Assembly: GCA_902793005.1 (NCBI GenBank)
Contig: CADBBQ010000008.1
Location: 1-58,120, forward strand
Length of the DNA: 58,120 bases
Reading direction: 5' to 3'
DNA from: an uncultured Pseudomonadota bacterium
Lineage (GTDB): Bacteria; Pseudomonadota; Alphaproteobacteria; Rs-D84
In this document: piece by piece, positions 1 to 58,120 of the stretch
How the letters are laid out: each line of letters begins with the position of its first letter
Numbering within the stretch: the first letter of the stretch is position 1
Notes under the pieces: generated by a model
Seen by the model: the letters and a program-made list of their open reading frames with translations, nothing else
Databases searched by the model: none
What the model was told of the DNA's origin: nothing
Translations under genes and position numbers: made by a program

Positions 1-1982
1 CAAACAAACAGTTTATCTCTCCTCACGGAGGTCCAAAAGACACACAAGAAAGACAGATAACTATACCTAGTAATGCGAAATATGTAAGATTACAAATTAG
101 AGCGGTTGGTGATAGGTTATCATCAATGCAACAACAGCTGGAACGCGGTGATACCGCAACCGCGTACACGCCATACAATCCGCTGTGTGCGACGTGTGAC
201 GGGACGATTGTGAATTACACATCAGCAACCGGAACGGTCGTGCAAGATGGCACGCCGACGCCAGAAAACCCGATTGAACCGGTATTCTATCAACAAGGCA
301 ATATGGTCTTGCGCAAGGGTGGCGATTACGCAGATAGCTACGACGCGTCAACGGGAAAGATTACACGTAGAGTCGGTGTAAAAGTGTTGGATGGTACGGA
401 GAATTGGGGAATACAATCTATTAATGATCATGGTATTGCTAATTATCAAAGTACTATGGCAGGTATGCATCCTAGCAGCGGCAGTAACTCTATGATGTCT
501 AGTCATTTTGGTGCAACAGGCAGTCTTATAGCAGAATCGCGTAGGCCCGGATTATTAAAAAGTTCTGGTGATACTTACTTTATTCGTATTTCAAGTGAAA
601 CAGCAAGTACTGTTGCACAATTCAAATCGTGGTTAGCGGCGCAGAAAGCGGCTGGCACGCCCGTTACGATTTACTATGTATTGGAAAATCCGGTCGAGGA
701 AGATTGGACAGAGACATCGTACTGTGAAACGCCAATCAAAATTGCAACTACTAAATACAACGAAACCGCGTTCAGTCCGCTGAATACTGCGTTGGCGAAT
801 GCGATTAGTGTTGTGGACACTGTGGTGTCGAACACGATTGCTCAGGCCGGAAAAATTGCGACTTTGCAGGCACAAAAACAAACCCGTCCAGCGAATGATA
901 CTTGTCCGGCTTATAAACAATGTTTACTGGTTGAGGATGAAAACGGCACGCCGCACTGGTACGAAATCACCGACCCGTTCCGCGATTTCGTCCGCCCAAT
1001 TATCGCGAACAATGTCGCCCCCGCCAGCACCACGAACTCCGCCGGCTACACCCAGTTGGAGTATATCGAGAGTACAGGCACACAGTGGATTGATACGGGA
1101 ATAAAATGGCGTTATGGTTATTCGTTAGAAATAGCATTTACACCAATTCGAACAGGTCCGAACGCAGCTATTTTTGGTGCAAGCAATGGCGATGCATATA
1201 ATAACGGTGAAGTTGCACTATTCTTTCAACGTGATGGATATGATGTAATTTGGCCAACTACAGGTAGCATGACAAGTACCTATCAGCATTTTGGTACTTT
1301 TGCCCTAAATACAAAATATGTTGCTCGATATAATAATTCCGGAATAACAATAGGACAAACCTCTTTAGGGTTTAGTGTATATTCTGGATATGTTTGTGAG
1401 AGGAATTTATTTTTGTTTGCAACAAACCGTGGTGAAGCAAATAAATTCTTTTCCCAGGTAAAAATACATTCAACACGAATTTGGAACAACAATGGAGAGT
1501 TGGTTCGTAACTTTGTTCCGGTAAAACGGAACAGCGATTCTGCGATTGGGATGTATGATACCGTGACGAAAGCGTTCTTTGCGAATGCGGGCACAGGCAC
1601 TTTCACCGCGGGGCCAACTGTCGCGAATACCGACGTGCCGGCAAACGGGACGTGGACCGCGACATGGGCGGCAAATGCCACGACTGGCGTCAGTGCCGGC
1701 ACCATCACCGGCGAGGCGTTGTGTAATGGGGTGGAGGGAACTTACGGTGTTGCCGCAACAAGCGCACAAACATCATCCGCCGATTGGTCCAATAGCGGCG
1801 CAAGTTGTTGGTGCCGGGTAACCGGTGTTGACGATGGTGACGGGGTAAGTGCAGCAAATGGCTCGTGGGTCTTCAGCCTCACGCGCAGTTCGGCCGGCGG
1901 TTGTGCGAACAGCTGTGAGAACTACTGCACGACCTTCGTCAGTAGTCGCGCGGCGTTTATGTCTGCGGTGTTTGGTATGTGA
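1..1982 (+). CDS. Large modular surface/fibre protein, 5' end outside the window; phage-tail-like modules plus Cys-rich C-terminal domain
   Basis: The frame of ORF 126..1982 stays open back to base 3 (NKQFISP...IPSNAKYVRLQ). It shares the IKIATTKYNETAFSPL...KQTRPA and YTxLEYIESTGTQWID...NAGTG modules with 25256..26575. Confidence 0.75.
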   Translation, partial: NKQFISPHGGPKDTQERQITIPSNAKYVRLQIRAVGDRLSSMQQQLERGDTATAYTPYNPLCATCDGTIVNYTSATGTVVQDGTPTPENPIEPVFYQQGNMVLRKGGDYADSYDASTGKITRRVGVKVLDGTENWGIQSINDHGIANYQSTMAGMHPSSGSNSMMSSHFGATGSLIAESRRPGLLKSSGDTYFIRISSETASTVAQFKSWLAAQKAAGTPVTIYYVLENPVEEDWTETSYCETPIKIATTKYNETAFSPLNTALANAISVVDTVVSNTIAQAGKIATLQAQKQTRPANDTCPAYKQCLLVEDENGTPHWYEITDPFRDFVRPIIANNVAPASTTNSAGYTQLEYIESTGTQWIDTGIKWRYGYSLEIAFTPIRTGPNAAIFGASNGDAYNNGEVALFFQRDGYDVIWPTTGSMTSTYQHFGTFALNTKYVARYNNSGITIGQTSLGFSVYSGYVCERNLFLFATNRGEANKFFSQVKIHSTRIWNNNGELVRNFVPVKRNSDSAIGMYDTVTKAFFANAGTGTFTAGPTVANTDVPANGTWTATWAANATTGVSAGTITGEALCNGVEGTYGVAATSAQTSSADWSNSGASCWCRVTGVDDGDGVSAANGSWVFSLTRSSAGGCANSCENYCTTFVSSRAAFMSAVFGM

Positions 1983-1992
1983 TACGTGCCTA

Positions 1993-2085
1993 ACCCCGGC
2001 CCGCTTAGGCTGACGCTACAGCGGGGCCACCCCTTCCCACGACGGAGTGTGATGTGTGTCTGTGCAGCACGCCCGTGGGAAGGGA
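1993..2085. repeat. Palindromic repeat family B (ACCCCG...CCACCCCTTC...GAAGGG)
   Basis: Two hairpins; motif shared with 7547-7617 and 27103-27161. Confidence 0.6.
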
Positions 2086-2095
2086 ATGCAACAAA

Positions 2096-2339
2096 TGCCA
2101 AACCCGACAAAATGCAAAAGCGTTTTGTCATCCTGAGCGCAGTCGAAAGCGGTCGTCAGACCGCGCGGATCTGGGTTTGGCAAAGACAAATTTGTTGGCG
2201 CGTATGCGCCATGGCATCAAATATGCCTGGATCCGCGCTCGCGGAACGCTCGCTTTCGACTGCGTTCGATTACTTATGGAACTGTCATTCCAATGTAATC
2301 TCACTACGCTCAGGATGACAAAAGCCTTTGGCTTTTGTC
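2096..2339. repeat. Solo copy of REP-like nested-hairpin element A (GTCATCCTGAGC...GCTCAGGATGAC)
   Basis: Clearly homologous to 39063-39321 and 39696-39959; core inverted repeats at 2127-2138 and 2308-2319. Confidence 0.9.
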
Positions 2340-2350
2340 TAATTATTCAT

Positions 2351-2385
2351 CAACTGAACTCTGAACTTTGTACTCTGAACACTGA
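2351..2385 (-). repeat. Heptamer array (TTCAGAG/TACAAAG)n
   Basis: caactgaactctgaactttgtactctgaacactgaa; same family as 10853, 26984, 27184 and 34585. Confidence 0.8.
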
Positions 2386-2414
2386 AAAAAATCCCGCGAT
2401 TGCGGGATTTTTTT
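2385..2414. terminator. Bidirectional intrinsic terminator
   Basis: aaaaaatcccgc-gatt-gcgggatttttt between convergent genes. Confidence 0.8.
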
Positions 2415-2434
2415 TATTTTTGCATAATTGCGAT

Positions 2435-2695
2435 TTAAGCAATTTTTGCCAATTTTTTGGTCAAACGCGAAACTTTACGCGCAGCACGTTTTTTCGGCAT
2501 AACTTTGCCGGCGGCCTTCATTATTTTGCTTTCGGCAGAGCGTACCGCCGTTGTTGCCGCGGCCTTGTCCCCGGTTGCAATTGCGGCCAGAGCCTTTTTC
2601 GTTTCGGTTTTTACCGCACTGCGACGTGCAGTGTTGATTGTGTTTTTCTTGATTGTGACCAAGATTCTTTTTTTAGATGACTTGTGATTTGCCAC
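2435..2695 (-). CDS. rpsT: 30S ribosomal protein S20
   Basis: MANHKSSKKRI...AARKVSRL, 86 aa. Confidence 0.97.
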   Translation of the reverse strand: MANHKSSKKRILVTIKKNTINTARRSAVKTETKKALAAIATGDKAAATTAVRSAESKIMKAAGKVMPKKRAARKVSRLTKKLAKIA

Positions 2696-2777
2696 TGTTT
2701 TTCCTTTTGTTTGTTTTTTTATATGTTTTATGATATTTTATATTAACAAATTATAAAATCAAGGAGAAATATAAAAA

Positions 2778-3365
2778 ATGTTGTGGTTTTTTATCGTTTT
2801 GGTTGCATATATGCTGGGCAGTGTGCCGTCGGGCGTCATTTTGACTAAAATTTTGGGTTATGGTGATTTGCGCCGTGTCGGCAGTGGTAATATCGGTGCA
2901 ACAAATGTAATGCGTGTCGGGGGACTGCGCATTGCGGGTTTGGTTTGGTTGTTGGATATGTTAAAGGCAATGTTGGCGGTATGGTTGGGCGCGTATTTTG
3001 GTGGCGTGGTCGCAGGTGCCTGGTGCGGTTTTGCCGCAATTGTTGGACATTGCTTTCCGGTGTGGCTGCGGTTTCGTGGGGGCAAGGGCGTGTCGTGCCT
3101 GTTTGGAATTATGTTGGCGATTAATCCGGTGATTTTTGTGTTTTGCGGTATCGAATGGTTGGTCGTGGCGTTGGGATTAGGAAAATCTTCGGCCGGGGCG
3201 ATTGTGGTGTTTGGGGTGCTGCCGATTTTGGGGTTTGTGATGAATAATGGCGTTGGTTGGGCGTTTTTGGCAATGTCGGTGTTGTGTCTGTGGAGGCACG
3301 TGGATAATTTGCGTCGTTTGGCCCGTGGCGCGGAATCATCGATTGAGTGGCGGTGGCGCAAATAA
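2778..3365 (+). CDS. plsY: Glycerol-3-phosphate acyltransferase PlsY
   Basis: GSGNIGATN, GHCFPVWLRFRGGKGV, HxxNxxRL motifs. Confidence 0.95.
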   Translation: MLWFFIVLVAYMLGSVPSGVILTKILGYGDLRRVGSGNIGATNVMRVGGLRIAGLVWLLDMLKAMLAVWLGAYFGGVVAGAWCGFAAIVGHCFPVWLRFRGGKGVSCLFGIMLAINPVIFVFCGIEWLVVALGLGKSSAGAIVVFGVLPILGFVMNNGVGWAFLAMSVLCLWRHVDNLRRLARGAESSIEWRWRK

Positions 3366-3437
3366 ATCCGTTGTTTCTAGGGGCATTTTATGGTATAATA
3401 TGCTGAAAGAAATTTTGCATATTTTGGGGGATATGGA

Positions 3438-4322
3438 ATGAGAAAATACATCGCGATTTTTATTGTTTGTATGGTGGTCGTGCCGGCCTTTGCCGCGGGA
3501 CGGTCACTGATTAATAATAATGCATCGCGTGCCGGGATGATTAATGGGGCGGGGCGGATGCCGACTTTGTCTGTGCCATATACTGTAAATAATAATTCGG
3601 TTGTGTCGGGTGCAACCAATAATGCGTCGCGTGATGATGCCGGCGTGGTGGCGGATGATGATGCGTCGGTGGCTGACGATGTGCCGCCGGTTAATCGGGA
3701 CAAGGAAAAATTGGCATGTATCAGTAATAATGTCGGCGTTGGGAATACTTTCGTTTGGGCGTCGAAAGACAGTAACACGTCCAGTTATGCATCGATGGTC
3801 GAAGATGTGAAAAATCCTGAAAATAATGTGTGTTTTGTTTTGGTTGGTATGCGCGCTGATGATTCCAGAATTAATGTTTCGGATATTCAACCACAATATT
3901 TCGAGTGGGGGAAAAATATAACCTGTGGCGCGTGGACTGACGAGGCAAAGTTAGAAAAACGAATTTTGGATGCGAAAAAAACTGCACGGACATTGGCAAC
4001 CGTTGGCGGTGCCGTCGGTGGTGCGGGTATTGGCGTGGGGGCTATGGAATTGTTCGGAAACAAGGCGTTATCTAATATAAACGGATTGCAAGGGTTAGAG
4101 GGACAAAAGCAATTTGATGAAGGGTCTACCGAATGGTATGCGGCCAAGGCGGCGGAACTGAAAAACAAGGCGAAAAACAACAACAGTTTAAAAATCGAAT
4201 ACAATCGGTTTGTTGATTTGGTTGATAATTTGCGGGCAGAGTGCAATGGGGAAAATCCTGATTCAAAATGCAATGATGCGAAATATAAAAACTTGGCAGG
4301 GTTGAAATTGGAAAAATTATAA
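3438..4322 (+). CDS. Secreted hypothetical protein with glycine-zipper-like segment
   Basis: Signal peptide; hydrophobic Gly-rich stretch TVGGAVGGAGIGVGA. Confidence 0.7.
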   Translation: MRKYIAIFIVCMVVVPAFAAGRSLINNNASRAGMINGAGRMPTLSVPYTVNNNSVVSGATNNASRDDAGVVADDDASVADDVPPVNRDKEKLACISNNVGVGNTFVWASKDSNTSSYASMVEDVKNPENNVCFVLVGMRADDSRINVSDIQPQYFEWGKNITCGAWTDEAKLEKRILDAKKTARTLATVGGAVGGAGIGVGAMELFGNKALSNINGLQGLEGQKQFDEGSTEWYAAKAAELKNKAKNNNSLKIEYNRFVDLVDNLRAECNGENPDSKCNDAKYKNLAGLKLEKL

Positions 4323-4430
4323 TTATATATGCCATATGATTTCAGGCCCCAGCATTCGTCGCGGGGCCTGTTTTTATGGGTTGCGATTGGGTCGTGCGTT
4401 TGGTATGTTTTTGAAAAATGGATTTAGGCT

Positions 4431-5456
4431 ATGGATGATTTATTTGATAAATTACTGATTTTGCGGTCGCCGGGTGTCGGGCCGGTCGGATATCAAAATA
4501 TGATTCGACAATTTGGCTCGGTTCAGGCGGCGGCGGCCGGATTGCACGATGATGGTGCGCTGTGTGATAAGGTTATGCGCGAAATGGATGCGGCGGCGGC
4601 GGCCGGGGTGCGGTTCGTTGATGATAGTTCAGAATATTATCCGGTGGCCTTGAAAAATGTTAAAAATCATCCGCCGGTGATTTCGGTGCGGGGAAATATT
4701 GAAACTTTACGGCGTCCAATGGTTGGAATCGTTGGAACGCGACACGCGACCGCCACGGGAATGCGATTCGTTGCAGAATTGGCCGAATCGTTTGCGGCGC
4801 ATAATATTGCGGTTGTGTCGGGGATGGCAATTGGAACCGATACGGCGGCACATCGTGGCGCGCTGCGTGCCGCGGGGAACACCCAGACTGTGGCGGTTTT
4901 GGGCGGTGGGGTTGATTATATATGGCCGGTGGAAAACGAATCGTTGTATTGGGAAATTGTGGAACGTGGTGCCGTTATCAGCGAAATGCCGTTCGGGTTT
5001 GTACCAAAAGGCCCGAACTTTGTGCAACGAAATCGATGGATTGCCGGATTGGCAGATAAATTGATTTTAAGCGAGGCCGATTTGAATTCTGGCAGTATGC
5101 GAACCGCGGATTTCGCAATCGGATTAAACCGTGAATTGTGGGCGGTGCCGTCGCATCCGTCGGATGCACGATCGCTGGGGCCTAATTCGTTAATTGCACG
5201 GGGCGCGGCGCGGTTGTGTTCGGGAAAAAATGATTTTTTCAAAACAGGTGAAAAATCTGTTAAAGGGGATGAAAAAAATTCAAAAAATGATGATGTGGAA
5301 AATTTAGTTTTAGATGCGATTGGTTCGGTTCCGGTTTCAGAGTCTGTATTGGCAGATGTTGTCAAAAAAAGTGTTTCGGAAATTAAACGTTGTTTGGTTG
5401 TTCTGGAATTGCGCGGTTTGGTGCAAAAACAGAACGGCGGATATGTCAGATTATGA
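4431..5456 (+). CDS. dprA: DNA-processing protein DprA
   Basis: IVGTR, VVSGMAIGTD, FVQRNRWIAGL, C-terminal LELRG winged helix. Confidence 0.95.
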   Translation: MDDLFDKLLILRSPGVGPVGYQNMIRQFGSVQAAAAGLHDDGALCDKVMREMDAAAAAGVRFVDDSSEYYPVALKNVKNHPPVISVRGNIETLRRPMVGIVGTRHATATGMRFVAELAESFAAHNIAVVSGMAIGTDTAAHRGALRAAGNTQTVAVLGGGVDYIWPVENESLYWEIVERGAVISEMPFGFVPKGPNFVQRNRWIAGLADKLILSEADLNSGSMRTADFAIGLNRELWAVPSHPSDARSLGPNSLIARGAARLCSGKNDFFKTGEKSVKGDEKNSKNDDVENLVLDAIGSVPVSESVLADVVKKSVSEIKRCLVVLELRGLVQKQNGGYVRL

Positions 5457-5944
5457 TAAAAATCTTGTCAATACAATGTATATACATTAGGCGAAAAACC
5501 GGGAAAAAAACGAATCGTTGTCAAAATATAAAAGTTGAAAAAGGAACTAAGAATTTGTTGAAAATTGGAACGGGTGTTCTAAATTTGTAATGTCAAAAAA
5601 AAGAAGAGAAACAAAAACCAAAAAAACATTTGATGATTTGAATTTTTGAGTGTCGGGTGATTTTTTGTGACGAATGTTTTTGAATAAAAATGTTTGGACA
5701 TAATAAAAACCAAAAAAATTAAATTATCAAATTACATTTTTGCGAGAGAGAGTAGGGCATAAATAAACATTGGATTTTTTATCTGAAAATAAAACCAGAT
5801 AAAATTTAATGTTTTTGTGCAGGTGGCTTTTGCAACATTTTTTTGAAAATATTCAATTTAAATGTTGCAGAACAAAACGGTTTGAAAAAATCTCTTGCGC
5901 GGGCAGGAAACTCTTTTCAGAAAGGAAGGAAAAGGAGAAACGGC

Positions 5945-7213
5945 ATGCAGGCAGCAACATTAAAACAAAACGCAAATGTATCTGAAATTCGCGATATGAT
6001 TGCGAAGGAGATGGATTTTGCGGCTTGGACTTCTTGGATTGCGCCGTTGGATTTTAATGTTGTGGATGATGTGTTGGTGCTGATTGCACAAAATCAGTTT
6101 TCTGCGGATTATATTTCGGGTGTTTATGGTGCGTTATTAAAAAATGTTGCGGCCGAATTTGGTTTAAATGTGAAATTGGTTGTGCGTGGTGTGGCGGCTG
6201 CATCAATTGCAAATGATAATAATGTGCAATCTTATGATGCGCCGGTTGTGGAAAAAACATCGCCGGTTGCGTTTGATGCGTTTATTTCATCGGATGAAAA
6301 TGCGTTTGCGTTGACGGCGGCAAAACGCGTGGCGGCCGGGGCGGTATCATTTTCGCCACTGTTTATTTATGGGCCGGCGGGTTGTGGAAAATCTTTGTTG
6401 GCGGGTTGTATCAAATCCGAATCGGAAAATGTTATTTTGATGACGGGTGCGGGGTTTGTTTCGGAATTTGCGCGTGCGTTGAAAAATCGTAATGTGTTCG
6501 CGTTCAAGGATTTCTGCCGCAATTGTGATACATTTATTTTGGATGATGTGCAGAGTTTGGCGGGTAAAAATGCAACAACCGAAGAATTCTTGCAATTGGT
6601 TTTGGATTTGCGTGCCGCGGGTAAAAATGTTGTTTTGACATCCACTGTGGCGCCAAATGCTTTGACCGGTTTTGACAGACGCGCCCAATCATTGTTGGCA
6701 TCTGGATTGGTTGTTGATATGGTGGCACCAAACGCAAATGTTAAACACGAAATGTTGGTGCGCGCCGGGGTTAAATCCGACATCGCTGATGCAATTGCAA
6801 AACGTATCGCGGGTAACGGTCATTTGATTGCCGGTGTGGTGAATAAAATCAAAACATATTCTGAATTGATGGGACAGGACGCCACATTGGATGTTGTGGA
6901 ACATTTGTTGGCGGATACATTGGAAAAATTCAAAACACCAATTTCTATGGTTAAAATGATGTGTGAAAAATTGGGCGTTGCATATGATGCAATTTGTGGG
7001 GCGGGGCGTTCAAAATCTTTGGTATTGGCGCGTCAAATCATTATGGTTGTATTGAAAAATTCGACACGGTTATCTTTGACCGAAATTGGAAATTATGTTG
7101 GTAATCGTGATCACGCAACCGTTATGTATGCATTGCGTCAAATTGAAAAGATGAAACAGACTGATTTGGTATTAGATGCACAGATTAACCAATTAATTGC
7201 CGAATGTAAATAA
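5945..7213 (+). CDS. dnaA: Replication initiator DnaA with a divergent AAA+ domain
   Basis: PLFIYGPAGCGKS, ILDDVQ, domain IV RDHATVMYA; ATG at 5945 follows an AGGAG SD. Confidence 0.9.
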   Translation: MQAATLKQNANVSEIRDMIAKEMDFAAWTSWIAPLDFNVVDDVLVLIAQNQFSADYISGVYGALLKNVAAEFGLNVKLVVRGVAAASIANDNNVQSYDAPVVEKTSPVAFDAFISSDENAFALTAAKRVAAGAVSFSPLFIYGPAGCGKSLLAGCIKSESENVILMTGAGFVSEFARALKNRNVFAFKDFCRNCDTFILDDVQSLAGKNATTEEFLQLVLDLRAAGKNVVLTSTVAPNALTGFDRRAQSLLASGLVVDMVAPNANVKHEMLVRAGVKSDIADAIAKRIAGNGHLIAGVVNKIKTYSELMGQDATLDVVEHLLADTLEKFKTPISMVKMMCEKLGVAYDAICGAGRSKSLVLARQIIMVVLKNSTRLSLTEIGNYVGNRDHATVMYALRQIEKMKQTDLVLDAQINQLIAECK

Positions 7214-7320
7214 ACGGAAATAAAATAACAATACATCTGCTTGTTGTTTGTGCGCTTATGTAGCGTTTGTACACTGCGCTTACAAACAACGGCGCATCTG
7301 TGTCGTTATTTTATTTCGTT
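7213..7320. repeat. Long imperfect palindrome, family C
   Basis: Arms aacggaaataaaataac/gttattttatttcgtt; central TATGTAGCGtttGTACACTGC shared with 18647-18667. Confidence 0.7.
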
Positions 7321-7375
7321 AAAAAGAAGTTTCTGCTTGGTATTTATTGTTTTTTGTAGTGTGATGTTTTTATCT

Positions 7376-7617
7376 CGGTGCGTGTAACGCACCGTCTCCT
7401 TCTTTATGAAAGAAGGAGTACCCGCGTTAGCGGGGGAGGTAATTGTGAAATGTTTGTTTTAATTGGTGTGATTGCAATTAAAAATTATAATTATAAATAA
7501 AAGAATGATGAAATTTTTTATGGCGACTGTCGTCGCCGTGCACAACTACCCCGTCACTCAACCTGATGGTTTCGTGCCACCCCTTCTTTCATAAAGAAGG
7601 GGACGGTGCAAGCACCG
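7376..7617. repeat. Inverted pair of family B palindromes (REPIN-like)
   Basis: gcaccgtctccttctttatgaaagaagg is the reverse complement (1 mismatch in 28) of ccttctttcataaagaaggggacggtgc. Confidence 0.75.
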
Positions 7618-7626
7618 AAATGTTTT

Positions 7627-9603
7627 TTACACAAATAAATCTTTGACAAACTGGGCGTGTTCGGTGATGAATTTAAAACGAAATTCCGGTTTTTTACCCA
7701 TCAATTCGGTCACAATTGTTCGCGTTTTTTCCGTATCTTCGGCACCGTCGTCGGTTTTTGGTGGTAATTCAATTCGAATTAAACGACGGGTTTTTGGCGA
7801 CATAGTTGTTTCCTTTAATTGATTTGGCATCATTTCGCCCAAACCTTTGAATCGGGAAATTTCCACCTTTTTATTTTTATATTTTCCGTTCTGTAATTTT
7901 TCCAATTCTTCGTCCGAATCGATATAGAATGATTCGGTGCCACAGGTAAATTTATAAAGCGGTGGGCACGACAAATACAAATGCCCCCCATAAATCAATT
8001 GTGGCATATACTGATAGAAAAACGCCATTAACAGGGATGCGATATGACTGCCGTCGACATCGGCATCGGTCATAACAATAATTTTTTCATAACGTAATTT
8101 ATCGTCGTTCCAATCCTTGGCCGTGCCGGCACCAATAATATCAATCAAATCATTTAATTCACGGTTAGCACTGAATCGTTCGTCCGAATTAGACAGCACG
8201 TTTAACACCTTGCCTCGCAGGGGCATAATTGCCTGGGTCGCGCGGTCGCGTGCCTGTTTTGCGGTACCGCCAGCCGATTCGCCCTCGACAATAAATAATT
8301 CGGTGCCTTCGACCCCGTGTTTTGTGCAATCCGCCAATTTTGCCGGCATACGAATACGTTTTGTCGGGGTTTTACGGGCGATATCTTTGACCTGTTTTGT
8401 TTTGATACGCGCGTTCGCCAAATTGATAATAAACGATAATAATGCGTTTGATGTTTTCGGGTCAGATGCCAAAAACATTTCCCAGGGGTCACGCAAAGCG
8501 TTTTCAACATATCGTGCAATTTCCGGGTTAGACAATTTTTCCTTGGTCTGGCCCAGGAATTGCGGTGTTTTATAAAATACCGATACAATCGCCGCAACCG
8601 AATCGAAAACATCCTCGCTGACGATTGTAGATGCCGCCTTGTTATTTGTTTTTTCACCGTATGCCTTGATACCCTTGGTAATTGCAGATTTAAAACCACT
8701 TTCGTGTGTGCCACCGTCGATTGTTGCAATCGTGTTACAATATGATGCAAAAAATCCGTCGTCAGATGCCGCACCATTTTCATCGGTTAAAAATGTCAAT
8801 GCCCACTCTATACGGCCCGAATCGTCCGGAAAATCAATCGAACCGGAAAACATACGCGGTAAAATGCGCGGTTTGGAATCGGTTTTCTCCGCCAAGAAAT
8901 CAGATACCCCGTTTGGATAATAAAATGTTGTGGTGGCCGGAATATTCATATCATCGGTCAGTAATTCCGGGTTGCAAATCCAATCAATTTTTATCCCACG
9001 GGACAGGAACGATTTCGCACGTGCCATACGATAAATCTTAATCGGTTTGAATACCGCGTTTTCGCCAAAAATTTCATCGTCGATTTTAAATCTGATTTTT
9101 GTGCCGTGATTTTTTGTGGCATCCCCACGTGTGATTGGTGATGTTGTTTTGCCGCGTGAAAAAGTTTGATGCCATTCGTATCCGTCACGTGAAATCGTCA
9201 CATCCATATTGGATGATAATGCGTTCACAACAGCCGACCCAACACCGTGCAGACCGCCCGATGTTTTATAAACATTATTATTAAATTTGCCACCCGAATG
9301 CAGTGTGGTTAAAATAACCTCTAATGCGGATTTACCCGGATATTTTGGGTGTTCGTCAACCGGAATGCCACGACCGTCGTCGGTGATTTCGATTGTTTTT
9401 GCATCAATTAGATTTACCGTGATGCGTTTGGCGAAACCTGCCACGGCCTCGTCAATAGAATTATCCATAATTTCAACCGGCAAATGGTGCCAGGCCTTTT
9501 CGTCCGTGCCGCCGATATACATACCGGGACGCAGGCGAACGGGTTCCAAGCCTTCCAAGACCTGGATATCTGATGCGTCATAAGATGTGTTTTTTTCTGT
9601 CAT
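7627..9603 (-). CDS. parE: DNA topoisomerase IV subunit B
   Basis: EPVRLRPGMYIGGTD, LHSGGKF, EGESAGG, TDADVDG, RFKGLGEM; 658 aa, lacking the GyrB insert. Confidence 0.88.
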   Translation of the reverse strand: MTEKNTSYDASDIQVLEGLEPVRLRPGMYIGGTDEKAWHHLPVEIMDNSIDEAVAGFAKRITVNLIDAKTIEITDDGRGIPVDEHPKYPGKSALEVILTTLHSGGKFNNNVYKTSGGLHGVGSAVVNALSSNMDVTISRDGYEWHQTFSRGKTTSPITRGDATKNHGTKIRFKIDDEIFGENAVFKPIKIYRMARAKSFLSRGIKIDWICNPELLTDDMNIPATTTFYYPNGVSDFLAEKTDSKPRILPRMFSGSIDFPDDSGRIEWALTFLTDENGAASDDGFFASYCNTIATIDGGTHESGFKSAITKGIKAYGEKTNNKAASTIVSEDVFDSVAAIVSVFYKTPQFLGQTKEKLSNPEIARYVENALRDPWEMFLASDPKTSNALLSFIINLANARIKTKQVKDIARKTPTKRIRMPAKLADCTKHGVEGTELFIVEGESAGGTAKQARDRATQAIMPLRGKVLNVLSNSDERFSANRELNDLIDIIGAGTAKDWNDDKLRYEKIIVMTDADVDGSHIASLLMAFFYQYMPQLIYGGHLYLSCPPLYKFTCGTESFYIDSDEELEKLQNGKYKNKKVEISRFKGLGEMMPNQLKETTMSPKTRRLIRIELPPKTDDGAEDTEKTRTIVTELMGKKPEFRFKFITEHAQFVKDLFV

Positions 9604-9726
9604 AGTACCTTTATTATTAGAACATTATTAAATTTTTCGCAAGTTTGTTTTTTTTGGGGCCACCCGGGGGTTGAATTTTTTTATAAATGAACTATATTTT
9701 GGGCATCAAATAAAGAGAATATTATT

Positions 9727-10851
9727 ATGAATAAAAATCCGTATGAAGTTTTGGGCGTGGCGCGCGATGCGTCGGATGCCGATATTAAAAAGGCTTATCA
9801 TAAATTGGTTATGAAGTATCACCCTGATAAAAATCCGGGGGATAAATCCGCCGAAGAAAAATTCAAGGAAGTAAATAATGCATTTGATATATTGAAAGAC
9901 CCGCAAAAACGCGCGGCATACGACCGATTTGGCGATGCGGCCTTTGCCGGGGGAAATGGTGCGTCGGCCGGGGCCGGTAATCCGTTTGGTGCCGGTTTTG
10001 GCGGATTTGCGGGTGGCGCGGGTATGGACGATATACTGCGCGAGGCTATGCGTGGGTTCGGGTTCGACGGATTTGGTGGATTTGGTGGCGCGGGGGCGGC
10101 GGATAATCGCCGGGGACGCGATTTGTTGGATAATGTGACGATATCGCTGCGGGATGCATATTTTGGTACAACGCATACGGTGAAATTTTCCAGTAATGTT
10201 CAATGCGATAAATGTAATGGTAATGGCACGGATGATGGAAAACCTGCGCCGGTATGTTCGCGATGCGGGGGCAGTGGTGTTGTTCATTCGCGTCAGGGAT
10301 TTTTTGCGGTCGAGACGCCTTGTCCGGAATGTAATGGTTTGGGGCGCAAGATTTCTAAAAAATGTTCAAAATGCGATGGAACGGGTGCGGTGCATAAACA
10401 ACGCACGTTGGATGTAAAAATACCGGCGGGTGTTGCGGATGGTGCGCGGTTGCGCCTGGCGGGTCAGGGTGAGGCCGGACAAAATGGCGGTGCGCCTGGG
10501 GATTTTTATATCGATGTGCGTGTTGCGCCAGATGATAAATTTGAACGTGTGGGTGATGATTTGATTTATCGCGCGGATGTCCCGTTTGTGACGCTTGCGC
10601 TGGGCGGGGAAATAGAGGTGCCGACAATTGATGATAAAACATTATCGGTCAAGGTTGCCGCCGGAACACAAATTGGTGCGCGCCTGCGTGTGCGTGGCAA
10701 GGGTATGCCAAATCCGCGCCGTGCATCATCGTTTGGGGATATGTATATTGAAATACATATGACGGTGCCGACCAAACTTTCCGAAAAACAAAAGAAAGCA
10801 TTGGAAGAATTTGCCGGTGCTTCTAAATCATCCAAGAAAAGTTGGTTTTAG
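9727..10851 (+). CDS. dnaJ: Chaperone DnaJ
   Basis: J-domain HPD, G/F region, four CxxCxGxG repeats. Confidence 0.97.
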
Positions 10852-10852
10852 T

Positions 10853-10890
10853 CAAAGTACAAAGTACAAAGTTCAAAGTACAAAGTTCAA
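10853..10890 (+). repeat. Heptamer array followed by a bidirectional terminator (~10905-10934)
   Basis: caaagtacaaagtacaaagttcaaagtacaaagttcaa. Confidence 0.8.
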
Positions 10891-10941
10891 TTAATGTAAA
10901 AATAAAAAACTTTGGCGGGCGCCAAAGTTTTTTTTGTTTCA

Positions 10942-11544
10942 TTATTTCTTTATCTTTTTTATTTTTTCCAAAAATGTAAATGTGTATTGTGTTGCCGACC
11001 ACAGGGATGCAACCAATGCAAACCATATGAATATAATCCCCATTTGTGACAAGATGTTCATTACAATCAACGTATTTGCAGAAATTGTGTCAGGTGTCAC
11101 AACCGAACTGATTGCGAACAACGATAAAAACGCGATGATTGTCACCATTTGCAATGTGGTTTTAATTTTACCCATTGAAAAACGATTTTTTGGAACCGGC
11201 ATTTCGATTTTCTGGGTGCCCAGGAATTCACGCAGGCCACTGATATACAATTCACGGGCAATCATTAAAATTACCGGAATTATGATAAACCAAAAACGCA
11301 TCATCAATGCCAACATAATAAATGTGTTCACGACCAATAATTTGTCGCCAATGTGGTCCAATACGCCACCCAGTTTTGTGCAGCAATTAAATTTGCGTGC
11401 CAAAAATCCGTCCAGCCAATCACTGACCGCGCCCAGTATAAATAAAACCAGGGACACCCAATACCATTGCATCATTAATGTTGGTATGATTAAAAATGCA
11501 ACGCAAATACGAAATGCTGATAACAGATTTACAAATGTTTTCAT
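10942..11544 (-). CDS. pgsA: CDP-diacylglycerol--glycerol-3-phosphate 3-phosphatidyltransferase
   Basis: DWLDGFLAR...GGVLDHIGDK CDP-alcohol phosphotransferase motif. Confidence 0.92.
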   Translation of the reverse strand: MKTFVNLLSAFRICVAFLIIPTLMMQWYWVSLVLFILGAVSDWLDGFLARKFNCCTKLGGVLDHIGDKLLVVNTFIMLALMMRFWFIIIPVILMIARELYISGLREFLGTQKIEMPVPKNRFSMGKIKTTLQMVTIIAFLSLFAISSVVTPDTISANTLIVMNILSQMGIIFIWFALVASLWSATQYTFTFLEKIKKIKK

Positions 11545-11570
11545 TTTACTTCTCCTTGTTATGAATTGTA

Positions 11571-12995
11571 TTATATCAGTTCCGAGTGAAAATGTGCATA
11601 GATTTTTTTTGCCACGGATTTTCCTAAATTTGGGACGCGTTCCAATTGTTCCAATGTTGCATCCATAATGTTTCGCACCGAACCGAAATGTTTTATCAAT
11701 GCGTGTTTGCGTGTCGGTCCAATGCCGTCAATTTCGTCCAGAACGGATACAGTCATTTGTTTTGCGCGTCGTTCGCGATGATATGTGATGACGAAACGAT
11801 GGGCCTCGTCCCGGACGGCACGCAACATTAAAAACAGTGGTGAATCCTTGGGTAATTTGTCGTAAATTGAACCGTCGGGCAGAATAAAATGTTCGTCGCC
11901 ATTGCGGACCTCGCCCTTGGTGACGCCAAAAATTGGGATGTTTGGTGCGGTTTTGTGCGCAATGTTCCATTGGGCGGGACCACCATCCACAATTATTAAA
12001 TCCAATTTTGGACCGTGCGCCACCGCGCGTTCGATGAATTCCGCCATCATACCAATATCGTTGCCGGCGTTTGATTTGTTTTGTAATTTAAAATGCCGGT
12101 AATCGGTTTTTGTGAATCCGTTATGACCAAAACATATCATCGCGCCAACTGAATTTTTTCCAAACAAGTGCGAATTATCAAATACACCCGCACGTTCAAT
12201 TTTAACACCAGTTAATTTTTCTAGGTCTGAAACATTTTTATCCCAATCCAGATTTCTTTCGTGTTGAATTTTATTTTGTTTGCCACGAATTGCCGTCTGG
12301 GTCAGGGCAATGATTTTATCACGCGTTGCGGCCGCGCGTTCAAAATCCAAATTTTCAGAATATTTTTTCATATCTGACGATAATTCGTTCACAATTGGTT
12401 CGGTATCGCCGGTCAGAATTCTGCGCGCCAACGCGACATTTTGTTGATATTCCGGTTGCGGCAGACAGCACGGTGCACTGCATCGGCCAATTTGATACAA
12501 CAGGCAAGGCCGCGCGCGGTTGTTCATAAATGTATCAGTGCACGTGCGTAGGCGACATACTTTTTGTATCATTTTTATTGTATCATTTAATGCGGTGACC
12601 GATGGATATGGGCCGAATACATCGCGGCGTTGGGAAATCTTTCCGCGAAATTTTAACAGACGTGGAAATTCGTGCGCCGTCAATGCCAACATAGGATACA
12701 TTTTATCGTCAGTCAGCATTATGTTGTATTTTGGTTTTAATGTTTTTATTAATTCTTGTTCACGAACAAGTGCGTCGGCCTCGGTCCGGGATATTTCCCA
12801 CGTGACGCGGGTGACGAATTTTCGCATAACCTGTTTATGTAATTCCAGTTTCGATATATCAATATATTGGTGTAAACGATTCGACAGATTTTTTGCCTTG
12901 CCAACATACAGCAATGTGCCGTCGGACGCGAACATTTGGTATGTTCCCGGTGCGTCTGGGGCGTTTGCAATTAAATCAGAAAATTGAATATTCAT
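11571..12995 (-). CDS. uvrC: Excinuclease ABC subunit C (compact)
   Basis: LYVGKAKNL, UVR domain, FDNSH, VDGG, RDEAHRF, HhH. Confidence 0.95.
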   Translation of the reverse strand: MNIQFSDLIANAPDAPGTYQMFASDGTLLYVGKAKNLSNRLHQYIDISKLELHKQVMRKFVTRVTWEISRTEADALVREQELIKTLKPKYNIMLTDDKMYPMLALTAHEFPRLLKFRGKISQRRDVFGPYPSVTALNDTIKMIQKVCRLRTCTDTFMNNRARPCLLYQIGRCSAPCCLPQPEYQQNVALARRILTGDTEPIVNELSSDMKKYSENLDFERAAATRDKIIALTQTAIRGKQNKIQHERNLDWDKNVSDLEKLTGVKIERAGVFDNSHLFGKNSVGAMICFGHNGFTKTDYRHFKLQNKSNAGNDIGMMAEFIERAVAHGPKLDLIIVDGGPAQWNIAHKTAPNIPIFGVTKGEVRNGDEHFILPDGSIYDKLPKDSPLFLMLRAVRDEAHRFVITYHRERRAKQMTVSVLDEIDGIGPTRKHALIKHFGSVRNIMDATLEQLERVPNLGKSVAKKIYAHFHSELI

Positions 12996-13044
12996 AATTT
13001 ATATGATAGAATATAATTTAAGAAATGCAAATAGAGGTGAAAAT

Positions 13045-13482
13045 ATGAGACAAGAATTAGGACGTTCTATGATTGAAATGTTGGGTGTGTTGGCGATTAT
13101 GGGTGTTATTACCGTCGGCGCAATCAGTATGATTTCGTACGCAATGCGTATGCAAAAACAAAGCACTGTTAATGACGAAGTGTATCAAATTGTTTTGGGT
13201 GTACGGCAATTGCTGGGCGAATATGATGATTTTACGCGGATTGATAATTCAACGATATTTACCGCATTGGCGATGTCGAATAAAAATCCGTATGGCGGAA
13301 CATATACCGTTTCGGTTAATCCGTCAAATACACGGCAATTTATTGTGACAATTGATGGATTGTCAGATTCCGAGTGCAAGGCATTAGTGACCAAGGCTTG
13401 GACGGATTCAATCGATGGTGCAAATGGCAATTGCGTCAGTATGGCCAAAGATAATTCTGTATCCATTGTGTATGGGGAATAA
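13045..13482 (+). CDS. Type IV pilin-like protein
   Basis: Prepilin-like GRSMIEMLGVLAIMGV with E5; NPYGG motif and C-terminal Cys pair. Confidence 0.8.
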   Translation: MRQELGRSMIEMLGVLAIMGVITVGAISMISYAMRMQKQSTVNDEVYQIVLGVRQLLGEYDDFTRIDNSTIFTALAMSNKNPYGGTYTVSVNPSNTRQFIVTIDGLSDSECKALVTKAWTDSIDGANGNCVSMAKDNSVSIVYGE

Positions 13483-13491
13483 TATTTTTAT

Positions 13492-14469
13492 ATGGCTGAA
13501 ATAATTACGGTTTCTTTGGTCGAAGATGGAACGAAATTAATGCGATGGTTTATGCGCAAGTTTCCGTCTATGCCGAATCGTGAATTTTTCAAACTGTGTC
13601 GTGGTGGACAAATTCGTGTGAATTCTGCGCGGGTGGATTCTAATCGGGTTTTGCGTGCGGGGGACGCGGTGCGCATTCCGCCAACAATCGCCGCATATGC
13701 AAAACGCGAAAATCATAAAAAAACCGAAACAGGTGCCGCGTTTTCTATGTCGGATTTAGAGGTTTTACGTAAATCAATCGTTTATAATGATGCCGATATT
13801 GTTGTGTTTAACAAGCCTGCGGGACTGGCGGTCCAGGGTGGCACAGGTATCAGAAAATCGGTTGATAAAATGGCGACGGCGATGTTTCCATATGATAAAA
13901 TATCGTTGGTTCATCGTTTGGATCGGGATACATCGGGATTATTAGTTGTCGCAAAAAATCAGATGGCGGCACAAAAATTGGCTGAGGCGTTTCAATCAAA
14001 ATCTGCATATAAAGAATATTTGGCGTTGTTAAATGGTGTGGTCAGCCCGGCCCAAGGCGTGATTGATAACTTTATCGCCCGTGGTCAGGTGTTCGACAGC
14101 GCCACGCGCATAGATGGTGGTGCGGGGCAAAGACCACAACGCGCAATCACCGAATATCGCGTCTTGGCCCAGGTTGGAGACCGGGTTTCGTGGGTTTTGT
14201 TTTCGCCAAAAACGGGACGCACACATCAATTAAGAATTCACAGTGCATATACATTGGGGGCACCAATTGTTGGTGATGATTTGTATGGTGAAAACAAAAG
14301 TATGGATGCCGGTATGGCAACGATTTTGGCGACAAACAAATTATTCTTGTTTGCATATAAAATAACCTTTCATCATCCGCGGACGAATAAATTAATAACA
14401 TTGCGTGCTGATGTCCCAGACTTTATGAAATCTGTGATGCAATTTTTGGAATTACAATTACCGGAATAA
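13492..14469 (+). CDS. RluA/RluC-family pseudouridine synthase
   Basis: S4 domain, NKPAGLAVQGG, HRLDRDTSG, GRTHQLR. Confidence 0.93.
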   Translation: MAEIITVSLVEDGTKLMRWFMRKFPSMPNREFFKLCRGGQIRVNSARVDSNRVLRAGDAVRIPPTIAAYAKRENHKKTETGAAFSMSDLEVLRKSIVYNDADIVVFNKPAGLAVQGGTGIRKSVDKMATAMFPYDKISLVHRLDRDTSGLLVVAKNQMAAQKLAEAFQSKSAYKEYLALLNGVVSPAQGVIDNFIARGQVFDSATRIDGGAGQRPQRAITEYRVLAQVGDRVSWVLFSPKTGRTHQLRIHSAYTLGAPIVGDDLYGENKSMDAGMATILATNKLFLFAYKITFHHPRTNKLITLRADVPDFMKSVMQFLELQLPE

Positions 14470-14472
14470 CAA

Positions 14473-16536
14473 ATGACAAGACGTAGAAGAATTATGCTGT
14501 GGTTGCGCGTGATAAGCCTGTTCTTTTTGGGATTGGTGGTGGCAATAATTATTGCGTTAACGCGTATTGATTTGGAAAGTTTGCGTGGTAATGTTGTCGC
14601 AATGTTGCAAAATGCCACCGGGTATAATGTGCAAATCGATGGGGCGGTGTCTTGGAAATTTTCGTTACGTCCGCGTATTGAATTAAATCAGATTCGTGTC
14701 GCAAATGCGGATTGGGCGCGTGAAAAATATGGCTTTTCGGCCGAACGGATGGATGTTGCGCTGGATTTAATATCTTTGTTTCGTTCGCGTCCCACAATCA
14801 GACGTATAAAATTGTATAATACGGTAATTAAAATTGAAGAAAATGCGGCGGGCGAAATGTCGTTGCAACCAATAAAAAATAATTCACAAATTGTGGATGA
14901 AAACGCGACAAAAAATAATACAAATATTGCAAAATATCCTTTGCCGGATGCGCCATTTGGACGAATTGAAATTGAAAATTTGTCTTTTGATAATGGAATT
15001 TATAAATTTGATGTATCTGGATTACAGTTGCGTTATTTTCATTTCAAAACAAAACACGAATATCACGGTTGGATAAGACCGCGTGATGATGTCTATCCGT
15101 TCATTATTGCAATGGATGAATATAATGCCGAACGCAAGGTTTATCCTGTGAAATTGGCGTTGTCAACGGGTGGAAATGCGTTGATTGCAAATGTGGCATT
15201 GGATGGGGCCAGTAAAATACCAATTGATTTTGTCGTCCGTGGCGATATTGTTGATGTGCGTGCAGTGCGTGATTTATTAAATATTGATTTGACGGGGTTG
15301 CCAAAAATTTCTGTGAATATCGCGGGGGGAATGCGCGATGCCGATACATTGGTGTTACGAAAATCTGTATTGCGTTTACGTGGCACGGATATAAATTTTT
15401 CAGGCGTCTATGATTGGGCGGGAAAAAAGCCGCGTATTAATGCGATGATATCTTCGAATAATGTGAATTTATTAAAGTTGGTGCCGGAAATGTATTCTGG
15501 GTGGGTGCGACCGGACCGCGAATTAAATGTGTTTCACGATATAAATTTGCACGGTGTTGATATACAAAAATTTGATTTAGATATAGATGTTAAGTTGAAA
15601 CATTTAATAGTCTATCGTGATATGGATTTAAAGGATACTAATGTAAAATTAACATACAAAAATGATGTGGGACGTATTGATGCGTCGGTTGGAATTGCGG
15701 GTGGTAAAATGCTGGTTGGGGGTGATTTTACAATAAAACCTGATGGTGATATTTTTGTCCAGGCGGGTGTTCACGCTTCGAATTTTACAATTGGGACATT
15801 GATGGATGAAATCAGAATTCACGATTTTATCGTTGGGTTGCCGGTTGATATATATGGATACTTTGAAACATCTGGCGCGAATATGTCGCAATGGATGAAT
15901 AATATTAATGGCCCGGTTCAGGCATATTCGGTTGGTGATGGATATGCGTATCCGCAATTGGTTGAAAATATTTATGGTGCGGATGTGTTAACGTCATTGC
16001 GGCACAGTATCCAAGATTTGTTTACCGCCGATAAAAAACACGACAAGGCGCGAATTTCGTGTGTGGCGGTGAATTTGAAATTACGTGATGGCGATATTCA
16101 AACACGTAATGGGGTTGCAATTGAAACAAATTCGATAAATGCGCGTTTGGCGGGGGATTTGAACCTGGGGGATGAAACGATTGATTTGGCGTTGACCACG
16201 GTGCCGGTGCGGGGATTAAAATTGTCTTTGACCGGAAATGTTGTTAATACGGTTGAAATTGTCGGAAATTTGGCAGAACCTGATATTCAAATAAATGGTG
16301 CGGCGTTAACCGGCAAGGTTGTGTCCGCCACAGGATTGGGATTGTTGTTGGCACCATTGACCGGCGGGGTCAGTTTTGTCGCAGGATTGTTGGCAGGGGG
16401 ACTGTTGGAAAATTGGTTGGCCGATACAACGCCGTGTGAAACCGCATTGAAACGCGGTGCGCCGGAACAAGATGGCGATGCGCCGTGGATGAATTATCCG
16501 GTGGCGGATTTAGCAAATAAAATAATACAAAAATAA
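14473..16536 (+). CDS. AsmA-family protein
   Basis: N-terminal TM anchor, beta-rich body, AsmA-like C-terminus. Confidence 0.75.
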   Translation: MTRRRRIMLWLRVISLFFLGLVVAIIIALTRIDLESLRGNVVAMLQNATGYNVQIDGAVSWKFSLRPRIELNQIRVANADWAREKYGFSAERMDVALDLISLFRSRPTIRRIKLYNTVIKIEENAAGEMSLQPIKNNSQIVDENATKNNTNIAKYPLPDAPFGRIEIENLSFDNGIYKFDVSGLQLRYFHFKTKHEYHGWIRPRDDVYPFIIAMDEYNAERKVYPVKLALSTGGNALIANVALDGASKIPIDFVVRGDIVDVRAVRDLLNIDLTGLPKISVNIAGGMRDADTLVLRKSVLRLRGTDINFSGVYDWAGKKPRINAMISSNNVNLLKLVPEMYSGWVRPDRELNVFHDINLHGVDIQKFDLDIDVKLKHLIVYRDMDLKDTNVKLTYKNDVGRIDASVGIAGGKMLVGGDFTIKPDGDIFVQAGVHASNFTIGTLMDEIRIHDFIVGLPVDIYGYFETSGANMSQWMNNINGPVQAYSVGDGYAYPQLVENIYGADVLTSLRHSIQDLFTADKKHDKARISCVAVNLKLRDGDIQTRNGVAIETNSINARLAGDLNLGDETIDLALTTVPVRGLKLSLTGNVVNTVEIVGNLAEPDIQINGAALTGKVVSATGLGLLLAPLTGGVSFVAGLLAGGLLENWLADTTPCETALKRGAPEQDGDAPWMNYPVADLANKIIQK

Positions 16537-16555
16537 ATATCAAGGAGTTATTAAA

Positions 16556-17320
16556 ATGTCGCATTTATCAGAATTTATTCAGTTGGTAATTATCGTTGCC
16601 TGTGTTTGGTATTTTTATAAAAAACTAATTCGCAATACGGCGTCTGAAAATTTGGTGCGTGGGGTTTTCGTGTTGGTTTTATTATGGTTGTCCAGTTTTG
16701 TTTGTATGGCGTTGCAGATTAATTTGCTGGGCGGATTTTTCCATTGGGTGGCATTGTTTTTATCAATCAGTCTGATTGTTGTGTTTCAACCAGAATTGCG
16801 TAAATTTTTGGCGTTGATGGGTTCGGTCAGCGGATGGCGAAAATTGTTTTTTGGGGATACAGAAAAATTGCATAAACACGATACTTCTTCGTTGGGGGCG
16901 ATTGTCAGTGCGGTTGAATATATGTCGTCAAAACACACCGGCGCATTGATTGTGTTTCCGTCGATGTTGGATGAATCGGTTATTGAACGCAAAGGGGTGC
17001 GTGTGGATGGTGAAATTACATCTGAATTATTGTTAACTATATTTTTTAATAAAACGCCGTTGCACGATGGTGCGGTTATAATTGAAAATAATCGTGTGGC
17101 GTATGCGGGGGCAATTTTGCCGTTGTCGCAAAATAACCTGAATTGGAAATATGGAACACGGCATCGGGCGGCGTTGGGGTTAAGTGAATGTTCCAGTGCA
17201 ACCGTGTTGGTTGTGTCCGAAGAAAGTGGCGATATTTCAATCGCAGAAAAGGGTAAAATTACTAAATATGATGATTTGAAAAAATTACGCACAAAATTAG
17301 AAAAGGTTATGAAAATATAA
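16556..17320 (+). CDS. cdaA: Membrane-bound diadenylate cyclase (CdaA/DacA)
   Basis: Three TM helices, FQPELR, PLHDGA and GTRHRAA catalytic motifs, VSEESG. Confidence 0.92.
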   Translation: MSHLSEFIQLVIIVACVWYFYKKLIRNTASENLVRGVFVLVLLWLSSFVCMALQINLLGGFFHWVALFLSISLIVVFQPELRKFLALMGSVSGWRKLFFGDTEKLHKHDTSSLGAIVSAVEYMSSKHTGALIVFPSMLDESVIERKGVRVDGEITSELLLTIFFNKTPLHDGAVIIENNRVAYAGAILPLSQNNLNWKYGTRHRAALGLSECSSATVLVVSEESGDISIAEKGKITKYDDLKKLRTKLEKVMKI

Positions 17321-17486
17321 TGAAAATATAAAGAATTTATACCAAAAATACCGCCAAAATTATGTTTGGCGGTGTTTTTTTGTGGGCCGGGTTTTACCCC
17401 TTGCACCGAATCGGTGTTTTTTGATAAAATGCCAGATAGAATGTAGGAAAAAATAAAAGACAAGAAAGTAAGTTAGGAGTTTTATT

Positions 17487-18605
17487 ATGGAATTTTCTGT
17501 TTTTCGCCAGGTTTTAATCCGTGCGTTGGGTCATATGCAGTCTATTGTTGAAAAACGTGCAACTTTGCCGATTTTGATGAATGTAAAGTTAGAGGTTGCT
17601 GACGATTTGATTTTATCTGCGACAAATGTAGATTTGGAATTGGTCGAACACGTTGCGGCGGATATCACATTGGCGGGTAAAACAACTGTGCCGGTTCAAA
17701 TGTTATATGATATCGTTCGTAAATTACCGGATGATGCAGAAATTTCTTTCAAGCAGACTGGCGACCAATTGGTCGTGTCCAGTGGGCGCGCCGTTTTTCA
17801 TTTGCCAACATTGCCGGCGGAAAATTTCCCGGCCATGGCGGGCAGTAATCTGACCACAAAATTCCAGATGACAACTGGTGATTTGGCGCATTTGATAAAC
17901 CAAACGAAATTTGCAATTCCAACCGATGATGTGCGTTATCATTTGGGCGGTATTTATTTCCATATTTCCGAGGAAGGTAAATCCAAGATGCTGACCGCAG
18001 TTGCAACCGATGCGCAACGTTTGGCATTGTGTGCGATGCCCGCCCCGGTGGATAGCAGCAATATGCCGTCTGTTATTTTGCCGCGTCGTGTGATTGGCGA
18101 ATTATCGAAATTATTAGAGGATGCCAATGTTGATGATGTGACGGTTGAATTGTCGGATACCAAGGCGCGCTTTACCGTTGGTGCCGCCATTTTGACCAGT
18201 AAATTGGTTGATGCACAATATCCAAACTATCGCGTTGTTATTCCAAAGGGCAATGATAAAATTGCCGTTATGGACAGAAAGCAATTTATCAATGCGGTTG
18301 ATTTGGTGTCGGTCGCATCGGTTGATAAAACGAAATCTGTGCAATTGACATTTTCAACAAACAAATTGGTTGTTAACGCGTCCAGTCCCGATGCCGGAAC
18401 CGCAACCCAAGAAATGGATATTGAATACAATGGCGACAGTTCGTTTACCGTTGTTTTCAATGTGAAGTTCTTGTTGGATGTTGCCGGCCAAGTCGAAGGC
18501 GAAAAATTCCAAATGGAAATGCAAGATGCTTTGTCTCCGACAACAATTAAATCCACAGATAAGAAGACGGATGCGTTGTTTGTCCTGATGCCTATGCGTA
18601 TGTAA
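17487..18605 (+). CDS. dnaN: DNA polymerase III beta clamp
   Basis: PILMNV, ATD, YPNY, C-terminal LMPMR; 372 aa. Confidence 0.96.
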   Translation: MEFSVFRQVLIRALGHMQSIVEKRATLPILMNVKLEVADDLILSATNVDLELVEHVAADITLAGKTTVPVQMLYDIVRKLPDDAEISFKQTGDQLVVSSGRAVFHLPTLPAENFPAMAGSNLTTKFQMTTGDLAHLINQTKFAIPTDDVRYHLGGIYFHISEEGKSKMLTAVATDAQRLALCAMPAPVDSSNMPSVILPRRVIGELSKLLEDANVDDVTVELSDTKARFTVGAAILTSKLVDAQYPNYRVVIPKGNDKIAVMDRKQFINAVDLVSVASVDKTKSVQLTFSTNKLVVNASSPDAGTATQEMDIEYNGDSSFTVVFNVKFLLDVAGQVEGEKFQMEMQDALSPTTIKSTDKKTDALFVLMPMRM

Positions 18606-18606
18606 T

Positions 18607-18834
18607 AAATTAATTTTTATGGATTCTTGTTGCGATTGCCGGTTTTTATGTAGCGCCTGTACACTGCAAACCGTCAATCGCTTCCAATAATCTCATAAAA
18701 ATTAATTTCTTGAAAAAACACTGCGCTCGCCCCCAACTCTTTCTAATTTATTTTTTAATTTTTACACTGCGAAACACCGACCGTTTCCAATAACCTAATA
18801 AAAATTAATTTCTTAAAAAAACACTACGCTTGCC
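18607..18834. repeat. Family C palindrome (18607-18708) plus a ~70-bp degenerate direct duplication of its right half
   Basis: tacactgc...ttccaataa...ataaaaattaatttctt...aaacact.cgct at ~18660-18731 and ~18763-18834. Confidence 0.7.
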
Positions 18835-18986
18835 GGAATCGCCGCAGGGCGATTTTTTCATTCAGTGTTCAAAGTCCAATAAATGAATTATAATTTATTT
18901 TGCGTTGTTTGAATTGGGGCAAATTTAATTTCTTGAAAAAATTGATATTAGTGTGTATTTTTGTTTGGAATAAAAAAGGATAAATT

Positions 18987-19529
18987 ATGTCGTTGGAAAA
19001 TTTAAATGCTGGTAAAAATCCGCCCCAGCAAATGAATGCTATTATAGAGGTTCCAGAAAACGGTTATGTAAAATACGAAATTAATAAAGAATATGGTCTG
19101 TTGCGTGTGGACAGGGTTTTGCATACGCCAATGGCATATCCGGCAAACTATGGTTATTTCCCGGGGACGTTGGGCGATGACGGTGATCCGTTGGATTGTG
19201 TTGTGGTGTGTAATGCGCCGCTGCGTCCGGGTGTGTTAATAGAGGTTCGTCCGATTGGTGCGTTGGTTATGGAAGACCAGGCCGGTGGTGACGAGAAAAT
19301 TATTTGTGTTCCGTTGGCGAATATTGACCCGTATTATTCTGATGTTAAAATATTGTCTGATTTGCCGGAAATATTGAAATCAAAAATCAAATATTTCTTT
19401 AAGCATTATAAAGATTTACAACCAAATGCCTGGTCAAATGTTAAAAATTGGGTCGATAAAGACGATGCGGAACGTATTATTATGGAATCTATCGATCGTT
19501 ATTGGGCGCATAAACGTAATGATGCGTAA
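18987..19529 (+). CDS. ppa: Inorganic pyrophosphatase
   Basis: YPANYG, DGDPLD, DEK, FFKHYK. Confidence 0.96.
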   Translation: MSLENLNAGKNPPQQMNAIIEVPENGYVKYEINKEYGLLRVDRVLHTPMAYPANYGYFPGTLGDDGDPLDCVVVCNAPLRPGVLIEVRPIGALVMEDQAGGDEKIICVPLANIDPYYSDVKILSDLPEILKSKIKYFFKHYKDLQPNAWSNVKNWVDKDDAERIIMESIDRYWAHKRNDA

Positions 19530-19598
19530 TAAAATTCTTGCGTTTAACAATGGTTTATTTATAATCTGGTGGTAAATTCAAAAATAAAAGGATTAAAA

Positions 19599-20168
19599 AT
19601 GGCGTTATTTGTTGCAAATGATATGCGTGTGGGTTGGGTTATTTCCCACAATGGAAAACGTTATTCGGTGACTTCGATTACCAAGGTTAAACCGGGCAAG
19701 GGCGGTGCATTTGTCCAGGCGGACTTGCGCGATATCGATTCGGGAAACAAGGGTGGTGACCGTTGGCGTGCCGAGGACAAGGTTGAAAAATTAATGGTCG
19801 AAGATTTGGAATGCCAATATTTGTATTCTGACGGAACGGATGCATATTTTATGAATTTGTCTGATTATGAACAATTCACGATGCCGGTCGATTCGTTGGG
19901 TGATCAAATGAAATTCTTGGCACCGGAAATGACGGTTCGTGCCAATTTTGTCGAAGGACACCCTGTATCTATTACTTTGCCGAAAACTGTTGTTGCAACC
20001 GTTGTTGAAACAGAACCTGCATTAAAGGGTCAAACAGCAACTGGGTCGGGCGGAAAACCGGCGGTGTTGGACAATGGTATTCGCGTCCAGGTGCCTGTAT
20101 TTATCGAACAAGATGAAAAAATTGTCGTAAATACGGAAACATTGGAATATGTCGAACGTGCAAAATAA
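19599..20168 (+). CDS. efp: Elongation factor P
   Basis: KPGKGGAF, QYLY, KGQTA, VPVFI. Confidence 0.96.
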   Translation: MALFVANDMRVGWVISHNGKRYSVTSITKVKPGKGGAFVQADLRDIDSGNKGGDRWRAEDKVEKLMVEDLECQYLYSDGTDAYFMNLSDYEQFTMPVDSLGDQMKFLAPEMTVRANFVEGHPVSITLPKTVVATVVETEPALKGQTATGSGGKPAVLDNGIRVQVPVFIEQDEKIVVNTETLEYVERAK

Positions 20169-20300
20169 TTAATGTTTTTATGTAAAAATATGGTTGGTGA
20201 AAATATTTTCACCAACTTTTTTTTATCTTTCATTTTTTTTATGGCGATTTTGTGGTATAATATACTTGCAAACAAACAACAAACGATAGGAATTTTAATT

Positions 20301-20807
20301 ATGAAAAACACAATGTTTTTTGTGGGGGTTATGTGTATGGCTTTGGCTACGGGTGTGGCAAATGCGGCAAATGGCTTTCCAGATGATGCGGCGGCGGATA
20401 CATATCCAAAATATATTGCGGATGCCCAAACAACCGAAGGTGGAACGCAATATGCGGCCGAGGCTGTGCGTGACAAGGGTATTAAACTGGCCACGACAAA
20501 ATATGTTAATAAACACGCCGATGTGGCAAATCGTGATGTTCAGCAGTTAAGCAATACCGCGAATACGGATAATACAACCGTAACCACCAATGCGAATAAT
20601 ATTACCACATTAACCAGTAATCGCCAGGTTATTACCAACAACGAAAACGAATGCCAGGGATTGGATACAAATGTGTACAGTGGTTGTGGTTATATTGCGG
20701 CCGATGGTACTAACGCCAATGCAACAACCGCCGCCAGCGATAAAACCAAATTCCAATGGGTTAAGATTATTGCGACGCCTGAAGCGGGTCAGGCAACCGG
20801 CGCATAG
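20301..20807 (+). CDS. Small secreted protein carrying only the IKLATTKY coiled-coil/Cys module
   Basis: Signal peptide; IKLATTKY...ITTLTSNRQ...C...C...W parallels the module in 1-1982 and 25256-26575. Confidence 0.7.
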   Translation: MKNTMFFVGVMCMALATGVANAANGFPDDAAADTYPKYIADAQTTEGGTQYAAEAVRDKGIKLATTKYVNKHADVANRDVQQLSNTANTDNTTVTTNANNITTLTSNRQVITNNENECQGLDTNVYSGCGYIAADGTNANATTAASDKTKFQWVKIIATPEAGQATGA

Positions 20808-20868
20808 TGATTTATTTCAGTTTTTTGTGTGTGGGACGGGGTTGTTCTTTTCCGCAACCCCGTATTTT

Positions 20869-21816
20869 TTATATTTTATTATTACTGTGAAAAATGGTGC
20901 GGATTAAGAATATGCACATATCGCAAACCGCGTCGCGTGCCGGGGCCAGATATTCCCGCGGATTGAAAATGCCTGGTTCGGTTGCCAATGTTTTACGAAC
21001 GGCGGCCGTAAAGCCCAGGCGCAAATCGCTGTCGATATTTATTTTGCAAATGTTTGTTTTTGTTGCCGCGAATTCCAGTTGTTCGATATCGATACCCATT
21101 GTGTTTTGCATTTTTCCGCCGTATTTATTTATTTCGGCAACCAAGTTTTCCGGGATGCTGGATGCGCCGTGCAAAACCAGTGGCGTTGTTGGAATTTTGT
21201 TTTGAATATCGTCCAGTATATCAAATCGTAATTTTTCATCTGCCGATTTTCGTTTGTATGCCCCGTGGGATGTGCCAATTGCAACCGCCAAAGAATCCAC
21301 CCCGGTTGCATCAACAAATTGTTTGGCGACATTCGGGTCGGTGTATGCCGATTCGTTGGAAAATGTCGTTTCATCCTCGATACCGGATAATATTCCCAAT
21401 TCAGCCTCGACCGATGCGTCGCGTGCGTGTGCGTATCGCACAATGTTTGCGGTGGCGGTTATGTTTTCGTCGATGTCGCGTTTACTGAAATCCAGCATCA
21501 CACTGGAAAAACCGATGTTTATTGCGTGCATACACGATTCAATTGATGAACCGTGGTCCAAGTGCAGGGCGATTTGTTCGTCGGGCTTTATTTTTAATCC
21601 GTCGATTATGCCCATTAACATATCGTCACCCATATATTTTAATGCCGATTCGGAAATTGCGATGATGACAGGACTGTGTGTTAAGCGTGCCGCCGACACG
21701 ATTGCCGTCAATGTTTCCATATTGTATGCGTTAAATGCGGGTGTCGCAAAGTGCCGCCGCATCGCGTTTTCAAATGTTTGTTTCGTGGCGCACAGGCCGA
21801 ATTTCTGGTATTGCAT
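20869..21816 (-). CDS. fba: Class II fructose-bisphosphate aldolase
   Basis: LHLDHG, VEAELG, AIGTSHGAYK, LVLHGAS, KINIDSD. Confidence 0.93.
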   Translation of the reverse strand: MQYQKFGLCATKQTFENAMRRHFATPAFNAYNMETLTAIVSAARLTHSPVIIAISESALKYMGDDMLMGIIDGLKIKPDEQIALHLDHGSSIESCMHAINIGFSSVMLDFSKRDIDENITATANIVRYAHARDASVEAELGILSGIEDETTFSNESAYTDPNVAKQFVDATGVDSLAVAIGTSHGAYKRKSADEKLRFDILDDIQNKIPTTPLVLHGASSIPENLVAEINKYGGKMQNTMGIDIEQLEFAATKTNICKINIDSDLRLGFTAAVRKTLATEPGIFNPREYLAPARDAVCDMCIFLIRTIFHSNNKI

Positions 21817-21972
21817 AGGGTTTTCTCTCTTTTCGTGGATTATAGCAATATTTGATTGTTTTGTGCCAGAATTTTTTTGACGTGTTTACTTGACTATCCG
21901 ATTTTTTGTGTCATAATTAAAGGGAAATGGATGGAAAATTCATCCGAAAAACAATTATAAAAAGGAAAAAAT

Positions 21973-22386
21973 ATGAAAAAAATTTTGGCTTTGGTGGCAT
22001 TGGTCGCGTTGGCTGGTTGCTCGGATTATTATGATTATTACAAGGGTGGCGTTCGCTATACCCAAGATGGTGCGGATTGCATCTATTATTCTGGTGAAAA
22101 TGCGCGTCATTATTCCCGTGATGTGAATTCTGCGGATTTGGATAAAAAGATTGTTTACCGCAATACACAATGCGCGGATTTGTATGCCCGTGATATGGCG
22201 GGTCAAGAAGCACGCCAAGAACGTCGCGTTTTGACACCGGCGGCCGAATATATCGAAGAACCTGCGATTATTGAACAACCACGTCAAATTGTTGTGAAAC
22301 CTGCGCCGGTTGTTAAAAAATCTTGCGGTTGCAACAAATGTGCAAAACGTGCATCTAAACAATATGTGATTGTTTCTGGTATGTAA
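21973..22386 (+). CDS. Lipoprotein, hypothetical
   Basis: Lipobox LAGC after a signal peptide. Confidence 0.8.
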   Translation: MKKILALVALVALAGCSDYYDYYKGGVRYTQDGADCIYYSGENARHYSRDVNSADLDKKIVYRNTQCADLYARDMAGQEARQERRVLTPAAEYIEEPAIIEQPRQIVVKPAPVVKKSCGCNKCAKRASKQYVIVSGM

Positions 22387-22524
22387 TGTGTGATTTTGTA
22401 TTTATAAAGCCGTTCCGTATTTTGGAACGGTTTTTTTGTTTGAAAATTATATTTTTGTTTGAAAGATTGCGGTTTTTGTGATAAAATTATGGTATAAAAG
22501 TCAAAAAGTCTAAGGAGTTTTATA

Positions 22525-22878
22525 ATGAAAAATTATGCAAAAGTTTTGGTTTTCGCCGCAATCGTGGCATTGGTTGTTGTTCCGGCCCAGGCCGCCAGCC
22601 CAATGTGTGAATTGATTGGTAAAATGCAGGGTGTGTTTAAAATCTTGCGTATTTTGGCGTTCGTTGGTGCCGGGTTTTATATGGCCGGTTGGGCGTGGGA
22701 TTATATTTCCAAGGGCGAGGCCAAATTGGACGATGTTAAAAAGAAAGGTATTGGAATGCTGGTTGGATTTACATTGTTGTTCGCAATCGGTGTTGTGTTG
22801 TCGTTCTTGTTAAGTGCGGCGCAACCGGGCGGAACATTGGATTGTCCGGAAATCACAACCGGATGGAACGCCAAATAG
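22525..22878 (+). CDS. TrbC/VirB2-like pilin-type membrane protein
   Basis: Signal peptide ending AQA followed by two hydrophobic helices separated by a short basic loop. Confidence 0.55.
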   Translation: MKNYAKVLVFAAIVALVVVPAQAASPMCELIGKMQGVFKILRILAFVGAGFYMAGWAWDYISKGEAKLDDVKKKGIGMLVGFTLLFAIGVVLSFLLSAAQPGGTLDCPEITTGWNAK

Positions 22879-22964
22879 GTTTGGTTTTCGTAAAATATTT
22901 TCGGGCGACATTTGTTGCCCGATTTTTTTATAAATAAAATGGCGCCAGGGATGCGCCGAATTTT

Positions 22965-23198
22965 TTATAGGTTTGATTTGTTTTCTTCGATATTTGCCAA
23001 TGAATACAGGACGGACGAAATTAATGATTGATATGGAACGTGTTGTTGATTGGCCAATTCTTTGATTCGGTCCAAAATTGCGTGCGGAATACGCATATTG
23101 ATAACGCAATCGGATTTGTTAAATGTACGATAGGCCGCGTATTCTTTTAACAGCGCCTCGATATTCATAATGAATAATTGCTGCATAACATTTGGCAT
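22965..23198 (-). CDS. Ribbon-helix-helix (CopG/BrnA-like) DNA-binding protein
   Basis: INMRIPHAILDRIKELA...PYQSLISSVL; SD GAGGGGT upstream. Confidence 0.8.
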   Translation of the reverse strand: MPNVMQQLFIMNIEALLKEYAAYRTFNKSDCVINMRIPHAILDRIKELANQQHVPYQSLISSVLYSLANIEENKSNL

Positions 23199-23211
23199 AT
23201 GGACACCCCTC

Positions 23212-23343
23212 TATACTTTGTTATACACATTGCTCAACACAAGTGTCTTTACGGTTGACTATAACATTGTATTTACAATTGTCAATACATTTGTAAACGC
23301 GGCTGTAATCACGGCTGTCAACGCGTTTGTAGTGATGTTTGTG
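23212..23343. promoter_or_regulatory. 12-bp-period array of ACAnnTGT-like boxes overlapping a minus-strand TTGACA-N16-TATAGT promoter
   Basis: About 11 units in register; -35 at 23280-23285 and -10 at 23258-23263. Confidence 0.65.
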
Positions 23344-23457
23344 GGGACGGGTGTATTGGTTAAATAAATTTGATTTTTGTGTTTTTTGCATCTAAGATTG
23401 TCTTGCAATTATTGGTGTTTTTTTGCGCCATAATTTTTAGAAAGAAAGGATTTATTT

Positions 23458-24780
23458 ATGTTCAAAAAAATATTTTGCGGAATTATTTTATTGGTGGCGG
23501 CGTTTGTTGTGCCGGCGCGTGCGGAATTGCGTGTTGATATTGTTGCCGGGGATGTTGCGCCAAAATCAATCGCACTGCAAAATGTCGAGGTGGCCAAAGG
23601 CGTCGCGAAATCTGATGCGGAAATGGTGCGTTCGGTTGTTGAAAACGATTTGAAATCGACGGGACTGTTTCGGATGATAAATCGGGATGCCTATCCCCAG
23701 TTTGTAAAATTTAATGATATGCCGGACTTTAATTTATGGCACGCCATCAAAGCGGATATTTTGGTGCAATCTAAAATGACCAAGCAAAAAAATAATATGT
23801 ATAAATTGGAATTCTATGTTTGGGATTTGGTATCCAAAGAACAGATAGAGGCGCAAAGTTTAATGGCGTCAAAAAAGTCTATTCGGCGTATGGCGCATTT
23901 GATGGCCGATGCGATTTATGAAAGATTAACGGGCGAGGTTGGGTATTTCGATACGCAAATTGTCTTTATTGCCGAAACGGGGGATGTGTCCAATCGGACA
24001 AAGCGTATGGCAATTATGGACCAAGACGGTTTCGGTATGCGGTATTTGTCTGATAAGAATACTTTTGTGATGTCGCCACGGTTTTCGCCAAATATGCGCA
24101 CAATCATATTTTTGTCTTATCGTGATGATACGCCGATGATTTGGACTTTGGATTTGGATACCGGTGCGCAGCGCAGATTGGGCGAATTTGGTGGAATGAA
24201 TTTTGCGCCACGGTTTTCACCGGATGGCAAACGCGTTGCGATGTCTTTGGTGCGTGGGGGCGATACGCATATATTTGAATACAATATTGAAACGGGTGAA
24301 TTGCGTCAATTGACATTTGGACATTCGTTAAATACATCGCCGTCTTATTCGCCGGACGGCACACAAATCGCATTTAATTCGGACAAGTCTGGTTCGCAAC
24401 AAATTCACGTTATGGATTTGGCAACCGGTGCCGAAGAACGCATTACATTTGGGGCGGGGCGGTATGCAACACCGGCGTGGTCGCCCGACGGACAATTTAT
24501 TGCGTTTACTAAAATTGCAGACGACACATTTTATATCGGCATAATGGGGCCGGATGGCAAACGCGAAAAAATATTGGCCGGCGGATGGTATATGGAGGCC
24601 CCATCCTGGGCACCGGGCTCGCGCCGTTTGGTGTATTATGAAACCGAAAAATCCGACGACAGTTTGGACCGGGTCAGCCACCTGCGCAGTGTTGATATCA
24701 CGGGACAAAATATTTACGACATCGAATTGCCCGATGGTGTTAATGGTGTTGAACCAACCTGGTCGCCGAAATTACAATAA
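23458..24780 (+). CDS. tolB: Tol-Pal beta-propeller TolB
   Basis: AHLMADAIYERLTGEVGYFDTQI, MDQDG, PD40 P-x-[FW]SPDG repeats. Confidence 0.95.
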   Translation: MFKKIFCGIILLVAAFVVPARAELRVDIVAGDVAPKSIALQNVEVAKGVAKSDAEMVRSVVENDLKSTGLFRMINRDAYPQFVKFNDMPDFNLWHAIKADILVQSKMTKQKNNMYKLEFYVWDLVSKEQIEAQSLMASKKSIRRMAHLMADAIYERLTGEVGYFDTQIVFIAETGDVSNRTKRMAIMDQDGFGMRYLSDKNTFVMSPRFSPNMRTIIFLSYRDDTPMIWTLDLDTGAQRRLGEFGGMNFAPRFSPDGKRVAMSLVRGGDTHIFEYNIETGELRQLTFGHSLNTSPSYSPDGTQIAFNSDKSGSQQIHVMDLATGAEERITFGAGRYATPAWSPDGQFIAFTKIADDTFYIGIMGPDGKREKILAGGWYMEAPSWAPGSRRLVYYETEKSDDSLDRVSHLRSVDITGQNIYDIELPDGVNGVEPTWSPKLQ

Positions 24781-25196
24781 TGATGTTTAGACGGATTGGA
24801 ATTTTTATATGTCTGATGTGTGTTGTGTCACACGCGTATGCTGTGCCGGCGGTGGTGAAATATATTGTTGACGGCGATACTTTTTCGGCCGGCGTAAAAT
24901 TAGAAGATGAAACAATGGTTTCTGTGCGGGTGCGAATTCGCAATGTTGACACGCCCGAATTGCACGGCGAATGTGTTGATGAAATTGTTGCGGCCAATGT
25001 TGCAAAAAATCGTTTGGCGGAAATGTTGCCGGTTGGCACCGTTGTTGAATTAGGTAATATCAAGGATGATAAATACCTAGGGCGAATTGATGCAACGGTG
25101 CGTGATTCCCGTGGGCGTGATGTTGGGCGTGTTTTAATCCGTGAAAAATTGGGACGGGCATATAGTGGCGGAAAACGAAAAAGTTGGTGTAAATAA
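24780..25196 (+). CDS. Secreted thermonuclease (SNase-like)
   Basis: Signal peptide, VDGDT, VRIRNVDTPE, DKYLGR. Confidence 0.85.
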   Translation: MMFRRIGIFICLMCVVSHAYAVPAVVKYIVDGDTFSAGVKLEDETMVSVRVRIRNVDTPELHGECVDEIVAANVAKNRLAEMLPVGTVVELGNIKDDKYLGRIDATVRDSRGRDVGRVLIREKLGRAYSGGKRKSWCK

Positions 25197-25255
25197 AAAT
25201 GCCCGTTTGGGCATTTTTATTTTCAGAGTACAAATGATGAATAAATTGATTTGGT

Positions 25256-26575
25256 TTAATTAAACACGGGTTGTCCACCGATAAATTCGCCTGTGCCAGC
25301 GTTTTCGTAAAATTGTCCGCGCACTAAATCATACATTCCAACCACACCACTTGCATTTTTCGCCGGGATAAGATTTCGAACCAAATTGTTATTATCATCG
25401 TATACTTTAAAACCATATGCATAACCTTTGAATGGATAATTAAAAGAATTACTATGATGTTCTCCATTTATCATGTTGAAAAGTCTTGGTGCAACACCAG
25501 TTGTTCCAGAAAATCCGGTAGTATCACTAAAATCTACAATTTCTGTTTCATTACGATACACCTTTTTATTTATTCCATCGTAATATAGTGTATATATTGT
25601 GCTGGTGTCGTATGACAAGGTAAATGTGTTACTGTTACCACTGTATGCATAATTCCCTCTATCCGCACTTCCTTCCATAAAACCATACGAATAACCATTT
25701 CCTCCATCATATACCGCAAATAATGTTTGATAACCGGTTGATACAGTATGTTTGTATTTAATTTCAAATGAATATTTTTGATTAGGTTTTATTATATTGT
25801 CAATCCATTGTGTGCCGGTGGATTCGATGTATTCTAATTCGGTATAGCCGTCGGGCAAACGGCCGGTCACAATTTCATACCAATGTGGAACACCGCTGGC
25901 GTCTTCGACGAGTAAGCACTTTTTGCCGGCGGGGCAATTTTCGGCGTTATTTGCGTCCGACGGATCGTCGGCTGGGCGGGTTTGTTTTTGCGCCTGCAAA
26001 GTCGCGATGCTTGCCGCCTGGGTAATCGTGTTCGACACCACCGAATCCACCACGCTAATCGCATTCGCCAGCGCCGTATTCAACGGACTAAACGCAGTTT
26101 CGTTGTATTTGGTTGTTGCAATTTTGATTTTATCGACACAATCCATATTATAAATTTTAAATGATTCCGCCCACGCTTGTTGCTGTGATGCACTAAGATT
26201 ACCGAATGTATTAAACCGTAAATATGCAACGCCATCTGGTACGGTAAACACCGCACCTTTTCGCCAAGCCATATAATTGTCTGAAAAAGGACTCGAAACA
26301 CCATTCGGTGCATACGCCTCAGAAGTCCAAGACCCCACTTGGTTTCCCTGGGTATTATATCCGTATAAATTCATAGCATTGGGCACAGATGTTGTCCACA
26401 AAGCCACATATCGTTCACCAGGTGATACATAAAAATCATTTGCGTTTTCGGCCTTGTTGCCATTATTAACAGATATATATTCTCCATCAAATAAATTTTG
26501 ACAATTACTGTAATCTGCGCCCCACACAGGCAATGCCCACAACAGCCCCAGTACGAGGCTTAATATTTTTTTCAT
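25256..26575 (-). CDS. Secreted modular surface protein, paralog of 1-1982
   Basis: Signal peptide MKKILSLVLGLLWALPVWG; shared IKIATTKY and YTELEYIESTGTQWID modules. Confidence 0.85.
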   Translation of the reverse strand: MKKILSLVLGLLWALPVWGADYSNCQNLFDGEYISVNNGNKAENANDFYVSPGERYVALWTTSVPNAMNLYGYNTQGNQVGSWTSEAYAPNGVSSPFSDNYMAWRKGAVFTVPDGVAYLRFNTFGNLSASQQQAWAESFKIYNMDCVDKIKIATTKYNETAFSPLNTALANAISVVDSVVSNTITQAASIATLQAQKQTRPADDPSDANNAENCPAGKKCLLVEDASGVPHWYEIVTGRLPDGYTELEYIESTGTQWIDNIIKPNQKYSFEIKYKHTVSTGYQTLFAVYDGGNGYSYGFMEGSADRGNYAYSGNSNTFTLSYDTSTIYTLYYDGINKKVYRNETEIVDFSDTTGFSGTTGVAPRLFNMINGEHHSNSFNYPFKGYAYGFKVYDDNNNLVRNLIPAKNASGVVGMYDLVRGQFYENAGTGEFIGGQPVFN

Positions 26576-26645
26576 TTTTCCCGTCCTTTCTTTTTTTGTT
26601 TTTGGTTTTTTTGTTCGTTTCGGGACAAAAAGCCTGATTTTTATT

Positions 26646-26908
26646 TGGGAGTTGGATTCGGAGCTCATACATTACTGTATGCAGCACCCCATACCGTCAG
26701 TATAAATGGTTGGGGAATTTATCATTTGGAATTAAAAATTTACATCTATGAATCATCGAAAGAACGATGATAAATAAATGTCGGTGCAAAAAATGAATTG
26801 TTAAACACATATCGGCCCGAATCGAATCGGGTGATGATGGGAATAACGATGCAGGTCTTGCACCGGCCGTACTTGGGCTTTTGAAGTGCCCTCGAATCCA
26901 AATTCCCA
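26646..26908. ncRNA. Candidate structured RNA or leader (~260 nt)
   Basis: Closing stem tgggagttggattcgg/tcgaatccaaattccca enclosing at least six local hairpins. Confidence 0.45.
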
Positions 26909-26983
26909 TTGAATTCAAAATTTAGTATAGAAAAAATTTTATTGTATGCGCAATATTTTTTTGCACAACGGTGTTGTGCAGTT

Positions 26984-27219
26984 TTCAGAGTACAGAGTAC
27001 AAAGTTCAAAGTTCAGTTGTGGCATAATTATTATTCCGGACATTCCCCTTCTTTTTGTGCTGGCGCACAGAAAAGACGGGGAATGTCCGGGCAGTTCAAA
27101 TTACCCCGTCTGACTCGCGTTGCTCGTCATCCACCCCTTCTTTGTGAAAGAAGGAGACGGTACGAGAACAAATTATCCTGCAACAACTGAACTCTGAACT
27201 CTGAAAACTGAACTCTGAA
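26984..27219. repeat. Composite element: inverted heptamer arrays flanking a long hairpin (27036-27090) and a family B palindrome (27103-27161)
   Basis: ttcagagtacagagtacaaagttcaaagttcagttg ... caactgaactctgaactctgaaaactgaactctgaa. Confidence 0.7.
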
Positions 27220-27243
27220 AAAAAACCGGGCGATGCCCGGGTT

Positions 27244-27951
27244 TTATGCGCTGTGGCGGTTGATGGCGTCGGCAATTTCGGTTAAATCCGCTGTCGATGG
27301 TAGCAAGTTTTCAAAATATACATTTGCAACGCCGGGGCGCATCCGGCCGCGTTTTGGCCAATACAGGCCCGTATCCGTGCCAACCGGTAAAATTGGTAAT
27401 TTTAATTCGTGTGCTAAATACATTAATCCACGACGTAATGTCGGACGCGCGCCGGGTTTGACCCGGGTGCCCTCGGGGAAAATAATCAATGTTTCGCCGT
27501 TCATAATTTTTTGTGCCACTCGGTCGGTTAGTTTGCGCATATTTGTGCGGCCGCGCTGGCGATTTACGGGTTGCAATCCGATGCGCAAAAATATCCATCC
27601 GTAAAATGGTATCCACATTAATTCTTGTTTCATTATAAAAAATGCGTTTGGGACATTTATGTATAATATTGCAATTTCCAATATTGACATATGTTTTGCA
27701 GCAATTATCGCCTTGCCGTCGGTACGCGTGTTTGTGTTTGGTTTTGTTGGAATGCCGTTTTCTTCCGTTACAGGATAATGTATTTGATATGTTATGCCGG
27801 CAATTTTACGCGCCAAAAACAATACGCCCAGTGTTTCCGCGCGCACAATGATTTTGGCCAGTCGTCGCGACAACAGTCCGATTAATAAAATCGGTGTCCA
27901 TAATATAAAATAAATTGCTAATGTGGTTTTGAAAATAATTGTCCTGAACAT
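27244..27951 (-). CDS. plsC: 1-acyl-sn-glycerol-3-phosphate acyltransferase
   Basis: KHMSILE and FPEGTR motifs. Confidence 0.88.
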   Translation of the reverse strand: MFRTIIFKTTLAIYFILWTPILLIGLLSRRLAKIIVRAETLGVLFLARKIAGITYQIHYPVTEENGIPTKPNTNTRTDGKAIIAAKHMSILEIAILYINVPNAFFIMKQELMWIPFYGWIFLRIGLQPVNRQRGRTNMRKLTDRVAQKIMNGETLIIFPEGTRVKPGARPTLRRGLMYLAHELKLPILPVGTDTGLYWPKRGRMRPGVANVYFENLLPSTADLTEIADAINRHSA

Positions 27952-27957
27952 TTCGGG

Positions 27958-28476
27958 TTATCCTTCCTTGATACCAAATAAAGTTACGATGTATTTTAAA
28001 TATTCCACCGTCCAACGTTCCAATCGGCGGGCCGGTGGCATACCGATTAATGGTGCCGAACACGTCACCAATTCCGTCGTTGGTGTTTCGTGGTGTATTA
28101 AATGAATTGCGCGTTTCATATGTTCTTCGGTGGTGACGATTACAATTCGCGACATATGCTTTTGACGGACGATTTTTTCAATTGCCAATGCATTTTGATA
28201 TGTCGATTTAGAACGCGTTTCCATTATAATATGTCGATTCCCAGATGTGTCAAATCTGTGACCACCAACACCGATGATATAAATCTTGGCAGATGGATAC
28301 ATTTTTGTCTGACTCATTGCATAGGGAACACGACGCGCATCGCCTGTTAAAACAAAAATATTGTCGTTTGGTAATATTGGACCACATCCCATAGGCGATG
28401 TTAATTTGAATATCATTCCGCCCAAGACAAACAAGCCTAGTATTAAAAATGGTGGTGTGATTATTTTCATTTGCAA
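27958..28476 (-). CDS. YdcF/DUF218 family protein
   Basis: VLTG, STYQNA, VTxxxHMKRA, EYLKY. Confidence 0.85.
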   Translation of the reverse strand: MQMKIITPPFLILGLFVLGGMIFKLTSPMGCGPILPNDNIFVLTGDARRVPYAMSQTKMYPSAKIYIIGVGGHRFDTSGNRHIIMETRSKSTYQNALAIEKIVRQKHMSRIVIVTTEEHMKRAIHLIHHETPTTELVTCSAPLIGMPPARRLERWTVEYLKYIVTLFGIKEG

Positions 28477-28480
28477 AAAT

Positions 28481-29323
28481 TTAACCGTTTTTCAAAATTC
28501 TTTTCGTTGTGTGTTTCGTGATGTGTGTTGCAAACACGGTTATAAATATTGGTAATGCACATAATATTATCCATCCAAATGGATTTAATCCAATCGTCGC
28601 CATTAATCCAACACGTGCCGAATGCGATGCCGCCATTATTAAAAATAAAAATGGTAATGCCGCCAGAAATCCAAAAATCGTCGCGCGTGTGCAAATTCGG
28701 GCAACAATAATCTGCATTTGATGGGCAACAAAAGAATCACTGGCCCCGATTTGATTTAATATTTCCAATTCGCGTTTGTGCAACATTGCCGTGTTATGTG
28801 CGATGTATGTTATGCACGTCGTGATTGAACCCAATGATATTACCAATACCAATGCGCAAATCGCAATTAAATACCAACCCGCACGAATTGGAACGGATAA
28901 TGCATCCTGGTGAGTTAAGAATTTTGCGTATGGTGTAATTTGTGTTTCAAATTTGTGCAAATCGTTTTTGGATGCAAATTCCACCGTCCACATATGTGGT
29001 AAATATTTTTCCAGTGCCGAACCGTTTGATGATATCCACGGTGCCATCAAAGATTTCATTTCAGATTGTGATAATTCGTGCGATGTTTTTATGATGTCTT
29101 TGTTCTGGGTTAATATGTCACGAATTTGCGAAATGTCGTTTGTATCGTTTGTTTGAATTGTGGCGTGATTGCCCCATTGGTTGGTTGTGCGTAATGCGCC
29201 CGTGCCAATCATTAATGCAATGCCCAATGTCAAAACAGATAAAAATGTCAAAACCGACATAATCGCCGTCATAAATGTGCTTTGTTCGCGTATCAAAGAA
29301 AAAACAACAGGTTTGCGTTTCAT
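28481..29323 (-). CDS. ftsX: Cell division permease FtsX
   Basis: Four TM helices, HKRELEILNQIGASDSFV; directly downstream of ftsE. Confidence 0.88.
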   Translation of the reverse strand: MKRKPVVFSLIREQSTFMTAIMSVLTFLSVLTLGIALMIGTGALRTTNQWGNHATIQTNDTNDISQIRDILTQNKDIIKTSHELSQSEMKSLMAPWISSNGSALEKYLPHMWTVEFASKNDLHKFETQITPYAKFLTHQDALSVPIRAGWYLIAICALVLVISLGSITTCITYIAHNTAMLHKRELEILNQIGASDSFVAHQMQIIVARICTRATIFGFLAALPFLFLIMAASHSARVGLMATIGLNPFGWIILCALPIFITVFATHITKHTTKRILKNG

Positions 29324-30108
29324 TATATGTTTCCAATGTCATCAAATTGTTTAGATAATTCGTTGAAATAGTTTTTGGGGGCGGGGCCCTTCCATAATTT
29401 TTTGTTGGATGGTGTGGCCTCGTCCGATTTTGTTAAAAACTTTACGTGATGGTTTTCAATGTGAATTACCGGAAATTTATATGTTTCAATTAATCGCTGA
29501 TTATGGGTGGCCAAAATAATTGTCGTTCCAAACATTTTATTCATTTGAATAAATAAATCCATTAAACGCGATGTGTTGTCGTCGTCCAAGTTCCCCGTCG
29601 GTTCGTCCGCCAATAAAATTGATGGCTGAATAATAATCGCACGTGCAACCGATATGCGTTGTTGTTGACCGCCACTTAATTCCAATGGTTTTGCGTTTGC
29701 ATATTTGCCAAGACCGACCCAGTCCAAAACCTTGGGCACAAGGGTGCGGATTTTTGATTCCGGTATGTCGCGAACACGCAATGGTAATGCGACATTATCA
29801 AATACGGATAAATGCGATAATAACGAATATTCTTGGAATACAATTGCCATTTTTTTGCGCAATTCCGTAATTTCATCGCGCGACATATCGTTGGTTGTTT
29901 TCCCAAATAACTTTATTTGACCGGTTCGCGGTTTGTGCAATTGGTATATTAAACGCAATAATGTTGTTTTGCCCGCGCCAGATGCGCCGGTTAAAAAATA
30001 AATTGCGCCGCCCGTTATATTAAATGATACATCGGTTAAAACATCGGCCCCGTTGTCGTATGACGCCGCAACATTCGTTAATGATATAGATGATGTCTTT
30101 TCTTTCAT
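29323..30108 (-). CDS. ftsE: Cell division ATP-binding protein FtsE
   Basis: GASGAGKT, LSGGQQQR, LLADEPTGNLD. Confidence 0.9.
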   Translation of the reverse strand: MKEKTSSISLTNVAASYDNGADVLTDVSFNITGGAIYFLTGASGAGKTTLLRLIYQLHKPRTGQIKLFGKTTNDMSRDEITELRKKMAIVFQEYSLLSHLSVFDNVALPLRVRDIPESKIRTLVPKVLDWVGLGKYANAKPLELSGGQQQRISVARAIIIQPSILLADEPTGNLDDDNTSRLMDLFIQMNKMFGTTIILATHNQRLIETYKFPVIHIENHHVKFLTKSDEATPSNKKLWKGPAPKNYFNELSKQFDDIGNI

Positions 30109-30232
30109 AATACGATATGTTAGAAAAAAATAACAGATTGGTCAAATATTAAAATATTTTGGAAAATTGTGTTTTTATGGGTTGGAAAAAGATTCAAAAT
30201 GTGATAAAATTATATCCAAGATATGGTATGAA

Positions 30233-31069
30233 ATGCTGTTAAGGAAGGTTGCTTTTATTGGAGGCGTTGGCTGTATTGCGCCAATTTTGGCGAATGCGAC
30301 GATGGTTTATACGCCTTCGCGGCCGTGTGGGTGTGTTGCGGGATGTAATGCGACATATAATGCGGGGTCGTGTGGGTGTGTGCAAAATAATTATGCCAAT
30401 AATACAGATTTTCGCAATTTTCAACGCGTTTCGGCACAATCAACACAAGAATCTCTGGATACCGGGCCACGCGATTGGTATTTGGCGGCCAATGTCGCGA
30501 TGAATTTTTGGTCTTGGGAAAATGAATATAATTCCAATTATGGCGGGACGGATTTGTTGTTTAACAAGGATGAATATTCGTTTGAATCTGTGTTTGGTGG
30601 CGCGTTGGCGATTGGAACACGGTTTTCGTCCGGTATTCGTGGGGATGTCGAATTGGGATTCAGTTCGGAATTTTCGGATTCTGATGATTTGGCGGAATAT
30701 AAATTGTCTGTGCCTTATTTGATGGCGAATGCGTATTGGGATTTTGAATCGGGAATGTATTTTGGTGGCGGTTTGGGTGTCGCGCGTCCAACGGTGAATT
30801 TAAGTGGCGCAATGTTTGATGGTGGAAATGCGGAAAAGAAATCTTGGTCGCCCAAGGTTGGATTTGCGCTGGGATACGCAACCGCAATTGCGGATAACAC
30901 ATTTGTCGATTTCAGGTATCGCATATCTTTGATGAAGGGTGCAGATATGTCGCGGACTTTTTTATGGGAGCAAGTTCCGGGCAGTGGCGCAGGTCAATAT
31001 GTTTTACAGGTTGAAAACGATTTGATATTGGAAAATGCGTTGTCTGTTGGTATAAGGTTTAGTTTTTAA
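30233..31069 (+). CDS. Outer-membrane beta-barrel protein (opacity/OmpA-like barrel)
   Basis: Signal peptide, MANAYWDF, YFGGGLG, C-terminal GIRFSF. Confidence 0.8.
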   Translation: MLLRKVAFIGGVGCIAPILANATMVYTPSRPCGCVAGCNATYNAGSCGCVQNNYANNTDFRNFQRVSAQSTQESLDTGPRDWYLAANVAMNFWSWENEYNSNYGGTDLLFNKDEYSFESVFGGALAIGTRFSSGIRGDVELGFSSEFSDSDDLAEYKLSVPYLMANAYWDFESGMYFGGGLGVARPTVNLSGAMFDGGNAEKKSWSPKVGFALGYATAIADNTFVDFRYRISLMKGADMSRTFLWEQVPGSGAGQYVLQVENDLILENALSVGIRFSF

Positions 31070-31089
31070 AATTTAAGTAAAGAGAGAGA

Positions 31090-33936
31090 ATGAAGCGTAG
31101 AACAGGATTTTATTCAGTAATTTTGACCAGCGTTGTTTGTATGCTGGGTGGTTCTGCGTTTGCGGCATCGTCGGTTCGTATGTTGGGAACGGGGGCGAAA
31201 ACTGTGTCGGCGGGCACAGGGGATGCAACAACGGGTGCGTCCGTTGATGGTGGTGCAAAATCTGGGGTTGCCACAACGGCGGTTGCACAGACAACGCGTG
31301 CATCGTCTTTGCGATTTACGCCAAATGCGACAAATAAAACGGTTGCCGCCCAAGGATATTCGGGGTTGGCAACAAATGGTAATGCGCAATCTGCGAATAA
31401 CAATGGTGTTGGAATTACGACATCGCCGTCGGCACGTTTGTCGATTGGAAAATATCTGAATTTATCACATTCCAGTAATGCCGTGACACCGGGGGGAACA
31501 ACCGGCGGTGGTACGGGAACGGGGACCGGTGCAACGGATGAAAATTTGGATGCATTGCGGACTGAATTGGATGCATTACAAAACCAGGTTGACAGATTAA
31601 AAGATGACAAGCAAAACGCTTTGATTGTTGGTGATGGTGAATATATTGATATTGCCGGGCCGGATAATAATGTTATCTCGATTGATATAAATGCATTAAA
31701 AAATGATTTGCAGGCTGCATTGGATACGAAAAAACCGATACTGACCGAAATAGATGATAACTATAAATTGTGGTGGTGTTATGCCAATGCGACAGAGACC
31801 GCGTGCGATGGCGAAAAACGTTCGGTTGTCGATTTAGGCAAGGTTTTGGAAGAATATGATTTGGCCAATGAAAATATTTCTTTAAAAGATGCGTTGGCCG
31901 GTAAACAGGGAATATTAGGCGAGGCCGATAATGGTTTTATCACAATTAATCAACAGGCTGGGACAATCGGATTGAAATTCGACGAGTTAAGGGCCGCGTT
32001 GGGAATTGATAATGCAAAAACATCTGAAATCAGATATACCGATGATGGTAAACTGCAATGGCGGTATATGGATGAATTTGAGCAAAATGGTGATAAAAAA
32101 TGGAATACGGCCGATATTGCGGCGTTGATGCGTCAAAGTTTGGAAAACTATGTCCAGATTCAGGCATTGGAAGATTATGTGCAAAAATCTGAGTTGTCAG
32201 GATTGCAAACTACATTGGTCGCGGATGAAAACGGTTATTTGAAAATCCAAGATAATCAAATCGGTGTAAAGTTTGACGAGTTGCGGGCTGCTTTGAATAT
32301 TCCAACAGAACGCGAAATCGAAATGGAATTTGACGATGATGGCAAAATCCAATGGCGGTATGCGGGGGCCGATGCGTGGCATAAAACAAATAAAAAAGTC
32401 AGTGATTTTGTTGATTTGTCGGGGTATGTTTTGCGGTCTGAATTGGCCGGATTACAAGGCGCGTTGACTGCAAGTGAAAATGGATATTTGGAAATTAATA
32501 ACAATCAAATTGGTATTAAGTTTGATGATTTGAAAACGGCGTTGGATATACCGGGCGCCCAACGTGATATTGAAATGGAAATTACATCGGCGGGACAATT
32601 GCGCTGGCGTTATTTGGATGCGTTCGAGGCCGATGGTACGACAAAGAAATGGACGCCTGTTTCGGAAAATATCAATGATTTGATTGATTCTAAATTGGCG
32701 GGATACGCCAAACTTGACGATTTATCTGGATTGCAATTGACGATGTCAACGGATGAAAATGGATATTTGGAAATCAATGGCGATACGATAAATGTCAAAT
32801 TTGATAAGTTAAAATCTGATTTGAATATTCCGGCGGCCCAACGCGATATTGAAATGGAAATCACATCGGCGGGACAATTACAGTGGCGTTATCTGGATGC
32901 GTTCGAGGCCGATGGGACTACAAAGAAATGGACGCCTGTTTCGGTAAATATCAATGATTTGATTGATGGTAAATTGGCGAACTATGTCAGTAATGAAAGT
33001 TTGACCAATACATTGAACGATTATGTGACCAACAATAATTTGTCGACCACATTGGCGGATTATGCAACCAAGACATATGTCGATAACGGTTTGGCCACGC
33101 GTCAGGTTAAATTGACCGAGGCCGCAAACGGATTTATTGAAATTAAACCTGTGGATGGCGCAGAGACTAATACAATTGGAATCAAGTTTGATGAATTAAA
33201 AACTGCGTTGAATATTCCAGATGCCAAAACATCCGAATTGCGTGTTAATAACGGTGTGCTGCAATGGCGTTATGTTGATGAATTCGAAGATGAACCAGAT
33301 GCGCAAACGGGCGAGCCTGTTAAAAAATGGACTGATGTTTATGATTTAAATGCAAAATTGGGCGATTGGGTCACGAATACAGATTTTAATGCGGCGATAA
33401 ATCGTATAGATTCTGAATTGGCGGGCAAGCAAATAAAATTAACCCCGGCCGATGGTGGATACATTATTTTGGATGAACAAACTGGTGAAATCGCGGTTGA
33501 TATGTCCAGCCTGCGCCAGCAATTATCGATTGATGGGAATAATGCGCGGACATCTGAATTGCGTGTGTTTGACGGTAAATTGCAGTGGCGGTATTTGGAC
33601 GAATTTGAAACTGACGACCAAAATAACCAGGTTGCTGTGTGGCACGTTTTAGATTTGGATACGGTTGAATTGCCGTTATATACCGAAAAATCATATTTAT
33701 GGAAAAATTATTACAATAAAACATATGTTGACAATTTGGCGCGAACAATTGAAAACAATATTAATACGACATTGGAACGTTTGGCGTTGCCGGATGGGCC
33801 GGATGCTGGGTTGTATATGTTAAGTGTCAAAGGCAGTGGTGATAACAAGGTTTCAACGTGGAGTCCGGTGCAAATCGTCGATGCTGACGGTAATGTCCAG
33901 AATTTCGCCCTGGATAGTTCGGACAGCGGAGATTAA
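31090..33936 (+). CDS. Large secreted repeat protein (about six xxLQWRY repeats)
   Basis: Signal peptide; repeated ENGYLEI...IGIKFDEL...GxLQWRY units; near-identical DNA at 32557-32700 and 32836-32979. Confidence 0.85.
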   Translation: MKRRTGFYSVILTSVVCMLGGSAFAASSVRMLGTGAKTVSAGTGDATTGASVDGGAKSGVATTAVAQTTRASSLRFTPNATNKTVAAQGYSGLATNGNAQSANNNGVGITTSPSARLSIGKYLNLSHSSNAVTPGGTTGGGTGTGTGATDENLDALRTELDALQNQVDRLKDDKQNALIVGDGEYIDIAGPDNNVISIDINALKNDLQAALDTKKPILTEIDDNYKLWWCYANATETACDGEKRSVVDLGKVLEEYDLANENISLKDALAGKQGILGEADNGFITINQQAGTIGLKFDELRAALGIDNAKTSEIRYTDDGKLQWRYMDEFEQNGDKKWNTADIAALMRQSLENYVQIQALEDYVQKSELSGLQTTLVADENGYLKIQDNQIGVKFDELRAALNIPTEREIEMEFDDDGKIQWRYAGADAWHKTNKKVSDFVDLSGYVLRSELAGLQGALTASENGYLEINNNQIGIKFDDLKTALDIPGAQRDIEMEITSAGQLRWRYLDAFEADGTTKKWTPVSENINDLIDSKLAGYAKLDDLSGLQLTMSTDENGYLEINGDTINVKFDKLKSDLNIPAAQRDIEMEITSAGQLQWRYLDAFEADGTTKKWTPVSVNINDLIDGKLANYVSNESLTNTLNDYVTNNNLSTTLADYATKTYVDNGLATRQVKLTEAANGFIEIKPVDGAETNTIGIKFDELKTALNIPDAKTSELRVNNGVLQWRYVDEFEDEPDAQTGEPVKKWTDVYDLNAKLGDWVTNTDFNAAINRIDSELAGKQIKLTPADGGYIILDEQTGEIAVDMSSLRQQLSIDGNNARTSELRVFDGKLQWRYLDEFETDDQNNQVAVWHVLDLDTVELPLYTEKSYLWKNYYNKTYVDNLARTIENNINTTLERLALPDGPDAGLYMLSVKGSGDNKVSTWSPVQIVDADGNVQNFALDSSDSGD

Positions 33937-33962
33937 TCAATCAATATTTTATTGGTTTTGGT

Positions 33963-34164
33963 AAAAAAAATATCGCCGTTGCCGGCGGTATTTTCGAATG
34001 CCCAGAAAGGAAGGAAAGGAGAAAAAGAAACGGGCATTCTAAACTGAATAAAAAGGGCGGGGTCCAAGGTCCAGAGGAGAGAGAATGTAGGAGGGAGTCT
34101 GAACCCTCGGGCCCCTGACGATTGTTTTCACAATCGTTATCAAATGGATTAATCCCTTTGACGA
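33963..34164 (-). ncRNA. Candidate sRNA with C/U-rich loops
   Basis: TTGACA(34198-34193)-N17-TACATT(34175-34170) promoter, four stem-loops, terminator ATACCGCCG-GCAA-CGGCGATAT followed by a U-tract. Confidence 0.7.
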
Positions 34165-34334
34165 ATCGTAATGTAATACATTTTATTTGGTTTGTCAAGT
34201 AATTTTGTCAAAAAAATTTTTCGTATATTTTTTACGCCGGAAATCCTGGGAAAACGTCCGGGTTGAGGGTGTGCTGTCCCTGTTGTAAAATTATATAAAA
34301 AGCATATGGGTTTATGTATTACGGGGGGATTGTT

Positions 34335-34562
34335 ATGACACACGAAGAAGTATGGAATGCGATTGAAAAATTTGCGGTTGAACACGGGATGTCTTGTTCG
34401 GGTCTGGCGCGGTGTGGTGGATTGGACGCGACGACATTTAACCGCAGTAAACGTTGGTCCAAATGTGGCCAGCCGCGTTGGCCGTCCAGCAACAGTATCG
34501 CCAAAATTTTAAGTGCAACCGGCACCGATTTGCACGATTTTACGAAACATATGGAACATTAA
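34335..34562 (+). CDS. HTH regulator (N-terminal domain of the alphaproteobacterial HTH-S24 family, no peptidase domain)
   Basis: SGLARxGGLDATTFNRSKR...RWPSxxSIAKIL. Confidence 0.85.
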   Translation: MTHEEVWNAIEKFAVEHGMSCSGLARCGGLDATTFNRSKRWSKCGQPRWPSSNSIAKILSATGTDLHDFTKHMEH

Positions 34563-34584
34563 AAAACGGGCGTCGCCCGTTTTC

Positions 34585-34618
34585 TAGTGTTCAGAGTTCA
34601 GTGTTCAGAGTTCAGTTG
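34585..34618 (+). repeat. Heptamer array after terminator 34563-34583
   Basis: tagtgttcagagttcagtgttcagagttcagttg. Confidence 0.8.
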
Positions 34619-34720
34619 TTGTATAATGATTGTTGTTTCTGGACATTCATTGTTTTTTATCGTGTTAGCGAACAATATGTCAACGATTCAGACAGGTGTC
34701 GTTCGTTATCACGGAAATTT

Positions 34721-35542
34721 TTATATTGCGACGATGAATATTTTTGCGCGGTTTGCCGCCGCAATCACCGCCGGTTTATCAATTACAAAGCACGTTTTTG
34801 CATTAACCACGATTCCGCGTAATTTTGCCGCAGCAACGGCGCGCACCGTGTCAACACCGATTGCTGGGATGTCGATGCGTAAATCTTGGCCGGGTTTTGT
34901 CATTTTTGCAAATACCCCCGATGCCGCCCCACGTTTTGATTTTCGCATTTCAACCACACGTTCCAGCATACGGGCCGTGCCCTCGGCGGCCTCGACTGCG
35001 AAAACTTGTTTATCGACGACGACCGATGCGCCGATATCTTGGGTTCCGATTATGTGAGAAACCTCGATTGCGCGGTCAATATTTTTTTTATCCGCCGTTG
35101 TTGGTTTGGTTTTTGTTTTGATGCCCGGCGTTTCAAAAGTCAATTCCGGTGCCACATCTTGGGCCGCGACAATTTCATAACCACGTTTTTCCAATGCTTT
35201 GTTAAATGCAACCGCCATAGAATCATACCCCCGTTGATGTTTTAATACCGATAATAATACAGATAACGACCATAAATCCGGCCGAATATCAGACAAATTT
35301 ATATGTCCCAATGCGCCGACAAATGTCAATTTGCGAATACCGCGCCGTTTGCACTCGCGTGCCGCACGACCCGCGCCGCCCAGGCGAATTACCAAATCAG
35401 GATTTAATTTTTCGTCATAAAAATTTTTCAGGCCAACAACATACACATCCCATCCCGCGCGTCGCAACGCATCGCGTGTTAATGCCGGCAACGACAGGGC
35501 GCCTGCGAATAAAGCAATTTTTTTATCTGAATTTGTTTTCAT
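34721..35542 (-). CDS. lpxI: UDP-2,3-diacylglucosamine diphosphatase LpxI
   Basis: DIGxSVVV, AVEAAEGT, KPGQDLRIDIPAIG. Confidence 0.92.
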   Translation of the reverse strand: MKTNSDKKIALFAGALSLPALTRDALRRAGWDVYVVGLKNFYDEKLNPDLVIRLGGAGRAARECKRRGIRKLTFVGALGHINLSDIRPDLWSLSVLLSVLKHQRGYDSMAVAFNKALEKRGYEIVAAQDVAPELTFETPGIKTKTKPTTADKKNIDRAIEVSHIIGTQDIGASVVVDKQVFAVEAAEGTARMLERVVEMRKSKRGAASGVFAKMTKPGQDLRIDIPAIGVDTVRAVAAAKLRGIVVNAKTCFVIDKPAVIAAANRAKIFIVAI

Positions 35543-35618
35543 AATTTATATGATATGCAGAAAACAACTTGGAATCAACCAAAATTATGATACAGTTGAT
35601 TTGTAAAAAGGTTAAATT

Positions 35619-36545
35619 ATGACAAAATGTCCGTTTTTTGGATTGTGTGGTGGGTGCAAGTATGATTTTACGGCACCTGAATACAGAACGCAAAAATTAT
35701 GCGATTTGCCGCGTGATGTGGTGGATGCGCCGGTGTGGGGAGCGGTGGGCGCGCGGCGACGGGCGGATTTTGTGGCGCGGCCCGGGCATTTTGGGTTTTA
35801 TAAGTCTGGCTCGCACGATATTGTTGATATTCAAAATTGTCCGAATATGTTGGCGGATATAAATGCGATTTTGCCGTCATTGGCATCGTTGCCGTGGCGT
35901 GGTGAATCATCGGTATTGGTGACACGGTGCGACAATGGAATTGTTGTAAATGTGTCGTCCGATGTGCCGTATACCGGCCCAGATATGCGGACGGCGGTGC
36001 AAAAATTACCGGCGGGGATAATTCGGTTTACTTGGAACGGTGTGGCGTTGCGGGAATATATTGTGCCGGAAATATCGTTTGGTGATACGACGGTGCCGTT
36101 TTTGGATTCTGGATTTTTACAGCCGACAACCGAGACCGAGGCCGGATTGCGTCAAATGGTTGTGGATGCGGCGACGGGCGCGACGCGGGTTGCAGATTTG
36201 TTTTGCGGGATGGGGAACTTTACATTTGCGACAGGTGCCGATGGATTTGATATTGTTGGGGTTGGCACTCGGCGCGATTTGTTCAAACGGCCTTTATCGG
36301 CGCGACAGTTGAATTTGTATGATGTTGTGATTATGGACCCGCCGCGTGCCGGTGCATTTGCACAAACCAAAGAATTGGCCAAGTCAAATGTTCGACGTGT
36401 GATATATGTGTCTTGCAATCCGGCGACGTGGTCGCGGGACAGGGCGGTATTGGTGCGTGCGGGATATAAAATGACGAAATGCGTCCCGGTTGACCAATTT
36501 GTCGGCACCGCACATTGGGAAATATTTTCCGTGTTTGATAAATAG
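35619..36545 (+). CDS. RlmD/TrmA-like RNA m5U methyltransferase (shortened)
   Basis: CPFFGLCGGC, DLFCGMGNF, DPPRAG, YVSCNP. Confidence 0.85.
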   Translation: MTKCPFFGLCGGCKYDFTAPEYRTQKLCDLPRDVVDAPVWGAVGARRRADFVARPGHFGFYKSGSHDIVDIQNCPNMLADINAILPSLASLPWRGESSVLVTRCDNGIVVNVSSDVPYTGPDMRTAVQKLPAGIIRFTWNGVALREYIVPEISFGDTTVPFLDSGFLQPTTETEAGLRQMVVDAATGATRVADLFCGMGNFTFATGADGFDIVGVGTRRDLFKRPLSARQLNLYDVVIMDPPRAGAFAQTKELAKSNVRRVIYVSCNPATWSRDRAVLVRAGYKMTKCVPVDQFVGTAHWEIFSVFDK

Positions 36546-36547
36546 GA

Positions 36548-37015
36548 TTAGGCCACCTGGAATCCCCATTTGTTTTCGGTCAGTTGCAACATTATTTCGT
36601 GATTTTTTGCATCGTTTTGGACGTTCATTTCGTTGATGACCGCGACGATTTCGGCACGTTTTTTACTGATAATTTCGTTTGCATATGCACGGAACAATGC
36701 CTCGTACGGAGTGTCGGCATTGGTTTCGCCCTTTTCTATGCGTGCAACAGTTTGGTCAGAAACATTAAAAATCTGGGCCAACATTGATTGGGTTAATTTC
36801 ATTTCTTTGCGCAAGAATTTAAATTCTTGGGGCAATAACCGCATTGGTTTGTTTATAAGTGTTTCCGCGATTGTTTTGTGCAGATTATCCACGTTTTGTA
36901 TAGATACTGCATCACCGTAATCGGTGTGTGATATCGTGTATCCGTTCATCAGGTATATATTTTGTAATCCGCATAAAGTATAGTGATATTTTTTTTTCAT
37001 TAGTATATTTTCCAC
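36548..37015 (-). CDS. XRE/HTH antitoxin-like protein (MqsA/HigA-like)
   Basis: YHYTLCGLQNIYLMNG, EFKFLRKEMKLTQ HTH. Confidence 0.8.
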   Translation of the reverse strand: MENILMKKKYHYTLCGLQNIYLMNGYTISHTDYGDAVSIQNVDNLHKTIAETLINKPMRLLPQEFKFLRKEMKLTQSMLAQIFNVSDQTVARIEKGETNADTPYEALFRAYANEIISKKRAEIVAVINEMNVQNDAKNHEIMLQLTENKWGFQVA

Positions 37016-37335
37016 ATTATTGTTATTACCAGTAATTTTTCATTGTTTATTATGATTGTTATTGCGGCGGCTGTCCTGGTATCGACAACACGTGCAATTT
37101 TGTATTTATATTCTTGTGTTTCAGCATTGTATTCGGGTTCGTCATCAACATACCCGTTTCGTAACAATTCCAACAAATCACGCATAGAAAAATCGCGTTC
37201 TTGCATTCGCTCAATTGTATGGTCCGTGATGGCGACGTTACCAGAATCCATTGCAATTTCGCGTATTTTATTCGTGGCGTCTGTCGGTGACAACGGTTTT
37301 TGAAACTTTATAACTTTTGTTTTCATATCTATCAT
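37000..37335 (-). CDS. DUF4258-like putative toxin
   Basis: TDHTIERMQERDFS...LVITIM; overlaps the downstream HTH gene. Confidence 0.75.
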   Translation of the reverse strand: MIDMKTKVIKFQKPLSPTDATNKIREIAMDSGNVAITDHTIERMQERDFSMRDLLELLRNGYVDDEPEYNAETQEYKYKIARVVDTRTAAAITIIINNEKLLVITIMWKIY

Positions 37336-37426
37336 TATGATAGGTTGTTTTTAGACAAAAGTCAAGTAAAAAAATCCCCCGGATGGGGGATGGGAAAATA
37401 ACATATTTTGCTTGTTTTTTTATGGA

Positions 37427-38716
37427 TTACAGGTCTGCGTTCAAGCCATCTGTTTCCATATTTGTCCATTCATAGACTGGGGTGCTACCGTTCATAACCA
37501 TGGTCAGAACGCACGGACTACCTACTTTGCAGTTGGATGACCCGTCGCCACCCCTTGTGTTGATTTCGGATAGTCCGGCATTCATTGCTTTGTCGTAATC
37601 TAAGATTCCTTTGGCTGCAGCAACTTGACCGTTGGTTTGGGTGACTTGTACCACTGCTTGGCCATTACCGGTGTTTTGGGCTGCTGTCAAATCCAAACCC
37701 TCAACAGTGGTTGCGTTATCATCGGCTTTCTTTTCCAATTTACCCAAGGCAACATTTAAAGTATCTGTTGCTGCCAGGTTCCTGTCGGCTCCTGTTGCTG
37801 ATGATATCGTGTAGCCTGTGATTGCACCCATTTTATTGGTTGTGATTGCTGCGTTGTCTGCAACACCAGCATTTGTGATTTGACCTTCGGTTACTGCAAT
37901 TATACCGTCTGTTTCTGTGACCGCTACAACGGGACGTCCATCAACGTGATCGCCTGAGGCAATTGTGTAGTCCAACGCACTGGTTCCAGCACCGACGGCG
38001 GCTGTGATACGGCTTTCAACTGCACTTAATGTTGGGACATATTTATCTTCTTCTCCTCTTTTTGCTGCTTTGGCAAGTGCTTTTTCGGCCTCGGTCTCGC
38101 CCGCTTCGCTTGCCTCGTTCCACGCCTTTGTTGAATCTCCTTGTTTTACGATAAAGTCTGTTTTTGGCATTGTGACACTGCTGTCTGCGATTTTATCAGT
38201 CGTCACCGCACCATTTTTAATCTTGTTCGTCTCAACCGCATCAGTTGCTAGTTTGGCGGCTGTTACTGCGCTATCGGCTATTTTACCTTCGGCGACTGCA
38301 CCATTGGTGATATCGTTTGTGTTAACGGTTCCACTGGTGACCGCAACTTGACCGTCAGTTTGGGTTACGGTTTTAATAACCCCGGTTTGTTCCTCGGCGG
38401 TTAAATCCAATGCATTAATCGCATCAGTTGCACCAGACGTAATTGCGCTTGCGACAGCACCAGAAGTAACCAGATTAGTAGAATTTGCAGTTACGGTAGA
38501 ATCAATTCCTGTATAGTCGACTGTTCCGGCGGTTGATGTTGCGGTAACAACTTTACCCGCCGTGGCGCCACCGCCCAAGTTATCTTGTTTCGTGTTATCA
38601 CGTGCGTCGACGTATGCCTTGGACGCGATGATTGTTGCGTCGGTTGCTGCGTATGCGCCGCCCATCCCCAATATGGATGCCATTACGCCGCAAAAGGCCA
38701 GGTTTCTGATTTTCAT
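37427..38716 (-). CDS. Secreted fibre/adhesin-like protein
   Basis: Signal peptide, IASKAYVD...KQD, (GAVTxxKIAD) repeats, VxQTDG repeats, C-terminal C-x4-PCVLT...W. Confidence 0.85.
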   Translation of the reverse strand: MKIRNLAFCGVMASILGMGGAYAATDATIIASKAYVDARDNTKQDNLGGGATAGKVVTATSTAGTVDYTGIDSTVTANSTNLVTSGAVASAITSGATDAINALDLTAEEQTGVIKTVTQTDGQVAVTSGTVNTNDITNGAVAEGKIADSAVTAAKLATDAVETNKIKNGAVTTDKIADSSVTMPKTDFIVKQGDSTKAWNEASEAGETEAEKALAKAAKRGEEDKYVPTLSAVESRITAAVGAGTSALDYTIASGDHVDGRPVVAVTETDGIIAVTEGQITNAGVADNAAITTNKMGAITGYTISSATGADRNLAATDTLNVALGKLEKKADDNATTVEGLDLTAAQNTGNGQAVVQVTQTNGQVAAAKGILDYDKAMNAGLSEINTRGGDGSSNCKVGSPCVLTMVMNGSTPVYEWTNMETDGLNADL

Positions 38717-39062
38717 GTTATTTTCCCTTTGTTTTTGTTTGTTTGTTTGTATTGTTGTGGGGGGTGGACGGTGCGTTCGCACCGACAAATTGCCTTTATG
38801 CAGATTGTCCCTTCCCACATTTGTTATACATATTATATCACATTTTTTGTATAGACGCAAATCGCAGAATAATTTTTTTGTTAAATTTTTTGTTGTCTGG
38901 TGCGTGGCGCGAAAATTTTGCGCGCGCGCCGGAATTTCGCGCGTTTGCGCGTGGTTGTTGGGTGGCGGGATTTTATGTTTTTAAAAAAATCAAGTGATTT
39001 TTTTTCGCATTTTGTATTGGCATCCGTCTGTGCATCCGCACAGCCGCGATTGTGTCCGTCTG

Positions 39063-39321
39063 TTTGCCAAACCCGACAAAACGCAAACGCGTTTTGTCAT
39101 CCTGAGCGAAGTCGAAAGCGGTCGTTAGACCGCGGGGATCTGGGGTTTGGCAAGGACAAATAAGTTGGCGCGGCGGCGCCAGGGCATCAAATATGCCTGG
39201 ATCCGCGCTCGCGAAACGCTCGCTTTCGACTGCGTTCGATTACTTATGGGGCATAAGCCCCAACATAATCTCACTCCGCTCAGGATGACAAAAGCCAGTG
39301 GCTTTTGTCCGGTTTGGCAAA
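39063..39321. repeat. REP-like nested-hairpin element A, copy downstream of the GIY-YIG gene
   Basis: Outer TIR tttgccaaacc/ggtttggcaaa; core GTCATCCTGAGC/GCTCAGGATGAC. Confidence 0.9.
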
Positions 39322-39329
39322 TAGAAAAT

Positions 39330-39632
39330 TCAAATCACCGGTATATCAATCCAATCTGGATTCATTGATTCTATTAAATATTTCTTTTTATCTCTGGTCC
39401 ATCGTTTCAACTGTTTTTCACGCGCAATCGCCACATTGATATATTGATAAATCTCGATATAAACCAATGTGTGTACGTTATATCGTGCGGTAAAACTGTT
39501 TTTGATTATGTTGTTTTTATGTTCCCAAACACGGCGCACGATATTATCCGTCACCCCGATATACAACACACCATCAGGTTTGGATGCCATAATATAAACA
39601 TAATATTTATGTTGAACAAAATCAGATTTCAT
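39330..39632 (-). CDS. Small GIY-YIG nuclease
   Basis: YYVYIM...LYIGVT, RRVWEHK, AIAREKQLKRW, NPDW. Confidence 0.92.
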   Translation of the reverse strand: MKSDFVQHKYYVYIMASKPDGVLYIGVTDNIVRRVWEHKNNIIKNSFTARYNVHTLVYIEIYQYINVAIAREKQLKRWTRDKKKYLIESMNPDWIDIPVI

Positions 39633-39695
39633 AATTATCAGGTTAAAACACACAAACAAAAACGCAATGTATTTTTGTTATGGTGTGTTCGTCTG

Positions 39696-39959
39696 TTTGC
39701 CAAACCCGACAAAACGCGTTTGCGTTTTGTCATCCTGAGCGAAGTCGAAAGTCAGACGCGATAGCGGATGACGCGGATCTGGGGTTTGGCAAAGGCAAAC
39801 AAGTTGGCGCGGATGCGCCAAAGCATCAAATATGCCTGGATCCGCGCTCGCGAAACGCTCGCTTTCGACTGCGTTCGATTACTTATGGGGCACAAGCCCC
39901 AACATAATCTCACTCCGCTCAGGATGACAAAAAAACGCAGATGCGTTTTTTCTGTTTGG
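39696..39959. repeat. REP-like nested-hairpin element A, copy upstream of the GIY-YIG gene
   Basis: Direct repeat of 39063-39321. Confidence 0.9.
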
Positions 39960-40208
39960 ATTGTGGGTGGGGTGGAATAGGGTTGTATATACAAAAAATT
40001 TGAAAATTTTTTAAAAAATTATGCACTAAAAATCCCGGAAATCTGCGTGGTTGCAAAAATATTTTAATTTTTTTTCATTTTTTTAATTTTTTTGCTTGCG
40101 TATATACATTGAAAGTTGCTATATAATGTAATGACAATGTTGGAGGTATATATTTTTCGCGATATTTGTCCCCAGCATCGGTCACACACACAAACGAAGG
40201 AAAAGGAA

Positions 40209-41147
40209 ATGAAATTTAAAAATGTTGCCTGGGCGGGTATGTTGTTTTCTGTATTTGCCTGGGGCGGACACGCGTGGGCGGATGCCACGGTTATTGCGTC
40301 CAAGGCCTATGTCGATGCCAAGGATGCGTTAAAGCAAGATAAATTGAAAACCGGAGCGGGCGGAAATGTTACGGTCAGTGCCGGGAATGGTAATGCCAGC
40401 ACCGCGATTACCGGCGTTACGGCCAGTGGGGACGGTACATTGACATTTACCACACAAACAATCCAATCTTCGTCGGCGACGGATTATATCAGCGACGGGA
40501 CAAACGCGTTGGAGTTGACCAGTGCCACAGACAAGGCACCGTCTGTCAAGGCGGTTATTGGTGCGGCGGCAACCACGGCCCCTGTGTCTGTTGCAAATGG
40601 TACGGCAACAATTACGGCGGGGGATGATAAACATTTTATTACATCCAAGGCGGTTGGTACTGCATTTAATAACTTGGATGCCACAGGTGTTGACGGCAGT
40701 TCGGATGCGGAGACAACGGCCAATCGTGGAAAACCGGTTGTTGCGGTTAGTCAGACAAATGGTTTGATTACGGCAGAACTGGGAACGGTTACGGTAAATG
40801 GTATCGCAAATGGTGCGGTGACAGTGGACAAACTGGCAACTGATGCGGTTGTGACGGACAAGATTAAAGATGAGGCGGTGACAAGTGAAAAAATCGCAAA
40901 TGGAACAATTACAGATGTCGATGTCAAAGACGGCGCATTAAAATATCAAAATGATATGAATAATACAAAATTGCTTGATATTAATACGGGGGCGGCGCCG
41001 GCAAATGATGTTTGTACCGAGGCGGTGCCGTGTATGCTGACATATTACAGAAAGGGTGGCAAGGTTTATACCCGTTGGTCACCACTGGCGGCCGAGGGAT
41101 TGACGCCTGCGGCGGTCGAGACTGATGCGGGTTCGCCGGCATCGTAA
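40209..41147 (+). CDS. Secreted fibre/adhesin-like protein, paralog of 37427-38716
   Basis: DATVIASKAYVDAKD..KQDKL, GKPVVAVSQTNG, GAVTVDKLATDAV, C-x4-PCMLT...W. Confidence 0.85.
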   Translation: MKFKNVAWAGMLFSVFAWGGHAWADATVIASKAYVDAKDALKQDKLKTGAGGNVTVSAGNGNASTAITGVTASGDGTLTFTTQTIQSSSATDYISDGTNALELTSATDKAPSVKAVIGAAATTAPVSVANGTATITAGDDKHFITSKAVGTAFNNLDATGVDGSSDAETTANRGKPVVAVSQTNGLITAELGTVTVNGIANGAVTVDKLATDAVVTDKIKDEAVTSEKIANGTITDVDVKDGALKYQNDMNNTKLLDINTGAAPANDVCTEAVPCMLTYYRKGGKVYTRWSPLAAEGLTPAAVETDAGSPAS

Positions 41148-41266
41148 TATAAAAATTAAAAATTCGTTTGTATGGCCCCGTGCATTTGCACGGGGATTTT
41201 TGTGTTTCGGTGTGGTGCTTGAATATTAAAAATGGTATGATATACTGGTTCAAAAAAGGGTTTATT

Positions 41267-41614
41267 ATGCGGCAATTAAACAATCGAAATTCGCCACGGG
41301 GGAATCGTATCGCGGCCAAAGTGCAAACTTTGGTGGCGGAAATTTTGCGCGACAAATATATGGATGACCCGGTTTTGGCGGGTGTTAATTTGTCGGGGGC
41401 GGATTCGCACGGGGGACTGAGTTTTGTGAAGTTGTATTTTTATGTTGCGGGTGATGTGGCGACGGCACAAAAACGTCTGGACGAGGTAACACGTGCAATT
41501 CGGTTCGAATTGGCGGCGCGGATGAATCAAAAATACACACCGGAAATTAAGTTCGTTTATGATGATACTTTGGTGCGTGCCGAAAGAATCGAAAAATTGT
41601 TGTCTGAAATATAA
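41267..41614 (+). CDS. rbfA: Ribosome-binding factor A
   Basis: RxxRIA..., YTPEIKFVYDDT, IEKLL. Confidence 0.88.
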   Translation: MRQLNNRNSPRGNRIAAKVQTLVAEILRDKYMDDPVLAGVNLSGADSHGGLSFVKLYFYVAGDVATAQKRLDEVTRAIRFELAARMNQKYTPEIKFVYDDTLVRAERIEKLLSEI

Positions 41615-41627
41615 TAGGGGGCAGGGG

Positions 41628-42200
41628 ATGAAAATTGGAGAGTTTATGTTAAGCAAGGCCGATACGCGTATGTATTCGGTTTTTGTGTTTCTGATGACGG
41701 TGGCGGAATCAATTTTCTTGTTCGTCCCGCCCGAGGTTTTTATGACGCCACCAATTGTGGCAAATAAAAAGCGCGCCGTGCCAACGGTAATTGCGGCGTC
41801 TGTTGGGTCTGTGGTTGGTGGTGCGATTTCGTATATGATTGGATTGTGGCTGTTTGATACGGTTGGGGTTTGGTTGATAGAAAACTTTGCGTCCGCTGCA
41901 CAATTTCAATTGGCCCAAGATTTATTTATTAAACACGGTGTGTTTATTATTTTAATGACTGCGGTGACGCCGGTGCCGTATAAATTGATGGCGATTTGTG
42001 CCGGGTTTATGGGATTTTCGGCGTGGGTGTTTTTGGGGTTGTCGGCGGTGTTTCGGACCGGGCGATTTGCAATTGTGGGTTATTTGCTGTGGCGGTTCCA
42101 AGAACAGGCCAATGCGATTGTTAAAAAATATTTCTGGCAATTGACCGCGGCGGCGATTTTGATTGCCGGTGTTGGTATTTTGTGTATGTTCGCAATGTAG
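41628..42200 (+). CDS. DedA/YqaA family membrane protein
   Basis: AESIFLFVPPE, TPVPYK. Confidence 0.88.
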   Translation: MKIGEFMLSKADTRMYSVFVFLMTVAESIFLFVPPEVFMTPPIVANKKRAVPTVIAASVGSVVGGAISYMIGLWLFDTVGVWLIENFASAAQFQLAQDLFIKHGVFIILMTAVTPVPYKLMAICAGFMGFSAWVFLGLSAVFRTGRFAIVGYLLWRFQEQANAIVKKYFWQLTAAAILIAGVGILCMFAM

Positions 42201-42295
42201 GTTAATCTGTACAGTTCAAAGCATAATTGTGTATCATTATTTTATTGAAATATATAATATACTGGGTTATCATTGCCGCAGAAAGGTGTTTTTAT

Positions 42296-44089
42296 ATGTC
42301 CCAAAAATTTATCAGAAATTTTTCTATTGTTGCGCATATCGATCACGGAAAATCGACATTGTCGGATCGGTTAATTGAATTTTGTGGGGGACTGCAATCG
42401 CGCGAGATGAAGGCCCAGGTTTTGGATTCTATGGATATTGAACGGGAACGTGGAATTACGATTAAGGCCCAGACCGTACGGTTGAAATATGTTGCGCGTG
42501 ATGGAAATGAATATCAATTGAATTTGATGGATACGCCGGGACACGTTGATTTTTCTTACGAGGTGTCAAGGTCGTTGGCCGCGTGCGAGGGCGCAATTAT
42601 TTTGGTTGATGCAACCCAAGGTGTCCAGGCGCAAACATTGGCAAATGCTTATTTGGCATTGGATAATAATTTGGAAATGTTGCCGGTGTTGAACAAAATT
42701 GATTTACCGTCGTCTGATGTTGTGGGTGTGCGTCAACAGATTGCGGATGCAATCGGGCTGGATGCGGATGATGCAATTTGTGTGTCGGGCAAAACCGGCG
42801 CGGGGGTGCCCGAATTGTTGGAAGAAATCGTTCATAAATTGCCGGCGCCAAGGGGGGACGAAAATGCGCCAACGCGTGCGTTGTTGGTGGATTCGTGGTA
42901 TGATTCTTATTTGGGTGTTGTTGTGTTGGTGCGCGTGGTGGATGGAACACTGCGGCGCGGTCAAAAAATTCGTTTTGTTGCAACTGGGGCGGAATACACC
43001 GTTGAAAAGGTTGGATATTTCACACCGAAAATGGTTGATGTAAGTGCGCTGGGAACGGGTGAAATTGGATTTATTATTACGGGGATGAAAACAATTCACG
43101 ATTGCAAAGTTGGGGATACAATCGTTGATTCTAAATTTGGTGGTGTGGCGTTGCCGGGATTTAAACCGTCGGTGCCGGTGGTGTTTTCGTCGTTTTTCCC
43201 AATGGCGTCGGATGATTATCCGAACCTGCGCGAGGGGGCGGAAAAATTGGCATTAAACGATGCGTCTTTTACATTTACGGTTGAAAAATCAAGTGCGCTG
43301 GGGTTTGGATTGCGGTGCGGATTTTTGGGACTGTTGCATATGGAAATTATCAGTGAACGTCTGCGTCGTGAATTTAATTTGGATTTGATAAATACTGTGC
43401 CAAGTGTGTTGTATAAATTACATCTGCGTGACGGCAGTGTTATGGATTTGGAAAATCCGGCCGATATGGTGGATGTCACAAGAATAGAATATATCGAAGA
43501 ACCGTGGGTTTTGGCGACGATTATGATGCCTGATAAATATATGGGTGGAATTATGGAATTGTGTGCGTCACGACGCGGTGTCCAAGATAATATTTCATAT
43601 GTTGGAAATCGCGCGGTGTTGACATATAGATTGCCCCTGGCCGAGGTTGTATTTGATTTTTATGACCGGGTGAAATCTATATCGTCGGGGTATGCGTCGT
43701 TTGATTATTCGGTGTGCGGATATGAAAAATCTGATTTGGTCAAGGTTTCTATTTTGGTTAATGATGAAAATGTCGAACCGTTGTCGTTTATGTGCCACAG
43801 GTCGTCTGCGGAATCACGTGGCCGTCAGATTGTTGAAAAATTAAAAGATTTAATTCCGCGGCATCAATTTAAAATACCGTTACAGGCCGCAATCGGTGGA
43901 AAAATTATCGCACGTGAAACAATCGCGGCGTATCGCAAGGATGTGACGGCAAAATGCTATGGCGGGGATATTACCCGTAAACGCAAGTTGTTGGAAAAAC
44001 AGAAAGAGGGTAAAAAGAGACTTCGCACATTTGGTAATGTTGAAATTCCGCAATCTGCATTTATTAATGCATTAAAGGTTGGAAAGTAA
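42296..44089 (+). CDS. lepA: Elongation factor 4 (LepA)
   Basis: [34 protein letters not shown]. Confidence 0.98.
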
Positions 44090-44105
44090 AAAAAGGTGAA
44101 AAATT

Positions 44106-45107
44106 ATGGCGCATCAATTTTTCTTTAATCCGTATATTTTGGATAATTTGCCCGCGCCCGAGAGGGGGTTTGATGTTGTCCAAGATATTTCAGAACCCAG
44201 ACTGCGTATGTATATAACATCGCGTGGGGCGAAAACTTTCTTTGTGCGGCATCGTGTTCGTGGACGTGATAGACGGGTGATTATTGGTGCGTATCCAGAT
44301 ATGGATATAGAGGTGGCGCGTGACAAGGTGGCGGCGGTATTAAATGAATCCAGTAAAAAATTACCTGTGCGCCGTAAAAAAATATCTTTTCGTGATTTTT
44401 GGGATATTTATTTAAAAAACAAAGTGCGCAGATGCGAAGATTCCGAGGTAAAATTAGTGCGTGCGGTAAATATGCACTTGGCGGATTTGTTCGATAAAAA
44501 TATTGCCGATATATCCGAGTCTGATGTTCGTGCGGTTATTTCAAAAATTAATGGTGCGGCCGTTGCGGTGCGTATGCAAGATGTGTTGAACAGTATTTTC
44601 AAATATGCCATAGAGCAGGGTTATGCAAAAGCAAATCCGGTTGCAAATTTGCCAAAGATTGAATTGGCACGCCGGGTCAGTCCGTTGACCGATGAATCTT
44701 TTTTGCGGTTGATGGATGTTATTCGGGCGGTGGAATCGGATGTTATGCGTAATGCGTTTTTGATGTTGGTGTATGGTTTTTTGCCGCGAAATAAAGTTTT
44801 ATCTATGCGCTGGGAAGATTTGGATTTTAATCATTATATGTGGCGTGATTGGCCTTTGTCGAATATGGCGGTTGTGTTGTTGGAAAATATGGCGCAATAT
44901 GGCGATTGGGTTTTTGTTGGTCGTTGTAAAAATCATTTGGCCGACCCGCGTGTTGCGTGGCACAATGTTGCAAGGGATGCGGGTATGCCAAATCTGAGAA
45001 TGGATGATGTTTATAAATTTTTAATGCGGCGATTGAAATGGGCCGCTGACCGTGAAGATTTGCGCGAAAATATGAATAAATTATTGGAACATTACTCTAT
45101 ATATTAA
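44106..45107 (+). CDS. Tyrosine-recombinase-like protein with Arm DNA-binding domain and degenerate catalytic site
   Basis: LRMYITSRGAKTF...IGAYP..AR (P4-integrase-type Arm domain), NP motif, MRWEDLDF; the HxxR position reads DDVY. Confidence 0.75.
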   Translation: MAHQFFFNPYILDNLPAPERGFDVVQDISEPRLRMYITSRGAKTFFVRHRVRGRDRRVIIGAYPDMDIEVARDKVAAVLNESSKKLPVRRKKISFRDFWDIYLKNKVRRCEDSEVKLVRAVNMHLADLFDKNIADISESDVRAVISKINGAAVAVRMQDVLNSIFKYAIEQGYAKANPVANLPKIELARRVSPLTDESFLRLMDVIRAVESDVMRNAFLMLVYGFLPRNKVLSMRWEDLDFNHYMWRDWPLSNMAVVLLENMAQYGDWVFVGRCKNHLADPRVAWHNVARDAGMPNLRMDDVYKFLMRRLKWAADREDLRENMNKLLEHYSIY

Positions 45108-45150
45108 TATTTTGTTTTGTCAAGGTTTTGTTATCGTTTGTTATAATTCC

Positions 45151-45179
45151 TTGACAGGTGGGGCGTAAAGTGGTACATT
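45151..45179 (+). promoter_or_regulatory. Sigma70 promoter of acpP
   Basis: TTGACA-N17-TACATT. Confidence 0.65.
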
Positions 45180-45243
45180 TATACTCAATCAACGCCCGTG
45201 TTTTTTGTGGGGCGGACAAGTTAACAAAAATAAAGGATAAAAA

Positions 45244-45477
45244 ATGTCAACTTTGGAACAAGTTAGAAAGATTATTGTTGAAAAATTGGGTGTTAAACCA
45301 GAAGATGTCAAGGAAGATGCAACATTTGTGAACGATTTGGGCGCGGATTCTTTGGATGTCGTTGAATTCGTGATGGAGGTTGAAAAAGAATTCAATATCA
45401 CAATTCCTGATGAAGATGCTGCGAAATTGGAAAAAGTTGGTGATGCGGTCAAATATATCGATGCACACAGAAAATAA
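45244..45477 (+). CDS. acpP: Acyl carrier protein
   Basis: [11 protein letters not shown]. Confidence 0.97.
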
Positions 45478-45594
45478 AATTTTGTCTCGGAAAATTTTAT
45501 CCGCCGGTGTGGCGGATTTTTTTTCTGTAATTTTTGGTAAAAATATAGTATTATAGGCCCGTCATAAATAAATAAAATAAAAGGATTTATACAT

Positions 45595-46845
45595 ATGAGA
45601 AAAGTTGTTGTGACCGGTATGGGAATTGTCAGCCCTGTGGGAACGGGGGTGGATTTCGCGTGGAAAAATATTTTGGCGGGCGTGTCGGGGGTGCGTAAAA
45701 TCGATAAATTTGATGCGTCGGATTTTGCGTCGCAAATTGCGGGTGTGCCTGTGCGTGGTGAAAAAACTGGGGAATTTAATCCGGATGCGGTTGTTGACCC
45801 GCGTGAACAACGCAAAATGGATTTGGATATTGTTTATGCTATGGTGGCAAGCGACGAAGCAATGAGAGATGCCGGATTGGCGAACGGTGGTTATGATGGC
45901 GACCGGTTTGGTGTCAGTATGGGCAGTGGTATTGGTGGCGTGCAAACCATAACCGATACTTGTTCGGAATTGATACAAAATGGCCCGCGTTTCGTCAGTC
46001 CGTTTTTTGTGCCCAAGGCGATTGTTAATATGGCGGCGGGATATATGTCGATTAAATACGGCCTGCGTGGACCGAATTTGGCGACGGCTACCGCGTGTGC
46101 GACGGGAACGCACTCGATTGCATTGGCGGCGGATTTAATTCGGACAGGGGCGGCGGATTTAATGTTGGCCGGTGGAACCGAGGCCGCGGTAACTCCGTTG
46201 GCGGTGGCAGGATTTTCGGCGATGCGTGCATTGTCAACACGAAATGACGACCCGGCGCGTGCATCACGTCCGTGGGACGCGGCGCGCGATGGTTTTGTTT
46301 TGGGTGAAGGTGCTGGCGTTTTAGTGTTGGAAGAATATGAACACGCCGTTCGCCGTGGTGCAAAAATCTATGCCGAGGTTGCAGGTTTCAGTATGACGGC
46401 CGATGCACATCATATTACTGCGCCGGCACCAAATGGTGAGGGTGGCCTGCGTGCGATGAAAATTGCGATTGATGTCGCGGGGTTAAAGCCGTCGGATGTT
46501 GATTATGTTAATGCGCACGGAACGTCCACCGGATTGGGCGATGTCGGTGAATTAAATGCGGTGCGTGAATTGTTTGGTGATAATGGCACGTGTATGTCGT
46601 CAACAAAATCTATGACGGGACATTTGTTGGGGGCGGCCGGTGCAATTGAGGCGATATTTAGTGTGTTGGCAATCCGCGATAATATTGTACCGCCAACAAT
46701 AAATTTGGAAAATCCGATAGAGGAGGTTGGTGATTTCAATCTGGTGCCGAATGTGGCGCAAAAGCGCAAGGTTGATGTGACACTGAGCAATTCGTTTGGC
46801 TTTGGTGGAACAAATGCATCGGTTGTTTTCAAACGTGTAAAATAA
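45595..46845 (+). CDS. fabF: Beta-ketoacyl-ACP synthase II
   Basis: TACATG, NAHGTST, GHLLGAAG, SFGFGGTN. Confidence 0.96.
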   Translation: MRKVVVTGMGIVSPVGTGVDFAWKNILAGVSGVRKIDKFDASDFASQIAGVPVRGEKTGEFNPDAVVDPREQRKMDLDIVYAMVASDEAMRDAGLANGGYDGDRFGVSMGSGIGGVQTITDTCSELIQNGPRFVSPFFVPKAIVNMAAGYMSIKYGLRGPNLATATACATGTHSIALAADLIRTGAADLMLAGGTEAAVTPLAVAGFSAMRALSTRNDDPARASRPWDAARDGFVLGEGAGVLVLEEYEHAVRRGAKIYAEVAGFSMTADAHHITAPAPNGEGGLRAMKIAIDVAGLKPSDVDYVNAHGTSTGLGDVGELNAVRELFGDNGTCMSSTKSMTGHLLGAAGAIEAIFSVLAIRDNIVPPTINLENPIEEVGDFNLVPNVAQKRKVDVTLSNSFGFGGTNASVVFKRVK

Positions 46846-46887
46846 TATTTGAAATTTAATTTTTGTGTTGTAAGATATGCATCACAA

Positions 46888-46964
<77 letters not shown>

Positions 46965-47003
46965 GATAAAAAAATCCCCCGGCCAAAATGGTCGGGGTGT
47001 TTT

Positions 47004-47846
47004 TTATCTTTGGGCGGATGCGTGCGCCATCAGTGAATATAAAACCTCGTTCAGATGACGGTTGTTGATTTGCTCGCGTTGTGTGTAGTTATAAATTGCA
47101 TAATCTTTATTATCAATTTGCAAACAATTAAATCCGTCGTTGCCGTTTGGATTGCTGGTTGATGTAAATACTTTGTTGTCGGATGCGCGGCCTTGATTAA
47201 ATATCGGTGTGTTGAAATCGTTATACATATACACGCCGTCGCCGTTTGGTAATTCAATAATCCAATCTCCTGATATAGTTTGATGAATATCCAGTCCGCG
47301 TTGAATTAATTTTTGTTTTAATCTTTGTTGTGCGCTCGCAGATTTTTCGGTGTTAAATCCAACCAGGCATATACGAACAGCAAAACAAAATTCTGGGGTT
47401 GTTAATGTGTCATAAATGATTTTGGTAACGCCGTCTTGGTTATTATGAAATTCGTCCACCGAAATATCCAGTGTGACTAATTTGCTGTATTTGTATGCGC
47501 GCGATGCGATATCTGATAAAATATTTTTGCGTAATTTATCGTTGTTGCCCCACGTGCCATTTGTTTTGATTGTTGGAATATATCCGTATGAATATGTTAA
47601 ATCTAATACAGATGGGATGTATTTTGCATTGTCCATCATATATGGTGCCAATGCTTCGCCGCCACCGATGGTTATTAATTGGTCGGGGTGCAAAAACATC
47701 TGGGTTGATTGTGATAAATAATTGTCAATTTTTGCCAAAGGCATAAAATTTGTTGGTTGGTTTTTATCGCTGCGTTCGCAACAGTGGGCGCAATTCAGAT
47801 TGCACCAATTTGTGATTTTTAAACTGATAGTTAAATTCGTATTCAT
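47004..47846 (-). CDS. Radical SAM protein
   Basis: CNLNCAHC, GGGEA, TNG, ISVDEFH. Confidence 0.85.
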   Translation of the reverse strand: MNTNLTISLKITNWCNLNCAHCCERSDKNQPTNFMPLAKIDNYLSQSTQMFLHPDQLITIGGGEALAPYMMDNAKYIPSVLDLTYSYGYIPTIKTNGTWGNNDKLRKNILSDIASRAYKYSKLVTLDISVDEFHNNQDGVTKIIYDTLTTPEFCFAVRICLVGFNTEKSASAQQRLKQKLIQRGLDIHQTISGDWIIELPNGDGVYMYNDFNTPIFNQGRASDNKVFTSTSNPNGNDGFNCLQIDNKDYAIYNYTQREQINNRHLNEVLYSLMAHASAQR

Positions 47847-47949
47847 AGTGATTATATTATAATACAAAAATACAAATTGTCAATTGCGTTAGGTTTTGTG
47901 TGTATTTAGGGTTTTGACTTTTGTTTTATTTTTGTATAATTCGTTAACT

Positions 47950-48957
47950 ATGGCAAAAGTGTTTAAAAAATTTTTCAAGCGCTTGTTAAAAAAACACACT
48001 GGTTTTGTTATTTTTGTGTTGCTGGTTGTGATTGGTGTATTTACTTTGTTTGGGTATGCAACGCGAAAATCTGTGTTGGTGACGGTTTCGCCGGGGGCAA
48101 CGGTTGCAGATGTGGCAAATGCGTTAAAGAAAAACGATTTAATTGATTCGGTTTCGTCTTTTAAATTGGCTGTGCGCGGTATGGGTGGCCGGATTCAGGT
48201 TGGACAATATGATATTCCACGTGGTGCGTCGGCGTGGCGAATCGCAAAAATGTTGGTAAATGGTGATGTTGCAACGGTTAAAATTTTAATACCCGAAGGT
48301 TTGACTTTAAAACAAATCAAGATTTTATTGGCGGATACGGACGGATTGACGGGTGATGTTGATTGTCCTGCGGGGATGATGACGGCTGTTTGTGATATTA
48401 CCGATGGTGATATTTTTCCGGATACATATCGGGTTGCACGCGGAACACCACGGATTGCGGTGTTGGATTTGGCGCGTCGTAAAATGAACCAAGTCAGGGC
48501 TAATTTTGAAAATCGAAAAATGCCGCGACCATTGCAATCGTGGCACGATGTTGTGACATTGGCGTCCATTGTTCAACGCGAAACACCGCGTGCGTCGGAA
48601 ATGCCCATTGTGGCCAGTGTTTATTTAAATCGGTTGCGTCAAAATATGCGGTTGCAAGCCGACCCAACGGTTGTATATGTTTTGACAGACGGACTGGGCG
48701 ATATGCAGGGCGAAGCGTTGTTGACGGGACACCTGAAAATAGACAGCCCGTATAACACATATCGGTATGCCGGATTGCCCCCCGGGCCAATCGCAAATGT
48801 TGGACGTGATGCGATTCGCGCAGTGTTAAAGCCGGCGGATACGAATTACCTGTTTTTTGTGGCGGACGGTAATGGTGGACATAAATTTTCAAATACTTAT
48901 GAAGAACATTTAAAAAATCACGCTGACTGGCGCGAGATTAAAAATTTAAAAAAATAA
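47950..48957 (+). CDS. mltG: Endolytic transglycosylase MltG
   Basis: IPEG, FPDTY, LASIVQRE, LQADPT, SPYNTY, GLPPGPIAN. Confidence 0.95.
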   Translation: MAKVFKKFFKRLLKKHTGFVIFVLLVVIGVFTLFGYATRKSVLVTVSPGATVADVANALKKNDLIDSVSSFKLAVRGMGGRIQVGQYDIPRGASAWRIAKMLVNGDVATVKILIPEGLTLKQIKILLADTDGLTGDVDCPAGMMTAVCDITDGDIFPDTYRVARGTPRIAVLDLARRKMNQVRANFENRKMPRPLQSWHDVVTLASIVQRETPRASEMPIVASVYLNRLRQNMRLQADPTVVYVLTDGLGDMQGEALLTGHLKIDSPYNTYRYAGLPPGPIANVGRDAIRAVLKPADTNYLFFVADGNGGHKFSNTYEEHLKNHADWREIKNLKK

Positions 48958-49204
48958 TATGCTTGATTTTGTCAGGCATATTTTTTTGTTATAAATAAAT
49001 TTATTAAAATTTTTAATGAAATGCGTGTGTGTATTGGGGTTGGTGGTGTGTAAATTTATTTGAAAAAATCTGGGCGAATTATAGCACAAAAACCGGTGAT
49101 ATGCAAATTATCTTTTTTTTGACCTGGGAAAACAAACATAGTAAAATGGTAGTAACAGGGACGAAATTCCTGTTATTCAGATTAACAAAAGGAAAGGAAT
49201 ATTC

Positions 49205-50029
49205 ATGAAAAAATTAGCTTTATCTTCGTTGGTTGCTGTATTCGCTGTATCTGCTGCGAACGCTGGGGTTATTGATGGCAATCCATTATATATGCCAAAG
49301 GCTGGACATTTTTATAGTGTGTCTGATTTATCATCTCATTCCGGTTCAGAAGGCATCAAGGCCTGGACGTTAAATGAAGAATTTGGTTATGGTATTTCGG
49401 ATAGATTTACGGTTGCGGTATCCACAGATGTCGAAAACCAAACATTCTTTAATGAATGGGGTTGGGGCGAAACATCTTTGGCGGCGACATATCGTGCATT
49501 GGATCGTGGCGCGTGGAAAGCAGATTTGATTGGTAAATATGAAATTGACCCAGTTTGGGGAAATCATTCGCCAATTTTGGACAAAGATGTCACAGAATAC
49601 ACTTGGACCGCAGGTGTTCGTGGTGGTTATACAACATCCAAGTTTACAGTTGCGGCAAAAGCATTGTTTGATTATACCAATACAGAATCCTTTAACTGGG
49701 ATGAAGATGCTGGCAAACAGGGTGAACATTATTTGACATTGGGTGTTGATGGTCAAGTTGCATTGTGTGATCGTTTGAATTTGGTTGCAGGTGTTGATTA
49801 TGTTGCCAGATTAGATAGCAAAGATCATGGTAGTAAACTGCCGGCTGATAAAATTAAAAACGCCGGAAAATGGAATGGGACATTGGGCTTGAATTACAAT
49901 ATCGACCCAACAAAATATGTTGGTGCATATATGACGGCATCTATGGACCATCGTGGGGGAAAGAATGCTGATGAATGGAATGTCAAAAATGGATTTGGAT
50001 TTGGTGCTAAATTCGGAATTGACTTCTAA
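49205..50029 (+). CDS. Probable outer-membrane beta-barrel protein
   Basis: Signal peptide, alternating beta-strands, C-terminal GIDF, strong SD, own terminator. Confidence 0.75.
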   Translation: MKKLALSSLVAVFAVSAANAGVIDGNPLYMPKAGHFYSVSDLSSHSGSEGIKAWTLNEEFGYGISDRFTVAVSTDVENQTFFNEWGWGETSLAATYRALDRGAWKADLIGKYEIDPVWGNHSPILDKDVTEYTWTAGVRGGYTTSKFTVAAKALFDYTNTESFNWDEDAGKQGEHYLTLGVDGQVALCDRLNLVAGVDYVARLDSKDHGSKLPADKIKNAGKWNGTLGLNYNIDPTKYVGAYMTASMDHRGGKNADEWNVKNGFGFGAKFGIDF

Positions 50030-50147
50030 TAAAACAGTATGTTTAATAAACGACCGCCCATTCTTGGGCGGTTTTTTTATGGAATTTTCTTTTATGTATA
50101 ACGTTTTTATGATATAATTACTGGGAGTATAGCAAGAGATGTAGGTA

Positions 50148-51077
50148 ATGAAAAAATTATTATATATTGTTGCGATGTTGTCGCCGATTGTGGCAAGTGC
50201 CGAAACATTGGAATTGGACGATGCGTTGCGCGCGACGTATTCTGCGTGTGTTGGAATTGATGAAAATTTATCTGATTTAAAAAAGATGGCGGGGATAAAT
50301 ACCGCGGTGACGGCTGTTGGAACGGGCCTGGGGGCGGGCGCGTTGACGGTTGGTATTATCAAGGCGAATAAAGATTCCCAGGCACGTGTGAAATATGATA
50401 ATTATATGCAAAAAAAACCGGCTCAGGTGCAAGATAAGGTTGGGACAGATGCGTTTTTTACTGCGTGGGAGCAAGACCCAAATTATGGCACTGGTGCGGT
50501 GGAATACAAAGAATTGCGTCAACAATCCAAAACATTGGGTAATTGGCGAACTGGATTGATGGCGGGAAATACCGCGACAAATATCGCGGGTGCGATTATC
50601 GCCGGCAATAACAAAGTGGATGCGGATTTAGATACACAGATTAAAAATTGTCGCGCGGCCGTACAGAATTTAAAAACATCAATTGCGCGTGCCCGTATTG
50701 AGGGGGCGGATATTACCGAGGCAACGGATATTTTCAATGCGTGTTCTGGGTATGAAACGGTTGATGTGTCAAAGATAAATACCCGTGGTCGTGGTGCGAT
50801 GATATCATCGATTATTGGCGCGACGACGGGTGTTGCGGGAACGGCAACATCGGCGGTGGCAAATACGAAAAATGTGCGTAAAGATGAATCGGCCAAGCAA
50901 GGCACAAAAAAAGATTCAGATTGGGATAAAGAAAAAAATATAAACACTGCGGCGAATGTGTTGGCGGGTGCGTCCACGGCGGCCAGTGGTGTTGCAACGG
51001 TATTTAATGCGACGCAAATATCTGCGATTAAAAAGGTTGCGGATGTGGCATCAAAATGCACGGGGGTATTGAAATGA
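50148..51077 (+). CDS. Secreted protein with Gly/Ala-rich hydrophobic helices
   Basis: Signal peptide; four G/A/T-rich segments with internal duplication. Confidence 0.7.
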   Translation: MKKLLYIVAMLSPIVASAETLELDDALRATYSACVGIDENLSDLKKMAGINTAVTAVGTGLGAGALTVGIIKANKDSQARVKYDNYMQKKPAQVQDKVGTDAFFTAWEQDPNYGTGAVEYKELRQQSKTLGNWRTGLMAGNTATNIAGAIIAGNNKVDADLDTQIKNCRAAVQNLKTSIARARIEGADITEATDIFNACSGYETVDVSKINTRGRGAMISSIIGATTGVAGTATSAVANTKNVRKDESAKQGTKKDSDWDKEKNINTAANVLAGASTAASGVATVFNATQISAIKKVADVASKCTGVLK

Positions 51078-53629
51078 AAAGAATAATTTGCGCATTGTTT
51101 GGTGTTGTGGTGTCTGTGTCTGCGTTCGCGGATGGGGTGAAATCTGGTGGGGTGGCCGGGTATCGGACCGCGTCCCCGGAAATGTGGATACCGCGTTCTT
51201 TCTTTTTAAGTTTATCGCCAAATGGAAATTTAACCCAGGCCGCGATTGATGCAATGTTGGAAAAATATGATGAATTGGCGGAAACCGAAGAATCCGAGGT
51301 TGGTCGTTCATCGTTGGATGGTTCGTATTTTATTTATAAAGAGGGACAAAATCCATTAACGGTTCAAGATTTAAATGCTATTTGTTTGGCGGGTGGATTA
51401 ACAAACAAAGATGATTGTCGCAGGTATGTTGTAAACCCAATTCGTGAAATGTTAGGCAGAATAACTTATCACAATGTGTGTATGGGTGATACTTTGACGG
51501 GTGGAACAAACCATTGTGTGGATAATGTGTTTGTCAAAGATTATACATATAATACCCAGGAAACATTGGATCAAAAAGATTTTGTCGGTAAAACCGGTGG
51601 GTATAATCCGCACGGTAATGATGCACTAATTGGTGGAACAAAATTTGTCAGAACCCATAGCCACGAACATAGTGGTAATAATCAATATGCCCAAGATGTT
51701 AATGTTTCTGAATGGACGGCGTATGGTCTGGCGATTGAGTATGCACGTGCGCGTGGACACAGTGTTATATGCAGTTCGGAAATAAGTGATGATTGGATAA
51801 AATGCACTACGCCGGATAATAAACATTATTATTCCTTTAAATTTGCAGGCACGCATAATACATCTGATTCAACAATTGAAGAAAATATTATCAGGGGAAT
51901 TTGTGCATTAACAGAATCAAATTATGTGAAAAACGATTGTTTGATACGCAATCGAACCCGCGAAGATCAATGTCGTGCTGGGTGCGATGTTGGGTGTGCG
52001 TCGGGCTATGCGTCGGGCAAGGCGGTTGCGGATATGATATCTAAATTTAGTTTGAAATCGTCGTATTCCAGTGGTAATGGTGATGGCGCAAATTATTGTC
52101 GTATGTGGATGCCGGGAATTTGGGCCGGTGGTGACGCGTGGAATGGTGATATTCGGATGTATCCGGGATACGAATATATGTCAACCGCATTCAGGGAGAT
52201 TCAAACTGTATTTGATGTAAATTTGATAAAAACATTAAGAACCTATGTGGAATTGCAAGGAATTGCGGTTAATTCGTTCGATTGCAAATACGGAACAAAG
52301 ACGTATGCTGATAATTTGGCGTCTGGTATGGCCGGAAAGCCAGAAGATGTGGTGACGTGCAGCGTAAACGGTACGGATGTTGATTTTGTGTTTGACGATG
52401 TGTACGAGGGTACAGAGTGGGCCAAAGAAATTGGTAAATCTGGTATGAAATGTATGTTGTTGCCGCGTAAATCTGGTGGGACGGCGTCATTTGATGGAAA
52501 ATATTGTGTTGGTCCAAAAAATGAAGCCGCCTGTGCGGAATTAGGTAGACAGGTTTCTGGGGGAACCCGTTGGGATGAAGAGGCCGGCAAGTGTGTATTA
52601 AATGATGCGGCGATGGTCAAAAATATACAAACAACGGTGACGGTTGCTGGTGGAACGGCGTTTGTTGTTGGAATGACTGTGTTAAGTGGTGGTTCGTTGG
52701 GATTTGTTTTCTTGGAAGCAGGTGTGGGCCTGGGCACGGATTTGGCGTTCGAGGGGATAAATCGTTTTTATGAAACCCGTCCAAATAAACGTGCCACAGA
52801 ATTTGTCGAGGCCGCCCAGGCGTGTAAAATTCCGGACGGTGTGTCGGAATGTTCGGCATCGCAAAAACAATGTGCCAAAGATGTGTTTACAAAGTTTTTC
52901 CGTACTCTGGATGAAGTTATGGGTGATTTGAATGACGAACAATTGGATTTTGTTGATAAAGCAATGGCAAATCTGGGACAGTGTGGTTTTTCTGATACTG
53001 AAATAGAAAATATGTTGTCGGAAAGTATGCCATTGACCGAAGATGTGTTTGTTGGAAATCTTGAAAAAGCGATATTTTTTAGCGGGTTTATATTCTCGCC
53101 TAAAACTATAGGTGCCAAGTTTACGCGTTTTACGCGTACGCGACGGATATTTAAACAGTTTAACAAAACGTATAAAATAGAAAAAACTACCCGGGCCGGA
53201 TATAATATCGGACGTCTGGATGTGGATGGGATTGATGCGGAAAGTTTGAAAAGTATTCGTCGTGAGTTGGGTGATAAAGGTTTTTGGGTTGAAAAAGAAG
53301 TGGCCGGAAAGAAAACACTGGATTTTTCAACGGAAAAGTTTTTGGATGATGCGGTCGCGCCAGCAGATGGAAAACGTCTGCAAAAAATTGGCCAAGGTGT
53401 AATGTTGAGTGGTGGCGCCGCGGGATATGGTGGGTATCGACTGTTTGAATCGTTTGTTGGTGGAGGTAATAAGGGTGGTAACTCCTCTGATGGTGATGAG
53501 AATAATTCAGATAATAACACTGATAACGGTAATACAACTGATAACACTAATAACAATAACGATGGTGGTGCGGTTATATTAGATAATGTTGGTGATACTA
53601 TCAGGGGTGGAGGTGTTGTGCCGTTATGA
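51074..53629 (+). CDS. Large secreted Cys-rich hypothetical protein
   Basis: Signal peptide, many Cys, internal hydrophobic hairpin, N/D-rich tail; ATGA overlap with the upstream gene. Confidence 0.75.
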   Translation: MKRIICALFGVVVSVSAFADGVKSGGVAGYRTASPEMWIPRSFFLSLSPNGNLTQAAIDAMLEKYDELAETEESEVGRSSLDGSYFIYKEGQNPLTVQDLNAICLAGGLTNKDDCRRYVVNPIREMLGRITYHNVCMGDTLTGGTNHCVDNVFVKDYTYNTQETLDQKDFVGKTGGYNPHGNDALIGGTKFVRTHSHEHSGNNQYAQDVNVSEWTAYGLAIEYARARGHSVICSSEISDDWIKCTTPDNKHYYSFKFAGTHNTSDSTIEENIIRGICALTESNYVKNDCLIRNRTREDQCRAGCDVGCASGYASGKAVADMISKFSLKSSYSSGNGDGANYCRMWMPGIWAGGDAWNGDIRMYPGYEYMSTAFREIQTVFDVNLIKTLRTYVELQGIAVNSFDCKYGTKTYADNLASGMAGKPEDVVTCSVNGTDVDFVFDDVYEGTEWAKEIGKSGMKCMLLPRKSGGTASFDGKYCVGPKNEAACAELGRQVSGGTRWDEEAGKCVLNDAAMVKNIQTTVTVAGGTAFVVGMTVLSGGSLGFVFLEAGVGLGTDLAFEGINRFYETRPNKRATEFVEAAQACKIPDGVSECSASQKQCAKDVFTKFFRTLDEVMGDLNDEQLDFVDKAMANLGQCGFSDTEIENMLSESMPLTEDVFVGNLEKAIFFSGFIFSPKTIGAKFTRFTRTRRIFKQFNKTYKIEKTTRAGYNIGRLDVDGIDAESLKSIRRELGDKGFWVEKEVAGKKTLDFSTEKFLDDAVAPADGKRLQKIGQGVMLSGGAAGYGGYRLFESFVGGGNKGGNSSDGDENNSDNNTDNGNTTDNTNNNNDGGAVILDNVGDTIRGGGVVPL

Positions 53630-53754
53630 TTTTTATATCGGTTAAAAAAAGCGGGGATTCCCGCTTTTTTGTTGTTTTGGTTTCGCAAAATGGCGGATTT
53701 GGTGGTTTTTTATTTTGACAAGGCGAAAAACCGCGGGTTCTAACAGAAAAATCC

Positions 53755-53783
53755 TTGACAATTTTGATAATGGGGGTTATACT
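53755..53783 (+). promoter_or_regulatory. Sigma70 promoter of the str operon
   Basis: TTGACA-N17-TATACT. Confidence 0.7.
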
Positions 53784-53936
53784 GGGTCTGCTTTCCGTGT
53801 AAGTAAGGAAAGTGCAAAAATATACAGAAAACCGGAACTTTTTACAGATTTATAACCAAATGCGTGCATTTGGAATAAGTTTGATAGGGTGGTTTTGTGT
53901 AAACAAAAAAGTAAAGTAAAAACAAAGAGATTTTGA

Positions 53937-54308
53937 ATGCCAACAGTAAATCAACTGATTCGGAAGCCTCGTAAAAAGAAAGTAGTCAAAAGTACTGCGC
54001 CTGATATGATGGCAAGTCCGCAAAAACGTGGTGTTTGCACACGTGTGTACACCACAACACCAAAGAAACCTAACTCGGCACAACGTAAAGTGGCCCGTGT
54101 GAAATTGGCCAATGGACGTGAAGTTACCGCATATATCCCGGGCGAGGGACATAATTTGCAGGAACACAGTGTGGTTATGATTCGTGGTGGTCGTGTAAAG
54201 GACTTACCTGGTGTGAAATATCACATCATCCGTGGTGTTTTGGATACCAAGGGTGTCGAATCAAGAAAACAAGGTCGCTCTTTATATGGGGCAAAAGTTA
54301 AAAAATAA
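53937..54308 (+). CDS. rpsL: 30S ribosomal protein S12
   Basis: [18 protein letters not shown]. Confidence 0.99.
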
Positions 54309-54375
54309 TACATCTGTGATATACAGGTGAGTAATCCGGGGTGAATCCTTGGGTGAAGAAATAAAGGAATAAAAT

Positions 54376-54852
54376 ATGTCAAGACGTAAAGCTGCAACAA
54401 AACGTGAAATTTTACCAGATTCAAAATATAACAATCTGGTTGTTGCGAAATGTATCAATGTTGTTATGTGGGACGGTAAAAAAGAAGTTGCCGAAAACAT
54501 TGTTTATGGTGCATTGGATAAATTGAAAACTTTGGCCAAAGATGGCAAAGATGAATTAAGCCTGTTCTTGGAGGCGGTTGATGCGTTAAAACCATCGGTC
54601 GAGGTCAAGGGGCGTCGTGTTGGTGGTGCAACGTACCAAGTTCCGGTCGAAGTTCGTGCGGATCGTCAACAAACATTGGCTTTGCGTTGGTTGGTTATGT
54701 TTGCCCGTAAACGTGGTGAACGTTCTATGCAGGAACGTTTGTTCGCGGAATTGCGTGATGCTTTGAATGGTACCGGTGGTGCGTTCAAAAAGAAAATCGA
54801 TACACATAAAATGGCAGAAGCGAATAAAGCGTTTGCTCATTTCCGTTGGTAA
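54376..54852 (+). CDS. rpsG: 30S ribosomal protein S7
   Basis: [24 protein letters not shown]. Confidence 0.99.
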
Positions 54853-54876
54853 TATTTACAAGAAAAGGAAAGATAA

Positions 54877-56958
54877 ATGTCTGTTGGAAAAACCGCCCCA
54901 TTACATATGTACCGTAACATAGGAATTATGGCGCATATTGACGCGGGTAAAACTACTACATCGGAACGTATTTTGTTCTATACAGGTAAAACATATAAAA
55001 TTGGTGAAGTGCACGATGGTGCCGCGACAATGGACTGGATGGTTCAAGAACAAGAACGCGGTATTACAATTACATCGGCGGCGACAACGTGCTTTTGGCG
55101 TGATCATCGTATCAATTTGATTGATACGCCGGGACACGTGGACTTTACAATGGAAGTGGAACGTTCGTTGCGCGTGTTGGACGGTGCGGTTGCGGTGTTT
55201 GAATCTGTGTCGGGCGTGCAACCACAATCTGAAACAGTATGGCGTCAGGCTGATCGTTATAATGTTCCACGTATTTGTTTTGTGAATAAAATGGACAGAA
55301 CGGGTGCAAATTTCTTCCGTTGTGTTGATATGTTCCGTGAACGTTTGGGTGCAAATCCATTGGTTTTGAATTTCCCAATTGGTCAAGAAGCAGAGTTCAA
55401 GGGTGTTGTTGATGTTTTGGAAATGAAGGGCTTGATTTGGGAAGATGAAACGGGTTCTCATCCGAAGACAGTTGAAATTCCCGAAGAATTAAAGGCCAAG
55501 GCTCAAGAATTACACGACAAATTGATTGAAGAAGCCGTGACCCAAGATGATACGATTATGGAAGAATATATGGAAGGTAAAGTTCCAGATATTGATACAA
55601 TTAAAAAATTGATTCGCAAAGGAACAATTAATCAAAGCTTTAATCCTGTGTTGTGTGGAACGGCATTTAAAAACAAAGGTGTTCAACCATTATTGGATGC
55701 AATTGTTGATTATTTGCCATCGCCTTTGGATATTCCGGCAATCAAAGGAACCAAGAAAGACGGTAAAACACCGGACGAACGTCACGCGGATCCAAAAGAA
55801 CCGTTCAGTGCGTTGGCCTTTAAAGTTGCCAATGACCCGTTTGTTGGTAATTTGATGTTTATCCGTATTTATTCTGGTAAATTGCAATCTGGTTCATATA
55901 TTTACAATTCAACCCGTGATAAACGTGAACGCGTGGGACGTATGTTGTTGATGCACGCGAATACCCGTGAAGAAATCAAAGAAGCGTCTGCGGGTGATAT
56001 TATTACGTTGGTTGGTATGAAGGAAACGATTACCGGGGACACTTTGTGTGATGAAGCGAATCCAATTATTTTGGAAAGTATTCATATTCCAGAACCGGTT
56101 ATGTCTATTGCCGTTGAACCAAAAACCAAGGCTGATATTGAAAAAATGTCGTTGGGCTTGCAAGCGTTGGCCAAAGAAGATCCGTCTTTCCGTGTGTCGG
56201 TTGACGAAGAATCTGGTCAAACGATTTTGTCGGGTGTTGGTGAATTGCATTTGGAAATTTTGGTTGACCGTTTGTTGCGTGAATTCAAAGTTGATGTTAA
56301 CGTCGGCGAACCACGTATTGCATATCGTGAAACATTCCGTAAACCTGTGACCGAAGAATATACTCATAAAAAACAGTCTGGTGGTTCGGGTCAATATGCC
56401 CAGGTTAAAATTGAATTTGAACCATTGGAACCGGGTTCAGGTTATGAATTTGAAAACAAAATCGTTGGTGGTGCGATTCCAAAAGAATACATCCCTGGCG
56501 TTGAAAAGGGTTTAAAGATAGCACAACAAACAGGTGTTTTGATTGGCTATCCAACTGTGGATTTCAAGGCGACATTGGTTGATGGTAAATATCACGAAGT
56601 TGACTCTAATGTGTTGTGCTTTGAAATTGCGGCGCGTGCGTGCTTCCGTGAAGCAATGAAAAAAGCATCGCCAAAATTATTGGAACCGATTATGAAGCTT
56701 TCGGTTAATACACCGGAAGAATACGTCGGTGACATTATCGGTGACTTGAACAGTCGTCGTGGTCAAATCAATGGAATTGAAAGCCAATTTGGCAATCAGG
56801 TTATTTCTGCGTTTGTACCGTTGGCGAATTTGTTCGGTTACGTAAAAACCCTGCGTTCTTTGTCTCAGGGACGCGCAAATCCGTATATGGAATTGTCGCA
56901 TTATGACGAAGTACCGCAAAATGTTGCCGATGAAGTCATAAAGAAAATGACAAAATAA
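54877..56958 (+). CDS. fusA: Elongation factor G
   Basis: [28 protein letters not shown]. Confidence 0.99.
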
Positions 56959-57052
56959 AAAAAGATTGCGATTTTTGATTTCTGGTTTATGATTGTATTC
57001 GAAACCAGATTTCGGAAATCTGTTTAACAAAACCTTATAAGGAGAATAAACT

Positions 57053-58120
57053 ATGGCAAAAGAAAAATATGTAAGAACCAAGCCACACGTCAATATTGGT
57101 ACTATTGGTCACGTTGACCACGGTAAAACAACTTTGACGGCTGCTATTGTGCACTATTATGGTGTTGGTATTGACGCACAAAAAGGCGTTGATCAAATCG
57201 ATAATGCACCAGAAGAAAAAGCACGTGGTATAACAATTAACACTGCACACGTGGAATATGAAACAGAACATCGTCACTATGCACACGTTGACTGCCCAGG
57301 ACACGCGGACTATGTTAAAAATATGATTACCGGTGCGGCGCAAATGGACGGTGCGATTTTGGTCGTTGCGGCAACTGATGGTCCAATGCCACAAACACGC
57401 GAACACATCTTGTTGGCTCGCCAGGTGGGTATTCCAAAAATCGTCGTGTATTTGAACAAATGCGATTTGGCGAACGATCCTGAATTGTTGGAATTGGTTG
57501 AAATGGAAATTCGTGAATTGTTGTCTGCAAATGACTTTGATGGTGACAACGCTCCAATTATCCGTGGTTCAGCTATTTCTGCATTGGAAGGTAAATCTGA
57601 TGGTTTGGGTAAAGAATCTATTGATGCTTTGTTGGCTGCATGTGATTCATACATCCCATTACCAGATCGTCCAGTTGATAAACCATTCTTGATGCCAATC
57701 GAAGACGTGTTCTCTATCACAGGTCGTGGTACAGTGGTAACAGGTCGTATCGAATCTGGTGTTATCAAAGTAGGTGACGAATGCGAAATCGTAGGTTTGA
57801 AACCAACACAAAAAACAACAGTAACTGGCGTTGAAATGTTCCGCAAATTGTTGGATCAAGGTGAAGCCGGTGATAACGTTGGTTTGTTGTTGCGTGGAAC
57901 AAAGAAAGAAGAAGTCGAACGTGGTCAAATTATCTGCAAACCAGGTTCTATTACACCACACACAGACTTTGAAGCTGAAGTTTATATTTTGACGAAAGAA
58001 GAAGGTGGCCGTCATACAGCATTCTTCTCTAACTATCGTCCACAATTCTATTTCAGCACAACAGACGTAACAGGTACAATTACTTTGCCAGCAGACAAAG
58101 AAATGGTCTTGCCAGGTGAT
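57053..58120 (+). CDS. tuf: Elongation factor Tu (runs off the window; absent from the ORF track)
   Basis: Manual translation [27 protein letters not shown]...[15 protein letters not shown]. Confidence 0.98.

Follow-up and report, generated by a model that had tools for sequence, protein, structure and literature searches.

Probable exchange of modules in an exported, phage-fibre-like protein family of tiny-genome rumen Alphaproteobacteria

Introduction

The mosaic adhesive trimer (MAT) fibres of Bdellovibrio bacteriovorus form a superfamily of 21 members (Caulton et al. 2024, PMC10769870). As that report presents them, MATs resemble the proteins analysed here in being encoded in many copies (21 there, 14-38 per genome here), in having signal peptides and a phage-tail-fibre-like appearance, and in belonging to a cell-contacting bacterium (PMC10769870). 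In both cases a constant part is combined with swappable lectin-type tips, among which the MATs have a C-type-lectin, Mtd-like tip (PMC10769870). However, the MATs described in that account all possess, immediately behind the signal peptide, an invariant β-rich N-terminal domain of ~130 amino acids, followed by a trimeric β-prism shaft, and vary at the C-terminal tip only (PMC10769870), whereas in the family reported here the invariant part is a central helical stalk with a cysteine-containing neck, both sides of it vary, domains may stand in a permuted order, and the repeat of a diversity-generating retroelement (DGR) is found in some members. Instead of a conserved MAT-type N-terminal domain, we found 87 clusters of N-terminal parts in 188 proteins. 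No sequence match to MATs was obtained, and Pfam searches detected no S74 domain. We regard the arrangement of variable tips on a constant scaffold (105 clusters of C-terminal parts on one stalk) as an analogy to the MAT design and not as homology.

Phages provide two further points of comparison. Receptor-binding proteins of lactococcal phages are organised as shoulder, neck and head, and Mtd of Bordetella phage BPP-1 is the variable protein of a DGR. The present family resembles phage receptor-binding proteins and tail fibres (for example the virion protein of the C. perfringens phage phiCP39-O) in its stalk, neck and head, its jelly-roll lectin head, the exchange of heads at conserved joints, and the homology of one module, called 'B' below. 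Unlike them, it is cellular, Sec-exported and chromosomally dispersed, has its own promoter-like box and leader, and occurs outside virion gene clusters, except possibly for one copy on the metagenomic contig L025. The likeness to DGR systems lies in a repeat at the end of gene 1: of its 20 differences from the template repeat of the genome in the first 90 nt, 15 are at template adenines. In contrast to those systems, the main diversification here appears to be cassette exchange rather than mutagenic retrohoming, and the template and reverse transcriptase lie on another contig.

According to published reports, Alphaproteobacteria with sub-megabase genomes from gut and rumen have lost the greater part of biosynthesis and live at the expense of other cells. 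We found no paper joining Rs-D84, the order (Rs-D84 / Ca. Enterousia; PMC12306168) to which the present bacterium would belong, with a diversity-generating retroelement, and Rs-D84 was absent among the matches listed in searches for adhesins, surface proteins or tail fibres. An exported family that fills at least 3% of such a genome, with lectin-type heads and both cassette and retroelement diversification, would be an obvious candidate for contact machinery.

Two paralogous genes of a clade-restricted family

The window is a whole contig of 58,120 nucleotides (G000:C8:1-58120), and gene 1, an open frame at 3..1982 on the forward strand, is therefore 5'-open, being truncated by the contig end. 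The initial annotation correctly recognised a gene here and ended it at 1620, but the frame continues 362 nt farther, to 1982. Gene 2 occupies 25256..26575 on the reverse strand and begins with MKKILSL; an in-frame extension reaches upstream to 26668, and the start chosen matches that of the homologues P0122 and P0084. The two genes are paralogs, with 143 identities in 323 positions (44%, E 2e-61, BLASTP; gene 1 aa 241-542, gene 2 aa 146-439). As had been noted from the letters, they have in common a conserved DNA block and the brackets LEYIESTG...GMYD...NAGTG; the block lies in reverse-complement orientation (734-892 against 26129-25971, 86.8% identity over 159 nt, E 3e-52), and a second block joins 1039-1106 to 25854-25787 with 73.5% identity. 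Recent copying or gene conversion of the stalk between the two genes was considered and rejected, as pS in the 159-nt block is 0.43. Neither protein matches any Pfam family (E <= 1), and a sequence profile search of the PDB gave 0 matches at E <= 1.

Gene 1 has S20 and PlsY as neighbours, gene 2 is flanked by TolB/orf138 on one side and by an acyltransferase-domain gene on the other, and no phage gene adjoins either. A flux of genes is indicated at the site of gene 2 (orf138 / acyltransferase gene), where 12 of 17 congeners are empty, 3 have other secreted-protein genes and 2 reach a contig end. Fourteen stalk-bearing loci, scattered among housekeeping genes, make up 25,158 nt or 3.0% of the 834-kb assembly of this genome (G000). 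The family was found in 6 of 121 genomes of the order, with 14-38 copies each; the five genomes closest to G000 all carry it (16-38 copies each), and TolB identity to G000 is 85-95% in carriers versus 70-76% in the other genomes of the genus that were compared. Each module has its closest relatives in metagenome-assembled genomes (MAGs) of related Alphaproteobacteria. We take the two genes to belong to a family of modular proteins, probably exported by Sec, that is confined to one clade of tiny-genome rumen bacteria and has greatly expanded there.

Domain organisation

Members begin with a signal peptide and one or more variable N-terminal modules, interpreted as β-sandwiches; a helical stalk of ~55 residues comes next, then a neck with two cysteines and a lectin head of the LamG type, to which gene 1 adds a Cys-rich tail. 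The AlphaFold2 (AF2) model of gene 1 has an overall pLDDT of 80.7. Its preserved sequence opens with the end of a variable, AT-rich N-terminal module, 'A' (3..134, GC3 0.26), which starts off the contig and is matched by just 5 of 203 family proteins. A conserved junction coding for QLERGDTATAYTPYNPLCATC follows (135..196), with a putative recombination breakpoint at its 5' edge. The 'B' module (197..722), a predicted β-sandwich plus helix that resembles a phage virion protein, is modelled with strands across aa 68-234 (pLDDT 70-94); it has conserved ends and a variable interior at about 400-620, and paralog DNA matches cover 153-400 and resume at 621, with none at 400-620.

The invariant helical stalk (IKIATTKYNE...LQAQKQTRP; 723..896) defines the family and is found in 195 of the 203 proteins retrieved. 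Across 11 paralogs its amino acid identity is ~0.9 and its third-position identity 0.65-0.77, with a GC3 of 0.53-0.67. In the monomer model it forms an α-helix at aa 250-290 with low pLDDT, and a predicted complex of three copies of stalk and neck (aa 238-346), run without controls, scored 0.02. The two-cysteine neck (CPAYKQCLLVEDENGTPHWYEI), with a P/A/T linker of type I, occupies 897..1040 and holds the C-rich patch discussed below; C301, C307 and W319 are invariant, and the neck is modelled as a β-hairpin plus helix with pLDDT 81-96.

The head (1041..1625) comprises a 5' bracket (1041-1073), a swappable core (1074-1499) and a 3' bracket (1500-1625). Its model (aa 349-540) superposes on the LamG module of PAPP-A with Z 15.4 and an rmsd of 2.9 over 171 aligned residues, and on laminin α2 LG5 (Z 14.4), PTX3 (14.1) and CBM40 (~12) (all VIA-align), while Foldseek matched it to the agrin G2 domain at E 7e-5. 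Structure superposition thus places the modelled head in the LamG / pentraxin / concanavalin A-like fold, an assignment that sequence profiles do not support. The fold suggests that the heads may bind carbohydrates; LamG domains bind proteins as well.

Gene 2, read on the reverse strand, has a signal peptide (26575-26519), an N module (26518-26141), the stalk (26140-25967), a neck of type II (25966-25856) and a LamG head (25855-25259) with its core at about 25810-25361. In its AF2 model (pLDDT 69), aa 163-195 are helical and the head is β-rich; the N module, present in just 4 of 203 proteins, is modelled at pLDDT 45-75.

Export and leader

That the scaffold is secreted, as had been proposed, is supported by the signal peptide, with N-terminal leaders of the MKKILSLVLGLLWALPVWG type in gene 2, the metagenome locus L029 and homologues; a Sec-type signal peptide is present in all members examined. 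The genome has one secretin gene. Neither an anchor nor an autotransporter barrel nor a lipobox came to light that would speak for surface display, and no Pfam family matched. A YadA-type C-terminal anchor is likewise absent by Pfam (E <= 1), the C-terminus being the head in gene 2 and the Cys-rich domain in gene 1.

Upstream of gene 2, a promoter-like box and a 5' leader of ~300 nt (26640..26975, reverse strand) end in a GNRA-loop hairpin. At least 6 paralogs have an upstream region with 70-76% identity to this one, and the leader occurs also in L039 and on the phage-like contig L025. Compensatory changes are seen in 6 of the 65 pairs of its consensus fold. Rfam returned no family for the leader, its sole match in the window being one tRNA.

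Probable exchange of modules between family members

Sequence comparison supports shuffling of modules at the brackets, with sharp breakpoints at 135, 1073 and 1500. The locus L029 is 94.4% identical to gene 1 over 135-742 and unrelated over 1-134; column ~140 of the alignment (window position 135) marks an abrupt change, with agreement at about chance level before it and near-identity after it. The paralog C4_15756 matches gene 1 at 699-1073 and 1500-1975 and not in the head core between. Gene 2 and P0084 differ at only 4 of 168 positions of the head core (ESTGTQWID to GMYD; 97% identity), while their stalks are 89% and their necks 82% identical and their N modules are unrelated, that of P0084 being of the gene 1 'B' type. 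P0122, in turn, joins the N module of gene 2 (87%) to another head, and in P0123 and L039 the head type of gene 2 stands before the stalk, a permuted domain order.

Among the 188 proteins, 87 clusters of N-terminal parts and 105 of C-terminal parts occur in 168 combinations, and just 30 of 223 pairs within one C cluster also belong to one N cluster. These counts are rough, as the proteins were sampled by similarity to gene 1 or gene 2 and clustered by single linkage. The histories of the parts are uncoupled: distances in 'B' and in the C-terminal part are uncorrelated (Mantel r 0.07, p 0.24), with r of 0.42 and 0.30 for adjacent modules. Cassette-like recombination, the mechanism first suggested, is thus upheld by breakpoints at the brackets, by a near-identical head on a different N module and by uncoupled module distances. 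Most paralogs within the genome are old (pS ~0.7 outside the stalk, 0.24-0.61 within it), and much of the shuffling is therefore ancient. The conservation of the stalk appears to be due mainly to purifying selection (pN 0.06).

Contigs of the runs X5 and X6 left 1121-1520 and most of 1681-1920 uncovered and were not used as evidence. Two joints seen in them, 1073>1500 and 1565>734, were not counted, because C4_15756 and the two-head paralogs in the genome account for them, nor was a third, 196>738, its sides being shorter than 30 letters.

Base composition and relationship to phages

The AT-rich interiors and compositional steps described in the initial annotation are real and extreme when compared with 3963 in-frame 150-nt windows of the genome's long open frames (GC3 at the 1st, 50th and 99th percentile 0.20, 0.42 and 0.61; genome mean 0.41). 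In gene 1, GC3 is low at 3-152 (0.26), 378-677 (0.26-0.32) and 1128-1502 (0.18-0.28) and high at 903-1127 (0.64-0.70) and 1503-1800 (0.60-0.70); in gene 2 it is 0.14-0.30 at 25825-25376 and 0.58-0.68 at 26125-25826. The flanks, however, are not host-like as had been supposed: they are atypically GC-rich, their GC3 of 0.55-0.70 ranking in the 95th-100th percentile among the windows of this genome. Eleven paralogous cores are all AT-rich, irrespective of their sequence type. The two LamG interiors are indeed unrelated at the DNA level, but they have a fold type in common, and alignment of the family is possible across them.

The C-rich patch at 960-1060 is genuine (C 41 and G 20 of 101 nt, with C at 23 of 34 third positions) and is common to the paralogs on contigs C14, C4 and C1. 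Its proposed import from an inverted paralog does not hold, since it is a conserved trait of the type-I neck and linker in four co-oriented paralogs (C3 0.44-0.71), and since its C3 far exceeds that of minus-strand genes (0.23), strand inversion is no explanation.

The resemblance to phage tails survives as distant homology of one module only: aa 122-238 of gene 1 match phrog_23208 (E 5.2e-8), phrog_6782, a tail fiber family (E 0.0037), the phiCP39-O virion protein (E 1e-5, tblastn) and gut Siphoviridae in BFVD (E 2.8e-18). For none of the cores did the searches bring up a close relative among phages. Among 50,697 phage records, tblastn found two for gene 1, both of phiCP39-O at 31% identity, and none for gene 2, whose best PHROG match was no better than E 0.023; scans of IMG/VR found no close relatives of the gene 2 head or of the 'B' module of gene 1. 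One phage-like IMG/VR contig, L025, does carry a family member with its leader beside phage genes (one for a major head protein at E 1.4e-72, others for tail proteins at E 5.9e-80 and 1.9e-28, and one for an endolysin). GC3 is 0.23-0.32 in these phage genes versus 0.10-0.30 in the family cores, and the stalk of the L025 copy is GC3-rich (0.6-0.7), unlike either phage or host background.

Interpretation

We consider it likely that both genes belong to a phage-fibre-like, exported modular family in which homologous recombination at conserved joints swaps modules; the products would act as variable glycan-binding adhesins. According to this reading, recombination would take place at short joints, which are the stalk, the QLERGDTATAYTPY junction and, in the LamG head, the first strand and the last, so that whole modules, or the head interior alone, would be exchanged among paralogs and among strains. 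The stalk may oligomerise, and the proteins would reach the cell surface and bind partner cells or host material, the bacterium presumably depending on others. The contrast in GC3 might arise from recombination or synonymous constraint at the joints together with AT-biased fast evolution of the cores. Such a family would exemplify, in nature, binding modules of a plug-and-play kind whose crossover joints are defined, possibly with traffic of modules between the bacterium and its phages.

An alternative, which goes back to the initial annotation, sees in the AT-rich cores binding domains that were taken from phages recently and set between conserved, host-derived flanks. It draws on the distant phage homology of 'B', on the copy and leader beside phage structural genes on L025, and on the GC3 of those phage genes, which is nearer to the cores than is the host mean. 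Yet the searches of phage records and IMG/VR found no core with a close phage relative, every module has its nearest relatives in MAGs of related Alphaproteobacteria, the GC3 of the L025 stalk fits neither background and 11 unrelated cores are equally low in GC3, so that recent import appears unlikely. We regard as more improbable still that no recombination occurred and that the interiors of ancient paralogs diverged in place by diversifying selection, with brackets and stalk held by purifying selection. Synonymous sites are indeed saturated in most paralog pairs, purifying selection on the stalk is strong and the cores can be aligned, if weakly, as a single fold, but the breakpoints contradict this account: the identity of L029 stops abruptly at 135, P0084 combines a nearly identical head with a more diverged neck and stalk and an unrelated N module, and neither the permuted domain order nor the uncorrelated module distances would be explained. 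It is very hard to see the genes as coding for structural components of a particle, be it of a prophage, a tailocin or a gene-transfer-agent-like kind, instead of cell-surface proteins; despite the tail-fibre-like architecture, the PHROG matches and the one copy beside phage genes, the Sec-type signal peptides, the dispersal of 14 copies among housekeeping genes and the neighbours of genes 1 and 2 all speak against it.

Going beyond the favoured reading of module exchange among exported proteins, one may tentatively speculate that the GC3-rich joints, among them the junction, stalk, neck and LamG brackets, are dedicated recombination handles maintained at synonymous sites, and that the 14-38 dispersed expression sites with the same promoter and structured leader serve combinatorial adhesin shuffling across the genome on top of the DGR, from a module pool shared with the phages of the clade. 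We think this extension rather doubtful, but if true it would amount to programmed surface variation in a gut bacterium that has a sub-megabase genome and depends obligately on partners.

The cysteine-rich tail

The C-terminal domain of gene 1 (1626..1982) is Cys-rich and GC-rich and is modelled at pLDDT 90-97; ESM Atlas gave no usable match for it. It contains a stretch (1863-1976) that resembles a decayed DGR variable repeat. A template-like repeat lies on contig C4 at ~65158-65271, the genome's one RVT_1 match being at C4:66691-67242. In its first 90 nt the gene 1 repeat differs from this template at 20 positions, 15 of them template adenines and 5 not, while the two adjacent active repeats show 13/0 and 18/0 such differences. 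The last 34 nt of the gene 1 repeat hold 14 differences, whereas the active repeats are identical to the template up to the last 5-6 nt, and gene 1 thus lacks the conserved 3' repeat end (IMH region) matching the template. Because of the changes at non-adenines and the diverged 3' end, the gene 1 repeat looks inactive. The Cys-rich tail of some members, gene 1 included, may formerly have been rewritten by the DGR of the genome. Behind the three paralogs with a DGR-type tail the 3' flank is conserved; that of gene 1 (1983..2190) shows 90% identity with C14 2798-3007 and with C4 18071-18279.

Two modular paralogs

Gene 1 occupies 3-1982 on the plus strand, at the end of contig C8 (58,120 nt, complete) of an 834-kb genome (20 contigs, 91% complete, GC 0.42). 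Its 5' end is truncated by the contig edge; the gene placed here by the initial annotation is a real open frame but reaches 362 nt further than was thought. Gene 2 (25256-26575, minus strand) begins with MKKILSLVLGLLWALPVWG. Residues 241-542 of gene 1 and 146-439 of gene 2 share 44% protein identity (E 2e-61), and the DNA block reported as common to both was recovered: its 159 nt at 734-892 are 86.8% identical to 26129-25971, in reverse complement. Gene 1 adjoins the housekeeping genes for S20 and PlsY, and gene 2 is surrounded by TolB, a 138-aa ORF (orf138) and an acyltransferase-domain gene.

Neither protein matched a Pfam family at E ≤ 1. The AlphaFold2 model of gene 1 (92-sequence alignment, pLDDT 80.7) predicts a beta-sandwich with a helix at residues 64-240, a long helix (the stalk) at 250-290, a small hairpin and helix around two invariant cysteines (the neck) at 300-335, a jelly roll (the head) at 349-540 and a confidently modelled Cys-rich C-terminal domain at 545-659. 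Compared with solved domains, the modelled jelly roll gave Z scores of 15.4 for the PAPP-A LamG module, 14.4 for laminin G and ∼12 for the sialic-acid-binding CBM40; it superposes on LamG/pentraxin folds, and Foldseek matched it to the agrin G2 domain (E 7e-5). For gene 2 the model is less certain (pLDDT 69), with the same helix and beta-rich head visible.

Probable exchange of modules

The cassette-like exchange proposed in the initial annotation is supported by sharp breakpoints, by recombined heads and N-terminal modules and by uncoupled histories of the N- and C-terminal parts, although much of it is old. The metagenome locus L029 has 94.4% identity to gene 1 over window positions 135-742 and is unrelated over 1-134, with the switch falling where the QLERGDTATAYTPY junction begins. 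The paralog C4_15756 resembles gene 1 over 699-1073 (85%) and 1500-1975 (76%) with no match between, and the non-matching stretch is exactly the interior (core) of the LamG head between its two conserved brackets. In another paralog, on contig C14, the head core is 79% identical to that of gene 1 at the amino acid level and the N-terminal B module only 48%. Gene 2 and the homolog P0084 show 4 differences in 168 between ESTGTQWID and GMYD, with divergence starting just outside both motifs; outside the head, identity is 89% in the stalk and 82% in the neck, and a gene 1-type B module replaces the N module of gene 2. That N module (87%) is joined to a different head in P0122. Gene 2-type heads precede the stalk in P0123 and at locus L039, both of which add a tail of the diversity-generating retroelement (DGR) type, follow a Listeria-Bacteroides repeat in P0126, and sit on a different fibre in P0140, P0142 and P0143.

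Combinations were counted in 205 proteins collected by similarity to gene 1 and gene 2; the stalk could be located in 198, and both parts measured at least 80 aa in 188. These 188 form 87 N-part and 105 C-part clusters in 168 combinations, and just 30 of the 223 pairs with the same C cluster also have their N cluster in common. In the 34 proteins that combine B, stalk/neck and the C-terminal domain, distances for B show no correlation with those for the C-terminal domain (Mantel r 0.07, p 0.24), whereas modules next to each other do show one (r 0.42 and 0.30).

When paralogs of this genome are compared, synonymous sites outside the stalk are almost saturated (pS ∼0.7), and within it pS is 0.24-0.61. 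The stalk value for gene 1 against gene 2, 0.43, rules out recent copying of the 159-nt block, whose conservation is due chiefly to purifying selection (pN 0.06), synonymous change being somewhat reduced as well. Much shuffling is thus old, with recent-looking exchanges limited to some cases (L029, P0084).

Composition of blocks and cores

Conserved blocks and cores are both outliers in third-position GC (GC3), in opposite directions. The genome's long ORFs have a mean GC3 of 0.41, with 1st, 50th and 99th percentiles of 0.20, 0.42 and 0.61 in 150-nt in-frame windows. The extremes are 0.18 (1128-1352) and 0.70 (903-1052 and 1578-1727) in gene 1, and 0.14 (25600-25451) and 0.68 (26050-25901) in gene 2. 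Since the conserved blocks, with GC3 of 0.55-0.70, lie at the 95th-100th percentile of the genome, they are not the host-like flanks they had been taken for. The cores are AT-rich as described, and the contrast is systematic across 11 paralogs of the genome: LamG cores have GC3 0.16-0.31 and amino acid identity 0.13-0.32, stalks GC3 0.53-0.67, amino acid identity ∼0.9 and third-position identity 0.65-0.77. The C-rich patch at 960-1060, for which import from an oppositely oriented paralog had been suggested, is due to C-ending codons (third position C in 23 of 34). All four type-I neck/linker paralogs have it (third-position C 0.44-0.71) on the G-rich strand of their own contigs, and minus-strand genes of the window contig average only 0.23, so an inverted paralog does not account for it.

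Phage connection

For residues 122-238 of gene 1, there are profile matches to the virion structural protein family PHROG 23208 (E 5.2e-8) and the tail fiber family PHROG 6782 (E 0.0037), and a tblastn match to a phiCP39-O virion protein (31%, E 1e-5); the predicted viral structures that match best belong to proteins of uncultivated gut Siphoviridae (26% identity, E 2.8e-18). The B module is a genuine, distant homolog of phage virion proteins, and to this extent the suspected phage-tail resemblance stands. Searches of 50,697 phage records (tblastn) and of IMG/VR (with the gene 2 head and the gene 1 B module) found no close phage relative of any window core, and recent phage import of these cores is not borne out. 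One phage-like IMG/VR contig (L025, 1-7261) carries a family member consisting of signal peptide, LamG head, stalk and neck followed by a stop, with the family leader present, at one contig end. Genes for an endolysin, for a major head protein (E 1.4e-72) and for tail proteins adjoin it. The L025 copy repeats the GC3 contrast of the family, with 0.10-0.23 in the core and 0.6-0.7 in the stalk; the phage genes have 0.23-0.32. It may be phage-borne or may mark a prophage edge. A module pool common to the family and the clade's phages is possible. In the relative G079, a stop codon directly follows the neck in most stalk matches, which suggests many short head-stalk-neck forms resembling the L025 copy.

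Probable former DGR target

The final 114 nt of gene 1 (1863-1976) resemble five other genome sites, one of them an AAC-codon-rich, template-like repeat (C4 ∼65158-65271) upstream of the genome's only reverse transcriptase gene. Of the 20 positions at which the opening 90 nt depart from the template, 15 are template adenines and 5 are not, and the 3' 34 nt contain 14 differences; two repeats adjoining the template have 13 and 18 A-site differences and zero at other sites. Given its non-A differences and diverged 3' end, the tail looks like a former DGR target, now decayed or orphaned.

Distribution, gain and loss

Fourteen stalk-bearing loci take up 3.0% of the assembly, with a combined length of 25,158 nt. 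Stalk and neck were detected in 6 of 121 sampled genomes of the order, this one included (14, 16, 17, 26, 26 and 38 matches, the last in G079). The other five are its nearest relatives, with TolB 85-95% identical against 70-76% in the remaining same-genus genomes compared. The combination is rare (321 matches at E ≤ 0.001 among 1.84 billion protein representatives); named matches are all hypothetical proteins of alphaproteobacterial MAGs, and related loci originate from rumen and gut MAGs. A putative assignment to Ca. Enterousia/order Rs-D84 agrees with the account in PMC12306168.

In 17 congeners the gene 2 site is empty (12), holds unrelated secreted-protein genes (3) or coincides with a contig end (2); entire genes are gained and lost. 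The three occupied orf138-acyltransferase intergenic sites (L013 3082-4278, L020 1490-4419, L024 1849-6332) encode unrelated signal-peptide proteins, respectively a 398-aa Cys-rich protein, a 252-aa and a 716-aa Q/A-rich protein, and a coiled-coil fibre array; surface-protein genes seem to have a hotspot here. The fibre proteins (L024 3204-5187, in a congener without the family) terminate in motifs of the form C-x4-5-C...G..(P/F).W, such as NCTETTCVLSVNGDNQPYWMKL, similar to the family neck CPAYKQCLLVEDENGTPHWYEI, so the neck may be an older fibre-capping element. In the two closest relatives (G085 C1 and G079 C13; L042, L043) the contig stops ∼510-520 nt past orf138, where gene 2 lies here, as would be expected if the assembly broke at sequence of the family or of a repeat. 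Family genes coincide with contig ends elsewhere: gene 1's contig and L029 both break within them.

Proposed mechanism

The system probably works as follows. Family proteins would be Sec-exported and presumably arrive at the cell surface (the genome has one secretin gene), displaying lectin heads on a predicted helical stalk; recombination at conserved joints would alter repertoire and specificity, with DGR rewriting adding variation in some members. In design, the nearest known system is the Bdellovibrio MAT fibre family (PMC10769870). The invariant N-terminal domain that defines MAT fibres is absent from this family, and the modelled shaft is unlike theirs.

Leader, repeat and secretin

A box resembling a promoter (TTG...TATAAT-like) and a leader of ∼300 nt are conserved 5' of gene 2 (26640-26975, minus strand) and of at least six paralogs, with copies at L004, L006, L009, L010, L039 and L025. 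A search of Rfam gave no family match for the leader. Its long-range helix CCGGTGCAAA/TTTGCACCGA is invariant; the terminal hairpin has a GNRA loop, GTAA (GCAA in L025), and a C-G pair is changed to T-A in L025. A large, dispersed palindromic repeat at 2110-2336 recurs at 39065-39309, at 39698-39932 and on many contigs, and is found beside the DGR region as well as numerous family genes; its outer arms measure 34 nt and are 85% complementary, and its inner arms lie at 2135-2156 and 2246-2267. The single secretin gene (C2 213948-214448) has, within a few hundred bases, an element resembling the family leader (C2 214775-214981).

Follow-up and report, generated by a model that had tools for sequence, protein, structure and literature searches.

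The window (the whole 58,120-nucleotide stretch of DNA that was analysed) contains an intergenic region bounded by a gene for a 948-aa repeat protein (31090–33936, plus strand) and a gene for a helix-turn-helix (HTH) protein (34335–34562, plus strand). It was here that the first-pass annotation placed an unannotated small RNA (sRNA) gene on the minus strand, with exposed C/U-rich loops. That proposal is borne out by a promoter, a terminator and covarying stems that are conserved among related genomes. The features of the locus, read from the HTH gene toward the terminator, are as follows.

34335–34562, plus strand: divergent gene for a 75-aa Cro/C1-like HTH protein, candidate regulator of the sRNA promoter.
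34206–34211, minus strand: second TTGACA box, located 13 bp upstream of the -35 box.
34198–33963, minus strand: sRNA gene, promoter to U-tract; the predicted RNA extends from about 34163 to 33963, roughly 200 nt.
34170–34198, minus strand: sigma-70-type promoter, TTGACA (34198–34193), 17 bp, TACATT (34175–34170).
34139–34162, minus strand: 5' hairpin 1 of the MFE fold, present in 24 of 24 aligned species with a few compensated changes.
34118–34137, minus strand: 5' hairpin 2 of the MFE fold, dispensable.
34059–34115, minus strand: stem-loop A, a long interrupted stem exposing loop 1.
34076–34097, minus strand: loop 1, CUCCCUCCUACAUUCUCUCUCC, 22 nt, C/U-rich.
33996–34039, minus strand: stem-loop B, an 8–9 bp stem exposing loop 2.
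34005–34030, minus strand: loop 2, 26 nt, C/U-rich, antisense to the dnaA ribosome-binding site (RBS).
33963–33995, minus strand: intrinsic terminator (terminator scan), stem 33987–33974, GCAA loop, ATA, U8 at 33970–33963.

The TTGACA-N17-TACATT promoter that had been read from the minus strand is present at 34198..34170 and matches 10 of 12 consensus positions in a consensus scan; transcription would start near 34163. The 24 aligned species share an unchanged -35 box and a -10 box of the form TAYWWT. The boxes had been likened to those of the acpP promoter, and there is indeed one other TTGACA-N17-TACATT in the window, at 45151–45179, upstream of a 77-aa ORF that bears an acyl-carrier-type DSLD motif and that we take to be acpP. 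With the upstream copy, the sRNA promoter carries a double TTGACA box that occurs just once in this genome; the TTGAC of both boxes shows no variation in 24 of 24 aligned species, and the upstream box may be where a regulator binds, or else an UP-like element.

Folding of the minus strand from 33955 to 34175 (221 nt) gave an MFE of -65.1 kcal/mol, compared to -46.1 ± 4.0 kcal/mol for shuffled sequences (z = -4.73), and 0 of 200 shuffles were as stable. The MFE fold and the terminator scan between them recover the architecture originally described: two short hairpins, two long stems with their predicted loops, and a GCAA-loop terminator with a U-tract. A linker separates stem-loop A from stem-loop B, and the terminator hairpin is CGCCG-GCAA-CGGCG. 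Both the promoter and the U-tract are found on the minus strand only.

Comparison with relatives began from a 301-bp region, which was used as a BLAST query against 24 same-genus genomes drawn. Full-length homologues were found in 23 of these (72–94% identity); the 24th, which is 84% complete, gave a 21-nt match only. When 24 species were aligned, neither loop showed a single difference; variation is confined to the stems, the linker and the terminator, the last of which shows compensated stem changes between species and keeps its T-run on the minus strand. The second 5' hairpin is absent in 6 of 24 species (G014, G009, G005, G002, G007 and G010); this optional hairpin, along with one-base indels in the stems, rules out a coding reading of the element.

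Covariation was quantified on a trimmed alignment of 23 sequences with three specified helices (G012, its 3' end unaligned, was excluded). Over the 32 modelled pairs, 92.7% of 736 cells are paired and both partners have changed in 13 pairs; none of 500 column shuffles came up to the observed pairing and covariation, and sliding the partners by 1–3 columns reduced pairing to 28–52%. Stem A contributes 17 pairs (93.1% of cells paired, six pairs with changes on both sides), and stem B, which lies under loop 2, contributes eight, with 100% of cells paired and four compensatory double-change pairs. The same cells provide information on the strand: 60 are G-U and 13 are A-C, the minus strand being 92.7% and the plus strand 86.3% paired. 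Because G-U cells outnumber A-C cells, we take the minus strand to be the functional one, in agreement with the orientation of the promoter and U-tract.

With a covariance model built from the alignment we searched 151 genomes of the order. Every one of the 107 genus genomes (107/107) has a single copy, and a copy was also recovered from 13 of 14 genomes that represent nine further genera of the family; the 29 genomes belonging to five other families yielded three weak matches only. Genomes of this lineage range from 0.6 to 1.1 Mb. In the other genera the stems have been replaced completely, with no shared sequence below loop 1; loop 2, invariant within the genus, is variable there yet still C/U-rich. 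Rfam scans gave no match in the window at gathering scores and, for 33850–34400 at E values up to 10, five unrelated sub-threshold matches only. The likeness to AbcR and cuckoo sRNAs drawn in the first-pass annotation, on the basis of C/U-rich anti-Shine-Dalgarno loops, therefore holds for the architecture and not for family membership, since no Rfam family is matched, AbcR and cuckoo included. Neither loop sequence turned up as text in the open-access literature searched. We conclude that the family is previously undescribed, and of a known kind, namely the trans-acting base-pairing sRNAs.

Ten sequence libraries on record as RNA contained 5–21% of the sampled words. Four of these libraries, from four studies, yielded 1–5 shallow contigs each (depth 2–9, with neither strand nor ends). 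Portions of the element are represented among the contigs, as are the HTH gene and the final part of the upstream gene; one contig continues through the terminator, and DNA carry-over is possible. Judged from the promoter, terminator and pattern of conservation, the element is presumably transcribed, and we regard it as very probably a true RNA gene of the minus strand.

What might such an RNA act upon? For loop 2 the candidate is the initiation region of dnaA, some 28 kb away.

5918–5947, plus strand: predicted dnaA target, a purine tract over the Shine-Dalgarno sequence, up to the ATG at 5945.

DnaA domains were confirmed in the product of the target gene. Its leader reads CAGAAAGGAAGGAAA-A-GGAGAAAC-GGC-ATG and, just as had been claimed, 34003–34017 is identical to 5918–5932, with GGAGAAA next after a one-base bulge. 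Genome-wide duplex scans were made on both strands with sites seeded on exact 7- or 8-mers, a procedure that misses unseeded G-U-rich sites; the loop 2–dnaA duplex (-32.0 kcal/mol) was the top trans site of the whole genome in the 7-mer-seeded scan. The next two sites scored -29.2 kcal/mol (not at a start codon or RBS) and -27.3 kcal/mol. Among 744 crude leaders (mean -10.2, sd 3.9 kcal/mol) the best other gene leader reached -23.9 kcal/mol; the 182nd place that dnaA itself takes in this ranking is an artefact, its start having been set at a TTG 102 nt upstream. When the full-length sRNA and the dnaA leader were cofolded, the gain was -25 kcal/mol, the loop 2 stem opened and pairing reached the AUG; equivalent gains were -7.3 kcal/mol for dnaN and -7.7 kcal/mol for the 31090 gene. 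As to chance, an exact 15-mer was found by 183 of 2000 composition-matched shuffles of loop 2 (9%), and -32.0 kcal/mol was reached by 2 of 119. The dnaA match in this single genome is modestly above chance. It is the only match that stands out within the genome, and the strong evidence comes from related genomes.

Most dnaA leaders of the genus read ...ACTCTTTTA(A/G)GGAAGGAAAGGAGAAAC...ATG and provide an unbroken complement of loop 2 of 16–18 nt; among the first 30 leaders read, 25 scored -29 kcal/mol or better. To locate such complements we used a 16-mer centred on the conserved core, GGAAGGAAAGGAGAAA, and searched 61 genus genomes. It occurs at 93 exact places: 57 sRNA genes, 36 dnaA leaders and 0 elsewhere. 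The 57 are recognised as sRNA genes because each is the only one in its genome and shares a contig with an exact copy of loop 1 at a distance of 62–71 nt; the 36 others lie at most 80 nt upstream of dnaA, on the dnaA strand. Complementarity to the target is thus kept across species as an exact 16-mer in the dnaA leaders of 36 of 61 genomes and, outside the sRNA gene, this conserved complementarity is exclusive to dnaA leaders. Allowing one mismatch added three dnaA leaders and eight other places. The 15-mer of the earlier reading, CAGAAAGGAAGGAAA, was rejected as a search pattern: it misses most dnaA leaders, which differ at the 5' edge, and its second sites are other ribosome-binding sites.

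Graded by duplex energy, 43 of the 61 genomes have a strongly complementary dnaA leader, including four (G000, G019, G004 and G016) in which a 1–2 nt insertion in the leader leaves -31 to -33 kcal/mol. Four genomes are intermediate (-25.6 to -28.5 kcal/mol), and in 12 (12 of 43 leaders read) the dnaA leader scores -17 to -24 kcal/mol, the level of an ordinary RBS; two were left out of the grading, dnaA being missing or cut at a contig end. DnaA itself is only 55–89% identical across these genomes, so that conservation over 25 nt of the leader does not arise by default, and the 16S 3' end (…GGATCACCTCCTTT) accounts for the AAAGGAG part only, about 7 nt of the conserved tract. The reading of loop 2 as antisense to the dnaA RBS region thus finds support at two levels, as the best trans site in this genome and as exact 16–19 nt complements in the leaders of most species.

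Beyond the genus, the loop 2 of each genome was compared to its own dnaA leader. A sister genus (G109) has a 19-nt exact complement and three genomes of other genera (G116, G144 and G166) have one of 13 nt; in 8 of 12 other-genera genomes the exact complement is at most 9 nt, and G127 combines an RNA lacking stem-loop B with a dnaA leader lacking the purine tract. Deep-branching species keep the loop and have no matching dnaA leader. Within the genus loop 2 does not vary, so that no compensatory changes linking it to the dnaA leader were observed. Because 8 of 12 other-genera genomes have a complement of at most 9 nt, dnaA is neither the sole nor the ancestral constraint on loop 2; its invariance in species with no dnaA match means that it has other duties too. 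These comparisons suggest that the C/U-rich loop is old, and that a close match to it evolved in the dnaA leader of the clade containing the genus. On balance, dnaA is probably a direct target.

The locus offers a candidate for control of the RNA. The HTH gene stands back-to-back with the sRNA gene in 24 of 24 loci; the neighbour on the terminator side varies by species (the 948-aa repeat protein, a TrmA-like methyltransferase, LpxI and others). A divergent regulator–sRNA pair is a common arrangement. The HTH protein has a weak Pfam match to HTH_26 (Cro/C1-type; E = 0.014, below the cut-off), nothing in NCBIfam and nothing meaningful among PDB sequences; its homologues are labelled as an HTH regulator or as the N-terminal HTH part of a phage repressor-like protein, and the close ones are ascribed to uncultured Alphaproteobacteria. 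Given the divergent linkage in 24 of 24 loci, it is plausible that this protein controls the sRNA promoter.

The explanation that we prefer, to which we give a probability of about 0.6 as a whole, is that the element encodes a trans-acting sRNA that represses translation of dnaA independently of Hfq. An independently transcribed RNA of about 200 nt, belonging to an Hfq-less, uncultured alphaproteobacterial lineage of the gut with small genomes, would use its two long stems to keep two pyrimidine-rich loops open. Loop 2 would pair in vivo with the purine-rich stretch where translation of dnaA begins, between about -27 and the start codon, through 15+7 bp in this genome and 16–19 contiguous bp in most relatives. 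By covering the Shine-Dalgarno sequence and the AUG, the pairing would block 30S binding, leading to less DnaA and less initiation of replication; that the effect is repression is assumed from the position of the pairing. The divergent 75-aa HTH protein would be the likely transcriptional controller. None of the 61 genus genomes searched, 46 of them with a completeness of 90% or more, yielded an Hfq, and neither CsrA (Pfam family) nor ProQ was found in this 91%-complete genome; because these three were not found, chaperone-free pairing that is presented by a loop and occludes the Shine-Dalgarno sequence and AUG would be the simplest mechanism, the long loop-presented pairing replacing the need for a chaperone.

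An alternative is that the RNA, like sRNAs of the alpha-r14/cuckoo or AbcR kind, has a general anti-Shine-Dalgarno action and silences many ribosome-binding sites through short seeds; dnaA would then be one target or an incidental one, and the main targets of both loops would be the purine-rich ribosome-binding sites of secreted and surface proteins. Both loops have cores that resemble the 16S anti-Shine-Dalgarno sequence (CCUCCU and CUCCUUU), many of the top matches in this genome belong to signal-peptide proteins, and loop 2 stays invariant where the dnaA leader has no match. Ultraconserved loops on variable stems are also what is described for alpha-r14, as far as the account in PMC10746234 drawn on here extends. 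Second sites of a loop 2 sub-pattern, read at 20 loci, are without exception ribosome-binding sites (-17 to -30 kcal/mol), and the genes concerned encode, in relatives, an ExbB-like protein, a membrane protein rich in Cys and signal-peptide proteins that are paralogues of one another; AAAGGAAGGAAAAA-ATG is a frequent RBS type of secreted-protein genes and is matched by loop 2 sub-motifs. These second sites were, however, chosen by pattern, which makes their complementarity circular. Moreover, short seeds leave invariance over 22–28 nt per loop unexplained, a dnaA complement of 16–19 nt that is unique to dnaA far exceeds a seed, and dnaA is the sole orthologous target shown to be conserved. Loop 2 could act on ribosome-binding sites beyond dnaA; as an account of the whole RNA, we think general anti-Shine-Dalgarno action unlikely.

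With the top of its stem, loop 1 (AGACUCCCUCCUACAUUCUCUCUCCUCU, ~28 nt) is identical in all homologues from other genera and in 24 of 24 genus sequences. Three targets had been proposed for it, of which dnaN has the most to commend it.

17433–17449, plus strand: weak candidate for a loop 1 site, placed in the leader of dnaN 37 nt ahead of the ATG.

This site lies just after a promoter-like TTGCAC-N18-TAAAAT. The match itself stands (14/15 at 17434–17448), and a related motif of the RRGARTGTAGG type is found at the site in 27 of 30 genus leaders, where A-to-G differences would keep G-U pairs. The predicted pairing fares less well: at about -19 kcal/mol the duplex comes approximately tenth when seeded sites are ranked genome-wide and 15th among the 744 leaders, and the cofold, with its small gain, leaves loop 1 unused. 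In other genera the motif has 13-nt versions in two, and several genera are without it. The recurrence of the motif is suggestive, and a direct link between the sRNA and dnaN is doubtful.

The two remaining proposals were rejected as background. An 11/11 match to the RBS and ATG of the 31090 gene does exist, but it ranks 10th of 744 leaders, loop 1 has no conserved long complement, and an exact 11-mer was found by 1027 of 2000 composition-matched loop 1 shuffles; the looser match at 5744 ranks 11th of 744, which is unexceptional. Ranking against such shuffles therefore sets dnaA apart, modestly, and leaves the loop 1 11-mer match at chance level (51%). Feedback of the sRNA on the HTH gene was considered too: pairing of the RBS of that gene with extended loop 1 has a mean of -15.3 kcal/mol over 24 loci, at about the 8th percentile of a crude background; a 15-nt exact loop 1 match is present there in one species and in neither this genome nor its nearest relative. 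Across the 61 genomes, a loop 1 16-mer (up to three mismatches), an exact 12-mer and an exact 11-mer each found no conserved complement outside the sRNA gene; occurrences were limited to at most six scattered places per pattern, about the rate of the reversed-pattern control. We propose that loop 1 has a further partner, besides the dnaA target of loop 2. Either short-seed targeting of ribosome-binding sites or conserved protein binding would explain its invariance.

The latter possibility can be taken as a reading of the entire RNA, in which the invariant pyrimidine tracts, loop 1 above all, sequester or recruit a pyrimidine-binding factor and the pairing with dnaA is secondary. Ribosomal protein S1, Rho, cold-shock proteins and KH proteins bind pyrimidine tracts, and S1, Rho or a cold-shock or KH protein would be the candidates. 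Three observations speak in its favor: the ~28 nt at loop 1 are the same in all genera of the family, on stems that differ entirely below; no conserved complement of at least 11 nt exists outside the gene in 61 genomes; and some genomes have versions with stem-loop A only, followed by the terminator. The exclusive complementarity between loop 2 and dnaA is left unexplained, however, and we consider this reading improbable. A combination with the preferred reading is conceivable, whereby the sRNA is more than a repressor of dnaA and loop 1 is a docking site for a core machine (the ribosome via S1, Rho, or another pyrimidine-binding protein). It is raised because 28 nt are unchanged family-wide and kept in the versions reduced to stem-loop A, with no conserved complementary RNA; it is speculative and, in our view, rather unlikely. 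If true, the sRNA would form a physical link from the state of translation or transcription to production of the replication initiator, and would regulate growth rate in a housekeeping role in reduced genomes that lack Hfq.

That the plus strand is the functional one, as a GGA-loop sponge of the CsrA type, a 5' leader of the HTH gene or a 3' UTR of the upstream gene, is very improbable: the hairpins are largely strand-symmetric, several GGA motifs lie in plus-strand loops, one RNA-library contig spans the junction between the upstream gene and the element, and there is a weak match to the ylbH leader (22.6 bits, below the cut-off of 50), but the promoter, U-tract and excess of G-U over A-C cells all point to the minus strand, and the upstream neighbour changes between species as the element stays. 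A sponge of the CsrB/RsmZ type in particular was rejected, since CsrA was not found in this genome and the strand evidence favors the C/U strand.

If the sRNA does repress dnaA, then EcpR1, known from Sinorhizobium meliloti and other Rhizobiales, comes closest to it in function. In the part of the EcpR1 report that we draw on (PMC4414408), this RNA consists of two stem-loops, is Hfq-independent and stress-induced, represses dnaA, and has a conserved loop that pairs with the RBS/start region of dnaA and with gcrA, tying replication initiation to conditions. Measured against that account, both are alphaproteobacterial trans-sRNAs with two stem-loop domains and a conserved loop directed to the dnaA RBS, the function being a prediction in the present case. 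The differences are also clear: the EcpR1 loop is GC-rich, whereas the loops of the present sRNA are C/U-rich; EcpR1 lies downstream of divK-pleD, whereas the present gene is back-to-back with that of a 75-aa HTH protein; and the predicted pairing here is much longer (16–19 nt). The two share no sequence or model similarity, and nothing related appeared in the Rfam scans.

The nearest structural parallel is the alpha-r14/cuckoo family (e.g., NfeR1), which the available portion of PMC10746234 describes as three hairpins with variable stems and an unpaired, ultraconserved 9-nt CCUCCUCCC. Like the present sRNA, its members, so described, combine ultraconserved, pyrimidine-rich, anti-Shine-Dalgarno-like loops with differing stems, target initiation regions and are Hfq-independent, targeting being predicted here; unlike them, the present sRNA has two dissimilar loops (22 and 26 nt), neither of which contains CCUCCUCCC. 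A third comparison is to Bacillus subtilis where, according to the portion of PMC12112137 used here, a cis-antisense RNA over the dnaA 5' UTR controls production of DnaA. The likeness is that of an RNA complementary to the dnaA leader; the B. subtilis RNA is encoded opposite dnaA, whereas the sRNA described here is encoded 28 kb away and is predicted to act in trans.

The finding is of consequence on several counts. The family is missing from Rfam, and the covariance model makes it available to annotators. It poses a sharp puzzle, in the form of a 28-nt loop 1 that is invariant and for which no conserved complement was found in 61 genomes. Small genomes near 0.9 Mb of uncultured, host-associated bacteria retain few regulators; a single-copy RNA gene present in every genome of a genus with more than 100 species would provide them with a concrete point of post-transcriptional control over DnaA. 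If control of dnaA is as predicted, then Alphaproteobacteria would offer, after EcpR1, an independent second case of an sRNA directed at dnaA, this one in a lineage in which Hfq was not found.

Immediately 5' of the purine tract of the dnaA leader lies a small hairpin (5893-5917, plus strand; UCUUGC-GCGG-GCAGGA followed by AACUCUUUU), and a terminator scan gave this hairpin together with AACUCUUUU a terminator-like score. Most relatives retain the ...GGCAGGAAACTCTTTT motif in their dnaA leaders (loci L025-L054 of the related genomes). The hairpin could be an attenuator, or a cis-acting anti-SD element. The intergenic region 5' of dnaA (5457-5944) is AT-rich, spans approximately 490 bp, and may harbour both the origin of replication and the promoter of dnaA. 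The stretch that separates a conserved GTGCAGGTGG...TTTTxCAAC block from the dnaA leader hairpin is longer in the window genome than in its relatives, by about 50 bases.

The dnaN leaders have in common a near-invariant block, CTTGCACCGAATCGG(N2)TTTTTTG(A/G)TAAA (17400-17432, plus strand, in the window; loci L089-L118 in relatives), the sequence of which reads both as a hairpin with a T-run and as a TTGCAC-N18-TAAAAT promoter. Across 61 genomes, identity to the window protein is 77-97% for DnaN (17487-18605) and 54-89% for DnaA (5945-7213): a difference in rate that is unusually large for two replication proteins.

Variants of the sRNA were found at loci L133, L143, L144, L145 and L146, which belong to other genera and to one genome of the same genus; G138 has an additional, diverged copy. 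Stem-loop A occurs alone, with a T-run at its end, in G127 and at a second locus in G170, while in G086 approximately 140 nt separate stem-loops A and B. A degenerate look-alike of loop 1 is present in G027, a member of another family.

In some species (L005, L007, L014, L019 and others), loop 1 is complementary through its 3' half to the divergent HTH gene's ribosome-binding site; the exact match spans 15 nt in G008, against 11 nt in G017 and 10 nt in each of G013 and G014. Neither the window genome nor its nearest relative has such a match at the HTH gene. In many species of the genus (loci L055-L074) the ribosome-binding site GAAAGGAAGGAAAAA(A)ATG recurs: it precedes genes for signal-peptide proteins that are paralogues of one another (MKVKNI..., MKKILT...), for a membrane protein rich in Lys and Cys, and for a protein resembling ExbB/TolQ.

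The window itself encodes a large signal-peptide protein:

31090-33936, plus strand: signal-peptide protein, 948 aa

It matches no Pfam family and contains internal repeats of approximately 90 residues that share 35-40% identity. Over the C-terminal part, where 352 residues were compared, the nearest relative's version shares 74% identity, and the remaining relatives lack the gene at the corresponding position; on the basis of both observations, this is probably a fast-evolving surface protein.

The first-pass annotation held that the sRNA promoter shares its boxes with the acpP promoter, and this is borne out: the only further occurrence of TTGACA-N17-TACATT in the window (45151-45179, plus strand) precedes an acyl-carrier-protein-like ORF:

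45244-45477, plus strand: acyl-carrier-protein-like ORF, 77 aa

The A/T-rich double-TTGACA stretch (34191-34221, minus strand) has no second place in the window's own genome. Second-place matches (80-100% identity over 21-65 bp) do occur in several related genomes (G001, G002, G003, G011, G012, G020, G022, G025, G030, G035 and G038), and these matches may mark further promoters subject to the same control.

Follow-up and report, generated by a model that had tools for sequence, protein, structure and literature searches.

Organization of the locus

A gene for a small GIY-YIG protein lies between two complete repeats of about 260 nt in the window (the whole 58,120-nt stretch of DNA analysed), and a third repeat of the same kind is found 37 kb away. 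The features are listed in Table 1. The gene, ssn, was assigned the ATG that agrees with the start of its homologs, and it is outside both repeats (copies A and B), between which the first-pass annotation had placed it. One such gene was found by tblastn in the whole window, so that the third repeat (copy C) is geneless, again as proposed. Repeat copies were counted within the 58-kb window. The three direct, self-pairing copies were recovered at the places given in that annotation, both by MAFFT alignment and by repeat-family search; their extents were amended to those of Table 1, with the outer stem included. Copy C sits between convergent genes, and the repeats adjoin genes for fibre-like secreted proteins. 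The window also encodes LpxI.

Table 1. Coordinates of the ssn gene, the repeat copies and their parts (strand "." for features without strand).
Feature	Position	Strand	Description	Basis
Repeat copy C	2096..2339	.	Solo copy, 37 kb off	Sequence, alignment, repeat families, fold, motif scans
Copy C left arm	2126-2174	+		
Copy C right arm	2226-2320	-		
Repeat copy A	39063..39321	.	Head-to-head dimer of 2 Ssn-related hairpin motifs	Alignment, repeat families, fold
Copy A terminal hairpin 1	39075..39098	.	GACAAAACGC..GCGTTTTGTC; 3' strand holds the left-arm TGTC tag	Sequence, MFE fold
Copy A left arm	39095..39143	+	TGTC tag, ATCC stem, 33-nt loop with mini-hairpin, GGAT stem, C-TGG tail	Motif scans, sequence
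Copy A spacer	39144..39195	.	52 nt; two small hairpins, TTGGCGC..GCGCCA and GGCAT..ATGCC	Sequence, fold
Copy A right arm	39196..39290	-	TGTC tag, ATCC stem, 78-nt loop with nested hairpins, GGAT stem, C-CAG tail	Motif scans, sequence
Copy A terminal hairpin 2	39287..39309	.	GACAAAAGCC..GGCTTTTGTC	Sequence, fold
ssn gene	39330..39632	-	100 aa, single GIY-YIG domain, Ssn family; stop 39330-39332, ATG 39630-39632	ORF list, Pfam, homology
Repeat copy B	39696..39960	.	Same dimer design as copy A	Sequence, alignment, repeat families, fold, motif scans
Copy B left arm	39728-39782	+	39-nt loop	
Copy B right arm	39835-39929	-	78-nt loop	

The nuclease and its relatives

The only family matched by the protein in Pfam was GIY-YIG (PF01541; E = 1e-15, residues 18-93). 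Matches to NCBIfam models were all below threshold, and the nuclease was unmatched by the PADLOC defence models. Two UPF0213 proteins, BH0048 (1zg2) and EF2693 (1ywl), matched the homolog profile (E = 2.6e-08 and 7.5e-07, respectively); they are sequence relatives, but distant ones and entries without a function. The closest GIY-YIG homologs include two named hits, both to Alphaproteobacteria MAGs.

Site-specific single-stranded-DNA nucleases (Ssn) paired with hairpin repeats were described by Chenal et al. (Nat Commun 2025, PMC11893778). The repeats are termed Ssn-related motifs (SRM), or NTS in their Neisseria form. An ssnA-type ORF of N. gonorrhoeae was used as a proxy for the characterised N. 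meningitidis protein, and the window protein was 48% identical to it over 86 of 100 residues (E = 4e-27 in the pairwise comparison; tblastn E = 2e-17). In the N. gonorrhoeae record, the annotated-looking ATG of this ORF is out of frame. Relatives of SsnA were delimited by an alignment of >75% of the query and E <1e-10 (Chenal et al., 2025), and by the comparison with the proxy the window protein lies within these limits.

Residues Y13, Y24, R34, E37, E72 and N91 were invariant among 35 homologs. Y13, Y24 and E72 aligned with Y2, Y13 and E60 of the N. gonorrhoeae ORF and, through a 4-residue offset, would correspond to Y6, Y17 and E64 of SsnA, the catalytic residues whose mutation abolishes cutting (Chenal et al., 2025).

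On another reading, the gene encodes a free-standing homing endonuclease of the GIY-YIG type, with the repeats as homing sites; empty double-stranded sites would be cut and then filled with a copy of the gene. In line with this, the protein weakly matches the model of group I intron endonucleases, and two homolog loci (L068 and L066, described below) hold the same unit both with and without the gene. This reading is nevertheless very unlikely, since the model match scored 20 bits (cut-off, 56.05), the 100-aa protein consists of a single domain and lacks the DNA-binding domain that is joined to the nuclease in the I-TevI type (known from introns and phage genomes), the window gene is outside the repeats, the protein had 0 matches in 50,697 phage records, and the published homologs leave double-stranded DNA uncut (Chenal et al., 2025).

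Structure of the repeats

The three copies had a mean column identity of 86% (MAFFT, 3 sequences), and all of them fell in the repeat families D1 and D4 of the window. Over the 161-nt block of family D1, copies A and B were 94% identical and copies C and A 83%. When at most 2 mismatches were allowed, the 13-mer GTCATCCTGAGCG was found 7 times, where shuffles predict 0.44; six of the seven occurrences were perfect, with two in each repeat copy on opposite strands. The outer stem TTTGCCAAACC/GGTTTGGCAAA closes the dimer in copy A, is degenerate at its 3' end in copy B and lacks its 3' half in copy C. In copy B, two hairpins of copy A are swapped for different ones.

Each copy is built from two inverted motifs, with the TGTC tags facing outward, so that each strand of a dimer carries one correctly oriented motif. 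All six arms of the window read TTTTGTCATCCTGAGCG and have the order TGTC-ATCC...GGAT-C-(TGG/CAG); their ends, GGATC-TGG or GGATC-CAG, fit the NTS tail ATCYRG. The local stems (ATCC/GGAT) are of 4-5 bp and enclose left-arm loops of 33, 33 and 39 nt; the right-arm loops measure 78 nt. These swollen loops are best read as mini-hairpins inserted between short stem halves. The spacers between the arms measure 52, 52 and 51 nt and hold two small hairpins. On the sense strand of the gene, the right arm of copy A begins 40 nt past the ssn stop.

Predicted folds were far more stable than those of shuffled sequences, with z scores of about -10 to -11 for either strand of each copy (copy A, -139.3 kcal/mol and z = -11.0). 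In the minimum-energy folds of the three copies, the two arms of a dimer pair with each other rather than forming the local stems, so that the small recognition hairpins may not form, and the TGTC tag is paired inside the terminal hairpins. Taken as a single giant hairpin, the dimer has G as the first base past its palindrome. It had also been proposed that the extra hairpins change sequence and keep their pairing. The changes are visible by eye, but as a statistical signal they are weak: among the three copies, both partners differed in 3 of 101 pairs, a number reached by 43 of 500 shuffles. RNAalifold, run on the three copies, chose a different pairing for the terminal hairpins.

Stable predicted folds of this kind would also be expected of a structured RNA gene or signal (a small RNA, a terminator or an mRNA stabiliser) to which the nuclease is a mere neighbour. 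Terminal hairpin 2 of copy C fits a terminator-like pattern, and REPs in general have been proposed in the literature to act in RNA. Most of the evidence goes against this reading. Both strands of the three copies folded about equally, none consistently better, and mismatches between the flanking arms in 36 homolog loci had no G-U bias (79 sense vs 78 antisense). The repeats matched no Rfam 15 family, whether the gathering score or a limit of E = 10 was applied, and a tRNA was the only match in the whole window. Terminator-like and promoter-like sites around copies A and B were in no excess over shuffles; around copy C, terminator-like sites equalled the shuffles and promoter-like sites numbered 5, against a mean of 1.3. 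Gene and repeats are linked across phyla (see below), and SsnA neither binds RNA nor acts on it (Chenal et al., 2025). The RNA half of the earlier proposal, in which the nuclease was to process single-stranded DNA or RNA, was thus not upheld, and a function of the repeats as RNA is highly improbable.

The repeats have terminal inverted sequences and are present in several copies, as would an ordinary MITE of a classical transposon that happens to lie next to the GIY-YIG gene. However, no target-site duplication was found in the sequence flanking copies A, B or C, no transposase family was among the Pfam matches of the 19 window ORFs scanned, and dozens of unrelated genomes, as well as the published systems (Chenal et al., 2025), show this linkage of gene and repeats. 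Chance proximity to a MITE can be given almost no weight. Among these matches, the one most akin to a transposase family is a phage-integrase-like N-terminal half (44106-45107).

Linkage of gene and repeats in homologous loci

Homolog loci were scanned with a profile built from an 11-sequence alignment. With the cut-off set at the 95th percentile of 232 shifted controls, 34 of 68 homolog loci had inverted flanks above controls and 26 of 68 had direct flanks, which confirms that homologous nucleases are linked to such repeats. GTCAT and ATGAC were enriched 3-4 fold within 300 nt of the gene. A motif class, GTCA[TC][TC]CNGAGCG ("GAGCG" class), was found in 23 of 81 homolog loci and in the window, and in 60 of its 67 instances the complementary stem, followed by C, was present no more than 130 nt away.

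The published SRM pattern, HGTCWYN(0-2)YYVSBRHN(0-5)WNVSBRGN(0-2)RNCYNB (Chenal et al., 2025), had 0 matches in the window (mean 0.03 in 30 shuffles); in 80 homolog loci, it occurred within 1 kb of the gene in 30 and on both sides in 12. The motif strings of the window were absent from 10 supplementary files of that article. On a quick protein tree, from which only label clustering was taken as it has no strongly supported branch, motif class was clustered: it changed 9 times, where shuffles gave 26.8 and 18.8, and 0 of 500 shuffles had so low a number.

The gene was inside a dimer in 35 of 79 homolog loci, and geneless pairs of the gene-flanking arms were found elsewhere in 12 of 77. Loci L068 and L066 hold tandem arrays of empty dimers together with one unit that has the gene in its loop. 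A 16-nt direct repeat around the unit of locus L001 was considered as a target duplication and rejected, as it was not a rule in other loci. Among plasmid records matching the protein, 32 of 33 were typed as non-mobilizable; the DNA of copy A had no match in plasmids.

Comparison with the published Ssn systems

In the published work, the Neisseria and Wolbachia homologs bind and cut the folded repeat as single-stranded DNA, four homologs cleave single-stranded DNA only, near the motif, and the motif is present in 71% of homolog regions; an effect on transformation was reported for homologs (Chenal et al., 2025). By mutagenesis, the parts that matter are the GTC immediately before the palindrome, the AT at the start of the stem and the C that precedes YRG; this C, which comes right after the palindrome, is the most important base for binding (Chenal et al., 2025). 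No later primary study of the Ssn family was found in the literature searched.

The locus shares with these systems a single-domain GIY-YIG protein of ~95-100 aa with its catalytic residues (the published form is of about 94 aa), oriented hairpin repeats on both sides of the gene, in which a palindrome that starts with AT is preceded by a GTC tag and followed by a C-YRG tail, and proximity of the repeats to genes for surface-type proteins. The geometry is also shared. In a 3255-nt N. gonorrhoeae locus, 11 NTS matches were found in +/- pairs, with the gene between dimers, and as in the window the nearest upstream motif was antisense and a sense motif followed the stop. The window differs in that its motif fails the published degenerate pattern, its local stem is of 4-5 bp vs 8, its loop of 33-78 nt vs about 3-9, its arms pair extensively together, and extra terminal hairpins bury the tag. 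Cleavage was reported to persist with the hairpin halves on separate oligonucleotides (Chenal et al., 2025), which makes a long loop plausible.

Comparison with other repeat systems

REPs tagged with CGTC were described mostly from alpha-Proteobacteria and include dRS3 of Neisseria and RPE-4/-6 of Rickettsia; no dedicated enzyme was found for them in that study (Di Nocera et al., BMC Genomics 2013, PMC3733652). They resemble the window repeats in the TGTC/CGTC tag (6/6 window arms), the AT-starting stem, the short CCA-like tail and the mostly head-to-head arrangement of dimers with the tags outside, and their spacers are of 20-100 bp and sometimes structured, vs 51-52 nt in the window. Their stems of 8-9 bp and loops of 4-5 nt have no counterpart in the window. 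The Ssn gene is a candidate enzyme for these REPs.

With REP/RAYT REPtrons, the locus has in common short tagged palindromes, mostly in inverted pairs, and a usually single-copy, repeat-flanked nuclease gene whose product works on folded single-stranded DNA. It differs in its enzyme, GIY-YIG and not an HUH tyrosine transposase, and in its tag, CGTC/TGTC and not GTAG.

Discussion

The window protein belongs to the Ssn family, its locus has the geometry of a published Ssn locus, and linkage of such genes to such repeats is general. On the sequence evidence, the locus is likely an Ssn system, that is, a gene for a small site-specific single-stranded-DNA endonuclease with its cognate hairpin repeats, and by analogy with the homologs the protein would be expected to cut the variant motif of the window. 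Points against this are the 0 matches of the published SRM pattern in the window, the short local stems that give way to arm-to-arm pairing in the minimum-energy folds, and the G, instead of C, next to the palindrome of the giant hairpin. The earlier proposals that the nuclease processes structured single-stranded DNA and that the architecture parallels REP/RAYT were right and had already been published, with cutting demonstrated for homologs (Chenal et al., 2025). Mobilisation, the other role proposed for the nuclease, found no such support. When repeat DNA turns single-stranded, during transformation uptake, conjugation, replication or repair, its arms would fold; the 100-aa nuclease may then bind the hairpin by sequence and shape and nick it a few nt 5' of the tag. 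Single strands that carry a repeat would thereby be cut, and recombination around the repeats could be modulated.

Compatible with an Ssn system, and possible although not the more probable reading, is a REPIN/RAYT-like one in which the nuclease multiplies the repeats and itself through nicking and host repair or copying, the geneless dimers being non-autonomous derivatives. The geneless arm pairs found elsewhere in homolog loci, the arrays of L068 and L066, the position of the gene within a dimer, like that of an IS between its ends, and the association of protein clades with motif classes across mixed phyla would fit multiplication, and the idea of a mobile system was also raised by Chenal et al. 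(2025). Other findings speak against it: the two cut sites of a dimer are on opposite strands, unlike those of IS200/IS605, copies A, B and C are without target-site duplication, the protein matched none of the phage records, and nearly all of the plasmid records that it matched are typed as non-mobilizable. Tandem arrays, in which many of the copies lie, can also arise by unequal crossing-over. To our knowledge, enzymes of the GIY-YIG superfamily form no covalent DNA intermediate and have no known strand-transfer activity. More speculatively, and rather doubtfully, the whole may be a REPIN/RAYT-like replicating system on a GIY-YIG base: gene and motif would move between phyla, the geneless dimers would be offspring, the loop would be permissive for the insertion or swap of mini-hairpins, and arm-to-arm pairing would gate cutting.

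As an Ssn system, the window adds a member to a kind already published in 2025, in which oriented hairpin repeats go together with a tiny GIY-YIG nuclease, and it does not bring a new principle. It does extend what is described. The published pattern misses the motif class GTCAT-YCN-GAGCG...GRATC, which adjoins 23 of 81 homolog loci, the motif loop appears to tolerate insertions of up to 78 nt, and a gene placed between dimers, as in Neisseria, is seen again in a distant genome. By the two named homolog hits and the presence of LpxI, this genome is probably alphaproteobacterial. Where Ssn enzymes are developed as cutters of single-stranded DNA, a natural enzyme with so long and structured a loop in its site would help to test what is really read. 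For the biology of repeats, the orphan CGTC-tagged REPs described in 2013 (Di Nocera et al., 2013) are tied to a candidate enzyme.

The repeats and the GIY-YIG gene

The three direct copies of about 260 nt (A, B and C) reported in the first-pass annotation were recovered by the repeat search as families D1 and D4, with a mean column identity of 86% in their alignment; in the 161-nt D1 block, A and B were 94% identical and C and A 83%. All three folded far more stably than their own shuffles on either strand (z about -10 to -11). The 13-mer GTCATCCTGAGCG occurred perfectly six times in the window, twice per copy and on opposite strands, with one additional match at 2 mismatches (0.44 matches predicted from shuffles). 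The 100-aa GIY-YIG gene, here ssn, was likewise found between A and B, and as it is the sole gene of this type in the window, copy C was correctly described as lacking one. About 95 nt before copy C, at 2002-2014 (-), GTCAGCCTAAGCG matches an arm start with 2 mismatches and may be a decayed arm or a chance match.

Features of the ssn locus and of the repeat copies, with the anatomy of copy A
Feature	Position	Strand	Remarks
ssn ORF, 100 aa	39632..39330	-	Pfam GIY-YIG, E 1e-15; between A and B
Repeat copy A	39063-39321		direct copy
Repeat copy B	39696-39960		direct copy
Repeat copy C	2096-2339		direct copy
Outer stem TTTGCCAAACC/GGTTTGGCAAA	copy A		closes the entire repeat
Terminal hairpin 1	39075-39098		copy A
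Left arm	39095-39143	+	TGTC-ATCC-[33 nt with mini-hairpin]-GGAT-C-TGG
Spacer	between copy A arms		52 nt; two small hairpins
Right arm	39196-39290	-	TGTC-ATCC-[78 nt with nested hairpins]-GGAT-C-CAG
Terminal hairpin 2	39287-39309		copy A

Each repeat is a head-to-head dimer of two hairpin motifs (arms). The minimum-energy fold of copy A includes pairing between the arms as well (ATCCTGAGCG to CGCTCAGGAT, AGTCGAAAG to CTTTCGACT); the local stems of the window arms are short and mutual pairing is preferred in the predicted fold. When the repeat is taken as a single giant hairpin, the base following the palindrome is G, not C. Hairpins that change in sequence and keep their pairing, as previously described, are visible in the copies; they did not stand out statistically, since both partners had changed in 3 of 101 pairs and 43 of 500 shuffles reached as many, in a covariation test too weak to carry statistics because three sequences were compared.

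Homologous loci and their flanks

The window protein has more than 1000 homologs of close length; among the closest GIY-YIG homologs, the two that bore names were Alphaproteobacteria MAGs. Several predicted homologs carried odd N- or C-terminal tails of the kind that ORF calls running into a GTCATTCC...GGAATGAC-type palindrome would give, a first hint of general linkage. Representative genomes were scanned with an 11-sequence alignment, and the best 80 of 593 confirmed places, from many phyla, were kept as loci (top identity 62%); the window's own genome did not figure in this set. Upstream and downstream flanks were compared in the 68 of these best 80 loci having 400 nt on each side, using 232 shifted controls. 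Inverted repeats exceeded the control 95th percentile in 34/68 loci and direct repeats in 26/68 (about 3.4 expected for each); the linkage of homologous nucleases to such repeats thus stands.

The inverted flanks nearly always read (C/T)GTCATTCC-hairpin-GGAATCCAG, gene, CTGGATTCC-hairpin-GGAATGAC. GTCAT and ATGAC were denser near the gene, with 2.65 to 4.17 per kb up to 300 nt away from it and 1.0 per kb in the remaining sequence. Scored by the nearest 5-mer in 79 of the best 80 loci, the gene lay inside the pair in 35 and outside it in 6 (the window likewise), the remaining 38 being mixed or without a 5-mer on one side. Pairs of both flanks that enclose no gene were present in 12/77 loci (from the best 80 of 593), and a second gene copy within about 12 kb in 1/80 only. 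Two loci (L068 and L066) held tandem arrays of gene-less units whose arms were the same as in the single gene-bearing unit. At the closest homolog locus (L001), the complete unit with the gene is enclosed by a perfect direct repeat of 16 nt, TTTGGTAAATCGTTCC (approximately 5822-5837 and 6429-6444), whose copies lie at unequal distance from the unit's two ends; a bracketing repeat of this kind was no rule among the other loci.

Motif classes and loop inserts

The window arms belong to the class GTCA[TC][TC]CNGAGCG, which was found in 23/81 loci (the best 80 plus a N. gonorrhoeae locus, L081) besides the window. A complementary stem plus C followed within 130 nt in 60/67 instances of the class, and when the tables were compared, 20/23 of its loci were without a published-pattern Ssn-related motif (SRM) within 1 kb of the gene. 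The basic loop form is 12-14 nt (14/35 distinct loops), and longer loops bear inserts; the 'extra hairpins' of the first-pass annotation are therefore loop inserts in the recognition hairpin. Among loops of at least 22 nt, 8/20 folded better than 95% of their own shuffles. The right-arm loops of the window, at 78 nt, were the longest in the set, and the left-arm loops measured 33, 33 and 39 nt. At locus L046 (about 1557-1610 and 3628-3680) one motif carries within its loop the 5' half of a second one (GTCATCCTGAGCGCAGTGTCCCTGTCATCCTGAGCGCAGCGAAGGATC), a partial duplication occupying the loop position that inserts take elsewhere.

On a quick, weakly supported protein tree, the NTS-like class (after NTS, the Neisseria motif bound by SsnA) required 9 changes vs 26.8 in shuffles and the GAGCG class 9 vs 18.8, with 0/500 shuffles as low in either case; phyla were mixed within clades. 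Since kin share labels, this is clustering, not co-evolution.

Comparison with published systems

The N. meningitidis protein SsnA, 94 aa long and made up of a single GIY-YIG domain (cd10448), binds the NTS CGTCATTCCCGCGMAVGCGGGAATCYRG as single-stranded DNA only; duplex DNA, RNA and the reverse strand are not bound (Chenal et al., 2025; PMC11893778). Cleavage falls a few nt upstream of the motif, occurs also when the hairpin halves are on separate oligos, and is abolished by Y6A, Y17A and E64A; the 3 nt preceding the palindrome count for cutting, and the C directly after it is most important for binding (PMC11893778). Loss of ssnA gave five-fold higher transformation with NTS-bearing DNA, and the SRM, a degenerate motif, was reported in 71% of homolog regions and on both sides in 42% (PMC11893778). 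The processing of structured single-stranded DNA and the REP/RAYT parallel, both proposed in the first-pass annotation, were right and already in print, the discussion of that article likening NTS-ssnA-NTS to an insertion sequence and to REP/RAYT (PMC11893778).

The window protein was 48% identical to the L081 ORF over 86 residues (E 4e-27), and its Y13, Y24 and E72 aligned with Y2, Y13 and E60, which, by a 4-residue offset in numbering, we infer to be Y6, Y17 and E64 of the paper. Two homologs 50-56% identical to the window protein (L073 and L053) had strict NTS to either side of the gene. At L081 1490-1510, the ATG before the ssnA-type ORF is in a different frame from the one that matches the homologs, so that in that strain the gene may have a disrupted 5' end or another start.

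The N. gonorrhoeae locus held 11 NTS matches within 3255 nt. Its motifs come in +/- pairs with the gene between dimers, the nearest upstream motif being antisense and a sense motif lying directly past the stop. Motif order in the window is identical: the upstream arm (39728-39782) is antisense, and the downstream arm (39290..39196) is sense and begins 40 nt past the ssn stop. Two results speak against membership of the window locus among the Ssn systems: the published SRM pattern had 0 matches in the window, and the window motif strings were absent from 10 supplementary files of PMC11893778.

CGTC-tagged REPs combine a CGTC or TGTC tag with an AT-starting 8-9-bp stem, a loop of 4-5 nt and a tail reading CCA. 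Most are from alpha-Proteobacteria, and most are arranged as head-to-head dimers with tags outside and 20-100-bp spacers in which small stem-loops are possible; Neisseria dRS3 and Rickettsia RPE-4/-6 are counted among them (Di Nocera et al., 2013; PMC3733652). This description fits the inverted flanks of the homolog loci exactly; that study found no enzyme dedicated to these REPs (PMC3733652).

Genomic setting

The window is bacterial chromosome (dnaA, gyrB, dprA, plsY, lpxI, lepA and rbfA). DprA protects incoming single-stranded DNA during transformation; its gene lies at 4431-5456 (+; DNA-processing protein A, Pfam E 2e-61). Transformation is also the setting of the published SsnA action. 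A-ssn-B is flanked by divergent paralogs at 37427-38860 (-) and 40116-41147 (+) (34% identity, E 2e-21), with N-termini signal-peptide-like by eye and weak matches to phage tail-fibre PHROGs (E 2e-06 and 7e-04). Just upstream of copy C, ORF 126-1982 has weak similarity to a virion structural protein (E 5e-08) and is no paralog of that pair. The genes beside the window repeats recall the published clustering of NTS near Neisseria surface-protein genes, though on a small sample (n = 3).

A second, unrelated repeat family, built from CTGAACT/AGTTCAG-like heptamers, was found at 2348-2394 and 27181-27227 and at 10852-10896 and 26985-27015 (D7, D8), one copy directly after repeat C and ahead of a strong terminator-like hairpin (2383-2416). 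A 39-nt hairpin repeat, CCACCCCTTCTTT..AAAGAAGGGG, lies at 7577-7615 and 27131-27169 (82% identity, D10), and a hairpin resembling it, CCCTTCCCACG..CGTGGGAAGGG, adjoins copy C at about 2033-2085. A 948-aa ORF (31090-33936, +), which contains tandem repeats (about 249-387 nt; D2, D3, D9), gave no match in a Pfam scan. An ORF with phage-integrase arm-binding and central domains only (44106-45107, +) is separated by 1.8 kb from the gene for tRNA-Pro(CGG) (46888-46964, +).

Mode of action

The first-pass annotation had allowed for a structured RNA. Rfam gave no match on the repeats, G-U pairs among flanking-arm mismatches at 36 loci numbered 79 on the sense strand vs 78 on the antisense strand, and neither strand of the window copies folded consistently better; together with the published biochemistry, in which SsnA does not bind RNA, these results speak against that option and fit an element acting at the DNA level.

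The system may also multiply itself, though this is less likely than not. The coexistence of filled and empty units and the gene-inside architecture favour it; however, there were no target duplications, the cuts fall on opposite strands, gene-less units form tandem arrays, and a search of phage records with the protein found no match. The protein search of the plasmid collection matched 33 records, two of them N. gonorrhoeae records of 2.17 Mb (the source of L081), and 32/33 were typed non-mobilizable, which also weighs against multiplication. The locus is probably an Ssn system, in which, once the DNA is single-stranded, the arms would fold and the nuclease would nick 5' of the tag.
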